Virus record (IMG/VR): IMGVR_UViG_3300024286_000006
Location: 1-47,398 of that record
Strand: one strand, 5' to 3'
Length of the DNA stretch: 47,398 nucleotides
Origin: a virus
Lineage: Duplodnaviria; Caudoviricetes
Shown piece by piece: positions 1 to 47,398 of this stretch (position 1 is its first letter; each line of letters starts with the position of its first letter). Position numbers and translations under genes: made by a program. The notes beneath the pieces were generated by a model that was not told the DNA's origin, made no database searches, and saw only the letters and a list, made by a program, of their open reading frames with translations.

Positions 1-1230
1 GCCGTTATGGTAAGGTAACGTCGTGTTCAGTACTGTATCGATATAGTACAGCGATGTGGCGGTGTAGTGTTGTTGGGTAATGTGATGTTGCGGTATAGTG
101 CTGCAATGTGCAGTCTTGGTAAGGTGCCGCAATGTACAGTCGAGGTACAGAGGTGTTTTGTACAGCAAAGGTATAGTGTAGTCGTGCACAGTGTTGGTAC
201 AGTGTTGTTTTGTATCGTGCCGTCAAGTGTTGGTCTAGTGCAGTTCTGTGTCGAACGTGTAGGTACAGTTTTGTATCGTGTAGTGATGGTGAAGCGCCGT
301 TCAGTTGGGGTATTGTCAAGTCCTGTACAGTTCGGTGATGGTTAAGTAGGGCGCTGTTCTGTGTCGGTGGAGTGAAGTTCAGTAGGGGTATTGTAGAGTG
401 GGGTCTGATTTGGGTTGCGTAACGGTAACGTATCCCAACGTTAGGTGATGGTACAGTTAGGTTGTGTGATGTAATGGTAAGGTTGTGTTGAGCGGCGTGT
501 AGGTAACGTAATGTTAAGTACTGGTAGTGTAAAGTAAGGTGACGGTGGAGTGGGGTGGAGTCAGGTAAAATGCAGTGCCGGTAAAGCGCGGTACGGTATC
601 GGTAAAGCGCAGTGAAGTCCTGTCATGGTGGAGTGGAGCGCCGTAATGTCGGGTGTCGGTACAGTGAAGTGTTGTGGTGGTTGAGTGGAGTGGCGTTAAG
701 TATTGGTAACGCAAAGTTGGGTCAGGTAGTGGTAAGGTAGAGTGAAGTTATGTCACGGTAAAGTTGAGTACTCTGACGTTGCGGTAAGGTACAGTGGAGT
801 CGTGTTGGGGTAAAGTTGCGTAGAATACTCTGACGTCGCGGTATGGTGGAGTGTCGGTTAAGTAATGTGCAGCAATGTTGCGTAGAGGTATAGTGCAGTT
901 TAGTGTAGTTGGGTGCTGGTATCGTGTACTTCGGTGGCGTGATGGTATGGTATAGTCCAGTCTCGTCACGGTACAGTATGGTACCGTAGAGTGTCGTCAG
1001 GGTAATGTACCATTTTGTCTAGTGTCGTCGTGGTAAGGTACAGTGTTGTTCAGTGGCGGTAATGTGATGTGTCGTAAAGATCGTAAAGGTAAGGTGCGGT
1101 TATGTAGCGTATTGGTAAAGTCTAGTTAGGTGATGGTAAAGTGACGTTAGGCGACGGTACAGTGAGGTGACGTGGAGTAGAGGTGAAGTTCAGTCCGGTT
1201 TAGTGCCGGTATTGTTCCGTACAGTGTCGT
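1..1230 (+). repeat. Periodic NNN-GT pentamer array with NNN-GGT hexamer punctuation (~26-nt units); candidate non-coding guide-like RNA array, 5'-truncated by window
   Basis: Hand parse, e.g. aaggt-gccgc-aatgt-acagt-cgaggt / atagt-gtagt-cgtgc-acagt-gttggt / aaggt-agagt-gaagt-tatgt-cacggt. GT (sometimes GC) recurs every 5 nt with a variable triplet between; ~47 hexamers; ends abruptly at 1230 before the RBS of the next gene; no continuous ORF. The pattern is certain, the RNA function is inferred. Confidence 0.9.
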
Positions 1231-1260
1231 GAATCAAAATTAGGAGAGGAGAAAATATGA

Positions 1261-1815
1261 ATGGCTCAATTAACATCAGGTGAGAAACTTTCTCTTGCGC
1301 AGCAAGGGGCATATGGATGCACGATTCGATGTGACAACCCAGATTGCGGGAAACCAATTCTGCAACCAATCCACTTTACCGGACCAAAAGGTAGAGGGGA
1401 GTTTTGCTCTCGCGAGTGCCGCGATGCCGTTCACGGTGAACGAACCAAGCTAAAGCGAAAGTATAAAGACCTTGCAGGACTTGGGTACGTTCCACTACTT
1501 GGGTCTGATGTTGATCGCATCGAACATCAAGTGATGGAATGGATCATCTGCAAGCCGCACGAACAGAATTGGAACTTCAACACCATCGTTAAAATGATGA
1601 AGGGAACTGATCGTGGCGCCATTCGTGAAGCCATCAACGGGTTGCTTGAAGACAAAACACTTTACCGCGTTGGTCGAACAATGTCGATCAGCAAACCAGA
1701 TGAACATCGCGAAGCCCACAAAGAGTTCAGACGGGAGGTCGGGAAGGAACAGCGATTGAAAGAGCGAAAGAAGAAACTGCGAGAGAAGGAGCGTGAGAAG
1801 AGCAACGGCGCATAA
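1261..1815 (+). CDS. Putative DNA-binding protein (Cys zinc finger + winged-helix-like segment + basic tail)
   Basis: Strong RBS (aggagaggag); CDNPDC...FCSRECR zinc-finger pattern; WNFNTIVKMM...AIREAINGLLEDKTLYRVG resembles a wHTH; K/R/E-rich C-terminus. Confidence 0.55.
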   Translation: MAQLTSGEKLSLAQQGAYGCTIRCDNPDCGKPILQPIHFTGPKGRGEFCSRECRDAVHGERTKLKRKYKDLAGLGYVPLLGSDVDRIEHQVMEWIICKPHEQNWNFNTIVKMMKGTDRGAIREAINGLLEDKTLYRVGRTMSISKPDEHREAHKEFRREVGKEQRLKERKKKLREKEREKSNGA

Positions 1816-1950
1816 GCCAGCAGAAAGCACCTATCCTCGGTACAGGCACTCAATATGCGGTAGGTGCTCAAGATCCGGCTATATGGGTAGCAATAGGGGT
1901 AAAATCTCACCGTACGAGGTGCTCAGATACCGAGAATGGAGGTTTTTATC

Positions 1951-2070
1951 ATGGTTAAAACGGTGCTTGCTCTAGCGGTGCTCGCAACCGTAGTCATTCC
2001 CGCATGCTTAATTCTGCGATCAATCTGTGGGTCGGTCAACGATCACCAGAAGGTTGAGCCCAGAAAATGA
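1951..2070 (+). CDS. Small membrane protein (39 aa, not in ORF track)
   Basis: GGAGG RBS; MVKTVLALAVLATVVIPACLIL hydrophobic stretch; ATGA overlap with next gene. Confidence 0.5.
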   Translation: MVKTVLALAVLATVVIPACLILRSICGSVNDHQKVEPRK

Positions 2071-2333
2071 CACGTGATGAATTTCTCAGAAAGAAAAGAG
2101 GTATTGAGGCGTTCATTGCCGAGGGCTCGCATGTTCCAACTGCCAGAATTATTGAACTGTTGGAGTATGCGTTGACAGTTGAGAAACACTCAGCCACCAT
2201 AGTGAGTCATCTGCAATCGATTGAAGGGCTCACTAACGTGTACGGCATTTCGCCGGAAGAGGCAGTGAAGTTTCTTTTTATGTATGAGGCAGTTTACTTT
2301 GAGGAGGAAATTGACAGATGCCGTGTACAATAA
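2067..2333 (+). CDS. Hypothetical protein
   Basis: 88-aa ORF translationally coupled (ATGA) to the upstream ORF. Confidence 0.6.
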   Translation: MTRDEFLRKKRGIEAFIAEGSHVPTARIIELLEYALTVEKHSATIVSHLQSIEGLTNVYGISPEEAVKFLFMYEAVYFEEEIDRCRVQ

Positions 2334-2594
2334 CTGGAACTCTCGAAGGTGACGCTCGGTTGGCGATGGAAGAGGCGCTTTTAGACAAATCGAAGCTTGT
2401 GAAAAAGTATCGAAAAGAGAAACTCAAAGCTTACTCAAATGCTGTGTGCTGCCATGAAAGCAATTTCTGAGTACGAAATTGGCAGCGACTACCCGCCACT
2501 TGTTCCAGACGAAAATTGGGTATGGTGGCAACAGCACGACAAGCAAGATCAGAAAGGCAAGCAAGCAAAGAAAAAGAAGAAAGGAGCACGATGA
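2318..2594 (+). pseudogene. Apparently frameshifted small phage gene (MPC...LTQMLC...WWQQHD)
   Basis: RBS gaggagg + ATG 2318 gives MPCTITGTLEG...; the +1 frame continues KLTQMLCAAMK...WVWWQQHDKQD...KGAR* and ends in an ATGA overlap with 2591; removing one A near 2420 joins the halves. Confidence 0.45.
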
Positions 2595-3196
2595 ATCCAG
2601 TTCAGTATATGGTCTTGCAGTGTGAGCAACTCTCGAAGGCGGACAAAGAATTGGTCGTTGCAAAGCTTGCCAACGTTCGATCGGTTCAAGACGCGTTCGC
2701 TTTGGTCGATGCGAAAGAGGGGTGGGGCTACAAAGTAGTTGACCATCACGGAAACGTCGGCGTGATAACTTTTCGTGGAGTTGAAGCAGCGTTGCTTTAC
2801 AGACGAAACGTTGTCAAGGTTGAACCATTTCCCCAAGACCCGCTTCCCGAGGGTATCATCACTGATCCGCTCGATGCATGGAAGCGAGTCGATCTACTCG
2901 GCGTGTCGCCAAAGAACATTGCTCAAAAGGTTGGCGGGGCTTACGCTGAGATGAAGCAGAGAGTCCAACTCTTCATGCAAGAACTAAAAGCCAAAGAAGA
3001 AATAATTGAGGCGCAAGAAGACGCGCTGTCAACGTTGAGAGTTACGGTAGCTGGCTATCAAGCCAAAGAGAAACGTGGAGAAGCAAATGCAGACACTACA
3101 ACGAAAGAAAACATCGAGCCGAATAGTCATGGGAAAGATCGGCCGACCCAACGCCCAGCCCGGCACCGTTCGAATAAGCGAAGCCGGCGTCATTAG
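2591..3196 (+). CDS. Hypothetical protein with C-terminal coiled coil
   Basis: AAGGAG RBS before ATG 2591 (MNPVQY), preferred over the track's 2516 start; heptad-like C-terminal half. Confidence 0.65.
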   Translation: MNPVQYMVLQCEQLSKADKELVVAKLANVRSVQDAFALVDAKEGWGYKVVDHHGNVGVITFRGVEAALLYRRNVVKVEPFPQDPLPEGIITDPLDAWKRVDLLGVSPKNIAQKVGGAYAEMKQRVQLFMQELKAKEEIIEAQEDALSTLRVTVAGYQAKEKRGEANADTTTKENIEPNSHGKDRPTQRPARHRSNKRSRRH

Positions 3197-3455
3197 ACTT
3201 TCTCCCGATCTGTGCATTGGTGACTCGTTTTATGCAAAGATCGAAGAAAAAGAAATCACACTGATCCGCTCGGATGAAATCGGCGGGTTACGTGTGTTCA
3301 AGTCGGCAGAGAAGTCCCAAAGCAAATTGATGTCAGCCATGAAAGTTTTTCGTGTGATGGGCATCAAACCAGAAACCATCGCAGGAGTTTACGCAGCCAA
3401 GGTAGTTGATGGAGAAAGGGTGGTGATCGATCTTCGCAAACGAGTTGGACTGTGA
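3087..3455 (+). CDS. Hypothetical protein, possibly AbrB-like beta-barrel DNA-binding protein
   Basis: GGAG RBS; TVRISEAGVIRLSPDLCIGDSFYAKIEEKEITLI resembles the AbrB/MazE swapped-hairpin pattern. Confidence 0.45.
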   Translation: MQTLQRKKTSSRIVMGKIGRPNAQPGTVRISEAGVIRLSPDLCIGDSFYAKIEEKEITLIRSDEIGGLRVFKSAEKSQSKLMSAMKVFRVMGIKPETIAGVYAAKVVDGERVVIDLRKRVGL

Positions 3456-3571
3456 AGCGGTTAGTCGAAAAAGTTCAAGCCTGGCTGGCTGATGAAGCAA
3501 ACCAGTTAGCATTGGCCGCAATTGTAGTTTTGATTGTAGTTGTGGGATTGATGGTCCTCACGGGCCACTAA
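3452..3571 (+). CDS. Small single-TM protein (39 aa, not in ORF track)
   Basis: GTGA overlap with upstream stop; MKRLVEKVQAWLADEANQLALAAIVVLIVVVGLMVLTGH. Confidence 0.5.
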   Translation: MKRLVEKVQAWLADEANQLALAAIVVLIVVVGLMVLTGH

Positions 3572-3624
3572 GTAAGTTCCCAGCAGTACAAATCCGCAAA
3601 ATTAAATCACTCAGGAGAACGTCG

Positions 3625-3804
3625 ATGAAGAACGTATTGTTACGGTTGTGGAAGGACGAGTCGGGTCAAGACCTGACCGAGTACGCGTTGTTGCTCGTGT
3701 TGCTCGCGTTAGCTGCGATTGGTTCTCTCAGTGCATTGGCTACGGCAATTAACGGGGTCTGGGTCAATGTCGCCAGCAACCTTTCGCAGAACACAGGCAC
3801 CTAA
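3625..3804 (+). CDS. flp: Flp/Fap family type IVb pilin (59 aa, below ORF-track cutoff)
   Basis: AGGAG RBS; MKNVLLRLWKDESG|QDLTEYALLLVLLALAAIGSLSALATAINGVWVNVASNL: charged leader, G at the prepilin cleavage site, E+5/Y+6 Flp motif, hydrophobic helix. Confidence 0.9.
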   Translation: MKNVLLRLWKDESGQDLTEYALLLVLLALAAIGSLSALATAINGVWVNVASNLSQNTGT

Positions 3805-3806
3805 CC

Positions 3807-3938
3807 ATGTGGCGAGACATAATCACTGTGGTTTGGTACTGTCTTACAGATGGACCAACTCGAACGCACCTGGCATTTGAGTTGGGGGTTCCACTGTCGA
3901 TGTTTGTGGCTGTTGTAGTCCTTCGACGGTTGCGCTAA
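3807..3938 (+). CDS. Small hydrophobic protein (43 aa, not in ORF track)
   Basis: ATG 2 nt after the pilin stop; MWRDIITVVWYCLTDGPTRTHLAFELGVPLSMFVAVVVLRRLR; ends just before a terminator. Confidence 0.45.
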   Translation: MWRDIITVVWYCLTDGPTRTHLAFELGVPLSMFVAVVVLRRLR

Positions 3939-3945
3939 GAGGTAA

Positions 3946-3981
3946 ACCGGGTCTGTCTTCGGGCAGGCCCGGTACTCTTTT
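3946..3981 (+). terminator. Rho-independent terminator closing the early small-gene cluster
   Basis: accgggtctgtc-TTCG-ggcaggcccggt stem with cUUCGg loop followed by actctttt. Confidence 0.8.
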
Positions 3982-4051
3982 CGTTGACCTCACGCGCAAT
4001 ACTAATAGGCAACTTCTCATTGGGAGGCACGCGTAACGCAATACTGGATGC

Positions 4052-6073
4052 GTGATCCTTCAGGCAATTCGTCAGTTGCACGGTAACCTTCAAGCACGCT
4101 TTGCCCGTCACATCCGAACTAAAGAAATCGTCAAAGTAATGTCTGGTGCTCACATGAAGGAGTTGGCGACAACTCCCGGTGAGCAATGGCCGTTGATGAA
4201 GCAGAAACATGCCGAAGAAATTCGTGCCGTGCGTGATGGTAAGTTCGATATAGTTGATCGCAGGTCGTGGGCTTGGCCGTATCTCCCCGAAGCACTCCAC
4301 CGTCTGAACCAGCCTATTCTCAAAAACACTCCCTATAATCTCCGCAGGTTCTCCGAAACGCCAATCCCGCGGCGTGCTATCAACCTAATCAAAAACGCCA
4401 TCTTGCATCTAAAATGGGAGATCGAAGCCGAGCCTGACCTCGAGAATGAAGGTAACGAGCAAGAACGCAAAAAGCGGATTCGGATTCTGACCAACGTCTT
4501 TCGTCGCCCGAACAACGTTGACAGTTACTTTACTTTTCTTGAGGCGGTAGCGGAAGACATTATCATCGGCGGTTACGGGTGCATCGAGCCGCGCATGACT
4601 CCGTTCTATAAGCGGCCGTTGAAAATGTGGGCGGTGGACGGTTCAACGATTCGCATCTACGCCGATTGGACAGAATCGCAGCCCGACCGTCCACACTATG
4701 CACAGATGACAGGCTTGAAGGGCGAACGCGGCATTGTCGGCTTCATGCACGATGAACTGGTCTATATCAAAGACAATGTGCGGTCGAGCACTCCGTTCGG
4801 CATCGGCAAGTTAGAAGTAGCATTCAACACTGTGAACGCTTTCTTAGGCGTTCAGGATATGGCATCGAAGGCTGGATCAGATCAGGTCCACAAAACGATG
4901 CTGTGGTGGGAGCAACCGCAAAACCCCGGCCACCTTCAAACCATTCGGCGGTATACGCAGAATGAAATGGAAGGGCAATCTAAAATCAGTATGATTGCTG
5001 GCTTGAAAAAGCCGGAAGTAATTGACATCAAGGCAGTGCTCCCAGACGATCTTCTGTTAGAATGGCAAGAGTTCCTCATCCGCATTATCGCCAACGCATT
5101 TGACATCTCCCCGTTCTCCCTCGGTCTTGAAAAAGACGTCAACCGCAACACCGGTCTGATTATGAACCTGTCAGATTTCCGCGGTGCTGTGGTCCCAATG
5201 GCAATTCGCATCGCAGAGGCGTTGACCCGCGACTTGATTCACGGGTTCTTGGGCTGGAAAGACCTGAAGTTTACGTTCAAGCAACTCGATGACCCAGACG
5301 AGTTGACCAAGGTACAGATTCAGCAACGCGAATATCTAATGAACGCTATCACCCCTGACGAAATGCGCAAAGAAAAGGGGCGCCCGGAATTGCCGATGGG
5401 TTTTGGCAAGCTGACCGCTGGTATGTGGCAGATTCTAGTCACAGAAGCAGCGGCAATGGTCAAAGCGAAAATGGGTGGTGGTGCTGGTGCAGCAGGTGGA
5501 GCGGGAGGCAACGCGCCGATTATGCCTGGCGCTGGAAGTTACGCAGGCGGAGGGCCAGGCGCAGGCGCAAGCATGCCGGGTGGTGGCAGCAGTGGCGCTG
5601 GTGCTGCGATGCCTTCCGCTTCAGGTGGTGGGGCTGGCGGTATGCGCATGCTGAGTAGCGCCATTCACCCAGAAGGTGTATTCGCGGAAGACGACCTCCC
5701 GAATATGACGCCAGAAGAGGTCGAGTACTACCAGCAAATGCAAATGTTGCCAAAGGGCAACTTCATGGATCAGTTATCGCCTGGCATACTCGTTCAGATG
5801 TCAGAAGAGTTGAAAGAGTTTCTTGAGATGCAGGAAGAGGAAGACGAGGACAAGATCGACAAGCCGCAAAAGGTTACGGCGAAAGATGAACGCGAGCAAC
5901 TCGTCAAATTTGAAGACTCCTTAAGAAAACCTACGGTGATGGAGCGGTTCCTGAACGATCGCTATTCAGGTAAGCCATCTGCTGGAGGGTTCGATCCTCT
6001 TGGCAGTAACGGGCAGCCGAAGGTTCGTGGCAAATATCCACGATCGGGTGGACGTCGGGGAGACTATCGGTGA
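4052..6073 (+). CDS. Portal protein with Gly/Ala/Met-rich C-terminal extension
   Basis: Portal-like motifs (RRPN...FLEAVAEDIIIGG, DELVYI...STPFGIGKLE, EFLIRIIANAFDISP, AITPDEMR...GRPEL); first gene of head module; exact start uncertain. Confidence 0.85.
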   Translation: MILQAIRQLHGNLQARFARHIRTKEIVKVMSGAHMKELATTPGEQWPLMKQKHAEEIRAVRDGKFDIVDRRSWAWPYLPEALHRLNQPILKNTPYNLRRFSETPIPRRAINLIKNAILHLKWEIEAEPDLENEGNEQERKKRIRILTNVFRRPNNVDSYFTFLEAVAEDIIIGGYGCIEPRMTPFYKRPLKMWAVDGSTIRIYADWTESQPDRPHYAQMTGLKGERGIVGFMHDELVYIKDNVRSSTPFGIGKLEVAFNTVNAFLGVQDMASKAGSDQVHKTMLWWEQPQNPGHLQTIRRYTQNEMEGQSKISMIAGLKKPEVIDIKAVLPDDLLLEWQEFLIRIIANAFDISPFSLGLEKDVNRNTGLIMNLSDFRGAVVPMAIRIAEALTRDLIHGFLGWKDLKFTFKQLDDPDELTKVQIQQREYLMNAITPDEMRKEKGRPELPMGFGKLTAGMWQILVTEAAAMVKAKMGGGAGAAGGAGGNAPIMPGAGSYAGGGPGAGASMPGGGSSGAGAAMPSASGGGAGGMRMLSSAIHPEGVFAEDDLPNMTPEEVEYYQQMQMLPKGNFMDQLSPGILVQMSEELKEFLEMQEEEDEDKIDKPQKVTAKDEREQLVKFEDSLRKPTVMERFLNDRYSGKPSAGGFDPLGSNGQPKVRGKYPRSGGRRGDYR

Positions 6074-7599
6074 GGGTGAAACTCAAGAGTCTCCATCTTG
6101 CTGCAATGGGCTGCGTCGGTGACTGCTCCATCGACGCAGCCGATAAAGCACATCCTAACAAACTTCCTTTTAGTGGCACACTTCTTATTCTTGACACCGC
6201 AAGCAACAAACCCCCGCATGGCTCTGAAGGTCATCGCATATACGTTCCCACCGCAGCGGCCAAGCGCCGACTCAATACACTAATCAACATGGGGTTAAAC
6301 TATGCCTCAACCCTAGACACGCACGCACCACGCCGAAAGGTTGGCGTGATTACCGGCGCATGGATCGACGGTAAGAAACTTATGGTGCGCGGGTTCATTT
6401 GGAAAAAAGATTTTCCTGAAGCAGCCAAAGACCTGAAGCAAGGTCGTATTGGAATGTCGATGGAATTAGCTGATGTGTATGTTCGCTCAAAAGATGAGGA
6501 CGTTTGGCACTTAGAGGATTTTCATTTCTCGGGGGCAACGGCGTTGTTCAAATCAGCCGCGGCCTATTCAAGCACGGCCTTAGCGGCGGCAGCCGCTCTG
6601 GCACGTTTAGGAGGCAGTGCGATGGAAAAGAAAAAGAAAATTGCACGAGTGGCTGCCAGCGGAGATCGGGATTCTCAACTGCTGGTACAGGCACTTGGCG
6701 CGGCTCTCGGGCCAGTCATCGAAGGGGCGATCACCAAGGCTTTCAAGCCCGTCACTTCAATGATGGCTATGCAGAGCAACCGACTCAAGTCGATTGCGGC
6801 AGGCGTTGATGAGATGAAACTAATCTCCATCGAAGCCGGTCACGATCGGGAAGTTGCAGAAGACGAAGAAGAAACGGAAGACATCGAAGCCGACGCCGAT
6901 GAAAACGAATCGGAAGGCGACGAGACTGAAGACATCGAAGCCGAAGGCGAAGAAATGGAAGCCGCGAAGAAAAAGAAAGACGACGGCGGCGACGATGGCG
7001 ACGGTGATGGGGAAGACGACGGAGATGATGAGGACCTTGATGCGGCAATGAGTGATCTTGGCGACGACCCCAGTTCTGTCGGGGAAACGGGCGAAGAGAA
7101 CGACGGTGCCTCAAACAAGGGCGACAAAACAACCCGGACCGGCGGTACCGGAAAATCCAAGAGCATGGCGGTAAAGGCCGCAGCAAACCGCCGTGTGAAG
7201 GCAGGGACGGTGATTATGGGGAGTGCGACCAAGTCGTTGATTCGCGAACTGTATGCCAGCAACCGTGCGATGCGCAAGAAGTTCAAGACCATCAAGGCGC
7301 AGAGTTCGGAAAAGATCGAGACCCTTACCAATCAGGTCGAAGCTTTGCAGGCGCAGGTCGAGAATTACGCAGAACGCGTCGATCGGCGTAGCTTGCCGGC
7401 CGAACTCACCAACTTCCTTGCCAAGGCCGGGCACGACATTGGCGAACTTCGCGCCAATGGTACCAAGTTGTCCGTTTCGCAAATCGATGAGATTTTCGCA
7501 GCGGCTCCGGTCACTCTCGATGTCACAACTCGCATGTGGTTCAAGAACCAACTGGTTGCGGCCAACCTGATGGAGCAAGGGGAAGTCGTTCGCGGTTGA
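6070..7599 (+). CDS. Prohead protease-scaffold fusion
   Basis: Between portal and capsid; N-terminal domain (H...KVGVITGAW...VRGFIW...GMSME...FSGATALFKSAAAY) like phage maturation proteases; acidic linker and coiled-coil C-terminus like a scaffold. Confidence 0.75.
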   Translation: MRVKLKSLHLAAMGCVGDCSIDAADKAHPNKLPFSGTLLILDTASNKPPHGSEGHRIYVPTAAAKRRLNTLINMGLNYASTLDTHAPRRKVGVITGAWIDGKKLMVRGFIWKKDFPEAAKDLKQGRIGMSMELADVYVRSKDEDVWHLEDFHFSGATALFKSAAAYSSTALAAAAALARLGGSAMEKKKKIARVAASGDRDSQLLVQALGAALGPVIEGAITKAFKPVTSMMAMQSNRLKSIAAGVDEMKLISIEAGHDREVAEDEEETEDIEADADENESEGDETEDIEAEGEEMEAAKKKKDDGGDDGDGDGEDDGDDEDLDAAMSDLGDDPSSVGETGEENDGASNKGDKTTRTGGTGKSKSMAVKAAANRRVKAGTVIMGSATKSLIRELYASNRAMRKKFKTIKAQSSEKIETLTNQVEALQAQVENYAERVDRRSLPAELTNFLAKAGHDIGELRANGTKLSVSQIDEIFAAAPVTLDVTTRMWFKNQLVAANLMEQGEVVRG

Positions 7600-7615
7600 C
7601 GCGATAGCGCGTCAA
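7596..7615. promoter_or_regulatory. Perfect inverted repeat upstream of the capsid gene
   Basis: ttgacgcg-atag-cgcgtcaa overlapping the scaffold stop codon; no U-tract. Confidence 0.4.
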
Positions 7616-7652
7616 GTAGTAGAAGTAAAAATCTGAAAGAGGAGAAAAAACG

Positions 7653-8639
7653 ATGGGTGGCAATCTCAGACCAGCGCAGTTCGTCGGCTCTATCTCGGCC
7701 GCGGCTGATTATCTGGCACCCGGCGCTATCGAAGTCAATCGTTATCAAGCAGAAATCTTTGACCTCGTGCGACGCCGCTTTGTATTAGGACAGAGAATCA
7801 ATCAAACTCCCGCGACGGGCCAACCGTCACGGTACTTTGAGCAGCTGTTGATCGGTACCGCGTCATTCGTTGATCCGCGCGTTATCGCACCGGTTGCATC
7901 TCAGCCGGAACGTGTTGAGAAGGTAGTGACGTTGAAGGCGATCGTTGCCCAACTGAACTACTCCATCTTCGACGTTGAAGTGAATCAGCAGCAAGGGCAG
8001 TTCCCGTATCTCGAAGCAAAGGATCTCACCGACCAAGTCGATGCGGTTCTGAAAAAGCACGATCTGGCTTTGTGGAATGGCCCGGATACGGACTTGGTTG
8101 TTCCGACCAACACTTCGTACTTCGGCATTTCCGGCCAGATCATCAACGCAACTCAGTTGGGCGGCTTCAACCAAACCAAGACCATCGGCGCCAGCAGTTC
8201 GCTGGTCGATGCAACGAAGACTCAGGTAGCGGGCATGGTCGCGCGGCAAGATTTCGAAGTCAAGCCGTCGGCTCTGTATCTCAACCCGCTGTTTGCGGAT
8301 TTGTTCGACCAGGAAGCTAAGACCTTGCAGTTGTACTACAACGAGGTCGAAGTCATTCCTGGCGTCATTGTCAAGGCGCTACCAACTCAGGCCGGTCTTT
8401 TGCCGTTGATTCCTGATGCCGGTTTGACCAACAACCCGTCTGGTTCCGGTTTCCAGTACACCGGGTTCATCCTGTCTGAGGAGTTTGTCGAGTACCATTG
8501 GTTGACATCTCCCGTACCGCGCGTCTTCCAACTCGGTCTGTTGGGAAATCTTGCGGCTCAGTTCGTGATCGTGAAGTTCGGATCGGTCGTGGTCAAGGGT
8601 CCTGCTTACGCCCACGCCGCAATTCAGACGACACGATAG
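7653..8639 (+). CDS. Major capsid protein (HK97 fold)
   Basis: 328 aa, strong GAGGAG RBS, follows scaffold; segments LKKHDLALWNG, YFGISGQI, PSALYLNP typical of HK97-fold capsids. Confidence 0.85.
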   Translation: MGGNLRPAQFVGSISAAADYLAPGAIEVNRYQAEIFDLVRRRFVLGQRINQTPATGQPSRYFEQLLIGTASFVDPRVIAPVASQPERVEKVVTLKAIVAQLNYSIFDVEVNQQQGQFPYLEAKDLTDQVDAVLKKHDLALWNGPDTDLVVPTNTSYFGISGQIINATQLGGFNQTKTIGASSSLVDATKTQVAGMVARQDFEVKPSALYLNPLFADLFDQEAKTLQLYYNEVEVIPGVIVKALPTQAGLLPLIPDAGLTNNPSGSGFQYTGFILSEEFVEYHWLTSPVPRVFQLGLLGNLAAQFVIVKFGSVVVKGPAYAHAAIQTTR

Positions 8640-8651
8640 CTGAGGTGACAG

Positions 8652-9431
8652 GTGCCATCGTTTCAGCCGCGCTATATCACTGAACAAGAACTGGCCCAGT
8701 TCGGATTGCCTGATGTTGACTCACAGCCCAACATCATGTCGTTCGTGGACGGGGCCAGTTCTCTCATTGACGCATATTGCGGCAGGACGGATGGTGACGG
8801 TAATGGGAGTTTGGTTTACACAACGTACTCCCATCGAGTGTTGCTGCCTGAAGGGCGGAACATTTTTCGTTGTATGTTTCGCCCAATGGCTGCTCCTGAT
8901 GTGACCGTCAAGCAGTCGCTCGCAGCATCAGGTCAGTACTATGACACGGGATTTTTCCCAAGCACGATTTATACCAAGGGATTAGGACTATCGCCGATCA
9001 TTGGAGCAAGTGGTCGGTATGCGTATTCGCGGCGCGGATCGCAGCAGGTTTATCCTGATCTCAACTACGGCGCGAACGTTTTGCAGATTGCATCGTTCTT
9101 TGGCGGGCCGCCGCAGTTCACGCCAATCGATGTCAGCATGATTGACTTCGATCCAAAGACTGCCGAATGCTGGGTACCAGCTGGTCTCTACCTTGCGCAA
9201 TACACAGAGGTGGCGATCACTTACAACGCAGGTTACGATCCGCGCGATATGCCTAAGAACATAAAACATGCATGCGCGGCGCTCATTCGAAACTTCATGT
9301 CAAAGGGTGGTGGTACAACTGGCATGAAGTCGTTCTCAGTTTGGAGGGTGCAGGGAGAGTTCACTGAGGATCTGATCGATGCCACAGTTGCTCGCTGGCT
9401 GCAACCCTACACTACGGTAATCGCGTACTGA
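8652..9431 (+). CDS. Head-tail adaptor (gp6/gp15-like)
   Basis: YIT..EL, ASSLIDAYCGR, ITYNAGY...P.NIKHAC, WLQPY pattern; follows capsid. Confidence 0.75.
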   Translation: MPSFQPRYITEQELAQFGLPDVDSQPNIMSFVDGASSLIDAYCGRTDGDGNGSLVYTTYSHRVLLPEGRNIFRCMFRPMAAPDVTVKQSLAASGQYYDTGFFPSTIYTKGLGLSPIIGASGRYAYSRRGSQQVYPDLNYGANVLQIASFFGGPPQFTPIDVSMIDFDPKTAECWVPAGLYLAQYTEVAITYNAGYDPRDMPKNIKHACAALIRNFMSKGGGTTGMKSFSVWRVQGEFTEDLIDATVARWLQPYTTVIAY

Positions 9432-9432
9432 A

Positions 9433-9975
9433 ATGGGCATTCCGTTTGGTTTCGGTGTCAGGCAGTTGTACGATGCGCACCTGAACTTCTGGCGACCAGG
9501 GTTGCAGTGTGCTCTTCGGATCGAGAACTACGATGTGCCCGACAACGGTTACGGTGAACTTGGTTTTCAGTTTTCACCAACCGGACAAATCATCGATCAG
9601 GCCGGTTTCAACGACTATCAAATTCTTCCGCAGCCCGAGGTGATGGAAATACCGACCAAGGATGTTGGGTTGCCGATGAAGCAGTTAATGTTCGGCGTGA
9701 AAAAGTTCATCATTTCGCACACATTTGTTCTCCAGCAAATGCGTGACAGAAATCTATCAGACCCGTTTCAGGTCTGGAGGGATAAGAGAGTTTTAGGCAT
9801 TGCATACCCCAGGTATTTTGGTGCAACAGCAGCGCAGTTGGGGGATGCAGGCGTGAGGGAGACGCGATTGTTTCAGATTCAATCCGTCACCCATGACGAA
9901 ATTGCCGGACAGTCAATTGCTTGGACGTTGATCTGTCAAGCAAACGAAGCAGCGGTTACCGAGGAAGGGAGTTAA
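9433..9975 (+). CDS. Putative head closure/stopper protein
   Basis: Position after adaptor; beta-rich C-terminus FQIQSV...WTLIC. Confidence 0.5.
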   Translation: MGIPFGFGVRQLYDAHLNFWRPGLQCALRIENYDVPDNGYGELGFQFSPTGQIIDQAGFNDYQILPQPEVMEIPTKDVGLPMKQLMFGVKKFIISHTFVLQQMRDRNLSDPFQVWRDKRVLGIAYPRYFGATAAQLGDAGVRETRLFQIQSVTHDEIAGQSIAWTLICQANEAAVTEEGS

Positions 9976-9976
9976 C

Positions 9977-10234
9977 ATGGCAGAGCATTCGTTCAGGATT
10001 CAGGATCAGGTGCTTTTGCGTCGTCCTCTTGCGAATAGCAACGGGTCTCAACTTGTAAAGGTTGGGACAATTGTTGCGTTTGCGGATGGCGGCAAAAAGG
10101 CGGTGGTACAGTGTCCGTCGGATCGAACCCGATTGACCGTCCCCGTCGAGCAGCTAAAGCCAGCAGCCGCACGATTCAATCGTGCTCGTGTGCAGATTGA
10201 CCCGGTGAGAAGGAATATCGCGTTTCTGCGATAA
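9977..10234 (+). CDS. Hypothetical small protein (SH3/KOW-like pattern)
   Basis: FRIQDQV...VGTIV...AVVQ...VPVEQL; RBS present. Confidence 0.5.
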   Translation: MAEHSFRIQDQVLLRRPLANSNGSQLVKVGTIVAFADGGKKAVVQCPSDRTRLTVPVEQLKPAAARFNRARVQIDPVRRNIAFLR

Positions 10235-10261
10235 GAAAACCCAACGAAGGAGAAATAGGAA

Positions 10262-10522
10262 ATGGCGAGCACACAGATCATTACGGACCTGAAGAGTTCG
10301 GCTGCCGCAACTCCAACAGCCGCTTCTCAGGCCCTCGCACTTGCAGCAGCCGGCCCGATCGGTGACCTTCAGGGCATGTTGAGCCTTGCATTGTTGAAAG
10401 CACAGGAACTGAAGCAGTTGCTGGCAACAATTCTCGGCACAAACCCTGGCGGTGCAGTTATGATCGATGCTGGCGACCCGATCAAAACAACGTTGACCGG
10501 CGTCAGTCAATCACTGGTCTGA
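10262..10522 (+). CDS. Small Ala-rich putative virion protein
   Basis: AAGGAG/TAGGA RBS; lies in the structural operon. Confidence 0.55.
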   Translation: MASTQIITDLKSSAAATPTAASQALALAAAGPIGDLQGMLSLALLKAQELKQLLATILGTNPGGAVMIDAGDPIKTTLTGVSQSLV

Positions 10523-10524
10523 CG

Positions 10525-11040
10525 GTGGGGCTCCCGCTTTCATTCTTGTCTCCGCGTCTGATGTTAGACGCAGATCAGTTGGATTTTCTTCGGCTCGAAC
10601 TTGGCCAACAGAACAAACTGATTGAGGCGGGTGTGAAGGTCGAAGGCGAAGCGGCAGCCTACGCCCTTGTTTGGGAGTGGGGCAACGCCCGCCAGACTCA
10701 GCCAGGGCCCAAGACCACTTTGGGTGTTAACCCTGACGGTGAACGAGTCTATTTGTCGATTCAGGCACCGACGGGGTACATCCGAGTTCTGACTCCTCAG
10801 TTTCTCGCCGCGTTACAAGAGGAAATGGGGAGAGTTCGTTTTACTAGCGCGTCCACCGGGGCCGTCACTGACGCCCTCGAGAAGGCTGCAATCCGTACTG
10901 CCAGGCGGATAGCGGAACTAATCAGGGAGCATGCCCCGGTGGATAGCGGTGAGTTGCATGATGACATCAAGGTCGTTATGCCTGGTGATTCGTTGCTGGA
11001 CCAAGCTGAGGCAGATGGCTCGTTGTTTTTGGAGGATTGA
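10525..11040 (+). CDS. Neck/tail-completion protein (HK97 gp10-like)
   Basis: AYALVWEWG and APVDSGELHD motifs typical of gp10-like neck proteins. Confidence 0.6.
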   Translation: MGLPLSFLSPRLMLDADQLDFLRLELGQQNKLIEAGVKVEGEAAAYALVWEWGNARQTQPGPKTTLGVNPDGERVYLSIQAPTGYIRVLTPQFLAALQEEMGRVRFTSASTGAVTDALEKAAIRTARRIAELIREHAPVDSGELHDDIKVVMPGDSLLDQAEADGSLFLED

Positions 11041-11498
11041 TGAGTGTTACGGCGCACAGAGTGAAAGGAAAAACATTCTATAACCAAAAATTGTATGGCG
11101 CGAACTTCATCGGCCAAGACTTAGTGCACGCTGACTTTCGATCAGCCACACTAATGAACGCAAACTTCACCGATGCGGATCTAAGCTATGCAAATTTTGA
11201 AGGCGCCAACTGTCGCGGGGCGATCTTCGACAACTGCCGCCTCTATCGCGCCAACTTCAAAGACGCAGCGTTGGCTGGCTCGGTCTTCAGACCAAAGGAC
11301 GCATTCGGTATCACGCTAACGATGGCGTGCGAAACTTTCGATGATGTGCAGTCAAGCGGCTTGTGGTATCTCTCGATGGTGATGTTGGCATTGCGAATGA
11401 AAAGCCCAGAAGAAGGGCTAGAAGAAAAGATTATTTCTGCCATCGGCACTGAACGGTACATGGGATTGCGGCATATTTTTGATCGACGAGTCTTCTAA
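11040..11498 (+). CDS. Pentapeptide repeat protein
   Basis: ANFIG-QDLVH-ADFRS-ATLMN-ANFTD-ADLSY-ANFEG-ANCRG-AIFDN-CRLYR-ANFKD A(D/N)(L/F)xx repeats; GGAGG RBS. Confidence 0.9.
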   Translation: MSVTAHRVKGKTFYNQKLYGANFIGQDLVHADFRSATLMNANFTDADLSYANFEGANCRGAIFDNCRLYRANFKDAALAGSVFRPKDAFGITLTMACETFDDVQSSGLWYLSMVMLALRMKSPEEGLEEKIISAIGTERYMGLRHIFDRRVF

Positions 11499-12019
11499 TG
11501 ATTGAAGCGTTGGACAGCCACTACTTGTTTGTAAAGAATCGGATTCAGACGCTGAACCCGCAACGGAAATTGGGCGGCATTATGGATGCAATGGACTGGC
11601 CAACGCAGGTTGTTGATTTCGAGACGATTTATTGTTTGACACTTGGTGAGGTGCCAATCGACAAGGTCGGGGCGTCCGCTGCGATTCCAATTTTGCATCA
11701 CACAGTGCAATGGACGTGGCTGATTTTGGGGACAAACCCGCAAGCAGGATTGCAGATTAGAAGTCGTGGAGATCGTTACCGAAAGCACTACCAGATCGTA
11801 AAAGAAATCTTGAACGGAACGTATCCGCGATTTTGTGAAAAGCTTCAAGTGACCAGTGACCCTGCGACAGGTAATCTTGTTACTGCTCACATGAATCCGA
11901 TTGAGTACATTACCTGGACGCCAGTGTCGATTTCGAAAAAAGTGGACAAGGCGTCTGGTTTACTATACGGGATTGCAACTGTGCGTATTACGAATATGAC
12001 TGATTTGATCGCAGCGTAG
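11498..12019 (+). CDS. Putative tail terminator
   Basis: Size and position immediately before the tail tube gene. Confidence 0.5.
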   Translation: MIEALDSHYLFVKNRIQTLNPQRKLGGIMDAMDWPTQVVDFETIYCLTLGEVPIDKVGASAAIPILHHTVQWTWLILGTNPQAGLQIRSRGDRYRKHYQIVKEILNGTYPRFCEKLQVTSDPATGNLVTAHMNPIEYITWTPVSISKKVDKASGLLYGIATVRITNMTDLIAA

Positions 12020-12107
12020 CTTGGACGGACAAGGTGAGTTGTGCTGGTAGTAGCATGCCGGTGAGAAGTCAAGGCATGCGAGTGGTACTAAAAGGAGAAA
12101 CTCACCT

Positions 12108-13169
12108 ATGGCACTTTCAAGTTCATTAGTTCAGCCATTTCGCAAAAATATGATGGCGATTGGTTCGGGGTTCCGTATCTTCTTTGCCCCGTACAACGCC
12201 ACCATTGGTTCAGCAGTTGCGTCAACAGTTCTCGGCCCAAAGATTCTAGACCTCAACACCCAAGGCCCATTTGTGACATCAGCACCGCCCGCAGGTTGGA
12301 CGGATCTGGGCTGGGTGAAAGATTTCAAGATCACGCCGGGTTCAAAGATCGGTCAAGTCCGTTCCGGTTATCGCGGAGCGGTCAGGGCGCAGTATAGAGG
12401 TCAGGTCGCCGAGCAGTTTGAGTTTAAGTTCCGCGAGTTGAGCCGTATGGCATTCAAGATCGCCACCGGAAGCAACCCGTTCAACTTGATCTCTCAGGCA
12501 ACCCCCTCAACCGCTGGTCCATTGTCTGCTTCTGGCGCAGCAAAGACTGGATTGGCTTCCTACACTCCGGGTTCGACCACCGCAACACTAACCAACGCAG
12601 CGGCACTCGGTTTGTCAGGTGGTATGTATATCGTGGCAGACGATGACTACAACCCGGCGCAATTCGGCGTTGTCGGTTCAGCAGGACAGCCGGTCTTCAA
12701 GCAAGCGGTGACAGACATTGACTATGTAAGGCGAACGTCAGACTTTGTGGCGCGCGTAACATCGGTCAATGGCAACACTATCACTATCGACCAGCCATTT
12801 GTTGGAGGTGGTTCGACGGACCAACTCGGCAGAACGTTGACGGCGCCAAATGCCGGTACCGCCAACGTGCAAGTCATCACAGGATGGGCATCGAGAGAAG
12901 GTGGCACCCACATCACCGAGTGGTCCGCTCTAGCATTTCTCGATACTATCGATCAGGCCCAAATCGCGTTCTATTGGCCCCACGTATCGATTCAGCAGTT
13001 CCGGGACCTCAACAACTGGGCAATTGAGAACATTGGTACCACTGACCTTGGTGGCTATGAACTCGATTGCGTCATGGAGGCGCTGGCCTTCGACGATCCG
13101 CTCGATGGTGAGACGGTTGTCGGATACACTGCTTTCTATGCGCGACCTGGTCAAGCAGTAGCGATTTAG
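12108..13169 (+). CDS. Major tail tube protein
   Basis: AAGGAG RBS; IGSGFRIFFAP...GWTDLGWV pattern; Thr/Ala/Gly-rich insertion; precedes chaperone and tape measure. Confidence 0.75.
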   Translation: MALSSSLVQPFRKNMMAIGSGFRIFFAPYNATIGSAVASTVLGPKILDLNTQGPFVTSAPPAGWTDLGWVKDFKITPGSKIGQVRSGYRGAVRAQYRGQVAEQFEFKFRELSRMAFKIATGSNPFNLISQATPSTAGPLSASGAAKTGLASYTPGSTTATLTNAAALGLSGGMYIVADDDYNPAQFGVVGSAGQPVFKQAVTDIDYVRRTSDFVARVTSVNGNTITIDQPFVGGGSTDQLGRTLTAPNAGTANVQVITGWASREGGTHITEWSALAFLDTIDQAQIAFYWPHVSIQQFRDLNNWAIENIGTTDLGGYELDCVMEALAFDDPLDGETVVGYTAFYARPGQAVAI

Positions 13170-13200
13170 TAATTGTTTTTCGTGAGAAGTTTGATGTGAT

Positions 13201-13244
13201 GAGAAGGGTGGGTTGGTTCTTACGGATCAATCCACCCTTCTTTG
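13201..13244 (+). terminator. Rho-independent terminator after tail tube gene
   Basis: gaagggtgggttggttc-ttac-ggatcaatccacccttc followed by tttgt. Confidence 0.7.
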
Positions 13245-13292
13245 TATTCTGAGTGAGACTGAGAAGTACACTTTTCGATGAGGAGAAATGTA

Positions 13293-13964
13293 ATGTCAGA
13301 AACAGCCACACCCGTAACAGATGCAATCCGCGAAGAAATTCGAAAAGATGTTATTGCTGAACTTGAAGGTCGGGCAGCGAAAGAACTCGCCGATCTCAAA
13401 AAGCAACTCGAAGAACAGAACCAGCTAGCCATAGATCAGGCCATTGCAGAGTTCCGCGCGGAACAGAAACCCCCTTCCCAAGAAGAAATCGCCACACTCT
13501 TGAGCCAAGATTACCTTTCGTTCAAGGTCGAGATTCCATGGGAAACCGGTGGTGATGATGGCAAGCAGGGGATTCGAACATTCACCATCACCGAATTGCC
13601 TCAGCGAATGGAGAAGAAGTTCTACGCGAAGTTCAAAGAGGAATTAATCCCCCGCGCCGGTGATGTTGCAAAACTGACCTATGATCTCCTCAGCGGGGAT
13701 ACCGGCGACAAAATTACTGCCCTCCTGAACGCGTTCGAGCCTTCATTCGATCTCATGGCTGAAGCTTGCGTGATGATCCTGAATCCACGTGGCAAAGAAA
13801 CAACCATTACCAAAGACTGGATCCAAGACAACCTGTCATCGTATCGGCAGTGGAATATCATCTACGCGCAGATTCAAGTAAACAGGTTACGGGATTTTTT
13901 CTCACAACTCTCCCGAGGTTCGAAAGGGATGGGGATGACCTTGCCAGCGCCTACCCGCAATTAG
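13293..13964 (+). CDS. Tail assembly chaperone (G-like)
   Basis: AGGAG RBS before MSETATP; between tail tube and tape measure; contains slippery site T TTT TTC at 13895-13901. Confidence 0.75.
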   Translation: MSETATPVTDAIREEIRKDVIAELEGRAAKELADLKKQLEEQNQLAIDQAIAEFRAEQKPPSQEEIATLLSQDYLSFKVEIPWETGGDDGKQGIRTFTITELPQRMEKKFYAKFKEELIPRAGDVAKLTYDLLSGDTGDKITALLNAFEPSFDLMAEACVMILNPRGKETTITKDWIQDNLSSYRQWNIIYAQIQVNRLRDFFSQLSRGSKGMGMTLPAPTRN

Positions 13965-14293
13965 CGGGTGCAGCAAGCTGGATTGAGACATTCCACATTC
14001 CCCTCAGGGAGATCGAGGAGCGGTTTACAAAATCCGAACTGGCGGTAGTTTCGTGGCGATCACAGGAAACCTATCACCAGATGAAGTCAAAGATCAAAAG
14101 TCCGCCAACGCCAGATTTACCAGCTGGTGCGAAGGCGACACCACAAGGCGTTTTGCCAGAAGGGTTGCCCAATAGGTTCTTCAACAAAGATGGGGAGTTG
14201 GACCTGAGAGGTGTAACCGGAGCAGACGCGTTTAGGTTCTTTCAGGCGCAAGGAAAAACGCTACCGATCTCGACAGCAATGGTAGGTGGTTGA
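13293..14293 (+). CDS. Tail assembly chaperone GT-like product via -1 frameshift
   Basis: The -1 frame (track ORF 13766..14293) stays open from the slippery heptamer to TGA 14293 and lacks an evident RBS/start of its own. Confidence 0.7.
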
Positions 14294-14294
14294 A

Positions 14295-17200
14295 ATGCCG
14301 AACCAACAAGAGTTCGTTAAACTTCTAGCCAAGCTAGGGCTAGACACAACCGATTGGAATACGGCAACAAAATCGATCATCGCGAAACTTGCTGAGGTCG
14401 ATAAACAAGAACAGACCCGCGCAGCAGTTCGCAAACGGGCCATTGCCGACGAGACAGCTGCAATCAATAAAAAGATTGCTGCCGAACTTGAAGGTCAGAA
14501 AGCGGTCAGTGCAGCGGCCGCGAAGCAGGTAGAAACCCTAAAGGCCCAGAAGCAGGCGGTACAAGATATTGCGTCTGCTTCTGTGCGCCTGAAGGCCCAG
14601 ATCGATCTTGAAGCAATTGCTACTTCGACCGTACTGAAAAAGCGGCAGGACATTGTCGCGCAGTGTGAAGTGGAGATGGAGAAGCTAACCAAGCTTCGCT
14701 ATCCATCTGAACAACAACTTCAAACTCTTCGTCAAATAAGTGCTGAAAGAGACAAACAACTCTCAGCAATCAATCGACAACAGGCAGCGGCTCAGCGTTT
14801 AACAGCACAAACTCTACGCCAGAATGAAGCAGAGGCGCGAAGGGCCGCAACTGCTACCGCTGCGGCAGCAAAAAGAGTTGTTGCTCCAGAGACTCAGCAA
14901 ATCGCAAGACTTCGCGCACAGATCAACACAACCGATGTGCTGACTGCGAAAGAGCGGGCAAAGATCGAGACGCAAATCACGGCAATACTCGATAAACAAA
15001 TCGCCGCTCTGAAAATGAAGTCAAATCTTGACCGCGAAGACCTTGCAACGTTGAATCGGTTAGCGACGGCAAGAGCAAGGTCGGCTGCGGCGTCAATTGT
15101 TCGAACACCGGGTGGAGGTGGTGGTGGAGGAGGTGGAAGCTTCTTAGGCGGTCTGCTGGGTGGCGGTGGCGGAATGTTCGGTGCTGTAGTTGGCGGCACA
15201 CTGACAGCCCAGTTGGTCGGCGGAATGGTCAAGGGGCTTGCGGTAGATGTTAAAAATCTAATCATGGAGTCGGGGAAGCTTGACGACGTTCGTGATGCCT
15301 TTGAAAAGCTAGGTCAGGTCAAGGGCGTTGACACAATAAAGTTCTTGAAGCAGTTGCGCGTTGCGTCTCTTGATATGGTCGGTGACGTGCAACTGATTCG
15401 AATGGCCAATGCGGCGCTGGCATCGAATCTGAAAGTAACCACAGACCAGATTGCTCGCATGGTCCACGATGTTGCATCGCTGTCTCAGTCGCAAGGTCGT
15501 GATCCGCGCCAAGCAATGCAGGCCCTGCAAACGTCCTTCACCACCGGGCGTTTTATGTCCATTGCGCGAGCCACCGGTATTCAGACGTCAGAGTTGCAGC
15601 TAGGTAAGCTGGCTGGCTCAACGATGCCGCAGGCTGCGAAAAGCACACAACAATTTCTAGTGATGCTCGATGCAATGGACAGAAAAATGTCCATGCTTGG
15701 TGAGCCGACACTAAACTTCGCTGACAAGATGGAGGTGTTGGACACAAAGATTGTTCGTATCAAGAACTCGTTTGCTGAAGGCTTGCAAGGCTCTGGTGGC
15801 TTTCAGGTCTTTCTGAAGTTCATCGATACCGTTTCGGCAAAGCTGGATGATATTGAAGTACTTGCAGGCGAGTTGGGCGAGAAGTTTGGTGAGGCGTTTG
15901 CTGCAACTGTACCGGTCATCGAGAATGTTGCGACAGCAATTTCGAACATTCTGTCTTCAACTTACCAACTGCTCGTGGTGTTTCAGGAGTTTGCGCGAAC
16001 TGTAACCGGGTTCAACCTGCTATTTGCAAACATGGGGCAGCGGTTCAGTGGCGTTGCAAACGTCCTGATTACGTTCTCCGAAGGTTTAGAAATCATCACC
16101 AGCGGCTTCCAGTTGTTTGTTCGTTCGATCACAGAAGCCATTGGGCTGACCACACGGTTTGTAGACTTGATGGCGCATCCGCCTAGCACGGATGCACTCA
16201 AGAAGTTTTTTGCAGATTCAAAGAAGGCTGACACCGACTACAAGCAATGGGTGGCAGATTCGAACAAGAAACTTACCGATGACATAGCGCGGTCAGAAGA
16301 CGCCCGATCAGCAATGAACGGGCCGCGCCTCACCCATCCCAAGACCGCGCCGGGCGTCGAACTTCCGATGCCGCCCGACTTTGCCTTCGAAACAAAATTG
16401 CAAAAGCTGCGCATGGAACTTGCGCAAGCGACTGCGAAGGCTGAACTCGAAGCGAAGAAACAAGAACTCGAAGGTGAGAAGGCTGCCAATGAATCTGCAT
16501 ACCAGCAGATGTTGGAAACCTATTCACAGTACATCAACAACAAGAAAAAGATTCGGCAAGATGAACTCAAAGCGGAAATCGAAGAGGCTCGGCAAGAAAG
16601 AGATGCGCGAATTGCTGAGTTGGCGTTTGAGCAGAGACTTGCAACGATCGATCTAAGCAAACAGGTCCTGAACGCTCAAGCTGGTGGGATGAAAGAAGGC
16701 GCCACTGCCGAAGAGCAGGCGCGTTCGAAGGAGATGGTCCGCGATCTTCAGGATGAAGTAAAGTTGACTGGGTCAACATACGAAATTCGGAAGAAGATTG
16801 CTGATGTACAGTTCCAGTCTAAGACCCGCGCCGCGCAGATTTCTGCAATGCGTGAGCAGGCGCAGATGGATATGGAACTGGTCAAAGACCATGAGACCGC
16901 TGTTAGAAAAGGCATCGAAGCGGAACTCGATCTCAAGAAACAGTCTTTGCAAGAGCAGGTTCAAGCAACAGAAGATAGTTTCAAGGATGGTTTGAGTTCT
17001 GCACAAGATTATCTTGACAAGCGCCGCCAACAGATCGAAGCCGAAAAGCAATTGGCGATTGACTCAGCGTATGAAACTTATCAAAATTCTGTTCGCAGCG
17101 AAGCGAATTTGGCAGATTTCCGCATCAAGGCAGCGAAGGCGGAGATCGATGCTCGCAAGCAACTAACCAAACTCGCTTCATCTGAAGACGACGTTCGGTT

Positions 17201-20200
17201 GAAGGCGGTTCAAGACTCATACGAGAAAATAAATCGTACGTTACAAACTCGTGCCACATTGGCAAAGACTCCGGGTGGGCAGGCGATTGTCGGTGACACG
17301 GAAATTGGGGCGATCACAAAGGTAATTGCACTCAATACTCAGTACATCGAACAGCTGCGTGTTCAAGCTGAACTGGTCAAAGATCAGCCCAACCAGTATG
17401 CAAAAGTTCTAGACTTGCTGGCTAAGGCTCAGCAAGAACAGGAGCAATATAATCAACGCCTTGCTGAGGCGCGAGACATTCTCACTCCGGTTGGTAATCT
17501 GTTGTCGAAGTTGGGTGGTGAGTTGTCGAAGTTTGGCAGTCATGGTATTCGCGATCTTGCTCAAGGATTGCAAGCTGGCGGTCAAACGTTCACCAGCATG
17601 GGTGAGTTCGCTACCGGCATCGGGGCTCAACTGGGCACAGGCTCGAATGTTTTCAAGGCAGTCTTTGAAACGGGCAGAAGTGCATTCGATGCGTTGAAAA
17701 CATCAGCCGATTCGACTAAAGAAACTGTTTCAGAAATCAACAACTCTCTGTTCCAGTTTGCCGATGTGCTGCAATCGGTAGCGGTCAGGATTGCTAGTTC
17801 ATTCTCACTTGATGCTGGCAGTATGCCCCACTTTGCAGAAGGTGGTCCGGTACCGAAAACAGGACCGGCTTGGTTGCATGCTGGTGAGTATGTAATCCCG
17901 CCCGGTGGCATGCAATCGATGGGCAGTGGCGCAGGGGCACTGAATCAAATTGTTCAACAGATCGGTGACGCACTAAATAATTTCAAGACCCAGTTAGTAC
18001 AATTTAGTCAGGTAATGGGCCAAGCGGCCGCGAACACTGCCTCGGCCGCAGGCGTGAATATTGCTGGGATGCCGGGAATGTTCCCGACACCAGGTAATGA
18101 TCCGCTGGCTAAGGCTCTGGGTGCTGGTGTAGGTCCAGCTGCTCCAGGTGGTGGTAGTGGGCCATCGGCATTCTCGCAAAGTGTGTTTGGTCAGCTTGAA
18201 AGTGCAACAAAAGGATTCTTGAAAGCACTCTCCGGGCAAGGTGAAGGGAACGGAGTCGGTGCGATCAAAGCATTCACTGGTGCTTTGGGTGGTGCAATTG
18301 GAGCAGTAGGCAGTTTCATTCAGTCAACAGCTGGAGCATCGACGACTACAGGCGGTGCGGTTGGTGGAGCACTGTCTGGCATGTCGATGGGTTCAATGTT
18401 TGGACCTATAGGTGCACTTGCTGGTGCAGTCGGTGGCGGTATCTTCGGTGGCATCATGGGCAACAAAGCTGCCAGCGCAACCAAGCAACTGAATGATCTA
18501 AAAACTACGTTCAACAATTTGATGGTTCAGATGAACGAGAATCTGACTGGTCTAAACCAGACCATTCAGCAAGCCGAACAGTTGAGGCAGAAAACAGCAT
18601 CCGTCAATACCGGTAAGAGTTCGTCTGCCAAGCAACAAAAGCAACAGCAACTCGATCAAATGGATCAGACGTTGCAGCAGTTGAAAGAAAAGCAGAAGCA
18701 AGTTCTGCAACAGATGCAGCAAGACCTTGACACTCTTCGTGTACCAACCGCTTATCAAGAATGGTTGGGTGGCTTGCAACAGATCCTGGCTCAGTACAAA
18801 CAATTCGCTGAGGCAGCGCAGACAACCCAAGACCTAGCCAATGCTCAAGAGTACTTGACTGATTCTGTAAAGCAGTGGGCGGTAACGCAAGGCGATCAGG
18901 TCAGGCAGTCAGAAATCGATGCCATCAACAATGCCATTCAACTGAATCAGCTTTACCAGCAGCGGCAGACGTTGATGGAAGATTTTGGGAAGCAAGAACA
19001 GCAGATCCTTTCTGGCGGTGTTCTGACCCGCACTGCTTCGGCTTCAGCAACAAAGGCTGGTCAGCTGGGCGATCTTCAACGAAACTTCAACCAGCAGATG
19101 GATCAACTGAATCAAGAAATCGCCGTTTCACAGTACAAGTTGCAATCGCAACAACAGATATTCAATCTAGCGTCGACTCAGGCTGGTCTTGAAACGCAGG
19201 TTTTGCAATTACAGTTCCAACAGATCGATGAGCAAACCGCATCGACTGGGGCGTTAGAGAATCTTCTGAACACGGTCAAGAATACGCCAATGTCCCAGTT
19301 GGCGACAATGCCGCAGTTGCTTGGTGCACTGGGTCTGCCCTACAGTGGCCCTTCGGCTGCGCAAGTAGGTCCGCAGGTTGGTCCACTGACCGCTAACGCT
19401 CCTGTCTATCCTTCGAGCAATCAGTATCCCAACTACCCGACCTACCCCGGTAATCCATCGAACCCGCCCTGGGTCTATACCGGAGGTGCATCGTCGGCAG
19501 GTTCGACGGCTGGTGGTAACTATGTTGCATACCAAGGCAATACCGCTGTACCAATGATGAGCGGGCCCAGTTCTCTGCCCGGTTGGGCGCTACCAGGTGG
19601 CGGTGGTGCAGGTGGAATTATTCCATCACTTGCTGCAACCAGTGGTATTGGGTCGAACTCTGGTGCATCACTCACACTCGGTGCTGCAATGGCTTATCCC
19701 GGAATGGCCCAGCAGGGATCAATCAATCTTGGGGCTGGGGGCATTCCCGGTGGCGGTCCAATTGTAAAAATGGGCACATCAAATCCAGCAAACCTGTGGC
19801 CGTCTTTGTTCCCCGGAGTGCCTCAGGCAGCAACGATGAACTATGGATCGAAAACCTATAGAGGAGGCGAAGCAAGCCTAACGGTACACGACAATGTAAT
19901 GCATGCGCGAATCGGCGTCGAGAAAACAATCAACGACACTACCAACCAGCGCATCAGTGCAGAAATGAATTTGATTTCAGCCAAGAAGGCCCAGACAGAT
20001 TATGATATGCAACACATCGCAGCGTTGCAGAAGTTGACAGATTCGATCAAAGGTGGATCGATTGCTGGTTTGACTCAAGCGGCAAGTGCACTCAAGACCG
20101 GTGGTCGAACTGGACCAGGTACCACACACATCGAGAGCAGCATGTATGAGTTGTATCGTGAGAGAAGTCGGTATGGTGAAGGAACGTTCACTGGACCTAT

Positions 20201-20207
20201 TCCATGA
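14295..20207 (+). CDS. Tape measure protein (~1970 aa)
   Basis: Very long Ala/Gln/Lys-rich helical protein after the chaperones; Gly-rich hydrophobic segments; HFAEGGPVPKTGPAWLHAGEYVIP motif common in TMPs. Confidence 0.9.
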   Translation: MPNQQEFVKLLAKLGLDTTDWNTATKSIIAKLAEVDKQEQTRAAVRKRAIADETAAINKKIAAELEGQKAVSAAAAKQVETLKAQKQAVQDIASASVRLKAQIDLEAIATSTVLKKRQDIVAQCEVEMEKLTKLRYPSEQQLQTLRQISAERDKQLSAINRQQAAAQRLTAQTLRQNEAEARRAATATAAAAKRVVAPETQQIARLRAQINTTDVLTAKERAKIETQITAILDKQIAALKMKSNLDREDLATLNRLATARARSAAASIVRTPGGGGGGGGGSFLGGLLGGGGGMFGAVVGGTLTAQLVGGMVKGLAVDVKNLIMESGKLDDVRDAFEKLGQVKGVDTIKFLKQLRVASLDMVGDVQLIRMANAALASNLKVTTDQIARMVHDVASLSQSQGRDPRQAMQALQTSFTTGRFMSIARATGIQTSELQLGKLAGSTMPQAAKSTQQFLVMLDAMDRKMSMLGEPTLNFADKMEVLDTKIVRIKNSFAEGLQGSGGFQVFLKFIDTVSAKLDDIEVLAGELGEKFGEAFAATVPVIENVATAISNILSSTYQLLVVFQEFARTVTGFNLLFANMGQRFSGVANVLITFSEGLEIITSGFQLFVRSITEAIGLTTRFVDLMAHPPSTDALKKFFADSKKADTDYKQWVADSNKKLTDDIARSEDARSAMNGPRLTHPKTAPGVELPMPPDFAFETKLQKLRMELAQATAKAELEAKKQELEGEKAANESAYQQMLETYSQYINNKKKIRQDELKAEIEEARQERDARIAELAFEQRLATIDLSKQVLNAQAGGMKEGATAEEQARSKEMVRDLQDEVKLTGSTYEIRKKIADVQFQSKTRAAQISAMREQAQMDMELVKDHETAVRKGIEAELDLKKQSLQEQVQATEDSFKDGLSSAQDYLDKRRQQIEAEKQLAIDSAYETYQNSVRSEANLADFRIKAAKAEIDARKQLTKLASSEDDVRLKAVQDSYEKINRTLQTRATLAKTPGGQAIVGDTEIGAITKVIALNTQYIEQLRVQAELVKDQPNQYAKVLDLLAKAQQEQEQYNQRLAEARDILTPVGNLLSKLGGELSKFGSHGIRDLAQGLQAGGQTFTSMGEFATGIGAQLGTGSNVFKAVFETGRSAFDALKTSADSTKETVSEINNSLFQFADVLQSVAVRIASSFSLDAGSMPHFAEGGPVPKTGPAWLHAGEYVIPPGGMQSMGSGAGALNQIVQQIGDALNNFKTQLVQFSQVMGQAAANTASAAGVNIAGMPGMFPTPGNDPLAKALGAGVGPAAPGGGSGPSAFSQSVFGQLESATKGFLKALSGQGEGNGVGAIKAFTGALGGAIGAVGSFIQSTAGASTTTGGAVGGALSGMSMGSMFGPIGALAGAVGGGIFGGIMGNKAASATKQLNDLKTTFNNLMVQMNENLTGLNQTIQQAEQLRQKTASVNTGKSSSAKQQKQQQLDQMDQTLQQLKEKQKQVLQQMQQDLDTLRVPTAYQEWLGGLQQILAQYKQFAEAAQTTQDLANAQEYLTDSVKQWAVTQGDQVRQSEIDAINNAIQLNQLYQQRQTLMEDFGKQEQQILSGGVLTRTASASATKAGQLGDLQRNFNQQMDQLNQEIAVSQYKLQSQQQIFNLASTQAGLETQVLQLQFQQIDEQTASTGALENLLNTVKNTPMSQLATMPQLLGALGLPYSGPSAAQVGPQVGPLTANAPVYPSSNQYPNYPTYPGNPSNPPWVYTGGASSAGSTAGGNYVAYQGNTAVPMMSGPSSLPGWALPGGGGAGGIIPSLAATSGIGSNSGASLTLGAAMAYPGMAQQGSINLGAGGIPGGGPIVKMGTSNPANLWPSLFPGVPQAATMNYGSKTYRGGEASLTVHDNVMHARIGVEKTINDTTNQRISAEMNLISAKKAQTDYDMQHIAALQKLTDSIKGGSIAGLTQAASALKTGGRTGPGTTHIESSMYELYRERSRYGEGTFTGPIP

Positions 20208-20303
20208 TGTGAATGTGGTTTCTAGCATCTTTATAGGTCTCAAGCAGTACAATACCGGAAAAGCCGCTTTCCGTACCGAGGACCAGGCTAGTAGAGAGCA
20301 GCA

Positions 20304-23300
20304 ATGCCCATAAAACTCACAATTGATAACGGAAATGGGCCAATTGACTACACTCGCTACGTCATCCCCGAATCTATTCAAATCGAAGACTCGATTAACG
20401 TTCCAACGCTACTCAGTTTCCAGCTGTGCAACATCGACAATAATTTTATAGTTCCTGTTCGATCCGGCTACTGCCGACTGTCATCGGGAAAGTTCAACGC
20501 GCCGATCGCAACTGGATTTGTAACCTCTGTACCGTCGCGAACGTTTCTTGGGATGGCTAACAACATTCCAGCGTTCAGCTTTCAGCGGTATGTGTACGAT
20601 GTTCAGGTAACATCCGATGAATGGCTGTTGAACGTAAAGACAGTTCCGTTCATCCCTCCGTTTGTAAACCTGGGGCAAGGGCAGATTCTCGCGCAGCTGG
20701 CCCAGATCCTAGTCCCGAATTTTTTCGATACCACGTCGTTTGTTGCGAGTGGTGATCTTGTTCCAGACTTTCCCTACGATCCGACTCAGAACTGGGCCGA
20801 TCTGGCGAAGGTCTTCGCTGACCAGTCCCGTTTCCACTATAAAGTAATAGACCGTGTTATCTATTTTCAACAGTTCGGTGACAAGCCGTTAGGCGTCACC
20901 TATGATGAAACGCGCGGAGAAAAGACTTTCTATCCCAATCAGATGGAAACTCCTGTGCAACCAGCGTTGCCTGTCAACGACGCTATTGTCATCGGGGATG
21001 TTGAGGCACAGAACAATCACGAAGATTATTTCGTTGGTGATGGCATAACGGGCAACTTCAATTTGCGGCATTCAGTGTTTGAAGGAGCATCGTCAGTTCT
21101 TATCAATGAATCGTGGTCTGGTGATTCGGTCAACACATCATTGTGGACGGTGAATGATCCCTCATTTGCCATCGAGCAAGCAGCAGGTGAGTTGCAGTTG
21201 CAAGGCGGTGATGGACTAGGTTCGACGTATATTCTCGCGAACTCTGGTATCGAGTTGGGTGGTGCTGTAAACATTCAAGTCGGCGACTTTCAGTTTGTGG
21301 ATGTATGCGACGGCATTGTGGGTGGGCTGTATTCAGACTCGGGACTGTTGCAGCCTTCATGCATTGCTGGATTTCTGTTGGCAGGCACAACCGTAACGCC
21401 GACTGCATCTGGTGCGATAGGCGTGACCATGCAGCCGATGGTACAAGGTGTGGCGGTTGGACCAGTTGTAACATCGCAGCAGAATCACTCGTATCAGTTG
21501 CAGATGTACATTTCGGCCAATGCGCAAACTCGCTACGATCGCCCATATCGAACGCTGGTCGGTCAGGTGTTTGGCGATCAGCACTTTGCTGCGGCTGGTA
21601 CGGTCACATTCATCATTCAGGATACATCCGTAGACCTGCCCAATAATCCAACTGTGACTCTGTTCTCTGTCACAGGTATAAACTTGCCAGGCTTTGCACT
21701 CTTCGCTCCGGTCAATGCCAACAATCTGAATTTTGCAATGGCAAGTACTCTGGTTGGGTTACCACCGCAAGGAGGGTTGTTTGTTCGATCACTATATGGT
21801 CCGACCGCAAACCAATTTCCTGTTGACCCGCCAGGTCCGGAGTTGCAATATTTGCTTGGCTTCGGGTTCCAGAATCAGGTTGCCACTCTGGGTGTTAATA
21901 ACGATATTAACATGTTGCAGTTTTACGCCTCTTCTTATCAAACGCTGCAAGGCAGCACTCTACCGGCAGTCGGTTCCAGAATCAAACTTCAAACCTGGGA
22001 AGCCGGCACTGCACTAGCGCGAGTTCAAGATCCGATTTCAATCGCAGCCGAAAGAAAAATTGTCGGAGATGATGGACATAGAACTGCCGTATTCAAGCAA
22101 CTGAATCCACTGCCCAGAACTAGTAGCGAGTGCGAAGCGGCAGGTGGTGCGATTATCAAAGATCGCAACACGGTACAGTTCGAAGGACAGTACAAGTTTC
22201 TTGACTACTTCTTCGATGTACCAGACGCCTTCGATCCTGTCTCCCCTGTGCAATTCAACACACTACAGGGCGGCTTTCAGGGGAATGGTTTTCAGGTCAG
22301 TGGCTTTCAGATCAGCACACAACAACTATTCCAATACCCTGTGCCGGGCCGCTATCTGAATGTTACCGCTCCACAGCGGGCAATTTCTGGACAACAGTTC
22401 TTGGTTCGACGTGTAACGATGCAGATGGTTGAACTGCGTCAAGAGACGATGAATGTTACGGTAGACTTTGGGCCAGACTACTACCTAGACAAACTCTTGC
22501 AGCACTTCATCGAAAACCGGACCAATGAACTGACGCCGAAAGAAATCGCGAACCCGCCAACACCACAACAGCTACTCACCATTGGCAGCACATACCTACC
22601 GAATCTGGACAATGCAACTGTGGTAGGATTGATTACCGGCAAGCACGTGGTAATCGACTTTGGCGCGCAGCCAGCAAGCGGTGTTGAGGTAAGAAAAGCC
22701 GATCAGGGATGGACAAAGAAAAACCGCGATCTTCTTTACACCGTGACACAGCGAGAAATCGTCATCAAGCGGAAGGCGAATGAAGAAATATACTTCCTGC
22801 GGCAGGTGAACGGTCCGCTCTATTCGCGGTTCTCGAAAGTAATCCGAGTTGTCTACCCGCTCATCCCGCAGCCACCGCCCGACGTACTGGTCGACTTCTC
22901 ACAGCCATTCTCACCAGTGATTCGCGTGCAGTTGCCAATCAACACGGACAGAAACATCTACGGTGTTGAGATCGATAGAGCATTTTTGCCACTCTCGCCG
23001 TGTCAGTCAGTTTTTGTGTCATCTGACGATCCATCAGACATAGGCTTTATGGATGTGACGGGATTTGACACTCAAGGTAATCAAATCACCGAGACCGTGG
23101 AGTTGAACGGCACAACCCCAGTTCCAACATCGAGAGTGTTCTGTGGTCTGGAGAGTATCGCGAGAAATCCACGAACCGCAGTGCAGTTGCAAGATGCTGC
23201 GGGCAACACTTGGATCATGTATGTTAATGATGACGGCACATTGACCACGCAGCAGTTGCCGACGCCGCGAAACCCGCCCCCGATCTACATTACGGATTCG

Positions 23301-23465
23301 GATACAGGAACAACGGCGTGGCTGATAACTGCCGGCTTGCAAGGAGCAATTCTTACAACGCAGACAGCGTTCACTGTGCCGACAACTGGATTTCAGTTAA
23401 TTTCGGATAGTGGTGGGACGTTTACAGTAAACATTCACCAGAATGGTGATTTGTATACATCATAG
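20304..23465 (+). CDS. Tail tip/baseplate hub (central tail) protein
   Basis: 1053-aa beta-rich protein directly after TMP; N-terminus IDYTRYVIPESIQIEDSIN; DPISIAAE...DGHR segment typical of hub proteins. Confidence 0.65.
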   Translation: MPIKLTIDNGNGPIDYTRYVIPESIQIEDSINVPTLLSFQLCNIDNNFIVPVRSGYCRLSSGKFNAPIATGFVTSVPSRTFLGMANNIPAFSFQRYVYDVQVTSDEWLLNVKTVPFIPPFVNLGQGQILAQLAQILVPNFFDTTSFVASGDLVPDFPYDPTQNWADLAKVFADQSRFHYKVIDRVIYFQQFGDKPLGVTYDETRGEKTFYPNQMETPVQPALPVNDAIVIGDVEAQNNHEDYFVGDGITGNFNLRHSVFEGASSVLINESWSGDSVNTSLWTVNDPSFAIEQAAGELQLQGGDGLGSTYILANSGIELGGAVNIQVGDFQFVDVCDGIVGGLYSDSGLLQPSCIAGFLLAGTTVTPTASGAIGVTMQPMVQGVAVGPVVTSQQNHSYQLQMYISANAQTRYDRPYRTLVGQVFGDQHFAAAGTVTFIIQDTSVDLPNNPTVTLFSVTGINLPGFALFAPVNANNLNFAMASTLVGLPPQGGLFVRSLYGPTANQFPVDPPGPELQYLLGFGFQNQVATLGVNNDINMLQFYASSYQTLQGSTLPAVGSRIKLQTWEAGTALARVQDPISIAAERKIVGDDGHRTAVFKQLNPLPRTSSECEAAGGAIIKDRNTVQFEGQYKFLDYFFDVPDAFDPVSPVQFNTLQGGFQGNGFQVSGFQISTQQLFQYPVPGRYLNVTAPQRAISGQQFLVRRVTMQMVELRQETMNVTVDFGPDYYLDKLLQHFIENRTNELTPKEIANPPTPQQLLTIGSTYLPNLDNATVVGLITGKHVVIDFGAQPASGVEVRKADQGWTKKNRDLLYTVTQREIVIKRKANEEIYFLRQVNGPLYSRFSKVIRVVYPLIPQPPPDVLVDFSQPFSPVIRVQLPINTDRNIYGVEIDRAFLPLSPCQSVFVSSDDPSDIGFMDVTGFDTQGNQITETVELNGTTPVPTSRVFCGLESIARNPRTAVQLQDAAGNTWIMYVNDDGTLTTQQLPTPRNPPPIYITDSDTGTTAWLITAGLQGAILTTQTAFTVPTTGFQLISDSGGTFTVNIHQNGDLYTS

Positions 23466-23473
23466 GAGGAGTG

Positions 23474-23932
23474 ATGTTCAAGTATTTGCCGTTGAAGACT
23501 CAAATTTGCGCGGTGGTGCTGTTTATTCTGTGTCTGGTTTCGGCTGCTTCGGCATTGACGCCGCAGCAAGATCAGGTAACCACAGCCGGACTAGAACTGG
23601 CGAATGTGTTTCAGCAACTGAATACATTCAACTTGGGTGTAAAGGTTGGAAGCACGACACTCTTGCCTGGAGCAGGCAACTATAATCTGACGTTGCCCGA
23701 TCAACCGCCTGCCGTCAATTCGTTTCTGGGAAATGATCCAGCTACACCGGGCAAGCTTACGTTCTTGCCATCGTGCTCTGGTGTATCGTTTGCTGGTGAT
23801 CTGGGAGGGAACTCTTCGAGCCAGAACGTGGTCGGGATTATGAGTATTCCGATTGATCTAACGGTGACCCCAACAGACGGGATGACACTGAAGTACAACG
23901 CAGCAAAGAACAAGTGGGTGCCATCGCTGTAA
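23474..23932 (+). CDS. Tail-region protein with N-terminal hydrophobic signal-like segment
   Basis: AGGAGG RBS; ICAVVLFILCLVSAASA; C-terminal PTDGMTLKYNAAKNKWVP motif seen in fibre proteins. Confidence 0.55.
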   Translation: MFKYLPLKTQICAVVLFILCLVSAASALTPQQDQVTTAGLELANVFQQLNTFNLGVKVGSTTLLPGAGNYNLTLPDQPPAVNSFLGNDPATPGKLTFLPSCSGVSFAGDLGGNSSSQNVVGIMSIPIDLTVTPTDGMTLKYNAAKNKWVPSL

Positions 23933-23944
23933 GAAAGTAATCCG

Positions 23945-26839
23945 ATGCCGACAGTTCAACTCACTCTAAATCTTAGCGACCGGCTCACCGTTTTCATGGT
24001 TGACGCCATCGCTCTGTACAAAGATCCGATTGAGTTGAATGTAAGTGATTCGATCAGTTTCTGGAACGATTCGAATGTAAGTTCCAACTTCTTCCCGTCG
24101 CGGTCGCTGAGTGATTCAATCAACCTGATGGCTGAAGCTGTCACTGTGAGTATGACAGCTGGTATCGGAGTTGGTGATGATGGCGGAGGAAATTGGAAAG
24201 ACGCGTTCTGGACGAACTTCGCTCCCGCGTATCAGTTAAAAGATTCGATGAATGTGATGGCGGATGCCTTCGCATTCTCGTTGAAAAACGGAGTAGGCTG
24301 CGCAGACAACCTGAACAATTGGCAAGATAGCATCATTATTGGGTTGAACATTGCGCTGTCTGACACGTTCAGTCATTTTGACAGTATCAGGTTTTTCTTA
24401 GCACCTTCGGCAGCGTCGTTGACTGATCGGATGGATTTCAAGGATGCATTTGCACTGACGGTGCAAGGCATCTTTAGTTTCGCATTTGCCGAACAGTTGA
24501 CACTGCAAGACAGTGCGATTGTTAATCTGATCTCCCCTCTCAAGCTACTGCTTTCGGACCAGTTGCAGTTTCAGGACAACCTAGCAACGTCCACTTTGCA
24601 AGGCTCTGTTCTGCGATTGGTGTTGGGCGACGATCTAAACATGCTCGATGGCTTCGGGCTTGGGTTCTTAGGTCTTGCGGGCCCACCAAATACTTCAACT
24701 GGCAATACCGGGAATGTTAGTGCAATCGTGAATGGCGGCGTGGTTGGTGTACTTGGAATCGATGACGAAATCCACTACATGTACGAACGCCTCTATCGGT
24801 ATGCGAATCTTGATTTGCCTTTCAGCCCTAACGACCCTGGTCTTGCATATCAGTACAACAATTCGGATCAGAAGGCAAGTGTGCCGTTGGCGGCGAGGTT
24901 CTTCAATCTTCTGGATGAGGTTTCGGATCCGCTGTTCTTTGATGTTGGCAATCCTGCAACTGGTCTAATCATCGATTGTATCGACGTGAGAACAACCGGT
25001 GCAAAAGGTGATGGTGTAACAAATGACACAGCAGCAATTCAGACGGCGCTGGATATGGCGCATGAAAATTATCTGAACGCGTTGGCTGGTATCTTCACAG
25101 GACCGACAAAAGTTTGTATCGTTTCTGGTCTTGTCTGCATGGTGGGTGGCGGCTTCTGGTCATCGAACCCGAATTGGCCGAACAACCCAAGTAATTCGGG
25201 AGGCAAAGGCCCACTCGGTCCAGCAGGCTCGGCATTTGCGGGCAGTAACGTAAACGATTCAAGCGTTGGCCCAGATGGTGCGTTGTTTGTTCGATCAGGC
25301 GTGACAGTTTTGCTGGATGGGACGGTCAAGATCATCACGCAGCCGTCGCAGTTCATTGGCAATTCTCTTGAGACCACAGCGTTTGTTTTCTATGACAACG
25401 ATTTCAAAACTGGACGGTCGTTCCCGAATCCCGCGTACGTGCCACCGCAAAAGGGAACGATCTTTGAGGCTTCAGTTCAGGGCGTTGGAACAGTGGATTG
25501 TTCGATGGATGGATGGTTGGTTGATCTGGGCATTGTGAATCCGGGTGGTGCTGGTCAGGGCATGGGCGTGTATGCTTTGGTTGGCGATAACTCGCAATTC
25601 CTATGCACTGGAATTACGTTCAAGCAGTGTTTTGGTTCAGGTGTCTTTGTCGATGGTAACATTAACGATTCGAAGGCGTTCTCGAACTCGCATGTCACCG
25701 ATTGCGTTGTCGATACCTTTGGTAGTGCAGACATAAATCCGGGATTCATCAACGCAACCTATCCGGTCATGACTGGTATCGCAACGTGGGCAAATGGAGT
25801 TGAGGTCGCTCGAAACCGAATTACTAACGGCATGGGAATTGGCATCATCCAGCAATTCTGTAAAGGCATTCATGCGGTTGGGCGCAACAATACGTACGTT
25901 AACAACAACATCAGCCACACAATCTGTGGCATTTGGATTGGCAGCTATCAGCGGTTAGGTGGGCAGAATCCGGCCAATGGCGGTATCGAGAACTGCAAAG
26001 TTTCTGCAAACACTTGTGTTGGTCCGCAGGCAGACGGATTGGCTGTTGGGGCGAACGGTGACGGTATCATTATTGCCGCAACGCTTTCAGATCCAAATCC
26101 GACTGTACTGAATTTCATTAGTGGCCTTGAGGTCGGTGACAACGTTGCGACCAACTTCTGGGATGGGCTGGCGATGGGGTTTGTGAACAACTTCAACCCA
26201 ATATCGCAAGCTGGCGGTTTGTGGTACATCAATATTCACGATAACAACTTCAACAACAATGCTAACTATGGCATCGAAATCCAGACACCGGTCGGTGGAT
26301 TCCATGTTGTTAACCTCTGGGGCAACATGCTCAAGAACGACGGGGCTGGCGGCATCAATGTGGACGGCAACGTCGATGGTCTAGTAATCCAAACACCAAC
26401 GCCGGGCTTGGGAACTGGAACTGATCCGAGTAATCCGGGTACAATCAACATTGGTGGTACGCCGCAAACCTTCGATCCGCATATTTATGAAATCGTTGGT
26501 TACAATCCGAGTTCGTTGTTTGGTGGTCAGGTCTTTCTGGACTTCCGCTTCGCGCGAGCAGTTGTGTTCCCAGGGAACTTTGCTGGGTCTGAAGGTGTCG
26601 CAGAACAGAACCCAGTATCGATCGTCACATTGATTGTGAATCAAATACCGCATGGCACGTTGACAGTGAATCAAATCGGAACGATTGCAATCGATACTGG
26701 CGGTAACTTTACTTTCACCACTACGGGTGCTGCTCCGGTCAATTTCGTGCTTGGTGATCGAATGCAGATTGTTGGCCCGAACCCTGCCGTGCCGAGCCTG
26801 GTTGGTCTCAGCCTCACCCTTGTCGGTACCAGAATCTAA
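23945..26839 (+). CDS. Tailspike / depolymerase with right-handed beta-helix
   Basis: IDVRTTGAKGDGVTNDTAAIQTAL (pectate_lyase_3-type start) followed by Asn/Gly-rich PbH1-like repeats; N-terminal (L/V)SD repeats. Confidence 0.8.
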   Translation: MPTVQLTLNLSDRLTVFMVDAIALYKDPIELNVSDSISFWNDSNVSSNFFPSRSLSDSINLMAEAVTVSMTAGIGVGDDGGGNWKDAFWTNFAPAYQLKDSMNVMADAFAFSLKNGVGCADNLNNWQDSIIIGLNIALSDTFSHFDSIRFFLAPSAASLTDRMDFKDAFALTVQGIFSFAFAEQLTLQDSAIVNLISPLKLLLSDQLQFQDNLATSTLQGSVLRLVLGDDLNMLDGFGLGFLGLAGPPNTSTGNTGNVSAIVNGGVVGVLGIDDEIHYMYERLYRYANLDLPFSPNDPGLAYQYNNSDQKASVPLAARFFNLLDEVSDPLFFDVGNPATGLIIDCIDVRTTGAKGDGVTNDTAAIQTALDMAHENYLNALAGIFTGPTKVCIVSGLVCMVGGGFWSSNPNWPNNPSNSGGKGPLGPAGSAFAGSNVNDSSVGPDGALFVRSGVTVLLDGTVKIITQPSQFIGNSLETTAFVFYDNDFKTGRSFPNPAYVPPQKGTIFEASVQGVGTVDCSMDGWLVDLGIVNPGGAGQGMGVYALVGDNSQFLCTGITFKQCFGSGVFVDGNINDSKAFSNSHVTDCVVDTFGSADINPGFINATYPVMTGIATWANGVEVARNRITNGMGIGIIQQFCKGIHAVGRNNTYVNNNISHTICGIWIGSYQRLGGQNPANGGIENCKVSANTCVGPQADGLAVGANGDGIIIAATLSDPNPTVLNFISGLEVGDNVATNFWDGLAMGFVNNFNPISQAGGLWYINIHDNNFNNNANYGIEIQTPVGGFHVVNLWGNMLKNDGAGGINVDGNVDGLVIQTPTPGLGTGTDPSNPGTINIGGTPQTFDPHIYEIVGYNPSSLFGGQVFLDFRFARAVVFPGNFAGSEGVAEQNPVSIVTLIVNQIPHGTLTVNQIGTIAIDTGGNFTFTTTGAAPVNFVLGDRMQIVGPNPAVPSLVGLSLTLVGTRI

Positions 26840-27168
26840 TGCCGCCGATAAATCTTACACTCTCTGACCAGCTATCGTTCAGCGACCAGCTGACGTTGGA
26901 ACTGGATCCGCCGCATGGAATGAAACTAACCCAGTTCGGAATCGAAGTGCTGGCGATTCTGAATCGGAATATGCGGCTGTCGCAGTTTGGTTTAGAGGTG
27001 TTGGCAAATCCTGGCGCTAAGATGAAGCTGTCACAGTTGGGCATTGAGGTTGTGTATGCAGCAAATGTCGGGAACATGCGATTGTCTCAGATGGGCATCG
27101 AAGTTATCTATTTGAATCCGTTCCCATCTGGTAACGCTGTAGGTACAATTGTTTTCGTAAACACGTAG
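26839..27168 (+). CDS. Small tail protein with four tandem M(K/R)L(S/T)Q.G(I/L)EV repeats
   Basis: MKLTQFGIEVLA, MRLSQFGLEVLA, MKLSQLGIEVVY, MRLSQMGIEVIY. Confidence 0.65.
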   Translation: MPPINLTLSDQLSFSDQLTLELDPPHGMKLTQFGIEVLAILNRNMRLSQFGLEVLANPGAKMKLSQLGIEVVYAANVGNMRLSQMGIEVIYLNPFPSGNAVGTIVFVNT

Positions 27169-27176
27169 GGGGTTCT

Positions 27177-28373
27177 ATGGCTGTTCTGAATGCATGGTCG
27201 AATGATCTGGATCTCACTCTGGCCCACGATTGGGACACTATCGGCGGAACAATTTCTATCGCCGCAAGCGCAGCAAGAAATGGAGCAGGCGGTATTTTGA
27301 TTGCCGGCTTGAATGGTCGCGCAGTCAAGAACATCACCAACGCCGTCACACTCTTCTTTGGGTTTGCAATGAATGTGCAGTCAACAGGTTCCGGAACAGA
27401 ACAGATTTGCGCGTTTCTTGATGGCGGTACAATCCAAGTTGACTTCAGACTTGACACATCAGGGCATTTGATCGCCACCCGAAATGGAACGGTGCTGGGA
27501 ACATCGAGCAGTTCCATCACCTTCGGTGTTTGGCATTACATTGAAACGAAAGTAACGATCGACCCAACCACCGGTGTTGCAGAAATCAAGGTGGATGGAA
27601 CTTTCTTTTTGCAACTGAGCGGTCAGAATACCAGAGCGAGTGCAAACAGTTTTGCTGGAGCAGTGCAGATTGGCGGACAGCAGGCTGCGGCTGGGTGGAC
27701 AAAATGGCACGATGATCTTTATTTGCTCGATGCATCAGGCGCAGCGAACAATACCTATCTGGGGGATTCGATCGTTAAAGGGTTGTTGCCGCAAAGTAAT
27801 GGCACCACCAACCAGTTCGCAGCAACAGCGGCGGCGTGGTCGGCAAACACGGTCATGTCTCTCGATCAGCAGATTGTGGACAGCAACGGAAACATTCAAC
27901 GCGTAACAGCGATAACGTCTGACTTCAAAACCGGTGGTTCGACTCCGGCTTGGGCTTCAACTACTGTCGGGCAGACAACTACAGATAACCATGTAACGTG
28001 GACGTTGGTCGCAAAGACACCTCTTGCAAATTGGATGTATGTTGATGAACCGTCGCCCGATGACGATCAAAGCTATGTGTTCGATGCAACGTTGAACGAT
28101 GTTGAACGGTACTTGATGGCGACGTTGACTGCCGCATCGATCTTTGCTGTTGGTGTGAAGGCCAGAGCAAGTAAAGACAACGCAGGCCCCAGATCATTCC
28201 GGTTTCAATGCAAGAGTGGTGCGACAACATCGAACACGGCATCGGACATTGCACTATCGCAAACTGTGTACGGTAACTATCAAGCGTTCTTCGAGACAGA
28301 CCCAAACACCGCTGTGGCTTGGACGCAATCAGGTGTGAACGCAGCAGAGTTTGGCGTCAAGCTGACCGTCTAA
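27177..28373 (+). CDS. Tail/receptor-binding protein, LamG/ConA-like lectin domain
   Basis: WHYIETKV...GVAEIKVDG...HDDLYLLD pattern; C-terminal DPNTAVAWT.SGVNAAEFGV; inserted AWSANT...TTTDNHVTW carbohydrate-binding-like module. Confidence 0.65.
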   Translation: MAVLNAWSNDLDLTLAHDWDTIGGTISIAASAARNGAGGILIAGLNGRAVKNITNAVTLFFGFAMNVQSTGSGTEQICAFLDGGTIQVDFRLDTSGHLIATRNGTVLGTSSSSITFGVWHYIETKVTIDPTTGVAEIKVDGTFFLQLSGQNTRASANSFAGAVQIGGQQAAAGWTKWHDDLYLLDASGAANNTYLGDSIVKGLLPQSNGTTNQFAATAAAWSANTVMSLDQQIVDSNGNIQRVTAITSDFKTGGSTPAWASTTVGQTTTDNHVTWTLVAKTPLANWMYVDEPSPDDDQSYVFDATLNDVERYLMATLTAASIFAVGVKARASKDNAGPRSFRFQCKSGATTSNTASDIALSQTVYGNYQAFFETDPNTAVAWTQSGVNAAEFGVKLTV

Positions 28374-28374
28374 C

Positions 28375-28383
28375 CTATATAAT
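28375..28383 (+). promoter_or_regulatory. CTATAnAAT extended -10-like element (helicase; near-leaderless)
   Basis: CTATATAAT ending 9 nt before ATG 28393; same motif at 36643 and 45254. Confidence 0.5.
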
Positions 28384-28392
28384 AGATGTACC

Positions 28393-29883
28393 ATGAAATC
28401 GAATGAGGTTGGCGCTCTTGTAAGCAATCGAAGAACCGCGTTGTACGAGCCATATCCCGACACCTTGCAGTACTACTTTATGTTCCATCCGCCTGGTTAC
28501 ATGTTCATGCCTCACTACCGAAGAGGCGGCTGGGATGGATACATCCGACTCTTGAAACGAGGAACAGTTCCTACCGGAGTGTTCTACGCGTTGCGAGATC
28601 AGATCGAAAAAGAACTGGGAATTGAGTTCGATGTTGTACGCAGTTTCAAAAAGATCAAACTGCTGGATGACGGAATCAAGTCCGATCGCCCTTATCAGAA
28701 TGACTGCGTTGAAGCGATGGTTAGAGCATCCCACAAATATGGTGGTGGGATAGTTCTGAATGCAACGGGGTCTGGGAAGACGTTCATTGCGGCAATGTAC
28801 TTTTCAAGGCTGGTTGGTAACGCATGCTTTCTGGTGGACGAACTGACACTGCTAGAGCAAGCGAGAAAAGAAATCTCGAAAGGGCTGGGAGAAGAAGTTG
28901 GAATGATTGGTGACTCTGTGTTCGATCCGCAGCGAATCACAGTTGCTACCAGTCAGACCCTTGATCTTCATTGCAAGACAAAGAAATATGCAAACTGGGT
29001 TCGAAGTCTGCAAGTGATAGTGATCGATGAAATCCATCAAGCCATGAGCCGAAGAAATTTCAAGGTAGTAGAAGCTATCGAACCCCCTGTGGTCTTTGGC
29101 TTGACTGCAACTCTTCAGATGAAACAAGAACCTGTTCGCTTGAGAGCCTGGGCCTTAGCTGGTCCAACTATTTACGAGTACCCTCTGTCTCAGGGACAAG
29201 AAGAAGGGTACCTAGCTCCGTCTGTAGCAATCCAGATTACCTACACCGGGTATAAGGGGGAGAGTGAAGGATCGTTTTCAGACTACCATGAAGAGTATCT
29301 CCACTTCATTGTTGAAGACCCGGAAAGAAATAATCTGATCGCCGAGATGGTGAAAGAGGGACGAAGACGAGGAAAATATGTCACCGTTCTGGTTGAAAGA
29401 ATCCGTCACCTGAAACACTTGTCAGAGGCACTGGATGGAATCCCTCATCGCGTGGTCTCTGGTCAGAAAAGAGTTGACAAAAGACTATCTTCGATTTCTT
29501 CATTCGAGAAGGGAAAGGTTAGAGTTGTTCTGGCGAATAAAGTGTTCAAAAAAGGAATCAATTTGAAGAGGCTGGACTGTATCATTGACGGTGCCGCGAT
29601 GAAGAACAAAAATGATGCCCAGCAGAAACATGGAAGAGGTGTAAGGCAATGTAACGGAAAAGCTGGTTTGCTGTACTTTGATATAGGGGATTTTGGTAAC
29701 AGATTTGAGAAAGCAGCAACCAGAAGACGACGGGCCTTAAAGGCTCTGGGAATACCATTTCAGAGGATTGCGTACACGGATTCTGATGGAGAAGTTGGTA
29801 AAATCTTTGATCACGCGGAAAAAGTTCTAGCTAGACGAATTTCGGCTCTAAACCAGGGTACGCAGAAGAAGCTTTTTGAGTGA
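28393..29883 (+). CDS. Superfamily 2 DEAD/DEAH-type helicase (UvsW/XPB-like)
   Basis: Q motif DRPYQ, Walker A ATGSGKT, DEIH, GLTAT, GINL, QKHGRGVR; C-terminal QKKLF. Confidence 0.9.
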   Translation: MKSNEVGALVSNRRTALYEPYPDTLQYYFMFHPPGYMFMPHYRRGGWDGYIRLLKRGTVPTGVFYALRDQIEKELGIEFDVVRSFKKIKLLDDGIKSDRPYQNDCVEAMVRASHKYGGGIVLNATGSGKTFIAAMYFSRLVGNACFLVDELTLLEQARKEISKGLGEEVGMIGDSVFDPQRITVATSQTLDLHCKTKKYANWVRSLQVIVIDEIHQAMSRRNFKVVEAIEPPVVFGLTATLQMKQEPVRLRAWALAGPTIYEYPLSQGQEEGYLAPSVAIQITYTGYKGESEGSFSDYHEEYLHFIVEDPERNNLIAEMVKEGRRRGKYVTVLVERIRHLKHLSEALDGIPHRVVSGQKRVDKRLSSISSFEKGKVRVVLANKVFKKGINLKRLDCIIDGAAMKNKNDAQQKHGRGVRQCNGKAGLLYFDIGDFGNRFEKAATRRRRALKALGIPFQRIAYTDSDGEVGKIFDHAEKVLARRISALNQGTQKKLFE

Positions 29884-30200
29884 GAAAAGGTAGAAACCTT
29901 AGGGATGAGGACGGTTTTTCAAGGTGTTGGCCTCGTATTCGTTGGCACAATGCCTTAGTAACCAGGATTCAGGTGGAAAGGCTAGGAAAAAGTTTGAGAG
30001 TGAGGAAGAAGAATTTTTTGAGGCTATATGTCACATATCGATATCGACTAATGGCCCCTATTCTATCTTCTTACTCTAGCAGGCTTCGCCTGACAAATGC
30101 TACGCATTTGTTACTTTCTCTTTTCCTTAAACCCATATCCATAGTCCTCGTCACTATGGACTATGGAGTGCTAGTCAGTTTTTTAGGGACGTGTTGGAGG
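29884..30200. other. AT-rich intergenic region with inverted repeats; candidate replication origin/regulatory region
   Basis: No convincing ORF; perfect 10-bp hairpin tccatagtcc-N10-ggactatgga (30138-30167); palindrome atatcgatat (~30036-30045); pyrimidine tracts. Confidence 0.35.
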
Positions 30201-30206
30201 TAACGG

Positions 30207-30374
30207 ATGATTTGGGTGGTGATCGCGCATGCGGTTATTTTCGGTGGTGCAGGAATTGGGTGGGCTGGCTACGGTGTTTACCGTCGAATAGATCGTTGGG
30301 TGGTTGAAGGATTGTTGCTGACAGCTTTGGTTGCGGGAAACACATTGGCAGCTTTGATGTTGTTACGGAGGTAA
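30207..30374 (+). CDS. Small two-TM membrane protein (55 aa, not in ORF track)
   Basis: GGAGG RBS; MIWVVIAHAVIFGGAGIGWAGYG...LLLTALVAGNTLAALMLLRR. Confidence 0.55.
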   Translation: MIWVVIAHAVIFGGAGIGWAGYGVYRRIDRWVVEGLLLTALVAGNTLAALMLLRR

Positions 30375-30376
30375 CG

Positions 30377-30520
30377 ATGGATGAGGATCGGAACTACAAC
30401 CCATTCGAACCAGAAGAAACTGATCAACAGCGGGATGATCGAATTGGTCGAATGATTCGTGAGAACGTTGACAAGCGGTTGGAGAAAGAAAAGGAGAAAG
30501 AAAAGGAGAATGAACAATGA
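30377..30520 (+). CDS. Small charged protein (47 aa, not in ORF track)
   Basis: GGAGG RBS; MDEDRNYNPFEPEE...; ATGA overlap with 30517. Confidence 0.55.
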   Translation: MDEDRNYNPFEPEETDQQRDDRIGRMIRENVDKRLEKEKEKEKENEQ

Positions 30521-30714
30521 AGTGTGTGGAGTCATGGTTGTTCTGGTTTGCGGTTGTACTGATTTGTGGACAGGTGGTTCTGATCGTGGCTTTGAACATA
30601 GCGTTGATACACATAATTGAGTTCGTTAAGCAAATCTATCGCGTACCAGAATGGGATGACATGCCGATCTGGATTCGTTTCAAGTTTTTCAAACGAACTG
30701 GAAAGATTCGATGA
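30517..30714 (+). CDS. Small membrane protein
   Basis: Hydrophobic N-terminal half; coupled on both sides by ATGA overlaps. Confidence 0.55.
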   Translation: MKCVESWLFWFAVVLICGQVVLIVALNIALIHIIEFVKQIYRVPEWDDMPIWIRFKFFKRTGKIR

Positions 30715-31280
30715 CCAACGAAGACGTTCTCTCGAAACAAGAACTCGTTCGAAAAGAACTCAGAGCCGCCCGTGTTAAAGCCCATCGAGTTCGAGTTGTA
30801 ACGAAACGCGTGATGAAAGATTTGTTCGGTGTCGAGAACTTGTGGCTTACTCCAGCGCAACAGCAACGGATGTACGCGTGGTGGGTTTGGTCGGAGCGGC
30901 ACCAGGTCTCGATTCGATACATCATCAAGGTCGTGGTGGGCTGGGCTCGAAAGAAAACAGCCAAGCGCAAAAAGCCTCAGCAATTCGGAATGCGGTTGCT
31001 GGCGCTCACCGGCAAGAGTGCAGAAAATATTTTACTTTCACAGATGCTCGAAGATTTTCCCAACGGTGAACATCGCGACGAGTGGCGCTGGGAAAAAAGG
31101 GAGAGGCTGATAGGGCTCGATCAGCCTAGGGGAAAAGTTAGGCCATTGCTCAATCCCTTTTCTTTGGATCGAATCCTATACAATTATGGTAAGGGGATAG
31201 ATCGGCGGGCAAAGAAACTCGACCGAGCAGTTTCATCGCAGAAACGAACTCGAAGAAAGTGGAGGACAAGCCCTTGGTAG
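30711..31280 (+). CDS. Basic hypothetical protein (replication module)
   Basis: 189-aa R/K/W-rich ORF upstream of the helicase; ATGA coupling. Confidence 0.6.
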   Translation: MTNEDVLSKQELVRKELRAARVKAHRVRVVTKRVMKDLFGVENLWLTPAQQQRMYAWWVWSERHQVSIRYIIKVVVGWARKKTAKRKKPQQFGMRLLALTGKSAENILLSQMLEDFPNGEHRDEWRWEKRERLIGLDQPRGKVRPLLNPFSLDRILYNYGKGIDRRAKKLDRAVSSQKRTRRKWRTSPW

Positions 31281-31477
31281 ATAACTATTTGCACGTGGCC
31301 GTTGTTCTCGGCATGACTGCTTTCGCAATTCTGATGTTCATTTCGATCGGTGTTTCGCTGATTCGGTACACGATCGACAGGTGGATGGATGCAACTCGCA
31401 TTGCAGCACTCAAAGACAAAATTGCGGAAGCTTCCAACTCAGAAAAAGAATACCTAGATGCAATCGGAGACCTATGA
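31274..31477 (+). CDS. Small membrane protein
   Basis: GGAGG RBS + TTG; one TM segment; ATGA overlap with the next gene. Confidence 0.5.
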   Translation: MVDNYLHVAVVLGMTAFAILMFISIGVSLIRYTIDRWMDATRIAALKDKIAEASNSEKEYLDAIGDL

Positions 31478-31860
31478 GCGTTGATGTTCACGATTGGCGG
31501 CGCATTCTCAAATCGCACCCCTCGTTGCTCGAACAAGTTTCTGGCGGTGGTCTGCGATTGACACTTGAGGGCAGGTTGTTCGTGTTAGTGCTGTTGCAGC
31601 ATGAGGACTACATCAACCAGGCAAAATTCAAAGCCATAGTTGACAGCGAGACCGATGGGCAGAACATCTACATCAAAACTGCAAAGATGGTTGCTGACGC
31701 AGCAACAGAATGGATCGCACGACACGGTGAGGATCTTGAAAAGCGAGCGGAAGAGACGTATGAAGGCACGGACTTAAATACGCGGGCGGTTGGGATGCTG
31801 ATGTGGGTGTTGACTGCATCACAGCAAAATTTCGCTGCTTCGCTGATCTCAGGTCGGTAA
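31474..31860 (+). CDS. Hypothetical protein
   Basis: Start MSVDVHDW by ATGA coupling; abuts the helicase start. Confidence 0.6.
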   Translation: MSVDVHDWRRILKSHPSLLEQVSGGGLRLTLEGRLFVLVLLQHEDYINQAKFKAIVDSETDGQNIYIKTAKMVADAATEWIARHGEDLEKRAEETYEGTDLNTRAVGMLMWVLTASQQNFAASLISGR

Positions 31861-33234
31861 ATGAGTGGTTATTGGCGAGATGAAGATTTTCAGCTACACC
31901 TAGTTGCGTTTCTCTGCAAAGACCGCAACTTTCTACGTGACACTGCTCATCTGCTAGAACCAGATGACTTCAAGCCCAAGCCAGGTGAGCCTTCTGAGAT
32001 TTGGCTGGTGGCGTCGAAGGCGTTGGAGTTCTATGAGAAATATCGGCAGCCAATCAGTGGCATGCTGCGGACGGAAATTCTCGATCATTGCCGAAAGACC
32101 CATGCGAGTGATAAAGCAAAAAACAGACTCATGCTTCTGGTCGATGAAATCAAATCGAACCACAAGATGGTCGCTGTTGATGCACTCGCAGAAAAAGTAA
32201 TCGAGTACAAGAAAGACAGACTGCGACGTTCGACAATTCAGGAGATTCTGGAACTACAGGAGCGGGGACGACTGACGGATGAGAAGTGGACCGAACTGTG
32301 CTATGGAGCGATTAAAGAGTTTGGGCAGTTGGATTACAAGACCTCAAACTTCTTTGAAGAGTTAGACGACAGAACGATTCGCAGAATAAAAACTGACAAC
32401 TCAAAGCAACGGCCCTACTTTCTCATCGATCCGCTTGACGACATTATTCGTGGACCAGGCCGTGGTCATCTGGCAATCTGGATGGCTTATTTGGGTATGG
32501 GAAAGTCGATGGCGTTGGTTTGGATGGCGCTTGCTTATGTGTTGCAGGGGTTCAACGTTTTGTACATCACACTCGAAGATCCGCGAGAAGAAGTGGAAGA
32601 TAGATTCGATGCTGCGATAACGCATCTACCTTCGCGACGATTGTCAATGTTGCCACGGAAAATAAAACGACGGTTCAAGCTGTTCATGCGGTTGGTTCAC
32701 TCGCGCATGAAAATTGTTGACGGTACGGAAGGTGGGATGACCGTTCCCCACATGGAAGACATTTGGGAGCGGGAAAGAAATCGTGGCTTCACAGCAGACG
32801 CAGTGATTGTTGACTATGACGATGAAATCGTCGCGACCAAGAAGCAAACGGAACGCAGATTCGAACTCGCAGACATTTATCGCGACCTCAGAAAGTTTGC
32901 CGCTCGCAGACAGATTTTTCTTTGGACGGCTGCGCAGACAACGCGCAAGACGGAGAAAATGCGTGTTATCAGTTCCGGACAAACTGCTGAGGACATTTCT
33001 AAAGCACGCAAGGTCAGATTGGCAATTGGAATCGGTCAGGGCGATTGGGGTGAGCACTCGCGTTACCTTTACATTGCGAAAAACAACTTTGGTCGGCAGT
33101 TCATCGGGCGCAACATTATCGGTAATTTCAGTCACGGTTTGTTGTACGATCGGGAAGCAACTATAGAAGCACAAAGGGCGGACCATGAGCAAAAGAAAAA
33201 AGAACGGGTTGAAGGCGACGACTCAGACACCTAA
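31861..33234 (+). CDS. Replicative DnaB-like (SF4) helicase
   Basis: Walker A-like AYLGMGKS, VLYITLE, VIVDYDD, LWTAAQT, AED..K, IAKN. Confidence 0.9.
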   Translation: MSGYWRDEDFQLHLVAFLCKDRNFLRDTAHLLEPDDFKPKPGEPSEIWLVASKALEFYEKYRQPISGMLRTEILDHCRKTHASDKAKNRLMLLVDEIKSNHKMVAVDALAEKVIEYKKDRLRRSTIQEILELQERGRLTDEKWTELCYGAIKEFGQLDYKTSNFFEELDDRTIRRIKTDNSKQRPYFLIDPLDDIIRGPGRGHLAIWMAYLGMGKSMALVWMALAYVLQGFNVLYITLEDPREEVEDRFDAAITHLPSRRLSMLPRKIKRRFKLFMRLVHSRMKIVDGTEGGMTVPHMEDIWERERNRGFTADAVIVDYDDEIVATKKQTERRFELADIYRDLRKFAARRQIFLWTAAQTTRKTEKMRVISSGQTAEDISKARKVRLAIGIGQGDWGEHSRYLYIAKNNFGRQFIGRNIIGNFSHGLLYDREATIEAQRADHEQKKKERVEGDDSDT

Positions 33235-33502
33235 ATTTGTGATGGGTGTCGATCACGGACACGAAGACTACACTGCGTACACGTTGACAGAACTGAATGC
33301 GCGACTAGGACTGAAGGTACTGGACAGTCGTCGAAAGCCTTACAAAGAACTAGCGGCAATGCACGGAGGTTTTCGATGCATGTGGCGAACGAACCATATG
33401 CAGGTCTGCGGCAAAATGCGGAACACGCTGCGCAGTGCTCAAAGACATTTGGCAGAGCATGTGAGGAGACTACATGGTGAAGAAACAAGAACGACAAAAT
33501 GA
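33185..33502 (+). CDS. Hypothetical protein with C2H2-like motif
   Basis: FRCMW...VCGK...AQRHLAEH. Confidence 0.5.
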   Translation: MSKRKKNGLKATTQTPKFVMGVDHGHEDYTAYTLTELNARLGLKVLDSRRKPYKELAAMHGGFRCMWRTNHMQVCGKMRNTLRSAQRHLAEHVRRLHGEETRTTK

Positions 33503-33719
33503 CATAGTTGTTATTTTGAGAGATGTGCCAGGAAATAGAATTGAAATCTGGCACAACAGCAACGAGGGGAAATTCATCATTCTACACAACTACATGGGTC
33601 GGGTGGAAGTGGTCGATCTATCAACAGTCGAGTTTATTCACCTGCTGAAAAACGGTTTGGAACATTTCGGTTTGTCTAACGGAGTGGTCGAGAAGCTGGC
33701 AACGAAACTAGTTCAATGA
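33474..33719 (+). CDS. Hypothetical protein
   Basis: AGGAG RBS; ATGA overlap with primase. Confidence 0.6.
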   Translation: MVKKQERQNDIVVILRDVPGNRIEIWHNSNEGKFIILHNYMGRVEVVDLSTVEFIHLLKNGLEHFGLSNGVVEKLATKLVQ

Positions 33720-34669
33720 ACCTACTCGAATTGCTGGACGAACACGGAATCAAGTACCGAAGGTCTCAATTCGATGAGACCGAAATATTTATCTGTTGTC
33801 TGTTCTGCGAGAGCAAAGGACAGAATGCAGACACTCGATTCCGTTGCGGGCTGAATGTTGAGAACGACAAAGGCCATTGCTTTAACTGCGAATGGAAGAC
33901 GCGAGCAGCGTTTTCCGAAGTAGCAGCGATCTTGGGCGTCACGGTGACTCAGCGTGACGTGCCAGTGCAGGGAGAGACGCCCTCTGAGGACTCCGACCAG
34001 TCGACGCCCCTGTCTCTCCCTGATGATTTTGTAACGTTTCAAAAGGCACCCTCAGGTATACTCTTCGACAGAGCCTGGCGTTACCTGAAAGATCGTGGTG
34101 TGAAGGATTGGCAGATCGAAGAAAAGAAAATAGGCGTCTCATTCACAGGCAAGTACGCGTACCGAATTATTTTCCCGATCTATTTCAAGCACGAGTTGCA
34201 AGGGTTTGTCGGTAGAGATTTTACCAAACAACAGAAGCTACCCTACCTGAACATGCCAGGAAACAAATCCCTCTACAACGTTCCGCGTGGCCGACGTGCA
34301 AAGAAAGTAGTTCTCTGCGAAGGTATTTTTGACTGTCTAGCAATCGAGCAGACGGTTAGGCTTGCAGATTATGACGTGATGGCGGTGCTAGGGAGAACGT
34401 TGACCGAGTTGCAAGAGGAGCAGATTGCCGACTATCGAGATGTTATACTGTGGCCAGACGGAGACATTCCCGGAGTGAAGGGATTCATCGATGTTGCAAA
34501 ACATCTGAATCAGAAGCATAGGGTGTTCGTGGTACCACCCTCAAGCTACGGGAAAGATGCCGCAGAGATGAAACGTGTGCACAGAGATTTCATCTGGACA
34601 ACCAGATGCAGGTTTGATTCGAATGTGGAACTGAGACTAAGAGCAGAGGTGGCGTTCAATGCAGACTGA
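33716..34669 (+). CDS. DNA primase (zinc finger + TOPRIM)
   Basis: CLFC...HCFNC zinc domain; YLKDRGV; RIIFP; FVGR; LCEGIFD; DGD; KDAAE. Confidence 0.9.
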   Translation: MNLLELLDEHGIKYRRSQFDETEIFICCLFCESKGQNADTRFRCGLNVENDKGHCFNCEWKTRAAFSEVAAILGVTVTQRDVPVQGETPSEDSDQSTPLSLPDDFVTFQKAPSGILFDRAWRYLKDRGVKDWQIEEKKIGVSFTGKYAYRIIFPIYFKHELQGFVGRDFTKQQKLPYLNMPGNKSLYNVPRGRRAKKVVLCEGIFDCLAIEQTVRLADYDVMAVLGRTLTELQEEQIADYRDVILWPDGDIPGVKGFIDVAKHLNQKHRVFVVPPSSYGKDAAEMKRVHRDFIWTTRCRFDSNVELRLRAEVAFNAD

Positions 34670-34973
34670 ATTGAAGTGCTTGTTGGAATATAGATGTGAT
34701 GGGGTGCACGCTATCGAAGGTCCAGGGACGTGCACGGAAGTGAAGTTTATGTACAACGACAAGCCTGAATGGCCACCCCGGTTTTCAAATCATCGGCACA
34801 TTCGAATGGCGTTGCACGTTGGGAACTACTTCTGTGGAGTGTTCCAACCATTTCAAATTTGGGTGCGTCAGGTAGATGTTGATGCTGAACTGCAAGCGGC
34901 TCACGACGAATATCGTGTGCGTTATGAACGAGCGGAGATGGGAGACGATGACAAAACAACTGGTACTGATTGA
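34659..34973 (+). CDS. Hypothetical protein
   Basis: GAGG RBS; overlaps the flanking genes. Confidence 0.5.
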   Translation: MQTELKCLLEYRCDGVHAIEGPGTCTEVKFMYNDKPEWPPRFSNHRHIRMALHVGNYFCGVFQPFQIWVRQVDVDAELQAAHDEYRVRYERAEMGDDDKTTGTD

Positions 34974-35919
34974 CGGAAAGAACTACGCCTACCGGATGCA
35001 TTTCGTGCATCGGTTCCTGTCAAGCAAGGGCCGATGTACCTCATTTCTGTTTGGTGGGCTGAACTCACTGGTTGCTTTGGCGCGACAACTGCCTGAAACC
35101 GCGTTTGTGTTTGTGTGGGACGGCGCAGGTGAAACGTGGCGCCACAGATTCAGTGGGGGAGAGTACAAAGCCCATAGAACAAATCACGGGGGCGATCCAA
35201 AAGAGGACGTTGCTGATCTTTTCCCCCAGTTGCCAATCTACCAGCAGATGTGGAAGCGGGCAGGCTTTCGATCGTTCGAGATACCAGGACTCGAGTGCGA
35301 CGATCTAATCGGCATGCTGGCGACGAAAGCGGTGAAGGCAGAGTTCTTTGAAAAAGTAATTGTGCACTCAACCGATCAAGACTTCTACCAGCTGGCGACA
35401 GACAAAATCGGAATCATGCGTGGCAAGAAACAGGGAGAAACGAACAACCGGATCATGTTCGCGCAGCAGGTGGCAGAAGAAATCGAGCTACATCCAAAAG
35501 ATTGGGTCAAGGTTCGTGCGTTGATCGGTGACCCAACCGACAACATTCCGCATCCACTCGACGGCGTTGGGCCAAAGAAAGCAGCAAAGATGATTCAGGA
35601 AGGACTTGACCCTTCGAAAGAATGGGAGAAGCAAGATTACCGAATCAAGTTTAACTTCTCGCCGGTCAAATCACGTTGGCCGATTATCCGATCGAACTAT
35701 GTTTTGTCACACATCTTGCGGGATGCTGAGAGTGAACATCTCGATGATCTCACGAAACAAAAGGTCGAGGCTTTGCTGGATGGTTTATCGCGCAAGCAGT
35801 TTCTGCGAGAGAAAAGCAAACTGACGGACGATGGCTTTGAGGAGTTTACAAATTTCTGTTTCGAATATGATCTCGCCGACATATTCGCCAGCAGGGTTAG
35901 CATTTGGAAGCTACCCTGA
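34948..35919 (+). CDS. 5'-3' exonuclease / flap endonuclease (PolI N-terminal, T5 D15-like)
   Basis: LVLIDG, VWDG, WRH...YKAHR, ECDDLIG, STDQDFYQL, LIGDPTDNIP, GVGPKKA. Confidence 0.92.
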   Translation: MTKQLVLIDGKNYAYRMHFVHRFLSSKGRCTSFLFGGLNSLVALARQLPETAFVFVWDGAGETWRHRFSGGEYKAHRTNHGGDPKEDVADLFPQLPIYQQMWKRAGFRSFEIPGLECDDLIGMLATKAVKAEFFEKVIVHSTDQDFYQLATDKIGIMRGKKQGETNNRIMFAQQVAEEIELHPKDWVKVRALIGDPTDNIPHPLDGVGPKKAAKMIQEGLDPSKEWEKQDYRIKFNFSPVKSRWPIIRSNYVLSHILRDAESEHLDDLTKQKVEALLDGLSRKQFLREKSKLTDDGFEEFTNFCFEYDLADIFASRVSIWKLP

Positions 35920-35938
35920 GGATTTCTCAAAGTGCCTC

Positions 35939-35966
35939 TTGCGCCCCGACTGCTTTCGATTATAAT
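35939..35966 (+). promoter_or_regulatory. Sigma70-like promoter for the phage sigma gene
   Basis: TTGCGC-N16-TATAAT in the intergenic region ~85 nt upstream of ATG 36052. Confidence 0.55.
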
Positions 35967-36051
35967 TCGCCCATCGGTCGAAGCTGATTCTGTAGTGAAG
36001 CGAGCGAGGTTGCTTCGCCTGAAAACGTGTTGAACTACATTTTGGAGGCTC

Positions 36052-36615
36052 ATGGTGAAACGTCCCGTAGTCGTAAACTATACCCGTCTAGTTACGAAAA
36101 TGGCTCTGGCAACGTGGCGAAAGTTACCCCCTCAACCGCGACGTTGGATGGATCCCGCTGATTTGATTCAGGAAGGAATGTTGTTTGTAAAGCAGCAGGT
36201 CACTAAATGGCGTCCGCATCGTGCAACGTTTATGACGTTCATCCACATAAGCTTGGAGCAGTTTTACCAACGCATCTTAGCAGCGCACTACACGCAGAAG
36301 CGTAGCAAATGTGATCTTGTCTCTGTTGACTCTGTTCTCTTCCGACTCTCTTCTGTAGATCCGATCGAAAAAGAAATCCACGCAGTTGAATCCCTCCGCA
36401 AGATCATCAAAGTGGCATCGCCTCCGCTTAGGCGCTCGATCAGGACGTGGATGTTCACCAAGAAGCACGCTCACTTTCGCGGTGAAAAATTCTATGATGT
36501 GAGAGATGAGATGCAGGTGTTGTGCCAGTACTATGGCTTCACCCGAGAGGACATGGAGTTCTTGTTGCTGCATGAAACATGGCGGCAGCAGGTAGCCATT
36601 GACCTGAATCTCTAG
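36052..36615 (+). CDS. Phage sigma70-family-like transcription factor
   Basis: Region-2-like DPADLIQEGMLFV...WRPHRATFMTFIH (cf. DLxQEG...FDPxRGxFxTYA); GGAGG RBS. Confidence 0.7.
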   Translation: MVKRPVVVNYTRLVTKMALATWRKLPPQPRRWMDPADLIQEGMLFVKQQVTKWRPHRATFMTFIHISLEQFYQRILAAHYTQKRSKCDLVSVDSVLFRLSSVDPIEKEIHAVESLRKIIKVASPPLRRSIRTWMFTKKHAHFRGEKFYDVRDEMQVLCQYYGFTREDMEFLLLHETWRQQVAIDLNL

Positions 36616-36660
36616 CCGTTGCTACTTTCTTCCATCCGAAATCTATACAATATGTAAGAG

Positions 36661-37260
36661 ATGCGATTCGCCGCGAAGATAGGGGTGCTCGAGTGCATCC
36701 TCTGTGAGAAGCACTTTAACACACAGGATGTAACGGAGTTAAAGTTTTTTCCATCAACGGGTATCTGCTTCGATTGCTACAAAGCAGGCGTTGATGCCCC
36801 GTACCAGAAATGGTGCTTCGGGAAAACTAACATCTACGGACCAGGTGGTCGCATTCTGAATCACGGCTATGACCCAGATGTGCGAGAATGTAAAAAGGAA
36901 TGTCCAGACAGAAAACTCTGCCCGTTGTTTGTTACAGGGCAGATCAATGATTGGAAGGCGGGAGAGATGGTTCGATTTCGAGACGTTCCAGTGGGTGAAG
37001 TTGAACGGAAGAAAAAGCAGAAACAGTACACGGGCCCGAAGTTGCCGTTTCGGCAAACAGGTGCAATGACCACGCAAGCGTTTCTGATGTGCATGAAAGG
37101 CGTGATGGTGGATGATCTGGTAAAGTGGGTGAAGTTGCAAGGCGGTAGTTCTCAACGCGTGCTTCGAATCATGCGTGGTGGAGTGTTCAACGGCAAGCGT
37201 TGGAAAGTGAATGAGGCTAACGGTTATCTGAAAATTTTCTATGAGGGTCAAGATGCATGA
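36661..37260 (+). CDS. Cys-rich hypothetical protein
   Basis: CILC, CFDC, CFG, CKKECPD..LC; preceded by CTATACAAT; no SD. Confidence 0.6.
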   Translation: MRFAAKIGVLECILCEKHFNTQDVTELKFFPSTGICFDCYKAGVDAPYQKWCFGKTNIYGPGGRILNHGYDPDVRECKKECPDRKLCPLFVTGQINDWKAGEMVRFRDVPVGEVERKKKQKQYTGPKLPFRQTGAMTTQAFLMCMKGVMVDDLVKWVKLQGGSSQRVLRIMRGGVFNGKRWKVNEANGYLKIFYEGQDA

Positions 37261-37454
37261 CGCTTGTCGAATATCTGAAACTTCGCAGGCAGGTTGAGCA
37301 AGCCGACCCCCAACTGATCGAGCAGGCGCAAGCTTTAGCGAAGACCATTACAGGTGTGACAACAGATCAAAAGTGGGAAGCACTGATTGAGAAAGCAGAA
37401 CATGACGAACGAAAACGAATCGAAAGTGAATCGGAAAGTGGGACTCAAGCGTGA
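37257..37454 (+). CDS. Hypothetical small helical protein
   Basis: ATGA coupling; GAGG RBS. Confidence 0.5.
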   Translation: MTLVEYLKLRRQVEQADPQLIEQAQALAKTITGVTTDQKWEALIEKAEHDERKRIESESESGTQA

Positions 37455-38442
37455 GGAGTTCCCCATTTTCTATTTATCTGGACGCTTCGGAACCGATGAC
37501 AAGATCGAAGCAGAGTGGGTACGAAGAACTGGGTGCAAATATCGTTGCTACAGTTACGTATATGTTGCCCCTGGGGCCTTCTATCACAGGCCAAGGATGG
37601 AGAGTGCCTACCGGGCATCAGTAGAGCATAAGTGTAGAATCGCGATGGACTCGGGAGCGTTCTCGTTCCATAAATTTGTTTCTGGTGGTGTAGGTGCGAC
37701 TTCTGGGCGCATGATGGCGAAAGCGAACGCTATGCGCAAACTAGAAAATGTCGAAGCCTTCCGCCAGAAGACCATTGAAGATTATGTGGAGTTCATCAAG
37801 CAAGAGCGAAAGAACTGGGACTTCTATTTCACATTCGATTACGTCAAGCATGCCCCAACTGTCTATAAGATTACCAACGAGTTGATGAAACAAGGCGTGA
37901 TGCCTACTCCTGTGTTTCACGGAGATGAGGGGCTTGACTGGCTCAAGCGGTATATCGATGATGGTCACAAGCTGATCGGTATCGGTTCTGCGGACAAAGC
38001 AAGACGGACGTGGAAAGAGAAACGATACTATTTCGATCAGGTCTTTAACATGACCGAGAAGCACGGCGTTATTTGTCATGGGCTGGCGATCACCAGCCTT
38101 TCGCTGACATTCAGCTATCCCTGGTACAGTGTCGATTCAAGCACCTGGGCGCGAATCTCCGGCTTTGGGCACATCATCATGGTCGATCCCTTTACTCGGA
38201 CAGCCGGACAGGTGCATGTTAGCACGCGAGAGAGTAAAGGGAATCTGAAGTCGTTCAACCGCATGCCAAAACATGTGCAGAAAGAAATCCGCCGTCAGGT
38301 CGAGTCACATGGATTCGATTTCGACAAGGTGCGACGAAGTCTCGATGAGCGGTCAACATACAACGGGTGGATGTTCGCGAACTTAGCGAAACTCGACCTG
38401 AGAAAAGGCGAAGACAAAATCGAATGGGAAAGACTCCTCTAA
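37402..38442 (+). CDS. dpdA: DpdA-like DNA 7-deazaguanine transglycosylase (TGT fold)
   Basis: MDSGAFS, FTFD, PVFHG, IGIG, HGLAIT, YPWYSVDSSTW motifs of TGT/DpdA-like proteins; adjacent to folE and queD. Confidence 0.8.
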   Translation: MTNENESKVNRKVGLKREEFPIFYLSGRFGTDDKIEAEWVRRTGCKYRCYSYVYVAPGAFYHRPRMESAYRASVEHKCRIAMDSGAFSFHKFVSGGVGATSGRMMAKANAMRKLENVEAFRQKTIEDYVEFIKQERKNWDFYFTFDYVKHAPTVYKITNELMKQGVMPTPVFHGDEGLDWLKRYIDDGHKLIGIGSADKARRTWKEKRYYFDQVFNMTEKHGVICHGLAITSLSLTFSYPWYSVDSSTWARISGFGHIIMVDPFTRTAGQVHVSTRESKGNLKSFNRMPKHVQKEIRRQVESHGFDFDKVRRSLDERSTYNGWMFANLAKLDLRKGEDKIEWERLL

Positions 38443-39023
38443 CTCCTAATTGGGAAACCACGCTCGAAGCTGCGATTGGGCAGATGTTGACAACACCCGG
38501 ATTTGCAGCAGTGATCTCTGAAGATCATATCAACGAGACACCTGAGCGTGTGGTTAACGCGTTCAAAGAGTACTTCTCTGGCGTGTATGATGACCCAGCC
38601 GCAGTGCTGAAAAAAGGATTTGAAACAGGTGCCTATGATGAAATGGTGTTTGTCAAAAATATTACATTTGTTAGTTTTTGTGCTCACCACTTGACACCAA
38701 TCATCGGGAAAGTTCATTTTGCATACCTGCCGCGTATCAAAATTGTAGGCTTGTCAAAGATTCCACGCATGATTGAAATACTTGCACGTCGCCCACAGGT
38801 TCAGGAAAAGCTAACACGGGAAATCGTAGATGTATTCAATAATGTTGTTGAGCCGAGCGGATGCGGTGCTGTTGTAGAGGCGTTGCATTTGTGCATGACA
38901 ATTAGAGGTGTAAAGAAAGATCAAGCTGTAACTAGAACAACGGCGTTGGCAGGTGCATTCAAGAGAAACGAAGTGAAGTCTGAATTTCTGGATGGTGTTC
39001 GAGGAGAGAAGGGGTGGCTATGA
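38424..39023 (+). CDS. folE: GTP cyclohydrolase I
   Basis: ETPERV, FCAHHL, GLSKIPR, RRPQVQE, HLCMTIRG. Confidence 0.95.
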   Translation: MGKTPLTPNWETTLEAAIGQMLTTPGFAAVISEDHINETPERVVNAFKEYFSGVYDDPAAVLKKGFETGAYDEMVFVKNITFVSFCAHHLTPIIGKVHFAYLPRIKIVGLSKIPRMIEILARRPQVQEKLTREIVDVFNNVVEPSGCGAVVEALHLCMTIRGVKKDQAVTRTTALAGAFKRNEVKSEFLDGVRGEKGWL

Positions 39024-39376
39024 CAATTGTGATTTGTGTGTATGCAAGAACGCGGTTTGTTGCGTTTCATCAGTGGAAGGATGCACCAGAAGACGCAAAG
39101 TACCTGCGGTCGTCACATCGGCATGAATTTCATGTTGAAGCGGCCGTACTTGTAACTAAGAGTGATCGAGAAGTTGAGTTCCATCACTTGAAGCGTGATC
39201 TTGATTTGGCAATCAAGGAAGAGTACCGATCAAACAGCGTTGACAAACCAATCGAAGCATCGTGCGAACAAATTGCGATGACCATTGCCACGATGCTGCG
39301 AGAAAATGACTACGATGTGAAATATGTAGATGTGTCAGAAGACGGTGAGTGTGGAGGGCGTGTTGAGTACAACTGA
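39020..39376 (+). CDS. queD: QueD-like 6-carboxytetrahydropterin synthase (T-fold)
   Basis: FHQW...HRHEFHV His cluster, DREVEF, SCEQIA, VSEDGE; ATGA-coupled to folE. Confidence 0.75.
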   Translation: MTIVICVYARTRFVAFHQWKDAPEDAKYLRSSHRHEFHVEAAVLVTKSDREVEFHHLKRDLDLAIKEEYRSNSVDKPIEASCEQIAMTIATMLRENDYDVKYVDVSEDGECGGRVEYN

Positions 39377-40490
39377 ATGGACAGTAGACCCGGAAAAGTT
39401 GATTGACGTTTTTGGTGTTCTCGATCTGGTACCGGCCAGACCTGGCATCCCGACCTCGGTCTTCATTCAGTTGTCGGAGAAAAAAGGTCGTGCTGATTTG
39501 ATGCTGTCGTCGGACGTTACGGGTGTAGTCAGTATTAAAGGGGAAGGGTCGATTGGCGCAAGTAAACCCGTCTACCTTGATCGCCGCTTGCTCTTCCCGT
39601 TCATCCTCACAGCGCAGAACTACCGATCCGATCGTCCGTTTGTATTCTCGAAAGTCGGCAAGCAAATCAAGGTGACGCAAGGACGGCGGAAAGCAACATT
39701 CGATCTCTTGCCCAGTAACGCTGGGTATGGAATCCCAAATGATGGAAAAGGATCAGTACTACCGATGGAGAAAAAAGTTTCTTCATTGGTTACCATTGCC
39801 TGCGCCTGCGCGACGTCAGACCCAACTGTTCCAGAACTGAACTGTGTGTACATCAAGCGGACGAAAAAAGGGATTGCACTGTATGCGTCGAATCAGTTGG
39901 TCGTGTTTCGAGCACATCATACGGTAAAGGGAACATTCCCAAAGACTTTGCCGTTCCCGCTGTTTCTCGTGCCAGTGCTCGCGAACGATCGAATCAAAGA
40001 GGTGCGGTTGCAAGAAAAAGACGTAACGTTGGGATTTGATTGCGGGAGAATATGGCAAGGGGTGTCGGCAAAGGCGTTGAAAGGGTTCCCGCTCGAAACG
40101 ATGGATGGTTTGATTGATGATGGCAGGAAATGGACTGAGCAGTTTCGATTGTTGACGCATAAGCTTGGCGCTGTTACGGCTCGCTTCTCTGAATACCTAA
40201 CTTCGATCAGACGGCAAGATTGGTTGTTGACGGTTGCCGCAGCAAAGGGGGATAAACAAGTTCTGCTAGAGGTGAAGATTCCCCAAGGCATCTTCAGAGA
40301 GTACGTGTCGATTGCAGAGCCTGCGAAAGAAGACATTCAAATTGGGTGGCCGCTGGAAATCCTGTTGCCAATCTTCGACTATCTTGCGAAGAACAAAGAA
40401 GCAGTGTTGTCTGTTCGCTTCGACAAGAAGACTCCTTACTATATTTCGGCTGGTGGTGTGTCAGTGGTCGTAACAAAGAAAAAGAAGTGA
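39363..40490 (+). CDS. DNA polymerase III beta-clamp-like sliding clamp
   Basis: ~375 aa; N-terminus VDPEKLIDVFGVLDLVPARPGIP, mid ATSDPTVPELNCVYI...ASNQ, GFP, and C-terminal strand pattern follow DnaN architecture; GGAGG + TTG start. Confidence 0.6.
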   Translation: MSTTEWTVDPEKLIDVFGVLDLVPARPGIPTSVFIQLSEKKGRADLMLSSDVTGVVSIKGEGSIGASKPVYLDRRLLFPFILTAQNYRSDRPFVFSKVGKQIKVTQGRRKATFDLLPSNAGYGIPNDGKGSVLPMEKKVSSLVTIACACATSDPTVPELNCVYIKRTKKGIALYASNQLVVFRAHHTVKGTFPKTLPFPLFLVPVLANDRIKEVRLQEKDVTLGFDCGRIWQGVSAKALKGFPLETMDGLIDDGRKWTEQFRLLTHKLGAVTARFSEYLTSIRRQDWLLTVAAAKGDKQVLLEVKIPQGIFREYVSIAEPAKEDIQIGWPLEILLPIFDYLAKNKEAVLSVRFDKKTPYYISAGGVSVVVTKKKK

Positions 40491-40544
40491 GAGGAGGATG
40501 TCCCTAGGGCCAAGTAAAATCTAAAAAGAAAAGGAACATTGACG

Positions 40545-40877
40545 ATGAAACGAATACTATATCGGGTGGTTCTAATCCTGTTGATGGTTGCCGGGGTGCA
40601 TTTGGCTGGCAAGATCACCAAAGCTATCGCATGCGCAAGTTGCAACCAGAGGGTGGTGCGTTCTTGTGCATCGGGCCTTTGTGCATGGACAAACAGGCTC
40701 GGCTGTTTCAACCCCAAGCCTATTTGTTACGAAACTCAATGCGTAATTAACAACTTTCCCTATACGACGCAGACAGCTTCCATTTGTGCGGCGAACACTC
40801 CTAATTTGTGTTTCGCTACTGGTGGGGTCCCTGGGCTGGATTTGCAGTGCTTAGGTCCTAAGCCTATAGGCTGCTAA
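40545..40877 (+). CDS. Secreted Cys-rich small protein
   Basis: MKRILYRVVLILLMVAGVHLAG signal-like segment; 11 Cys in the mature part. Confidence 0.6.
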   Translation: MKRILYRVVLILLMVAGVHLAGKITKAIACASCNQRVVRSCASGLCAWTNRLGCFNPKPICYETQCVINNFPYTTQTASICAANTPNLCFATGGVPGLDLQCLGPKPIGC

Positions 40878-40889
40878 AGGAGAAAAACC

Positions 40890-41618
40890 ATGACCAAAAT
40901 CACTAAAGCCATACTCATAGCGGGCTCTTTAGGAATGCTTATCAGCATCGGAGTTGCTCTGCGAAGTGTGCGGGCGCAGATAACTGAAACACTTCCATTT
41001 ACGGCGGATGTAACCATTACGTCTGTTGCAGGTGCCGGACATGGATCATTCATTCCCAGCATGCCCAACAACACCTTGCCGGTATCGGACGTACGTCATT
41101 TCGCGTACAACTCTTTGGGCGACATGGCGACTTCCTACAACATGCCAGGTAGCGGCAAGCCGGTGAGGACGATTTCTTATCACGATGGCCGCTGGGTGCT
41201 CATTGATATGCAATCGAAAGTCACGGTCCACCTGCAAACCAAGCATCGAGACAACACTTTCCAAAATCCTCCGACGCTCGGGCCGATGTGCACAGGCGGG
41301 ACGCCGGATGGACAAGTCAGCGGTTACGATGTGCTCTACACCGAATACCCAACGTTAGTGTCAGGTAGCACAGAGCGAATCACTAACAAGCTGTGGACGG
41401 CCCCTAAGCTGGGCTGCTTCACGTTAAAGACAGAGCAGATCGACCTACACGAGGGGCAGTTGATGTACGACATTACTACCCTCGTTCACAACATCAAGGT
41501 TGGCGAGCCAGACGGGGCTTACTTTGAAACTGAATCTAGTGCCAACTACACCGAAGTTACTCACGAGCACTGGGTAGAACTTACCGCCGAAATATACGCA
41601 GCAATCACAGGTCAGTAA
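40890..41618 (+). CDS. Exported beta-rich protein
   Basis: AAGGAG RBS; signal peptide ending VRA|Q; LWTAPKLGC...GEPDGAYF resembles LolA-like/DUF4412-type periplasmic proteins. Confidence 0.6.
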   Translation: MTKITKAILIAGSLGMLISIGVALRSVRAQITETLPFTADVTITSVAGAGHGSFIPSMPNNTLPVSDVRHFAYNSLGDMATSYNMPGSGKPVRTISYHDGRWVLIDMQSKVTVHLQTKHRDNTFQNPPTLGPMCTGGTPDGQVSGYDVLYTEYPTLVSGSTERITNKLWTAPKLGCFTLKTEQIDLHEGQLMYDITTLVHNIKVGEPDGAYFETESSANYTEVTHEHWVELTAEIYAAITGQ

Positions 41619-41678
41619 AACGGAGACAACCAGGTCTGGGCGGTGTCGCAGCATCGCCCTTTTCCCAAGGAGAAAGCC

Positions 41679-41897
41679 ATGACCCCAACCGACAAGCTAA
41701 TGATAAGCATTAGCTCCTGCTTTTCGTGCTCTGAAAAATACAGTCCTTGTGGTCATCACCAGAAATTGCTGGATGAACAGAAATGTGTCTCCGTCCGATG
41801 GGACGGCAACTCTTGGCATACCTGCAACCGTCGAGACAATCATCAAGTTCATTCTGATGGTTCTAGTAAATGGGATGAATTTGGAGAGCGGCCATGA
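41679..41897 (+). CDS. Small Cys/His-rich hypothetical protein
   Basis: AAGGAG RBS; MTPTDK...CFSC...CGHH...C...HTC...H..H. Confidence 0.55.
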   Translation: MTPTDKLMISISSCFSCSEKYSPCGHHQKLLDEQKCVSVRWDGNSWHTCNRRDNHQVHSDGSSKWDEFGERP

Positions 41898-42250
41898 CCC
41901 CAACCAACAAGCCATCGCAAGGGACGCCCACACTGCGTGACCGTTTCGCCAAGGCTTTCCATGACAATGGACTATGCGAATTCGATTACGGAACTTGGCA
42001 GCAGCTTAAAGAGTCTGGTCGCGAATGCGAATGCTACGAGATGGCCGATATGGCGGTGAAAGTGGCCGCGCAGCAACCCACGGCCAGCGAGCCGCCCGCC
42101 CGTGAAGAGAAACTGTTGCAGGAGATGGGTGGGCTTAGGGAAGCAGCGGAATGGATGAAGGCACAAAGTCAGCGCACGGATATTGGCCCATCAAGGCGAG
42201 AAGCGTTTGAGTTGTCGTGGCGCAAGCTGGAGGCCGCACTAAATGAGTGA
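41894..42250 (+). CDS. Hypothetical protein
   Basis: GGAG RBS; ATGA coupling; start region duplicated with 41679. Confidence 0.6.
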   Translation: MTPTNKPSQGTPTLRDRFAKAFHDNGLCEFDYGTWQQLKESGRECECYEMADMAVKVAAQQPTASEPPAREEKLLQEMGGLREAAEWMKAQSQRTDIGPSRREAFELSWRKLEAALNE

Positions 42251-42503
42251 CGAGTTGAAAAAATACACTCTTATTTCTGTGCTTGCTTGGTTTGTTCTGT
42301 TCGTTGTTGTCGCTGTTGCGGGATACACCAAGTGGCAGCAATACCATCTGAAAAAGATTACGCCGATACCGAAGAAAGTTCCTATTCAAGATCGCGACGG
42401 GAACACAGTCGGCTACAGCTATGATTGTGGTCCGGGATGGGTAGCTGTTCCAACGTATGAGGTGTACTGCGTTCTTGACCCCAACGCTAAGGGAAACAAT
42501 TGA
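42243..42503 (+). CDS. Small membrane-anchored protein
   Basis: Single TM segment; C-terminal YDCGPGW...YC. Confidence 0.55.
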   Translation: MSDELKKYTLISVLAWFVLFVVVAVAGYTKWQQYHLKKITPIPKKVPIQDRDGNTVGYSYDCGPGWVAVPTYEVYCVLDPNAKGNN

Positions 42504-45235
42504 GTCCTCAGTATACTAATCTGCTCTGGCCTGAAGCCGCACCGATCACCCCAGGAAAAAAACCAGCACCTGCAATGCATCGTCGTGGATGTGCGTTTTG
42601 TCCACGCAATGGTGCTGATGGCATTCGCAAGATCAAAGGGCATGTGAGGGGCAAGAAGTTGTTCACCTGGGCGCAGTCTCCTGGGCCGACTGAAAATGAA
42701 GTCGGGAAGGAACTGGTCGGTAAAGCGGGCAAATGGTTTTGGAAAGAAATGGAAGCGGTTGGGCTCACACGAGACGACTGTGACATTCAGAACATGGTTC
42801 GATGCTATCCAGCCGATGAGGTTCATGGTCGGTTGGTCATGCGCGACCCAACGAAAGAAGAAATCTTCTGTTGCTCACTGTACACAGATCAGGCAATTGT
42901 CAAAAGTCGCGCAAAGGTACACATTGTTCTAGGACAGATTGCAGCAAAGCAGCTGTTTGGGAAAAGTTTCAAGCGGGACAGTATGGTGTTCTGGTCAGAT
43001 AAGTTGAATGGTCGAGTGGTGGTTCTCGATCATCCATCCTACCTGATGCGGGCCTATGTACCAGAGCATCGGCGCAAGCAATTTCGGTACGGCTTGAAAG
43101 CAGTTGTGCGAATGCTGGCAGAGCCAGCTGGGCGGTTTGGTTTTCTCAGAGCAAAGAACTACGAAGGTGTTACAACTGTCAAACATGCCAGAGACATGAA
43201 ACGACAGATCCTGGCCGCAGCGGCTAAAGGCGAACGGATTGCCGCAGATATTGAAGAGGGTTGGGTCAATGGTGAATGGAAGGCACTGTGCTATGGTTTC
43301 GCATTCAAGAAAAACCATGCCTGGACGGTAGCACTCGATCATCCGCTGGTGGATGTTAAGCAGAGAGTCAGACGAAAACTGAAGCGGATTGTTCGCTCGA
43401 TTCTTTCGAACCCGAATGTTAAAAAGGTTTGTCATCATGGTTCACACGATCAGCCTGAGAGTGAAAAACTTCTAGGCGGTCGATTCCGATCGTACGATTT
43501 TGACACGAACTATTCTGAATACTTCAAATGGCCTGGGCGTCGATCATACGCCTTAGCAGAGATTACCAAAGTCCGCTTCCCTGAGTTCTCCGGCTACAAA
43601 GAAGTCATAATGCCAGAGGCTGCACCAGAGGGGTGGACATATCAGAAGGCATCGAAAGCCGGTAAGCTTAATTTTGCCAAAATACCGTGGAAGAAACTCG
43701 TTCTCTATAATGGTGCTGACTGCGATCTCACTAAGCGCATCGAGAAATCCACTCAAGATGTAGCGTTGCCGCTCTTAAAGGTGTATCAAGACGCAGCCTT
43801 CACACTGGATTGGATGGAAAAGAATGGCCCGTACTTTGACTACAAGCAGTGTGAAGCGTTAGCTAAAATCTATCCGTTTCGAATCAAGAAAAAAGCGCAG
43901 CAGCTACAAGTTCTCGCCGGTGACCCCCACTTCAAGCCAGGCTCTCCTCAGGATGTTGCGCGCATTATCTATGATGTTCTCGATCTTGAACCTATCAATA
44001 AAGGAAATCGGAGTACAGCAAAGAACATTCTTGAGTTGCTGTCGACTCAGCATCCGCTGCCTAAGTTGCAGATCGAGTATCGGAAAGACGTAAAGCTTGA
44101 CTCAACCTATCGCAAGGGATTCAAGAAGTGTGCAGATGAACACAAAGGTAGACTGTTTACCAAGTGGTGGCTGACGGGCACAAAGACTGGGCGAATTTCA
44201 TCAGGTGGCAGCAAAGACGGTGAAGAGATAACCACAGTTAATCTCCAGAACATACACGGCGACCCGCAAGTGCAGAACATGCTGGTCTCTGATCGTCAGT
44301 GGCGTGACATCTACAACAAGTGGAAAGAGGATGGGGAGTACGATCCGAAATGGTATCGAGAGTTCTGGGATAGGCAGATTTATCTAGCGTTGGACTATTC
44401 ACAGAACGAACTGCGGTTCTTTGCGCAGTCGTCTGGTGATGAGGCTTTGATTGAACAGTTCAATCAGGATGAGGATATTCACTGTCTGGTTGGTAACGAG
44501 ATCACGGGTTGGTCGGTTGAGGTCATTGCCAAAGACAAGCAGAAACGAAAGCTGATTAAAAACTTCCATTTCGGTCTGCTCTATGGTTTGACAGAAGACG
44601 GCATGCTCAACTACCTCAAGGTGAATGGCATCAAGTCATCGAAGAGTGAAGTGCATGACATGATGACGCGTTACTTCAAGAAGTACAAGCGGGTGAAAGA
44701 GTTCATTCGGGCGAAGCATGAGGAGGCGCGTAGGTTTGGGTATGTGACAAATATTCTTGGCTTCAAGTGCCCGATTCATGTGCCTGAGGATGAAGATGAA
44801 AGAACCGGTGGCGCATTCTGGGCGAATCAGGCCGTGAACACGCCGATTCAGGGTGGTGCACATCAACTGTTGCTAATGGCGCTTGCATCGTTGAAGCGGA
44901 AACGAAAAACCTATGCACTGATTCGAACGCCGAATATGGAAATCCACGATTCAATCGTATGCAGTGTGGCTTTGCGTGATCTTCGCGAAGCAACCAAGCA
45001 AGCTGTTTATTTGCTAGAGCAAGAGGTGCTGAATGTTCTGCGCAACGACTTTGGGTTGAAGTGGAAGATTCCGTTGAAGGCTGAACCAAAGGTCGGATTC
45101 CGATTCGGCGTGACGGTTGACTATACACCAGAAAGCAAGATCGGGCCAACGCTGGTTGAATGGTGCAAGGCTAATAAGAAATCGAACATTGCTTTGCAGA
45201 AAGAGTTGCAAGCAGCAGAGAAATTGGCGGCATAA
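42500..45235 (+). CDS. polA: Family A DNA polymerase with N-terminal family-4 UDG-like domain and 3'-5' exonuclease
   Basis: UDG4-like: CAFC, QSPGPTE...LVGKAG, NMVRCYP, LGQIA, HPSYL. Exo: ADIE, HHGSHD, YNGADC. Pol: TKTGRISS, NLQNI, DYSQNELR, KNFHFGLLYG, NTPIQG, IHDS. Confidence 0.93.
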   Translation: MSPQYTNLLWPEAAPITPGKKPAPAMHRRGCAFCPRNGADGIRKIKGHVRGKKLFTWAQSPGPTENEVGKELVGKAGKWFWKEMEAVGLTRDDCDIQNMVRCYPADEVHGRLVMRDPTKEEIFCCSLYTDQAIVKSRAKVHIVLGQIAAKQLFGKSFKRDSMVFWSDKLNGRVVVLDHPSYLMRAYVPEHRRKQFRYGLKAVVRMLAEPAGRFGFLRAKNYEGVTTVKHARDMKRQILAAAAKGERIAADIEEGWVNGEWKALCYGFAFKKNHAWTVALDHPLVDVKQRVRRKLKRIVRSILSNPNVKKVCHHGSHDQPESEKLLGGRFRSYDFDTNYSEYFKWPGRRSYALAEITKVRFPEFSGYKEVIMPEAAPEGWTYQKASKAGKLNFAKIPWKKLVLYNGADCDLTKRIEKSTQDVALPLLKVYQDAAFTLDWMEKNGPYFDYKQCEALAKIYPFRIKKKAQQLQVLAGDPHFKPGSPQDVARIIYDVLDLEPINKGNRSTAKNILELLSTQHPLPKLQIEYRKDVKLDSTYRKGFKKCADEHKGRLFTKWWLTGTKTGRISSGGSKDGEEITTVNLQNIHGDPQVQNMLVSDRQWRDIYNKWKEDGEYDPKWYREFWDRQIYLALDYSQNELRFFAQSSGDEALIEQFNQDEDIHCLVGNEITGWSVEVIAKDKQKRKLIKNFHFGLLYGLTEDGMLNYLKVNGIKSSKSEVHDMMTRYFKKYKRVKEFIRAKHEEARRFGYVTNILGFKCPIHVPEDEDERTGGAFWANQAVNTPIQGGAHQLLLMALASLKRKRKTYALIRTPNMEIHDSIVCSVALRDLREATKQAVYLLEQEVLNVLRNDFGLKWKIPLKAEPKVGFRFGVTVDYTPESKIGPTLVEWCKANKKSNIALQKELQAAEKLAA

Positions 45236-45268
45236 GAATTTTAGGTGCACGACCTATAAAATGTATGT

Positions 45269-45553
45269 ATGCGACAAAGGTATGCGCAAGCAAGGCTTTC
45301 GTACCCGATGTGTGATTGTGCAGACTGCACCCCGAATTATCTCGGCTCGGTGCTCACCATCGACTACACCAAAATGAACTCGTGGGAAATTGTGTGTAAC
45401 GGTTGTAGTAAGGAAATGGGTCGCGTGCTATGTGTTTGGGCTGTAGGCAACGGTAGTGAAGGATTAGTGCCACTCAAGATGTTGGACATAGATGAGGGTC
45501 CATACGATGAATCGAATGGAAGAACTGCTCTCGCAGCCAGTCAATCTAGATGA
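45269..45553 (+). CDS. Small Cys-rich (zinc-binding) hypothetical protein
   Basis: CDCADC, CNGC; preceded by CTATAAAAT. Confidence 0.5.
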   Translation: MRQRYAQARLSYPMCDCADCTPNYLGSVLTIDYTKMNSWEIVCNGCSKEMGRVLCVWAVGNGSEGLVPLKMLDIDEGPYDESNGRTALAASQSR

Positions 45554-46034
45554 CCTCATCGAGAAGCTAGATTTCTCAGAAGAGAACGTTATCCAGGCGA
45601 ATCGAGAACAAGCAACTTTGTATTTGGAAGCGTCACGTTACCGAGTTAAGAAAATGCGTGGACGGATTCGTGCAGAATCAAAGTTTGAAGCAGCCAAGAC
45701 TGAGGCTGCGATGATCTTGCGGCAGAAAAAACGGTCTGGGGAGAAAGGAAGTATAACTGAGGGATACATTAAAGATCGCGTTGCTACCAACCCACACGTC
45801 CATAGTGCGAAGCGAAAGTTTGAGGATGCTGTGGCCTACGAAGAAATGGCCAAGCTGTTACTTGAAACATACAGACAGCGTGGTCGTGCAATCCAGACGC
45901 TGGCGGAGATTCTAGGGGCCGAAGCCCATGCCCAGGCTCGCCAGGCGCGCAGGGATATTGAAGAGGCAGGACTGGATCAATTGAGGCGTCAAGTGAAACG
46001 ACGCTTTGAGGCAAGGAGAGAACGTGATGAGTAG
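45507..46034 (+). CDS. Helical protein, possibly UvsY-like recombination mediator
   Basis: All-helical; ITEGYIKDRV motif; close to the SSB gene; GAGG RBS before MNRMEELL. Confidence 0.45.
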   Translation: MNRMEELLSQPVNLDDLIEKLDFSEENVIQANREQATLYLEASRYRVKKMRGRIRAESKFEAAKTEAAMILRQKKRSGEKGSITEGYIKDRVATNPHVHSAKRKFEDAVAYEEMAKLLLETYRQRGRAIQTLAEILGAEAHAQARQARRDIEEAGLDQLRRQVKRRFEARRERDE

Positions 46035-46260
46035 TTTTTGGTTGGCGATGGCATATAACGCAATGTTTCTTATGGATGTGCTAATCATAACTGCACTATC
46101 GACAAGCGTGATTCGGGTTCTTTCAAACAGTTTTGTGGAGTCCATGACAGCCGCTGCTGTTGTTTGGTATAAAGAACGGTTGAACTTCATCGAGCAGTTG
46201 GGTGAGGCGAAAGTGGATGACGCAGAGGATGGACCGGAAGGTAAGAAGAACGTACATTAG
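46027..46260 (+). CDS. Small membrane protein
   Basis: AAGGAG RBS; hydrophobic N-terminus. Confidence 0.55.
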   Translation: MSSFWLAMAYNAMFLMDVLIITALSTSVIRVLSNSFVESMTAAAVVWYKERLNFIEQLGEAKVDDAEDGPEGKKNVH

Positions 46261-46273
46261 AGGAGGACTGGTA

Positions 46274-47398
46274 ATGAGTGATTGGCGTCAAGAAGCGGCT
46301 GACCGTTTGAAAGAAAAGACAAGCAAAGGCCGTTTCAAACTTGTAGAGGGTGACAACACGATCCGCATCTTACCGCGGGTCAAATCAAAGAAGACAACTC
46401 CGTATTTGGAGTATCTCGTTCACCGCGACGTTGGACCGAACAAACGGTTCCTTCGCTGCGGGCATGCTATTCATGGCGAAGGTGAGTGCTGGCTGTGCGA
46501 CAAAGCAGCCAAGCTAGCCAAATCAGACAGCAAGACTAAACAGAAGATCGCTGCGGCATTGCAGCCCAAAGAACAGTTTGTAGTGCAAATTGCCGTTGTC
46601 CAACCAGACAGTGGCAAGATGCGTGGCCCGTATCTGTGGACAGTGTCTACAGGCGGCAAGAAAAGTTTGGCGATGCGTTTGCTAGGTGTGTTGAAAAACC
46701 CGAAGAAGGATTGCATTGACCCGAAGCGGGGATACAACTTGAATATCGAGCGAACTGGCACTCAGCTTGATACAACGTACACCACACCGATTGTAGACGA
46801 AGAACCGTCAAAAGTCCCGAGCAAAATCCTAGATCGTTGCAAGGGATTCAACGAACTTATCCCGCCCTACTCCGAAGAGCAACAGAAGGCTGCTTACTTT
46901 GGGCAAGATTCGCGGGATGGAGAGGACGAGGCGATGGCAACGAAGAAAAAGCGGCGTGAAGAAGAGGATGAGGAGGACGAGACACCGAAGAAGAAAAAGA
47001 AACACGGTCGCGATGAAGAGGACGAAGACGAGTCTGAGGACGAGGAAGAAGAGGAAGAGGACGACACCGAATCCGAAGACGAGGAAGACGAAGACGAGTC
47101 ACCAAAGAAGAAAAAGAAAAAGAAGTCTGGTGACGAAGAGGACGAAGACGAAGAGGAAGAGTCTGAGGACGAGGAAGACGAAGACGAGTCGCCCAAGAAG
47201 AAAAAGAAAAAGAAGGGCGCCGAGGAAGAGGACGAGGAAGAAGACGAAGAGGAAGAGGACGAGTCCGAAGAGGACGACACTGAAGAGGAAGACGAAGACG
47301 AGACGCCGAAGAAGAAAAAGAAAAAGCCGGCGGATGAAGACGAAGAGGAAGAGGACGAAGAGGAGGAGCCTGAGGAAGAGGACGAAGAGGAGACACCC
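46274..47398 (+). CDS. gp32-like single-stranded DNA-binding protein with long acidic/poly-Lys tail (3' partial; absent from ORF track)
   Basis: AGGAGG RBS; MSDWRQ...FKLVEGDNTIRILP...H...C...CWLC...DPKRGYNLNIERTG..LDTTY, matching gp32-like SSB motifs; frame open to the window end. Confidence 0.8.
   Translation, partial: MSDWRQEAADRLKEKTSKGRFKLVEGDNTIRILPRVKSKKTTPYLEYLVHRDVGPNKRFLRCGHAIHGEGECWLCDKAAKLAKSDSKTKQKIAAALQPKEQFVVQIAVVQPDSGKMRGPYLWTVSTGGKKSLAMRLLGVLKNPKKDCIDPKRGYNLNIERTGTQLDTTYTTPIVDEEPSKVPSKILDRCKGFNELIPPYSEEQQKAAYFGQDSRDGEDEAMATKKKRREEEDEEDETPKKKKKHGRDEEDEDESEDEEEEEEDDTESEDEEDEDESPKKKKKKKSGDEEDEDEEEESEDEEDEDESPKKKKKKKGAEEEDEEEDEEEEDESEEDDTEEEDEDETPKKKKKKPADEDEEEEDEEEEPEEEDEEETP
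46934..47398 (+). repeat. Purine-rich low-complexity coding repeats (D/E blocks alternating with (S/T)PKKKKK)
   Basis: gacgaggaagacgaagacgagtc-cc-aagaagaaaaagaaaaagaag recurs at ~47078 and ~47168, with a related copy at ~47285. Confidence 0.85.

Follow-up and report, generated by a model that had tools for sequence, protein, structure and literature searches.

A phage-borne array of five-nucleotide repeats with regular six-base steps resembles staggered VIPR guide arrays and belongs to a family that appears to be read in triplets

The tailed phage contig IMGVR_UViG_3300024286_000006 begins inside a tract of short degenerate repeats, which raises the question of what this array encodes, in which units it would be used and by which rule its variable bases would be read. 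The whole stretch analyzed here (the window, 47,398 nucleotides, 47.4 kb) is a linear fragment of a phage genome with a completeness of 42%; it encodes a portal protein, a helicase, a primase and DNA polymerase A, and these genes all lie on the plus strand. VIPR are phage systems related to CRISPR, which were first described in 2026 and have been proposed as the ancestor of CRISPR effectors (10.64898/2026.04.26.720920). The same source names YNNNG as an alternative repeat consensus to GGY, and its text describes staggered arrays, in which 1-nt phase shifts are proposed as guide boundaries without experiment or RNA-seq confirmation. The features of the window array and its surroundings are as follows.

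4..1233, plus strand: GT-NNN pentamer array, a probable vrRNA (guide) array, defined by a parse with controls and cut by the contig start.
4..1208, plus strand: 47 six-base steps (NNN-G, then GT, with A as the next base in 36 of 47), delimiting blocks of 3-7 repeats with a mode of 5 (26 nt).
103..128, plus strand: 26-nt stretch absent in the strain of run X4, inside a two-copy 26-nt duplication (92-147) and exactly one 26-nt period long.
1209..1233, plus strand: last block, five plain repeats read from the sequence, directly before the next ribosome-binding site and without a structured tail.
1261..1815, plus strand: ORF of 184 aa with a cysteine-rich N-terminus, adjoining the array, with no established link to the system.

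Positions 4-1215 were parsed into 233 GT-anchored steps, comprising 184 steps of 5 nt, 47 of 6 nt and two of 4 nt (mean step 5.19 nt), with a score of 358.5; the best of 100 shuffles reached -35, and the best score elsewhere on the contig was -162.5. The anchor is intact in 221 of the 233 steps (GT in 207, GC in 14), and 58 of the 64 possible triplets are used. Copies within the array are mostly just 60-80% alike, and local duplications are present. The tandem 5-nt repeats with alternating fixed and variable bases are a defining feature of VIPR. The base preceding GT in plain repeats is variable (A 79, T 42, G 32, C 31), and the fixed GGY trinucleotide of canonical VIPR was not found, nor was the type II VIPR format of 9-16 repeats with a structured 3' tail. 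Positions 1-1260 contain no inverted repeats, the single terminator-like match (1195-1209) is weak and at shuffle level, and folding of positions 600-900 gave a z score of -1.65. The array also lacks the direct repeats with spacers and nearby cas genes that define CRISPR arrays: no conserved repeat family was detected in it and no cas family among the 49 proteins of the window, and Rfam and tRNA scans of the window gave no match. A 205-codon open frame on the minus strand (8-622) runs across the array, a length reached by 5.9% of shuffles. The adjoining 184-aa ORF has no Pfam or PHROG family and only Atlas matches under 0.9, and no relatives of it were found in viral contigs or in the 175 loci searched. 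Contigs of all four sequencing runs cover the array; run X1, possibly the source of the window itself, contains at least ~280 nt of array-like sequence upstream of the contig start. Upstream of position 1, the contigs of runs X1 and X3 reach about 695 and 1275 nt past the window, and in a metagenome scan for sequence preceding the array the window's own contig was the only match.

The initial annotation of this DNA had proposed that an NNN-GGT hexamer divides the array into about 47 units, mostly of 26 nt, and the parse recovered the same organization. The 46 intervals between the six-base steps measure 26 nt in 21 cases, 21 nt in ten, 31 nt in nine, and 36, 30 and 16 nt in two cases each; 46 of the 47 steps end in G and 35 have C or T as the third base. 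The reported excess of A after the hexamer was found with the identical count (36 of 47 as compared to 52 of 185 elsewhere, Fisher p 2e-9). Random indels, the alternative named in that annotation, do not produce such spacing, since the variance of step counts is 0.82 against 18.5 for random placement and none of 100,000 placements was equally regular. The hexamer counts were also reproduced, with 2-6 pentamers per unit instead of the claimed 1-6, and the array extends for five more repeats to position 1233. The 1-nt phase shifts inside one continuous array are those of staggered YNNNG VIPR, as defined solely in the legend of Fig. S18.

A partner gene was found in relatives of the array. A pattern scan with 27 fixed bases had no matches, even in the window itself, and a scan of viral contigs with the array consensus revealed 14 loci on 12 contigs, all carrying the same GY-NNN array with the extra G; a second pattern gave two new contigs among four loci. 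All 14 contigs found by DNA pattern alone encode a ~200-aa Cas7-like (RAMP) protein ending in a G-loop, with the gene beside the array in 13 contigs and elsewhere in one (L004, array at the contig end, RAMP gene at 8969-9562). In the reverse search, a same-strand array was present in 158 of the 160 loci fetched by protein, which were the best 80 of 584 viral and the best 80 of 128 genome matches. In 2.3 Mb of control DNA the same caller, set to a slightly higher threshold, found no array. The 173 loci are not independent and form 101 array families. The array lies on the RAMP-gene strand in 171 of them, and the strand of the window array was assigned accordingly. Thus, judged by its architecture and by this two-way association in relatives, the window array is a guide array of the VIPR type and agrees with the 'YNNNG' and 'staggered' forms in the literature.

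A structural model of the RAMP protein (pLDDT 78.5) matched type VII Cas7 (E 1e-6) and Csm3, and its clade comprises 5552 clusters, mostly from uncultured phage. Residue D177, which reads G1 in SUSP1-type proteins, is replaced by Gln in 164 of the 165 RAMP proteins parsed from the 173 loci; the Trp is kept, followed by Arg in 156 and His in eight. The family aligns with a Felixounavirus Vipr at the G-loop only (probability 40-50%), and the N-termini do not align; of the 14 residues that the structure paper names, 13 are present in the Felixounavirus protein used for this comparison. The anchor varies with the letters of the G-loop, with 77% GT in five G-F-L loci and 10% GT, 54% GC and 30% GA in 110 G-I-G loci (few loci, uncorrected for kinship). 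Locus L005 has arrays of 1.5 and 1.1 kb on both sides of the RAMP gene, and in L013 the gene is present twice, the second copy being shortened internally. BLAST of the window array against named phages gave three weak matches, and the one fetched lies inside a Felixounavirus type II VIPR array. The type II locus of Felixounavirus ASO1B (MZ726792.1, L176 2380-3853) is annotated as hypothetical proteins and a terminator; similar proteins were found in the records of 138 named phages, those of Gordonia, Mycobacterium and Pseudomonas among them.

Direct target searches remained at shuffle level for 14 rules on 1.5 Mb, for six rules per block and five rules across junctions on ~2.6-2.7 Mb, for six rules applied to 48 of the 173 arrays and 2.3 Mb of prophage and chromosome sequence from host genera, and for six rules with the window array on its own virus. 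The triplet rule gave 155 matches on 5 Mb as compared to 149 with shuffled arrays. Published VIPR target searches used pangenome-scale databases (10.64898/2026.04.26.720920), against about 5 Mb here. One 41-bit match, obtained under a rule of two bases without a skip, was put down to chance, five rules having been tried. Triplet-rule matches near start codons numbered 19 against 11.2 ± 3.5 expected, which is suggestive only. Two individual matches, both within chance counts, are a block of L130 that agrees at 17 of 18 bases with an ATG-led stretch behind a ribosome-binding-like motif (L072 16365), and a block of the L127 array (against L214) that resembles an extended -10 promoter box.

Since direct targets were absent, the joining of neighbouring variable bases was compared with that of natural DNA (103 arrays, 7536 pairs); the 6-mer tables were built from the masked flanks, and shuffling was confined to each array and position class. 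Whole triplets joined like natural DNA at gap 0 (z 7.8), as compared to z 1.7 at gap 1 and 1.1 at gap 2; the values with three or six skipped bases (z 3.6 and 5.2) are attributable to neighbour similarity or codon phase. The signal was positive in 74 of the 96 arrays with enough pairs, reversed for next-but-one repeats (-2.9), and persisted after subtraction of in-frame similarity (z 6.7), in pairs differing at two or more bases (6.2), without homopolymer joins (8.3) and in the 15 other GT-type arrays (z 3.6). Planted natural DNA gave 0.137 bits per pair, and the family signal, at 0.041, reaches only ~30% of this. Because the joined bases sit two letters apart in the array DNA, the origin of the signal should lie in the sequence with which the RNA is matched. 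Among words picked after the data were seen, joined triplets are enriched in GGAGG (36 vs 18.4), ATTATA (30 vs 17.8) and AGGAG, and depleted in GATC (40 vs 66.8), CTAG and TTAA, and CCTCC is not enriched. The triplets thus read like mRNA at ribosome-binding sites, which would argue for DNA rather than RNA targets. Tables from start regions fitted no better than those from coding or upstream DNA (z 7.2, 7.0, 6.9), and block-final ATG was preceded by a ribosome-binding motif about as often as expected (30 vs 26). A reading of the triplets as in-frame codons was rejected; stop triplets are just mildly depleted. From these sequence statistics, all three variable bases appear to carry information at the family level, and the array family probably uses a three-base code with no skip, instead of the two-base, one-skip code of VIPR. 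The initial annotation had taken each unit as a guide with ~12-18 variable nt, functionally like a CRISPR repeat-spacer unit; a guide-type array was supported, with information apparently carried by all three variable positions at the family level, the analogy to CRISPR being a loose one and VIPR the closest system.

If the variable bases are read, the next question is where a guide begins and ends. Across the 101 array families, 1337 junctions share the consensus G-Y-R-A-N-G-G-H-A, and 908 of 1294 intervals in the family representatives span 5-7 repeats. Of 98 arrays, 47 begin directly on a six-base repeat and 22 begin one repeat ahead of it, with ~15 expected for each from a random cut. The junction A is kept in 42 of the 48 first repeats of arrays starting on the step, so that this bias is not a parsing effect. 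The six-base step is therefore a real landmark where arrays tend to begin, which suggests that it marks block starts. The boundary drawn initially at GGT-A may lie one repeat further upstream, because arrays begin on the six-base repeat itself, one repeat ahead of GGT-A. An overlap of the second base of the hexamer with the following first base was not supported.

Whether each block is a guide of its own is a closer call, and we slightly favour separate single-block guides. Alternatively, two or three blocks (10-15 repeats) could form one guide, the step being a once-per-turn hinge or nucleation site and not a cut site; published vrRNA guides have 9-16 repeats (10.64898/2026.04.26.720920). The block length equals one filament turn, given in the accessible text of 10.64898/2026.04.26.720927 as ~25 nt of RNA and 5-6 subunits, and a ~26-nt block of this kind fits a single-turn guide and a hinge in a longer guide alike. 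Among related phages, neighbouring blocks are retained together in runs, and array 3' ends are spread over all positions, both as expected of longer guides. The triplet signal is larger beside the junction than in mid-block (shares 0.57, 0.38, 0.24). Pairs that span the step give a weak raw signal (z 1.2-1.9; 2.0 for GT-type arrays), and its share after correction for diversity and power, 0.15 ± 0.10 against 0.24 ± 0.06 between middle repeats, is not clearly zero, the drop being not significant. Against longer guides stand the tendency of arrays to start on the step with the junction A kept, and the block lengths, since a long block does not tend to precede a short one (lag-1 -0.049 vs null -0.094 ± 0.033), which argues against a device for long-range phase keeping. 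The comparison of junction-spanning with within-block targets, suggested in the initial annotation, gave neither above shuffles in the ~2.6-2.7 Mb and 2.3 Mb searched, with offsets of -1, 0 and +1 at the step, and so no cross-junction targets that longer guides would predict. We therefore regard longer guides as a possible but rather unlikely reading.

The second alternative concerns the code. Two paired bases followed by one skipped target base is the sole VIPR code demonstrated by experiment in the accessible text of the two primary reports (10.64898/2026.04.26.720920; 10.64898/2026.04.26.720927), and the third base of each repeat could then sit in a relaxed G1 pocket. Dinucleotides joined with one skip did give a small signal (z 2.8, as compared to 0.4 when joined directly), and among close arrays the third base is the most changeable (193 vs 131 and 142; 0.081 vs 0.049 and 0.076). 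However, nothing would make a permanently unpaired base continue into the following repeat as natural DNA does, and the third base scores z 7.2 in this respect. Single blocks would also be under-specified by dinucleotides: nine of 40 window blocks would match the phage's own contig, and perfect self sites occur for 62 of 1108 blocks, against 66 ± 5 in shuffles. A window block holds ~28 bits as triplets and ~19 bits as dinucleotides; the latter are too few against a host chromosome, so that the content favours a triplet code and single-block guides together. Self-avoidance was not detected for five rules, and the triplet rule with two mismatches gave p 0.03 (one of six tests). The canonical code is accordingly improbable for this family, and the triplet code is retained.

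Several observations bear on whether the window array is functional in its own phage. No vipr/RAMP gene was found in the 47.4-kb window or in G161, a 99.98% identical record extending 23.5 kb past the window end; since 70.9 kb in total contain no such gene, the VIPR membership of the window array rests on its architecture. Capsid-based relatives gave a similar picture, with no RAMP gene in the 29 searched (35 were found), nine of them near-complete, and weak matches to the array pattern in one of 29. The latter is a distant relative without the RAMP gene, which has two GC-rich matches on opposite strands (G182:C1 22177-22281, L381 and L382). These results suggest that the system is accessory in this lineage. 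An orphan or decaying array is thus conceivable, either as solo or decoy guides borrowing Vipr from another virus or as a relic, and solo vrRNAs have been described in the accessible part of 10.64898/2026.10.15.759431. In the window taken alone, the triplet signal is absent (z -0.9, -1.0 and +0.4; 187 pairs, about +1.3 expected); with a table from its own virus there is an unexplained z of 3.3 at gap 2, and A-to-A joins are scarce (13 vs 21.5). However, ~40 kb of the genome lies outside the examined sequence, among it the stretch just upstream of the array, a frequent site of the gene in relatives, and the anchors are almost all intact. The capsid relatives are also without a clear array, so that gene and array may have arrived together. 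We consider an orphan array very unlikely. Least credible of all is a DNA-level or coding repeat (a degenerate minisatellite, a helical-phase protein-binding tract or a minus-strand frame), for which the mean step of half a B-DNA turn, the local duplications and the minus-strand open frame could be cited, but which is countered by the tight tie to a same-strand RAMP gene, the absence of phase compensation, the divergence and triplet diversity of the copies, the frequency of equally long frames in shuffles, and the 26-nt strain deletion and the 5-nt indels in relatives, which would break any frame.

Other genes of the phage were recorded as side observations. A Flp/Fap pilin-like gene (3625-3804, plus strand; Pfam E 6e-5, below cut-off) lies just upstream of the portal gene, and its product could hinder pilus-dependent superinfection. 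Genes for a tRNA-guanine transglycosylase-like protein, GTP cyclohydrolase I and 6-pyruvoyl-tetrahydropterin synthase stand in a row at 37387-39376 (plus strand), which we take to resemble a 7-deazaguanine DNA-modification cluster. DNA polymerase A (42500-45235, plus strand) has an N-terminal uracil-DNA-glycosylase domain, and a pentapeptide-repeat protein is encoded among the head and tail genes (11037-11498, plus strand). The gene at 46202-47398, completed in G161:C1 11109-12398, codes for a single-strand-binding-like protein whose long repeat tail is acidic and lysine-rich.

The mechanism that we propose, and narrowly prefer as a whole, is a tail-less staggered VIPR-type array with triplet pairing, block guides and silencing. 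It builds on four directly supported elements, namely the pattern, the RAMP tie in relatives, the family-level triplet signal and the array-start bias. The array would be transcribed from the plus strand, and a small Cas7-like (Vipr) protein, presumably also encoded by this phage, would coat the RNA with one subunit per five bases. GT would be held by the protein and the three variable bases, the third probably included, would pair with three consecutive DNA bases, keeping the 5-RNA-to-3-DNA ratio of known VIPR with no target base skipped. The extra G would restore GGT about every fifth repeat, approximately one filament turn, and mark the start of a block reading ~15 bases. The blocks may act separately, and the complex would bind double-stranded DNA of rival elements or of the host, often at promoters and ribosome-binding sites, and probably silence transcription.

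More broadly, the large and mostly uncultured RAMP clade might harbor a second VIPR code, with contiguous triplets and a six-base step that splits the transcript into ~15-base single-turn guides acting at promoters and ribosome-binding sites, an extension that we offer tentatively and with less confidence than the mechanism itself. If so, this phage alone would carry at least 47 single-turn guides, which would be among the smallest programmable DNA-binding guides known and would represent a step between gapped VIPR and contiguous CRISPR reading. If the clade pairs three contiguous bases per repeat, the VIPR reading rule is not fixed, and the change at the G1-reading G-loop residue would be a testable link toward contiguous pairing. 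The staggered-array model becomes directly testable, as junction, block length and rule are now specified. The new element is the joining of triplets at the family level, and VIPR, YNNNG and staggered array forms were already known; an array without a visible effector lowers the value of this single contig.

Among known systems, the closest is staggered YNNNG VIPR, compared here by text and legend only, which shares phage-borne 5-nt repeats, the YNNNG consensus, the 1-nt shifts and, in relatives of the window, a lone RAMP gene. Neither a block length nor a junction motif or target rule is given for these arrays in that text; the window family has blocks of 3-7 repeats and statistics favouring a triplet code. 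Neither a triplet code nor a periodic six-base step is described in the accessible running text of the VIPR literature, as distinct from the figures, tables and Data S1-S4 of 10.64898/2026.04.26.720920. The type II VIPR of Escherichia phage SUSP1, as described in the accessible text, has the same 5-nt period, fixed G and pyrimidine, a ~200-aa RAMP protein, a thumb and a G-loop ending in W-R. It combines GGY-NN repeats (9-16 per guide) with a 3' pseudoknot tail and a one-base skip (10.64898/2026.04.26.720920; 10.64898/2026.04.26.720927), whereas the window family has two fixed bases, no tail and Gln in place of D177. The WGT/NN-type 5-mer clusters share the degenerate first position, the fixed GT and a Vipr-like fold nearby; they are modelled in the accessible text as XYZ-NN in strict 5-nt runs, with no periodic six-base step or triplet code described there (10.64898/2026.10.21.760802). 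Class 1 CRISPR-Cas systems (type III Csm3, type VII Cas7) have a repeat-spacer layout and other cas genes, in contrast to the window family, whose fixed bases are interleaved every five; what they share with it is the fold of the partner protein and an RNA coated by a RAMP filament.
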